A stretch of 10,912 bases of DNA from an uncultured Deinococcales bacterium (GCA_964247135.1 CAXTTL010000166.1:1-10912), one strand, 5' to 3'; shown: positions 1 to 10,912, counted from the stretch's first letter. The notes: generated by a model not told the origin, from the sequence alone. Numbers and translations are program-made.

Positions 1-6
1 TGGTCG

Positions 7-38
7 GGGGAACAGTCGATAAAGCATGACTGTTCCCC
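7..38. terminator. Stem-loop, probable terminator of a gene outside the window
   Basis: Perfect 11-bp inverted repeat GGGGAACAGTC (7-17) / GACTGTTCCCC (28-38) with a 10-nt loop. Only a weak T-tract follows. Confidence 0.5.
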
Positions 39-118
39 GCAATTTGGTATGAAACGCTAAACTGCCAGTCACAATGGTTAGAATCTCGAGTTCTGAAAAT
101 CAATCTCATCCCAAGTCG

Positions 119-124
119 TATACT
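119..124 (+). promoter_or_regulatory. -10 element TATACT of a probable leaderless lspA transcript
   Basis: TATACT, then 7 nt, then ATG at 132, with no Shine-Dalgarno. This is the geometry of Deinococcota leaderless mRNAs. Confidence 0.7.
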
Positions 125-131
125 GGTGTTT

Positions 132-653
132 ATGCAGTTTCTTCCTTTTTTAATTGTCGCGGTCTGGGTGGCGTTCGATCAGTGGCTCAAAGCTTGGGTC
201 GTGGCAAACATTCCAAACATCAATGACTTTTCGGGCGCGGTTCATACCATTCCTGGTTTTTTATCTCTGCTGCACACCACCAACAAGGGCGCGGCTTGGA
301 GTTTATTCTCGAGCGCCACACCTGTTCTGGTGGTTTTGCGACTTGTGGTCGGCGCAGCCATTTTGTACTGGGTGGTGCGTCAACCCAAACTCCCCAAAAT
401 TCAGATGGTCGCCTACAGTTTGATTGTCGGCGGTGCGTTCGGTAACGCCATCGACGGCTTGTTGCGCGGCGAAGTCGTGGACATGCTCTGGAGTCATTGG
501 CTGAGTGCGGTGTACGGTCTAATCCGTCGCGGCGAACAATTTCCAATTTTTAACATTGCCGATACGGGCGTGGTTTGCGGCGTGATTTTACTGCTGATCT
601 CGAGCTTTTTGATCCCAGAGAAACCCAAAACCTCTGCCAAACTCGAGGGTTGA
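132..653 (+). CDS. lspA: Lipoprotein signal peptidase (signal peptidase II)
   Basis: Motifs DQxxK, NxGAAWS, GGAxGNxxD, VVDM and FNIAD, plus four hydrophobic segments. ATG 132 preferred over GTG 126 because of the -10 spacing. Confidence 0.95.
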   Translation: MQFLPFLIVAVWVAFDQWLKAWVVANIPNINDFSGAVHTIPGFLSLLHTTNKGAAWSLFSSATPVLVVLRLVVGAAILYWVVRQPKLPKIQMVAYSLIVGGAFGNAIDGLLRGEVVDMLWSHWLSAVYGLIRRGEQFPIFNIADTGVVCGVILLLISSFLIPEKPKTSAKLEG

Positions 654-654
654 A

Positions 655-1371
655 TTGAACCTCGAGATCGCCATTGAACGCCTTCATGGTGCGGCTCGAG
701 TCGCCGTGTTGACGGGCGCGGGAATCAGTGCCGAGTCGGGCATTCCGACGTTCAGGGATGCGCAGACGGGCTTGTGGGCGCAGTACAATCCCGAAGATTT
801 GGCAAGTCCACAAGCTTATGCTCGAGACGCGAAATTGGTTTGGGATTGGTACGCCTGGCGTTTTGAGGTCTGTACCAATGCCAAGCCCAATGCCGCCCAT
901 GAAAAACTGGCAACACTCGAGCAACGCACACCAGAATTCTTGCTGGTCACGCAAAACGTGGACGGTTTGCACGCCAGGGCTGGTTCGGAGCGCATGGTCG
1001 AATTGCACGGCAACATCATGCAGGCGCGGTGCGAGTCCTGCAATCTCAGGTTTACCCTCGAGGTGGGTTTTGAAATCCCGCCACACTGCCCAATTTGTGG
1101 TGCTCGAGCGCGACCAAACGCGGTTTGGTTCGGTGAACAACTGCCGCGCCGTGAACTCGAGCGGGCGCAACAAGCCTTTCAAAGCTGCGAGGTTGCCCTG
1201 GTGATCGGCACGAGTGGCGTGGTCGAACCCGCCGCCAGCCTCGGACGAATTGCCAAAAACAGGGGCGCGTTCTTGATCGAAGTCAATCCACTCGAGACGC
1301 CACTCTCGAGCTTTGCCGATGCTTCCATTCGGGCTGGGGCGGTTGCTGGACTCGAGTTACTTGGCTTGTAA
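655..1371 (+). CDS. cobB: NAD-dependent protein deacylase, class III sirtuin
   Basis: GAGISAESGIPTFR, TQNVDGLH, HG, two CxxC zinc pairs and GTS. The WYxxR Tyr/Arg pair is typical of desuccinylating class III sirtuins. TTG start 1 nt after the lspA stop, with GAGGG upstream. Confidence 0.92.
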   Translation: MNLEIAIERLHGAARVAVLTGAGISAESGIPTFRDAQTGLWAQYNPEDLASPQAYARDAKLVWDWYAWRFEVCTNAKPNAAHEKLATLEQRTPEFLLVTQNVDGLHARAGSERMVELHGNIMQARCESCNLRFTLEVGFEIPPHCPICGARARPNAVWFGEQLPRRELERAQQAFQSCEVALVIGTSGVVEPAASLGRIAKNRGAFLIEVNPLETPLSSFADASIRAGAVAGLELLGL

Positions 1372-1409
1372 TACGCCGTTTGGCGCAACCTCAACCTGAT
1401 TTTCTCTTG

Positions 1410-1431
1410 TACACTGCGGCTCGAGAAGGTG
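1410..1431 (+). promoter_or_regulatory. Possible -10 (TACACT 1410-1415) and RBS (AAGGTG 1426-1431) for the nucleotidyltransferase pair
   Basis: TANNNT hexamer in the cobB-NTase gap and an SD-like sequence 5 nt before ATG 1437. No clear -35. Confidence 0.4.
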
Positions 1432-1436
1432 CTTTG

Positions 1437-2402
1437 ATGATTGACGTTCAGCCACACAAATTGGTTTACCTGTCCAAATCGGGTTCGTATCTTTTTGGCA
1501 GCAACACGCCCAAGAGTGATTTGGACGTGAAAGGCTTATTCTTGCCTTCGCGCTCGAGCTTGTACTTGCAAAACGCGCCGCAGCAGTTTTCGCAAAACAC
1601 CAACAATTCCAACGCCAAAAACTCGAGCGAGGATGTCGATGTCACGGTTTGGAGCGTACAATTCTGGTTGAAGTTGCTTTCCAAAGGCGATATCAACGCG
1701 GTCAGTTTGCTGTTCTCACACACCAATCCAACTGCAATTCTCGAGGGAACAGATGCGGGGTTTCTCGAGCGATTAAAAGCACTTGATCCGACCAAATTAC
1801 TCTCGAGAAACCTCTCGGGGATGATGGGTTTTGCCTACAATCAGGCGATCAAGTACACCGCCAAAGGTCGGCACCTTCACGCGGTTCAAACGGCGATCTC
1901 GATTCTGACCCAAGCCTCAAAAGGGGTCATCGCGGATGTTGCCGATGTGATCGTGACCCAAATTGCCGATGAAAGCATGGCTCGAGTTCAAGTCGGTTCA
2001 AAAGGCATCAGGCAACTCGTGTTGCTCGAGAAAATGTTTGATTTCACGGCGACCACCGCCTGGGCGCTCGCGCCGCTTCAGGAGGTCGAGGCACGATATG
2101 GCAGACGCGCAAAATTGGCGCTCGAGGCGGGTGTGGATTTTAAGGCGTTCAGTCACAGTTTGCGGGTGCTCGAGGAAATCCGTTTGTTGCACAGTTTTGG
2201 GCGCATTTCGTATCCGCACACTGGCGATTTTGCCGAACTGATGATGGACGCCAAAATGGGCATACTCGAGTATGAGGTTTTGGTTGAACAACTTGACCGT
2301 AAACTCGAGGAAGCGCGAGATTCAGAAAGCTCGAGTGTTCTGCCTGAAACCCTTGATCCGAGTTATGCCGAAGCGTTTTTGCTGTCGTTGTACGAGGTTT
2401 AA
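1437..2402 (+). CDS. Pol-beta superfamily nucleotidyltransferase, RlaP/PF10127-like long form (resembles phage T4 NrdC.11-type proteins)
   Basis: Signature GSYLFGSNTPKSDLDVKG (GS...SDxD), a third acidic site EDVD, the segment LLSKGDINAVSLL, and C-terminal GVDFKAFSHSLRV...YP. ATG 1437 (has an SD) preferred over TTG 1380. Confidence 0.78.
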   Translation: MIDVQPHKLVYLSKSGSYLFGSNTPKSDLDVKGLFLPSRSSLYLQNAPQQFSQNTNNSNAKNSSEDVDVTVWSVQFWLKLLSKGDINAVSLLFSHTNPTAILEGTDAGFLERLKALDPTKLLSRNLSGMMGFAYNQAIKYTAKGRHLHAVQTAISILTQASKGVIADVADVIVTQIADESMARVQVGSKGIRQLVLLEKMFDFTATTAWALAPLQEVEARYGRRAKLALEAGVDFKAFSHSLRVLEEIRLLHSFGRISYPHTGDFAELMMDAKMGILEYEVLVEQLDRKLEEARDSESSSVLPETLDPSYAEAFLLSLYEV

Positions 2403-3764
2403 ATGACCCAAATCGAACAAAAAATTCTTGAAGCCGTGACTGCCAATGGGGGAGAGCTGTACCAAGTTGGCGGCGCGGTGCGCGATTCATTTTTGGGACT
2501 CGAGAACAAAGACCAGGATTTTCTGGTGACCAACCTCGAGCTTGGCGTGCTGCAAGCCGCACTCGAGCCATTTGCGCGGGTTGATCTTGTCGGCGCAAGT
2601 TTTGGGGTTTTAAAGGTTTCTCTCGAGCATGAAACCGTGGATATTGCCCTGCCCCGCACCGAACGCAGCACGGGCGTTCATCACCGCGATTTTGAAGTTT
2701 CACACGATGCCAGCCTCAAACTCGAGGATGATCTGGCACGGCGCGATTTTACGGTCAACGCGATGGCATTGCGGGTAAGCGATGGCGTGTTGATTGACCC
2801 GTTTGGCGGTCAGGATGATCTCAAAACTCGAGTCTTGCGGTCTGTCGGTAATGGCTCGGATCGTTTTGCCGAAGACCCCTTGCGGATGCTTCGGGCGGCA
2901 CGGTTTCTTGCAAAACTTGATTTCACACCCAGTACTGAATTGATGGTGGATGCTCGAGCCAGCGCGGACTTGATCCTCAGCGTTGCGTTTGAGCGAATTC
3001 AAACCGAGTTGTTCAGTTTGCTGGCAGCAAAATCTGCAAATGGGGTGCTTCGAGCGCTCGAGTTCTTGCGCGACACGGATTTGCTCGAGCGCATCATTCC
3101 CGAGTACAAAGTTTGCATCGGCTACGATCAACAAAATCCCTATCATCACCTCACGCTCGAGAATCACATGTTTGAGGCGGTACGTTATGCAGTTTCCAGG
3201 GACGCGAGTCTGAACGCTCGGGTGGCGTTGTTGTTCCACGACATTGGAAAACCCAGAACGCAATCGTTTGGCACTGAAGGCGTGGCGCATTACTACCGCC
3301 ATGAAGACGTTGGCGCGGACATGACCCGCAATATTCTCGAGCGTCTGCGCTGCTCAAATGAAGTCTTGCATTCGGTGGTCAAGCTCGTGCGTGAGCACAT
3401 GCGACCCCCAAAAAAGTCGAGCGGCAAAACCTTGCGCCGCTGGATGAACACGCTGGGCGAAGACTGGCGCATCGCGCTCGAGGTGCGTGAAGCTGACATG
3501 AATGCCCACAAACCAGAACCGAATTTTGAGCCTCGAGCTTGGGTTGAGGGTATTCTCGAGCGCTGCGAAAGTTTTGACCTGAGCGTTGTGACTTTTGACG
3601 AGCGCCAGCTTGCGCTTTCGGGATTCGAGATCATGCAAGCTTTTGATTTAAAACCTGGTTCAGAACTCGGACGCCTGAAAAAACTGGCTGCCCAAGCCGT
3701 GATTGACGGTGAACTCGAGAATCGAGCAGAAGGGATTCTCGAGTGGCTGAGGAAAAGAGCCTGA
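2403..3764 (+). CDS. cca: Class II tRNA nucleotidyltransferase (CCA-adding type) with HD phosphohydrolase domain
   Basis: GGAVRD...DQD (motif A), intact RTE flexible loop, DLARRDFTVNAMA (B), DPFGG (C), FAEDPLRMLR (D, EDxxR) and ERI (E). HD domain residues H...FHDIGKP...H...H...D. ATG directly follows the upstream TAA, with GAGG at 2394-2397. Confidence 0.9.
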   Translation: MTQIEQKILEAVTANGGELYQVGGAVRDSFLGLENKDQDFLVTNLELGVLQAALEPFARVDLVGASFGVLKVSLEHETVDIALPRTERSTGVHHRDFEVSHDASLKLEDDLARRDFTVNAMALRVSDGVLIDPFGGQDDLKTRVLRSVGNGSDRFAEDPLRMLRAARFLAKLDFTPSTELMVDARASADLILSVAFERIQTELFSLLAAKSANGVLRALEFLRDTDLLERIIPEYKVCIGYDQQNPYHHLTLENHMFEAVRYAVSRDASLNARVALLFHDIGKPRTQSFGTEGVAHYYRHEDVGADMTRNILERLRCSNEVLHSVVKLVREHMRPPKKSSGKTLRRWMNTLGEDWRIALEVREADMNAHKPEPNFEPRAWVEGILERCESFDLSVVTFDERQLALSGFEIMQAFDLKPGSELGRLKKLAAQAVIDGELENRAEGILEWLRKRA

Positions 3765-3766
3765 GA

Positions 3767-4315
3767 TTATCGCTCGAGCATCGAATCAAAAGCACTTGGC
3801 TTTTTGCGGGTTTTCCATGCCGAAATGATAGTTTGGACATTGGCATCCAAGTTGTTCGTGGCATCAATCTCGAGGTCATAGACACCAAAGGTATGTACGA
3901 AAGCCAAATGCTCACGTGCCTCACCAATTTTGCGGTCTCTACGCTCTAGCTCACGTCGTTCAAGCTCTGGTAATGGGCAATGCACCCCAACAAAAAACAC
4001 ATCAAATGGCGCAAGAAGCTCGAGTAGTAACCGCATCCATTCTTGGGTTTCAATGACGTGCTCAACAATTAGGTTATTGCCAGCTTTTGCAAGTGCTGGC
4101 AGACTGTCGTGAAAGCCTGCAAAGAATTGTGGGCGCAAATCTGACCACAAAAATTCTTGGCTTTTGATCCGCGCTTGCGGCAAGATGTTGGCGGCAACCA
4201 GGTGGTCTGACGAATAATGCCAGAATGGTTGCTCGAGTTTGGCTTGCAGCGCTTTGGACAGTGTGGATTTGCCTGAACTTGATGCGCCATTGACGAGAAT
4301 AATTTTGCCTTCCAT
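3767..4315 (-). CDS. Chloramphenicol-phosphotransferase-like P-loop small-molecule kinase
   Basis: IILVNGASSSGKST Walker A, NLIVEHV, VGVHCPLPELERRE..R.DR..G.A and YDLEIDAT. Start moved to ATG 4315 because TACACT lies 6 nt upstream. Substrate unknown. Confidence 0.85.
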   Translation of the reverse strand: MEGKIILVNGASSSGKSTLSKALQAKLEQPFWHYSSDHLVAANILPQARIKSQEFLWSDLRPQFFAGFHDSLPALAKAGNNLIVEHVIETQEWMRLLLELLAPFDVFFVGVHCPLPELERRELERRDRKIGEAREHLAFVHTFGVYDLEIDATNNLDANVQTIISAWKTRKKPSAFDSMLER

Positions 4316-4321
4316 CACACC

Positions 4322-4327
4322 AGTGTA
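4322..4327 (-). promoter_or_regulatory. -10 element TACACT, leaderless start of the CPT-like gene
   Basis: Minus strand reads TACACT-GGTGTG-ATG, with no SD. Confidence 0.7.
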
Positions 4328-4331
4328 AATC

Positions 4332-4366
4332 AAAAAAGCTCGAGAGAAACGGTTTCTCTCGAGCTT
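4332..4366 (-). terminator. Rho-independent terminator of recA
   Basis: 15-bp perfect inverted repeat AAGCTCGAGAGAAAC (4336-4350) / GTTTCTCTCGAGCTT (4352-4366), ending in T6 on the minus strand, 15 nt after the recA stop. Confidence 0.9.
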
Positions 4367-4381
4367 CAGGAGCTTTATGGC

Positions 4382-5473
4382 TTATTCTGCTTCTTCTGGA
4401 ATCGCCACTGCCACGATCTTATCGGCTTTGCCCGCCCGAATTGCCTCGTGCACTTTCAGACGAATTTCTTCCTCGAGCGCCTTGTTGTTGGTCAGCAATT
4501 CGACCACTTTTTCTTTGCCCTGCCCGATGCGTTCGCCGCCGTAACTAAACCAACTGCCGGCTTTTTCAATGATGTCCAAGCCCACCGCCAAATTCACCAC
4601 GTCGTTCAGTTGGTCGATGCCGCGCCCGAAGAAAATCTGCACTTCGACCTCTTTGAACGGCGGCGCGACTTTGTTCTTGACCACTTTGATCTTGACCGTG
4701 TTGCCCACGGCATCGTTGCCGACTTTGATCGGTTGCCCGATGCGCCGAATGTCAAGCCGCACGCTCGAGTAAAACTTGAGGGCTTTACCGCCAGTGGTGG
4801 TCTCTGGATTGCCGTACATCACACCGATCTTCTCGCGCACTTGGTTGATGAAGATCATGGTGCAGTTGCTTCTCGAGAGGATTGCGGTCAGTTTGCGCAA
4901 GGCTTGGCTCATCAAACGCGCTTGCAAACCAGGCAGCGAATCGCCCATGTCGCCCTCAATTTCGGCTCGAGGCACGAGTGCCGCCACGGAGTCGATCACC
5001 ACAATGTCCACCGCGCCCGAACGCACCAGCAGCTCGGCAATCTCGAGCGCCTGTTCGCCGGTGTCGGGTTGGGACACCAACAGTTCTTCGATGTTGACGC
5101 CGAGCGCTTTGGCGTAGACGGGGTCGAGCGCGTGTTCGGCGTCGATAAACGCCGCCGTGCCGCCCTGTTTTTGGCATTGGGCGATGATGTGCAGGGTCAG
5201 TGTGGTTTTACCGCCCGATTCGGGTCCGTAAATTTCGATCACACGACCTTTTGGTATGCCACCCACGCCAAGCGCCAGGTCGAGTGACAGCGAACCTGTG
5301 GGGATCACGCTGACATCGAGCCTCGAGTCGGCGGAGAGTTTCATGATCGAGCCTTTGCCGAATTGTTTTTCGATTTGGCTCATTGCGCCGTCGAGGGCTT
5401 TTTTGCGTGCGGCGGTGTCTTCAACCTGTTCGACTTGCGGTTGTGAGGCGTCTTTTTTTCTGGTTGGTGTCAT
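4382..5473 (-). CDS. recA: Recombinase RecA
   Basis: [11 protein letters not shown], Walker [51 protein letters not shown] and [15 protein letters not shown] 7 nt upstream (5481-5485). Confidence 0.99.
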
Positions 5474-5545
5474 GGTGTTGCTCCTATTCCTTGAGGGCGC
5501 TGTCTGGCGGGCGTGATGGTTGCGAGGCGTCGTGTCAGTCGAGGT

Positions 5546-6322
5546 TCATGTGGTGTCTCCTAATAAATATCGATCAAAGATGGTGTAATTGGGTCCTTCT
5601 TTGGTTAGAACGCTCCTTACCAGTGCAAATTCTGTGATTTGCCATTCCAAATCGAGCACCATCGGGGCGGGTCTGGGGCTGGCGCCTTTTTTGCGGGCGA
5701 GCGTGACGTGGGATTTAAATTTTTCTTCGGGCACAACCTCGAGTTTGTCGCGCAGCGCTTCGTGAAGTGCAGCGAAAATCTCAGATTCTGCTTTGACAAA
5801 CCAAACCCTGGGTCCGCCCTCGTTGGGGAAAAATCCCGTGCCGCGCAGTTTGGCACTAAAACCCTGGTGTTGTTTGCCGATCTCGAGCGCAACTTTTTGA
5901 GCATTCTCGAGGATTTTCTTGTTCGCGCCGCCAAGATACAAAAGCGTGACGTGAAATTGATCGCTCGGGGTGGCTTTCCACCATTTGCCGACCAGTTTTT
6001 TTTGCATGTCCTCGAGTGCTGGGTGAAGTTCTTTGGGAAGAAATATGCCAAAAAAATAGCGTTCTTGCGGTACGCCCGCCCGCGCTCGAGCCTTGGAATT
6101 CTCGGGCTTGACACGGTTTTGGTTGCGTTGACCTTTTTTGGCGTTGTTCTTGTCTCGCGCGATTGAATTTGCCGATTTTGGTTTGGTTTCTCGAGGTTCG
6201 GTTGTGGTTTCTCGAGGGTCTGTTTTGGCGGGTGCTGGTTTTTTGCCCCGATTGTAGAGTTGCGGTGTGGTTGGGCGCGGTTTGGTTTTCGCGTCTCGGG
6301 TTTCTGGTTTTTTGTCGCTCAT
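5546..6322 (-). CDS. thpR: 2H phosphoesterase (RNA 2',3'-cyclic phosphodiesterase, LigT/ThpR) with basic low-complexity N-terminal extension
   Basis: Two HxT motifs (FHVTL, SHVTLAR), FP...PRVWF, and position between cinA and recA. ATG 6322 overlaps the GNAT stop (ATGA). Confidence 0.9.
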   Translation of the reverse strand: MSDKKPETRDAKTKPRPTTPQLYNRGKKPAPAKTDPRETTTEPRETKPKSANSIARDKNNAKKGQRNQNRVKPENSKARARAGVPQERYFFGIFLPKELHPALEDMQKKLVGKWWKATPSDQFHVTLLYLGGANKKILENAQKVALEIGKQHQGFSAKLRGTGFFPNEGGPRVWFVKAESEIFAALHEALRDKLEVVPEEKFKSHVTLARKKGASPRPAPMVLDLEWQITEFALVRSVLTKEGPNYTIFDRYLLGDTT

Positions 6323-6864
6323 GCGCTCACCAACTTTGCTTGCGATTTTAACCAATTGACCCGCTCAAGCTTAAAAAAAGCAGTCGGCAAACCGTGAATA
6401 TCATTTTTGTGGTGTGTGAATTCAAAGCCAAGTTTTTGAGCTAGGATTTTTAACGAAGCGCTGTTTTCTGGGTCGGCAGTCGCCAGAATGATCTCGAGTT
6501 TGACGGTTTGAAAACCATGCTCGAGCATGGCGCGTGTGGCTTCGCTGGCGTAACCTTGCCCCCAAGCGGATTTGGCAAAACCGTAAATGATTTCGGGCTG
6601 GCTGGTGTCCTCGCCAAAGACCAGTCCACAATAGCCAATCATGGTATCACTCGAGTTTTCAATCACCGCCATTGCCCCAAAATTCTGGCGTTGGTAATTC
6701 GCTTTGGAAACCTTAATCCAGTGGTCGCATTGCTCGAGACTCAACGGTTTGTTGTCGCCCACAAATTGCATCACATCTTTATCGTTGCAAATGGCATACA
6801 GCGCCGCCAGATCGTCGGTTTCAAAGCCGCGAATGGTCAGTCGTGGTGTCTCGAGTTGAATCAT
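6319..6864 (-). CDS. RimJ/RimL-type GNAT N-acetyltransferase
   Basis: LETPRLTIR N-terminus, IGYCGL, acetyl-CoA loop WGQGYASEA and N.AS...KLGF. ATGA overlaps with both neighbours. Confidence 0.9.
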   Translation of the reverse strand: MIQLETPRLTIRGFETDDLAALYAICNDKDVMQFVGDNKPLSLEQCDHWIKVSKANYQRQNFGAMAVIENSSDTMIGYCGLVFGEDTSQPEIIYGFAKSAWGQGYASEATRAMLEHGFQTVKLEIILATADPENSASLKILAQKLGFEFTHHKNDIHGLPTAFFKLERVNWLKSQAKLVSA

Positions 6865-8102
6865 GTTTTGACCTGATCTGTGAGCTGCCGCCAGAGTTGC
6901 CCGAGCGCGTTTAACGCCGCACGTTCTTTGATCGTGCGCCGATCTCCCGCCGTGGGCAGTGCGTAAGCCTCAGCGCCGTCTGGTCCTGCAACGCCGACAA
7001 ACAAAGTGCCGACGGGCTTGCCCTCGCTGGCGTCTGGACCTGCGACGCCTGTGGTGCTGACGCCCCAAGTTGTACCGAATTGCGTTTTGGCAGCAATCGC
7101 CATCTCGAGCGCCGTTTCGCTGCTGACTGCGCCGTGTGCGGCAATCGTTTCGGCTTTGACACCCATTTTGATTTTCGCCTCGTTCGAGTAGGTGATGGCG
7201 CCGCCCTGAACGTAACGGCTCGAGCCTGAAACGTTGGTCAGTTCGTCCGCCAATAAGCCACCCGTTAGACTCTCGAGCGTGGCGATGGTTTCACCGCGTT
7301 TGACCAGCAATTGCCCGACAATTGCCGCCAGGCTTTCGTCGTCGTAACCGTAAATATGCCCCTCGAGTGCCGCTTGAACTTTTGCCTCAATCGGTTGCGC
7401 CAAAGTTTTGGCTTCCTCCAGCGTCGCGGCGCTGGCGGCAACGCGCACGTGAACGCCGTCGCGCCGCGCATAGGTGGCAACGCTTGGGTTGGCGCTTTGC
7501 GTCAGGTCGGCAAGACGTTCGGCAATGTGGCTTTCGCCGATGGCAAAGGTGCGAAACGTGCGGTGGTAAAAGCCGCTCGAGGGCAGGTTCAGGCGCGGCA
7601 GGACTTGCTCCGCCCACATGCGTTTCATCTCGCGGGGCGGTCCAGGCATGGCGACAATCACGGTGCTCGAGTTTGGAAGGCGCACAAACCAACCAGGCGC
7701 CGTGCCGACGGGATTCTCGAGTGCCTCACCTGAAGGAATAATCCAAGCCTGTTTGTTGTTGCTCTCGGGGTAGCTGCGCCCACGAGCCGTAAAAAAGGCT
7801 TTGAGCTTCTCGAGGTAGACCTCATCGATGACTGGGGTTTCACCGACCACAGCCGCAATGCCTTCTCGGGTCAGGTCGTCGTCGGTCGGTCCGAGTCCTC
7901 CGCCCAGAATCACGATGTCTGAACGTTTGCTGGCTCGGGTGATGGCTTCGATAATGCGGTCGAGGTTGTCGCCGACAATGGTTTTCCATTGAATGAAGAC
8001 CCCGCGATTTTTGAGTTCTTGCGCGAGGTAGGCGGCGTTGGAGTCAACGATTTCGCCCATCAGGAGTTCGGTTCCAACCGAGATTAATTCTGCTAGTAAC
8101 AT
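6861..8102 (-). CDS. cinA: Competence/damage-inducible protein CinA (MoCF-like domain plus PncC NMN deamidase)
   Basis: VGTELLMG, VGDN, GGLGPTDDDLTRE, NPVGTAPG and PGPPREM. PncC domain motifs ESLTGG, YSNEAK, GAVS and STTGVAGP. Confidence 0.96.
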   Translation of the reverse strand: MLLAELISVGTELLMGEIVDSNAAYLAQELKNRGVFIQWKTIVGDNLDRIIEAITRASKRSDIVILGGGLGPTDDDLTREGIAAVVGETPVIDEVYLEKLKAFFTARGRSYPESNNKQAWIIPSGEALENPVGTAPGWFVRLPNSSTVIVAMPGPPREMKRMWAEQVLPRLNLPSSGFYHRTFRTFAIGESHIAERLADLTQSANPSVATYARRDGVHVRVAASAATLEEAKTLAQPIEAKVQAALEGHIYGYDDESLAAIVGQLLVKRGETIATLESLTGGLLADELTNVSGSSRYVQGGAITYSNEAKIKMGVKAETIAAHGAVSSETALEMAIAAKTQFGTTWGVSTTGVAGPDASEGKPVGTLFVGVAGPDGAEAYALPTAGDRRTIKERAALNALGQLWRQLTDQVKT

Positions 8103-8116
8103 AATTGCACCTCAAG

Positions 8117-8145
8117 AGTTTAGCATGGACAGAGCATATTGTGAA
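8117..8145 (-). promoter_or_regulatory. Sigma70-type promoter of the cinA operon: TTCACA-N17-TAAACT with extended -10 TG
   Basis: -35 at 8145-8140, -10 at 8122-8117, exact 17-nt spacer, TGn before the -10. Confidence 0.65.
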
Positions 8146-8152
8146 GGTCATT

Positions 8153-9091
8153 TTATCGCTTGAGGGATATAGAAGAGAAGTCAAGCCCGAGTTTCAAGCC
8201 CCCAGCTTCAAGATTCGTTTTCTCGAGCGCATCAATTCTCAACACCGCCAGCGCCGTAAATCCTGTCTCAAACGGCACAACATGCCCAAGTTGTCCAACT
8301 TCTCGTCCATCAGACATCACTGGCGTTCCAGTTTCCAGGTGCGTCTCAAGGTTCACCCGCGCCAAAGTCTTATTGCTGTGACCTCGAGCATCCAATCGCG
8401 CCATGATTTCCTGCCCAACGTAGCAACCCTTTTTAAAACTGACACCCTCCAAAAGCCCGCATTCCTGGGGCAGCATTCCCGTAAAACCGTCTGCGTGCGC
8501 GTTTGGGAATTTTGCATTTATTCGCAATTTCTCGAGGTCTGGAAACGGTAATAGATTTGCGCCTTTTTCCTCGAGCCATGCACAATAAGTCTCGAGATGA
8601 GCCGTTTCAATATGAATGTCATAACCCATTTCGTTACCGCGATTGTTATTTCCAACTAAGAAAACCCCATTAGATTTTTCATAAAATCCCATGATACATT
8701 CACAAACGTATAAATCTTGTTTTGAAGTATAAATTTTATCTGGATAAATATTACTATGAATAAATTCAATATTTTCTCCAGAAACATGTATAACAGAAAT
8801 ATATTTAGAAATGTCCTGAAGTTGTACGTCATCGAAAACGATCATTTTTTGAAGACGAGTTAGCAATGAACTCTCGAGTCCGCCAACAGTGTAAATGCAA
8901 ATATCTTCTTCTCTACGGTAAATTCGGACATCAAACTCAATCTGTCCTTTCACGTTCAAAATCAATGAACGTGCCACACCAGGAATAGGCAGCGCTTTTA
9001 TATTCTGCGAAACTTGTCCTTGGACAAAATCCAACCTGTCACTGCCAGTCACACGAATTGCGCCGCTTGGAATCTGGGTAAAAAAAGCCAT
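8153..9091 (-). CDS. ygfZ: YgfZ/GcvT-family folate-binding protein
   Basis: VTGSDRLDFVQGQ, LNVKGQI and the signature KGCYVGQE. Confidence 0.93.
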   Translation of the reverse strand: MAFFTQIPSGAIRVTGSDRLDFVQGQVSQNIKALPIPGVARSLILNVKGQIEFDVRIYRREEDICIYTVGGLESSLLTRLQKMIVFDDVQLQDISKYISVIHVSGENIEFIHSNIYPDKIYTSKQDLYVCECIMGFYEKSNGVFLVGNNNRGNEMGYDIHIETAHLETYCAWLEEKGANLLPFPDLEKLRINAKFPNAHADGFTGMLPQECGLLEGVSFKKGCYVGQEIMARLDARGHSNKTLARVNLETHLETGTPVMSDGREVGQLGHVVPFETGFTALAVLRIDALEKTNLEAGGLKLGLDFSSISLKR

Positions 9092-9097
9092 AACTCG

Positions 9098-9103
9098 AGT
9101 TTA
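9098..9103 (-). promoter_or_regulatory. -10 element TAAACT, leaderless start of ygfZ
   Basis: Minus strand reads TAAACT-CGAGTT-ATG, with no SD. Confidence 0.7.
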
Positions 9104-9168
9104 TTGCAGATGTTGGCTGACAATTGTAAACGGTGGCTCGAGACACAACTTTATGTTCAAGAAACCCC

Positions 9169-9174
9169 CACAAT
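9169..9174 (+). promoter_or_regulatory. -10 element CACAAT, leaderless start of the DUF427 gene
   Basis: CACAAT-GACGGC-ATG(9181), with no SD. Confidence 0.55.
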
Positions 9175-9180
9175 GACGGC

Positions 9181-9693
9181 ATGAACCGACCAGTGCCAAT
9201 CAAACCAGCCAAAGATCAAGAATCGGTTTGGGATTACCCGCGCCCACCGCGCCTCGAGCCGAGTTTAAAACGCATCGAAATCATTGCTGGGGGCGTCAAA
9301 ATCGTGGATTCGAGCCGCGCATTTCGGGTGCTCGAGACGAGTCATCCGCCCGTGTATTACATTCCGATCATTGACATCAAGGCAGAACACCTCGAGTTGG
9401 CGGGCGGTTCCTCTTTTTGCGAATGGAAGGGCGCTGCGAAATATTACAACCTTCGGGTTGGTCAGCCTTCGGTACTCGAGGCTGCCTGGTTTTATCCCGA
9501 CCCAAGCGAGCCTTTTTTGCCAATCAAAGACCATGTCGCGTTTTATGCCGCTCGGGTGGCGCTGCGGGGCGGTGATGGGTGTTTTGTGAATGGCGAACGG
9601 GTTGTGCCGCAACCAGGCAATTTTTACGGCGGTTGGATCACCAGCGACATTGTCGGACCGTTCAAAGGCGAGGCTGGCACTTGGGGCTGGTGA
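9181..9693 (+). CDS. DUF427 family protein
   Basis: ESVWDYPRPP, VLETSHPPVYYIP, SFCEWKG.A.Y, AAW.YP.P and FYGGWIT..IVGPFKG..GTWGW. ATG 9181 preferred over GTG 9133. Confidence 0.9.
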   Translation: MNRPVPIKPAKDQESVWDYPRPPRLEPSLKRIEIIAGGVKIVDSSRAFRVLETSHPPVYYIPIIDIKAEHLELAGGSSFCEWKGAAKYYNLRVGQPSVLEAAWFYPDPSEPFLPIKDHVAFYAARVALRGGDGCFVNGERVVPQPGNFYGGWITSDIVGPFKGEAGTWGW

Positions 9694-9716
9694 GCGCTGA
9701 TGAGCTTTGAGACATC

Positions 9717-9749
9717 AAAAAACCGTCAAGCAGTTCGCCTGACGGTTTT
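9717..9749. terminator. Bidirectional rho-independent terminator between the convergent DUF427 gene and rpsT
   Basis: AAAACCGTCA (9719-9728) / TGACGGTTTT (9740-9749), with T6 on the minus strand and T4 on the plus strand. Confidence 0.85.
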
Positions 9750-9762
9750 AAAATTCTAAGAT

Positions 9763-10089
9763 TTACGCAGCTTTGGCGGCGTTGACTTTGTTGATGGCTT
9801 TCATCAGACGGCTCTTTTTGCGGGCTGCGGCGCGTTTGTGCAAGGTGCTGCCTTTGGCGGCTTTGTCGATCAAGCTTTCGGCTTTGCGTCCCAAGGTCAC
9901 GGCGTCGGTGGCGGCTTCGGTGGCGGCGACCAAGGCTTTTTTGCTGAATGTTTTGATGGTGCTCTTCAACGCGCGGTTGACGGCGCGGTGCTTCAGGCTT
10001 TGACGGTGACGCTTTTCTTGGCTTTCGCCACGACGCTTGCTTTTCTCGGTTTTGCGTGCCTTGCGGTTCTTGGGTTTAACGTCTGCCAT
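9763..10089 (-). CDS. rpsT: 30S ribosomal protein bS20
   Basis: [10 protein letters not shown]...KSTIKT and [25 protein letters not shown], the Deinococcus/Thermus-type S20 pattern. Confidence 0.97.
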
Positions 10090-10223
10090 TTTTCTCTTCT
10101 CAACCCGTTTGGGTTTGCGGACAAAACTTTCTGCCCGAAGCGTCGGTTCAGTGTCCCTGAACCGCGCAATGCGTTTTCACGCACGTCGCATTCGCCAAAA
10201 TGCGGCTTCTCCCGTTTGGGAGC
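10090..10223 (-). promoter_or_regulatory. Structured 5' leader of rpsT (candidate cis-regulatory RNA)
   Basis: Five adjacent hairpins fill the region between the predicted TSS and the start codon. The first and last share CCC-AAAC-GGG. Confidence 0.5.
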
Positions 10224-10229
10224 TTTGGA

Positions 10230-10238
10230 ACTGTATCA
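10230..10238 (-). promoter_or_regulatory. Extended -10 promoter TGaTACAGT for rpsT
   Basis: TGn-TACAGT on the minus strand. The predicted TSS near 10223 coincides with the base of the first leader hairpin. Confidence 0.6.
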
Positions 10239-10263
10239 CAGCTTCTGGCTTTTGACCAGAGCC

Positions 10264-10911
10264 TTAACCTTTTTCGCGCTCGAGCCGTGCCAGCACGAGT
10301 TTCTCGAGGTTGCGAATCAGCTTGGTGTGCGGCATCGATTTTTCGCTTAAGGGTTTAACCAGCACACTGTACATGCCCGCCAGGTTCGCGCCGAGCACGT
10401 CGGTAAACATTTGATCGCCCACCATTGCGATCTGGTTGGCAGGCAGCCCCAGCTCTTGACGGGCGCGTCCAAAAGCCTGGGGAATCGGTTTTGCCGCCAT
10501 CCGCAAGCCGAGAATCCCAACATGGTCTAGATTGAACAATTCGCAAAATTCGAGGATTCGCTTCGGATGACCGTTTGAAACGATGCGGATTGGGATGTTG
10601 GCTTGGCGCAACGGTGCCAGCCACGCCCGAATTTGGGTTTCGTTGCCTGGCAGATGGGTTGGCGCCAGGGTGTTGTCAATATCGAGTGCCAAGCCTTTTA
10701 AGTCGCGGGCGGCTAACCATGCTGGCGTAATTTCAAAGGCGCTTTCGAGTTGAGTGCTTGGGGTCAGCAACTTTAACCAAGTTGGGGTTGCTCGAGCGGG
10801 CAACGATGTGATGTTTGGATTGGTGAGCGGGGCAGTAGCAGAAATTGCAGGCACATCCAACTCGCCCGAGATGATCCGTGCCAGATAACTCAAAATGTCG
10901 CGTTCAACGAT
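10264..10911 (-). CDS. YqeG-type HAD IIIA phosphatase, 5' end outside the window, with extra N-terminal region
   Basis: LALDIDNTL (DxD), IVSNG, AKP, MVGDQMFTDVLGANLAG and LVKPL. The frame is open upstream of TTG 10893 to the window edge (IVERDILSYLARIISGE). Confidence 0.88.
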   Translation of the reverse strand: MVERDILSYLARIISGELDVPAISATAPLTNPNITSLPARATPTWLKLLTPSTQLESAFEITPAWLAARDLKGLALDIDNTLAPTHLPGNETQIRAWLAPLRQANIPIRIVSNGHPKRILEFCELFNLDHVGILGLRMAAKPIPQAFGRARQELGLPANQIAMVGDQMFTDVLGANLAGMYSVLVKPLSEKSMPHTKLIRNLEKLVLARLEREKG

Positions 10912-10912
10912 T

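Follow-up and report, generated by a model that had tools for sequence, protein, structure and literature searches.

CTCGAG is a clade-wide, hyper-abundant HIP-type palindrome in an uncultured family of Deinococcales

Introduction

To our knowledge, hyper-abundant palindromes have until now been a cyanobacterial puzzle, and their function is still unsettled after three decades. Among other short words shaped by DNA-processing systems, the uptake signals of Neisseria (DUS) and Pasteurellaceae (USS) are non-palindromic, 9-12 bp long and found about once per kb. In E. coli, enrichment of CCWGG by Dcm/Vsr very-short-patch repair stays under about 2-fold and goes with depletion of a single specific deamination variant. 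Chi is a dense self-mark which tells a DNA-processing machine that the DNA is resident, and phages can acquire it.

The cyanobacterial palindrome HIP1 (GCGATCGC) and the alternate HIPs are treated by Elhai 2015 (PMC4390886) and by Xu, Lawrence and Durand 2018 (PMC5861425). Elhai gives a HIP1 density of 300-2,700 per Mb and proposes that the motif is a mark, on strands or on resident DNA, which serves repair or recombination. Xu et al. propose a role in nucleoid or chromosome structuring and argue from positional conservation against continual neutral replenishment. A periodic distribution at 10-90 kb is a further feature of HIP1. As for CTCGAG, Blow et al. 2016 (PMC4752239) report a Nocardia orphan methyltransferase which recognises this hexamer, the motif being clustered at the replication origin, beside dnaA, and a 2026 preprint names it among methylated motifs shared in a hot-spring host-phage group.

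Here we describe CTCGAG in an uncultured Deinococcales family. The palindrome belongs to the HIP type, is real, clade-wide and hyper-abundant, has a sequence and a phylum new to that type, and reaches a record density.

Results

CTCGAG is strongly over-represented in the window, in all codon frames

The window (the whole stretch of 10,912 nucleotides that was analysed) contains 90 CTCGAG sites between positions 85 and 10796, with a mean spacing of about 120 bp, the last site lying at 10791-10796. None of 200 dinucleotide-preserving shuffles reached this number (mean 2.00, sd 1.32, maximum 6). An earlier sequence-only reading of this DNA had claimed about 90 sites against about 3 expected and an approximately 30-fold excess; the count is exactly 90, with 2.0 expected, and over-representation in the window is therefore stronger than stated, while across the genome it amounts to 25-35-fold over base composition or a first-order Markov model.

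Codon frames were assigned with 12 ORFs serving as proxy genes. As had been claimed, all three frames are used: 57 sites read CTC-GAG, 15 NCT-CGA-G and 14 C-TCG-AG, the other 4 lying outside the ORFs. The plus-strand site at 642-647, for example, encodes Leu-Glu in the signal peptidase II gene (126-653), whose product ends in ...AKLEG. The Ser codon TCG is found in the sites at 308-313 (plus strand) and 599-604, and the Arg codon CGA in those at 695-700 (plus strand, in a Sir2-family gene at 655-1371), 2827-2832 and 3532-3537, the last two both in the gene at 2403-3764; the frames previously cited for these examples were correct. Sites had also been said to occur in intergenic gaps, and they do, but with the 12 ORFs there are four of them (85-90, 4339-4344, 4358-4363 and 9094-9099) rather than six, a number which varies with the start codons chosen.

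The recA gene (4382-5473, minus strand) bears six sites, at 4472, 4764, 4872, 4966, 5042 and 5322. The nearest named relative of its product comes from a Deinococcales MAG, and thus the claim of a highly iterated palindrome outside cyanobacteria holds. One site-free gap of 804 bp (9481-10278) belongs to the longest 0.6% of the genome's gaps. It spans a small basic ORF (9763-10089, minus strand), read by eye as an S20-like ribosomal protein, together with the region upstream of it; no Rfam family and no tRNA were detected in this gap.

The excess is genome-wide and persists under every null model

The genome (5.09 Mb in 386 contigs) carries 33,925 copies of CTCGAG, that is one per 150 bp or 6,660 per Mb, which make up 4% of all bases. 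It is the most frequent hexamer, and the runner-up among palindromic hexamers has only 3,272 copies. The observed/expected ratio is 24.7 against base composition, 35 against a first-order and 14 against a second-order Markov model; the first two exceed the 15-fold excess expected of a HIP-type palindrome. We also used a synonymous-codon shuffle, which keeps every protein sequence as well as the codon usage of each gene, and found 28,867 coding sites where 4,004 were expected (7.2x). The CTC-GAG frame holds 61% of the coding sites and exceeds the shuffle 5.7-fold, the other two frames 14.0- and 11.6-fold.

Enrichment thus holds under each of the Markov and codon-shuffled nulls which the sequence-only reading had proposed, and its claim that codon-pair bias is not the cause is borne out by the 7.2-fold excess remaining. 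Of the outcomes which it had named as fatal, none was found: the excess does not vanish under the codon shuffle, it is not confined to this contig, as the density does not fall below 2.56 sites per kb in any of the 386 contigs, and it is not an assembly artefact, as the 18 further family genomes, which were assembled independently and include a single-contig one, show the same density.

Sites are denser in intergenic (7.59 per kb) than in coding DNA (6.51 per kb), and their density is about doubled just past stop codons (12.3 per kb). The distribution across the genome is uniform. Spacing is close to Poisson (variance/mean 1.12 in 1-kb windows), and hence nothing points to selection for even coverage. 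Only one site lies in the 2.9 kb of the 23S rRNA gene.

Only the exact hexamer is enriched

The motif is 27 times as frequent as its mean one-mismatch variant (ratio 27.2). Depletion of such variants, which had been suggested as a check, is seen in one sense and not in the other: relative to base composition the 18 variants range from 0.08 to 1.74 and are not generally depleted, yet they are 27-fold rarer than the motif and conserved in only 36% of cases in the sister-genome alignment, below the 45% of ordinary hexamers. The sister genome reads CTCGAG at 14.8% of one-mismatch sites. The products of deamination are not depleted (CTTGAG/CTCAAG 1.17, TTCGAG/CTCGAA 1.74).

Flanks are nearly random beyond 3 bp, and thus no longer repeat unit carries the hexamer. 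The bases flanking intergenic sites are weakly biased in a palindromic manner (A at -3 in 43%, G at -1 in 35%). Pairs of sites less than 20 bp apart are 2-3 times rarer than the plateau, resembling a footprint-like exclusion, and no 10-11 bp phasing was found in the site spacing.

Sites are conserved between sister genomes by a weak force

Retention was measured between G000 and its relative G005, over 234 kb aligned at 84% DNA identity. In this comparison 1,311 of 1,637 sites (80%) are conserved, against 44.7% of other hexamers in the same frames and 35% of other palindromic hexamers, pooled; for intergenic sites the figure is 123/156 (79%) against 44%. Third codon positions are conserved more often inside sites than outside them (CTC 93 and 65%, GAG 93 and 72%, TCG 95 and 70%, CGA 90 and 61%, respectively), and conserved Leu-Glu pairs have identical DNA in 90% of cases when written CTCGAG and in 37% otherwise. 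These figures, 80% against 45% for sites and 90-95% against 61-72% for third positions, uphold the earlier claim that a genome-wide process retains the site. Within sites, the sister genomes differ by plain transitions, which are distributed across all six positions.

Synonymous change is about 6 times slower inside sites (rate ratio 0.167), which gives S = 2.9, and the independent estimate from motif abundance is ln(27.2) = 3.3. What maintains CTCGAG is therefore a force which resembles selection and amounts to about 3 per site in population-scaled units; it is weak per site, yet it acts on approximately 34,000 sites. The force is directional and bears on the DNA of the exact hexamer rather than on proteins. 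All three frames and intergenic DNA are affected.

The motif has altered the proteome

Leu-Glu is the most over-represented dipeptide (observed/expected 2.38), while the reverse, Glu-Leu, stands at 1.01. CTC-GAG encodes 76.6% of the 22,935 Leu-Glu pairs, and 44% of all CTC codons and likewise 44% of all GAG codons lie within sites. Where CTCGAG can be written without a change of protein, sites occupy 43-77% of positions. The directional force has more than doubled Leu-Glu, and the proteins themselves are altered.

The trait is patchy in the order and scarce in acquired DNA

All 19 genomes of the family have 4.3-6.8 sites per kb, and two genomes labelled as another family (G154 and G155) show the full syndrome too. 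Elsewhere among the 363 genomes of the order weaker versions are found, and one large genus avoids CTCGAG. G155 and its close relative G156 form an on/off pair, the motif being hyper-abundant in the former and not in the latter. In high-GC relatives the excess lies mostly in the CTC-GAG frame and is just about 2x over the shuffle.

Islands of 27-40% GC, which bear accessory or defence-like genes, make up the longest gaps between sites. As these recently acquired islands do not have the site, it marks long-resident DNA. Two contigs classified as viral, with putative hosts, carry the motif at 8x, also in intergenic DNA.

A search for the gene responsible

Five Pfam methylase families (PF00145, PF01555, PF02086, PF02384 and PF07669) were searched in the family genomes, most of which are incomplete (57-94%), and within this scope no methyltransferase orthologue common to the family was found. 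Five of the 12 methylase candidates of G000, when traced in 18 family genomes, have orthologues in just about 3 to 6. PF01555 enzymes are missing altogether from the single-contig genome G011, whose sole C5 methylase shares no more than 35% identity with those of four further genomes of the family; PF07669 hits of about 500 aa are Type I HsdM-like. Methylase specificities are not readable from sequence here, and non-orthologous enzymes of the same specificity may therefore exist. In G021 a methylase adjoins an XhoI-family nuclease, which the PF04555 search did register, but the hyper-abundant genomes examined contain nothing more than 29% identical to this methylase. PF01555, PF07669 and PF04555 do not account for the G155/G156 pair.

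Three candidates are not supported. Against a Type II restriction target of the XhoI/PaeR7I type stand PF04555 nucleases in 0/19 family genomes and enrichment, rather than avoidance, of the site; against a Dcm/Vsr-type repair drive, Vsr in 0/19 and the undepleted deamination variants (1.17 and 1.74); and against MutH-type methyl-directed mismatch repair, the presence of PF02976 in just 2/19. The methylase-plus-Vsr version of the earlier proposal is accordingly unsupported by gene content, neither a family-wide methyltransferase of the five Pfam families nor Vsr having been found. ComEC occurs in 18/19 family genomes and also in all 12 outgroups searched, and thus its presence does not discriminate. 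The sequence-only reading had listed candidate processes and chosen none of them; gene content narrows that list and does not settle it.

Discussion

We consider it quite possible, if somewhat short of an even chance, that a candidate protein recognises the hexamer and, over the length of the chromosome, introduces a modification or a nick there. Such a reader would have restriction-modification-like exactness, requiring all six bases and finding one mismatch worthless. Its housekeeping use would gain from site density and might be the one which Elhai proposed for HIP1, a mark on strands or on resident DNA in repair or recombination; one site per 150 bp corresponds to a four-base signal such as GATC. 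Against this reading stand the search within five Pfam families, which found no methyltransferase common to the family, the counts for XhoI nuclease, Vsr and MutH (0/19, 0/19 and 2/19), the G155/G156 pair, for which PF01555, PF07669 and PF04555 do not account, the near-Poisson spacing and the single site of the 23S rRNA gene. A bolder version, which we put forward only tentatively, is that CTCGAG may be the code of a novel chromosome-wide system of resident-DNA recognition, with an exact-hexamer reader and no dependence on a conserved methyltransferase. Some Deinococcales lineages would have this system active and close relatives of theirs would not, and its pressure would have reshaped 4% of the genome and doubled one dipeptide.

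An uptake-signal-like drive, in which competence machinery prefers DNA with CTCGAG and recombination of imports spreads the sites as for DUS and USS, seems unlikely, although much would agree with it: ComEC in 18/19 family genomes and all 12 outgroups, a force resembling biased conversion (about 3 per site), the proteome imprint, recently acquired islands devoid of the site, patchiness among relatives, and the doubled density (12.3 per kb) past stop codons, in a phylum known for natural transformation, USS being known to imprint proteomes. However, a 6-bp palindrome at 6.7 per kb with nearly random flanks is unlike the known signals of 9-12 bp at about 1 per kb, and since one site per fragment should suffice, such a drive should stall far below this density. 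Valueless one-mismatch variants are also unusual for receptor binding, lineages without the motif have ComEC equally, and the two virus-classified contigs (hosts putative) carry it at 8x, intergenic DNA included. Binding of an abundant nucleoid or chromosome-structuring protein with no DNA modification, the function which Xu et al. 2018 proposed for HIP1, strikes us as distinctly unlikely. A palindrome with weakly palindromic flanks (A at -3 43%, G at -1 35%) would suit a dimeric protein, close pairs (<20 bp) are depleted, distribution is uniform, and no methylase is needed, consistent with none being found; but the all-or-none need for six bases is atypical of architectural proteins, spacing has no 10-11 bp phasing, and no candidate protein was found.

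Functionless biased repair, converting near-sites or heteroduplexes towards CTCGAG with the sites serving nothing, is improbable as well. Conversion bias and weak selection leave an identical population signature, and the plain transitions over all six positions would be compatible with it, but disfavouring all 18 one-mismatch neighbours equally requires recognition of the full site anyway, the deamination variants CTTGAG (1.17) and TTCGAG (1.74) are not depleted, Vsr is found in 0/19, and the positional conservation which Xu et al. 2018 (PMC5861425) hold against continual neutral replenishment is present here. That the sites merely follow from codon usage, from dipeptide content or from selection for Leu-Glu in proteins is refuted. 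The CTC-GAG frame does hold 61% of coding sites, and the excess of high-GC relatives (~2x over shuffle) lies mostly in that frame; against this stand the 7.2x excess over the shuffle preserving proteins and codon usage (11-14x in the other two frames), the density peak in intergenic DNA, Glu-Leu at 1.01, and the protection of synonymous positions inside sites only. Nothing was found in favour of an assembly or library artefact or a short mobile repeat, and it is refuted by the trait's presence in 19 independent assemblies (one single-contig), by sites at aligned positions in sister genomes and by flanks nearly random beyond 3 bp.

CTCGAG provides an independent example from a phylum other than the cyanobacteria. 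The word is different and shorter, its density is at least 2.5 times the highest given for HIP1 by Elhai, the force behind it can be measured (about 3 per site), and its cost can be seen in the proteins. The 363 genomes of one order form a natural series, with the motif absent, weak, moderate or extreme and with one genus avoiding it, which makes comparative identification of the responsible gene feasible; a gene-content contrast of on and off lineages (G154 and G155 against G156) could thus identify the reader. If the resident-DNA recognition system is real, the identity of its reader could, by analogy, offer a way into the 30-year-old problem of HIP function. Genera with moderate forms of the trait probably include cultured thermophiles, and if so, experiments would be possible. 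On the practical side, CTCGAG dominates the k-mer signatures used in binning, and XhoI, unless modification protects the sites, would reduce these genomes to pieces of about 150 bp.

Comparison with known systems

Like DUS and USS, CTCGAG is in genome-wide excess in both orientations, with a signature like biased conversion and a peptide imprint; it is scarce in foreign DNA, and competence genes are present (ComEC 18/19). Unlike them, it is palindromic, 6 bp long and found at 6.7 per kb, and an uptake preference is hypothetical here. Dcm/Vsr-type systems also shift the abundance of their own recognition site, but CTCGAG is enriched 25-35-fold, no specific variant is depleted, and Vsr is found in 0/19. 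With Chi it shares the character of a dense resident-DNA mark which phages can acquire; Chi, however, is asymmetric and replication-oriented, and a palindrome cannot be oriented. The Nocardia system of Blow et al. has the identical hexamer in a use outside restriction, but there it is a local cluster by dnaA and here genome-wide saturation, and an orthologous enzyme was not identified here.

The differences from HIP1, as the two HIP papers describe it, are several. CTCGAG has six bases instead of eight, another sequence and another phylum, and a co-distributed methyltransferase was not found among the five Pfam families (in mostly incomplete genomes, with specificities not readable). Its one-mismatch variants are neither enriched nor conserved, while the HIP1* variants are both, and it reaches 6,660 per Mb against Elhai's 300-2,700 per Mb. 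Nevertheless, both are short GC-rich palindromes, tens-fold over-represented in all frames and in intergenic DNA. Both are conserved between genomes above control motifs, with their constituent codons more conserved inside the motif than elsewhere, and both show patchy replacement or loss in relatives while coexisting with strong avoidance of many other palindromes.

CTCGAG outnumbers every other hexamer across the whole genome

The window holds 90 CTCGAG sites against 2.00 expected (sd 1.32, maximum 6), and none of 200 dinucleotide-preserving shuffles reached 90. Twelve long ORFs served as its proxy genes; these correspond to signal peptidase II, a Sir2-family protein, an RlaP-like nucleotidyltransferase, a CCA-adding/poly(A) polymerase family enzyme, a CPT-like kinase, RecA, LigT, a GNAT protein, CinA, a GCV_T-fold protein, a DUF427 protein and a predicted phosphatase. 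Fifty-seven sites fall in the CTC-GAG frame, 15 in CT-CGA-G and 14 in C-TCG-AG, and four lie outside genes. The frames that the sequence-only reading had given for individual sites were correct, while its count of six intergenic sites becomes four by our own gene calls.

On the minus strand of the window, cinA (6861-8102), the GNAT gene (6319-6864), ligT (5546-6355) and recA (4382-5473) are consecutive, and a cinA-ligT-recA arrangement is known from Deinococcus radiodurans. If its TTG start is real, the LigT ORF begins with about 100 additional residues rich in lysine and proline.

The genome to which the window (contig C166) belongs (G000; 5,091,702 bases in 386 contigs) contains 33,925 CTCGAG copies, one per 150 bp and 4.0% of all bases, and the second-ranked palindromic hexamer has 3,272. 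The observed/expected ratio is 24.7 by base composition, 35 under a first-order and 14 under a second-order Markov model, and still 3.5 under a third-order model, though the latter already includes the motif's tetramers. The minimum density is 2.56 sites per kb in any contig and 3 sites per 3-kb window. As all 386 contigs are site-rich, and all 19 genomes of the family share the trait, an artefact or a single-contig effect is ruled out. A longer repeat or mobile element carrying the hexamer was likewise rejected, because the flanks are nearly random; between genes they lean weakly and symmetrically towards A at -3 (43%), A at -2 (34%) and G at -1 (35%).

Codon usage does not explain the excess, and proteins bear a cost

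As proxy genes of the genome we took 4,562 non-overlapping longest ORFs (87% of the genome), which stand in for a real annotation. They contain 28,867 sites (17,579, 4,583 and 6,705 by frame). A synonymous shuffle, in which codons were permuted within each gene so that proteins and per-gene codon usage were kept, predicts 4,004; the excess is thus 7.2-fold overall and 5.7-, 14.0- and 11.6-fold by frame. This shuffle is conservative, since codon usage itself has been moulded by the motif. Shuffling codon order left 1,695 sites, and density is higher outside proxy genes than in coding DNA (7.59 versus 6.51 per kb).

Leu-Glu is the most over-represented dipeptide of the genome (observed/expected 2.38), while the reverse order, Glu-Leu, stands at 1.01. 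CTC-GAG encodes 76.6% of the 22,935 Leu-Glu pairs, compared with about 11% predicted from codon usage alone, and 44% of all CTC and 44% of all GAG codons sit in sites. In the other two frames, the site occupies 46% and 43% of the synonymously available positions. The motif thus imposes a cost on proteins, seen as the Leu-Glu excess. The two shuffles, the intergenic density and the Glu-Leu control together rule out a codon or dipeptide explanation, as had been argued from the window alone for codon-pair bias; codon bias and artefact are both excluded as causes.

Sites are retained between sister genomes as exact hexamers

Aligning 350 kb of the same-genus relative G005 to G000 gave 81 blocks that total 234 kb, with an identity of 84%. 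Sites were conserved in 1,311 of 1,637 cases (80%), compared with 44.7% for all remaining hexamers in matching codon frames, which bears out the earlier proposal of a genome-wide process retaining the site. Outside genes 123 of 156 were conserved, against 44% for other hexamers, and the remaining palindromic hexamers pooled reached 35%. Third codon positions inside sites were conserved at 93% for CTC, 93% for GAG, 95% for TCG and 90% for CGA, the values outside sites being 65%, 72%, 70% and 61% and the average of all four-fold sites 68%. Where Leu-Glu was conserved in the protein, the DNA was identical in 90% of cases if it read CTCGAG and in 37% under other encodings. Differences between the two genomes at sites were transitions, evenly distributed over the six positions.

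The dependence on all six bases is strict. The 18 one-mismatch variants occur at ordinary frequency (observed/expected 0.08-1.74), and the motif is 27 times as abundant as the mean variant. The depletion of variants for which a test had been suggested was not seen against base composition in the hexamer counts of G000, nor was any depletion of the variants that deamination of methylated C would yield. Those one transition away from the motif are a little more frequent than the rest, as expected if they were decay products of sites. Between G000 and G005, one-mismatch sites were less stable than ordinary hexamers (36% versus 45% kept), and 14.8% of them read CTCGAG in the other genome.

The strength of the force can be estimated in two ways. 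The synonymous rate inside sites, corrected for multiple hits, is 0.167 of that outside, which by the standard fixation formula would correspond to a population-scaled coefficient of 2.9, and the equilibrium ratio of the motif to a one-mismatch neighbour (27.2) would give ln = 3.3. The agreement of these values fits mutation-selection balance or, equally, a balance of mutation and biased conversion.

Sites are unevenly represented in particular kinds of DNA

The 23S rRNA gene of G011, a single-contig member of the family, has one CTCGAG in 2.9 kb, compared with 18-22 in 3 kb of its flanks (6-7 per kb); three lie within the 23S gene of the outgroup G019. In the window, an 804-bp gap without sites contains a small basic ORF, S20-like when read by eye, and no Rfam or tRNA match was found there. 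Density is level across gene starts and about doubles in the first 30 bp past stop codons (12.3 versus about 6.5 per kb), where sites may contribute to terminator stems. Spacing in G000 is near random (CV 0.96), with no evenness (variance/mean 1.12 in 1-kb windows), except that pairs of sites less than 20 bp apart are 2-3 times rarer, and a 6-bp spacing never occurs in G000, because it would create GAGCTC.

This hexamer, in which the halves of CTCGAG are swapped, has no copy in the 5.09 Mb of G000, the window included. At most 25 copies are found in 16 of the 19 family genomes, and it is near zero in G154 and G155 (labelled as another family) as well. About 25 further six-base palindromes fall below an observed/expected ratio of 0.1 in G000, among them GGGCCC (1 copy), CGGCCG (3), AGGCCT (4), CGTACG (5) and GGATCC (7). 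Such avoidance points to enduring pressure from many restriction systems.

In G000, most of the longest stretches without a site (1.5-2.6 kb) are low-GC islands (27-40% GC) set in otherwise normal contigs, and an O-antigen ligase is among their products. Five CTCGAG-free islands (C13:4758-14537, C70:14168-16419, C4:51525-53438, C20:7986-9674 and C1:102561-104483) code for a fusion of reverse transcriptase and trypsin-like protease, an AbiEii-like AAA_21 ATPase, AAA_16/TPR STAND-like ATPases and family-less ORFs, and look like newly acquired defence or accessory DNA. A PF01555 methyltransferase gene (C189:4859-5653; 39% GC), with no CTCGAG in surroundings of normal density, also looks like a recent acquisition.

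The trait is switched on and off within the order

Each of the 19 genomes in the window's family, which spans five genera, carries 4.3-6.8 sites per kb. The closest named relative of the window's RecA (82% identity) comes from a Deinococcales MAG, whose 11-kb locus contains 97 sites where 5 would be expected. In our table of 363 genomes across the order, densities run from 0.01 to 8.6 sites per kb. G154 and G155 reach 7-8.6 per kb in this table and 7.5-9.4 per kb in samples (L321-L336, which belong to the comparison with G156); their samples display the full syndrome, with observed/expected ratios of 29-32, a 5.6- to 6.7-fold excess over the shuffle, 8 sites per kb between genes and Leu-Glu at 2.5-2.6. 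G156 bears that genus label too but behaves neutrally, at 0.23 sites per kb and an observed/expected ratio of 0.9. Approximate protein identity to G000 is 45% for G156 and 56% for the other two (different genes, small samples), and the labels therefore need caution. This on/off contrast under a single genus label is a natural lever toward the responsible gene; PF01555, PF07669 and PF04555 revealed no explanatory difference among the three genomes.

Intermediate forms occur in G037 and in several genera of families f5, f4 and f2 (1.4-3.6 per kb, 2-5 times over the shuffle, Leu-Glu 1.2-1.6), and in these high-GC genomes the CTC-GAG frame makes up much of the excess. At the opposite extreme inside the same order, genus g7 (family f3, 111 genomes) avoids CTCGAG, with copy numbers of 26-1,372 in genomes of 2-6.7 Mb, and none in a 40-kb sample of 65% GC (L339-L340); the single g7 genome searched gave no match to an XhoI-family nuclease.

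In alignable conserved genes, G000 shares 26 of 39 sites with G154/G155 (baseline 16%), 36 of 122 with G008 (18%) and 24 of 65 with G037 (13%), and its sharing with G011 is at baseline (18 of 83 versus 18%). In a very small sample, the window and stretch L001 (recA and cinA, 74.5% identity) had 2 of 9 sites in common against a baseline of 20%. Sharing across families may stem from saturated permissive positions and not from common descent.

At least two virus-classified contigs, G031 (L315-L318; 72.9 kb) and G032 (L319-L320; 36.9 kb), are rich in CTCGAG, with an observed/expected ratio of 8 and a 2- to 2.5-fold excess over the synonymous shuffle; G031 has 4.4 sites per kb between genes. GAGCTC occurs 0 and 1 times in them, and many palindromes are at zero. 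CTCGAG-rich Deinococcales may be their hosts, but neither nucleotide nor protein comparison revealed any similarity to G000, and their palindrome-avoidance profiles match only partially.

Candidate methyltransferases are sporadic in the family

The search for a methyltransferase with a nearby Vsr nuclease, as proposed from the sequence alone, yielded no family-wide candidate. G000 has 12 candidate DNA methyltransferase ORFs, and the five that were traced are all sporadic, with orthologues in about 3, 3, 4, 3 and 6 of the 18 other family genomes. Outside this tracing stood the C112 helicase-methylase fusion, two MmeI-like enzymes, HsdM, the low-GC C189 enzyme, a partial gene on C4 and, beyond five genomes, C5a. 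Across five good genomes, the C5 methylases are not orthologues of one another (25-35% mutual identity except for single pairs), PF07669 matches of about 500 aa are HsdM-like, and PF01555 had no match in G011. Among the 19 family genomes, Vsr was found in none, MutH in two, and no XhoI-type restriction system was found. Among the genomes searched, only the outgroup G021 has an XhoI-family nuclease; it adjoins a PF01555 methylase for which identities in the hyper-abundant genomes examined do not exceed 29%. These absences hold for a limited set of families in mostly incomplete genomes, and different enzymes may share one specificity.

What might maintain CTCGAG

All-or-none reliance on six bases is a hallmark of restriction-modification-type enzymes, and the same dependence here favours a modifying or nicking enzyme. 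Such an enzyme would read CTCGAG, and a chromosome-wide housekeeping use would reward site density; we regard this as a tentative reading, somewhat short of an even chance. A drive resembling that on uptake signals seems unlikely. In its favour, ComEC is present in 18 of the 19 family genomes, and the site-free low-GC islands indicate that newly arrived DNA lacks the mark. A nucleoid protein binding the sites appears slightly more doubtful; the sites of G000 show no helical phasing at 10-11 bp.

Of these four readings, biased repair without function is the one to which we give least credence.

No published report of CTCGAG hyper-abundance was found in the literature searched, supplementary tables aside, and the text of Elhai 2015 (PMC4390886), again apart from its supplementary tables, does not mention the hexamer. 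In Nocardia, an orphan CTCGAG methylase and origin-proximal clusters of the motif are described in part of Blow et al. 2016 (PMC4752239), and a 2026 hot-spring metaepigenome preprint names CTCGAG among methylated motifs, the phylum not being given in that part of its text. As far as the relevant passages of Elhai 2015 and Xu et al. 2018 (PMC5861425) describe them, the defining features of the highly iterated palindromes of cyanobacteria match the behaviour of CTCGAG. The Deinococcales motif differs from them in that one-mismatch variants are not tolerated, in that no co-distributed methylase was found, and in its much higher density.
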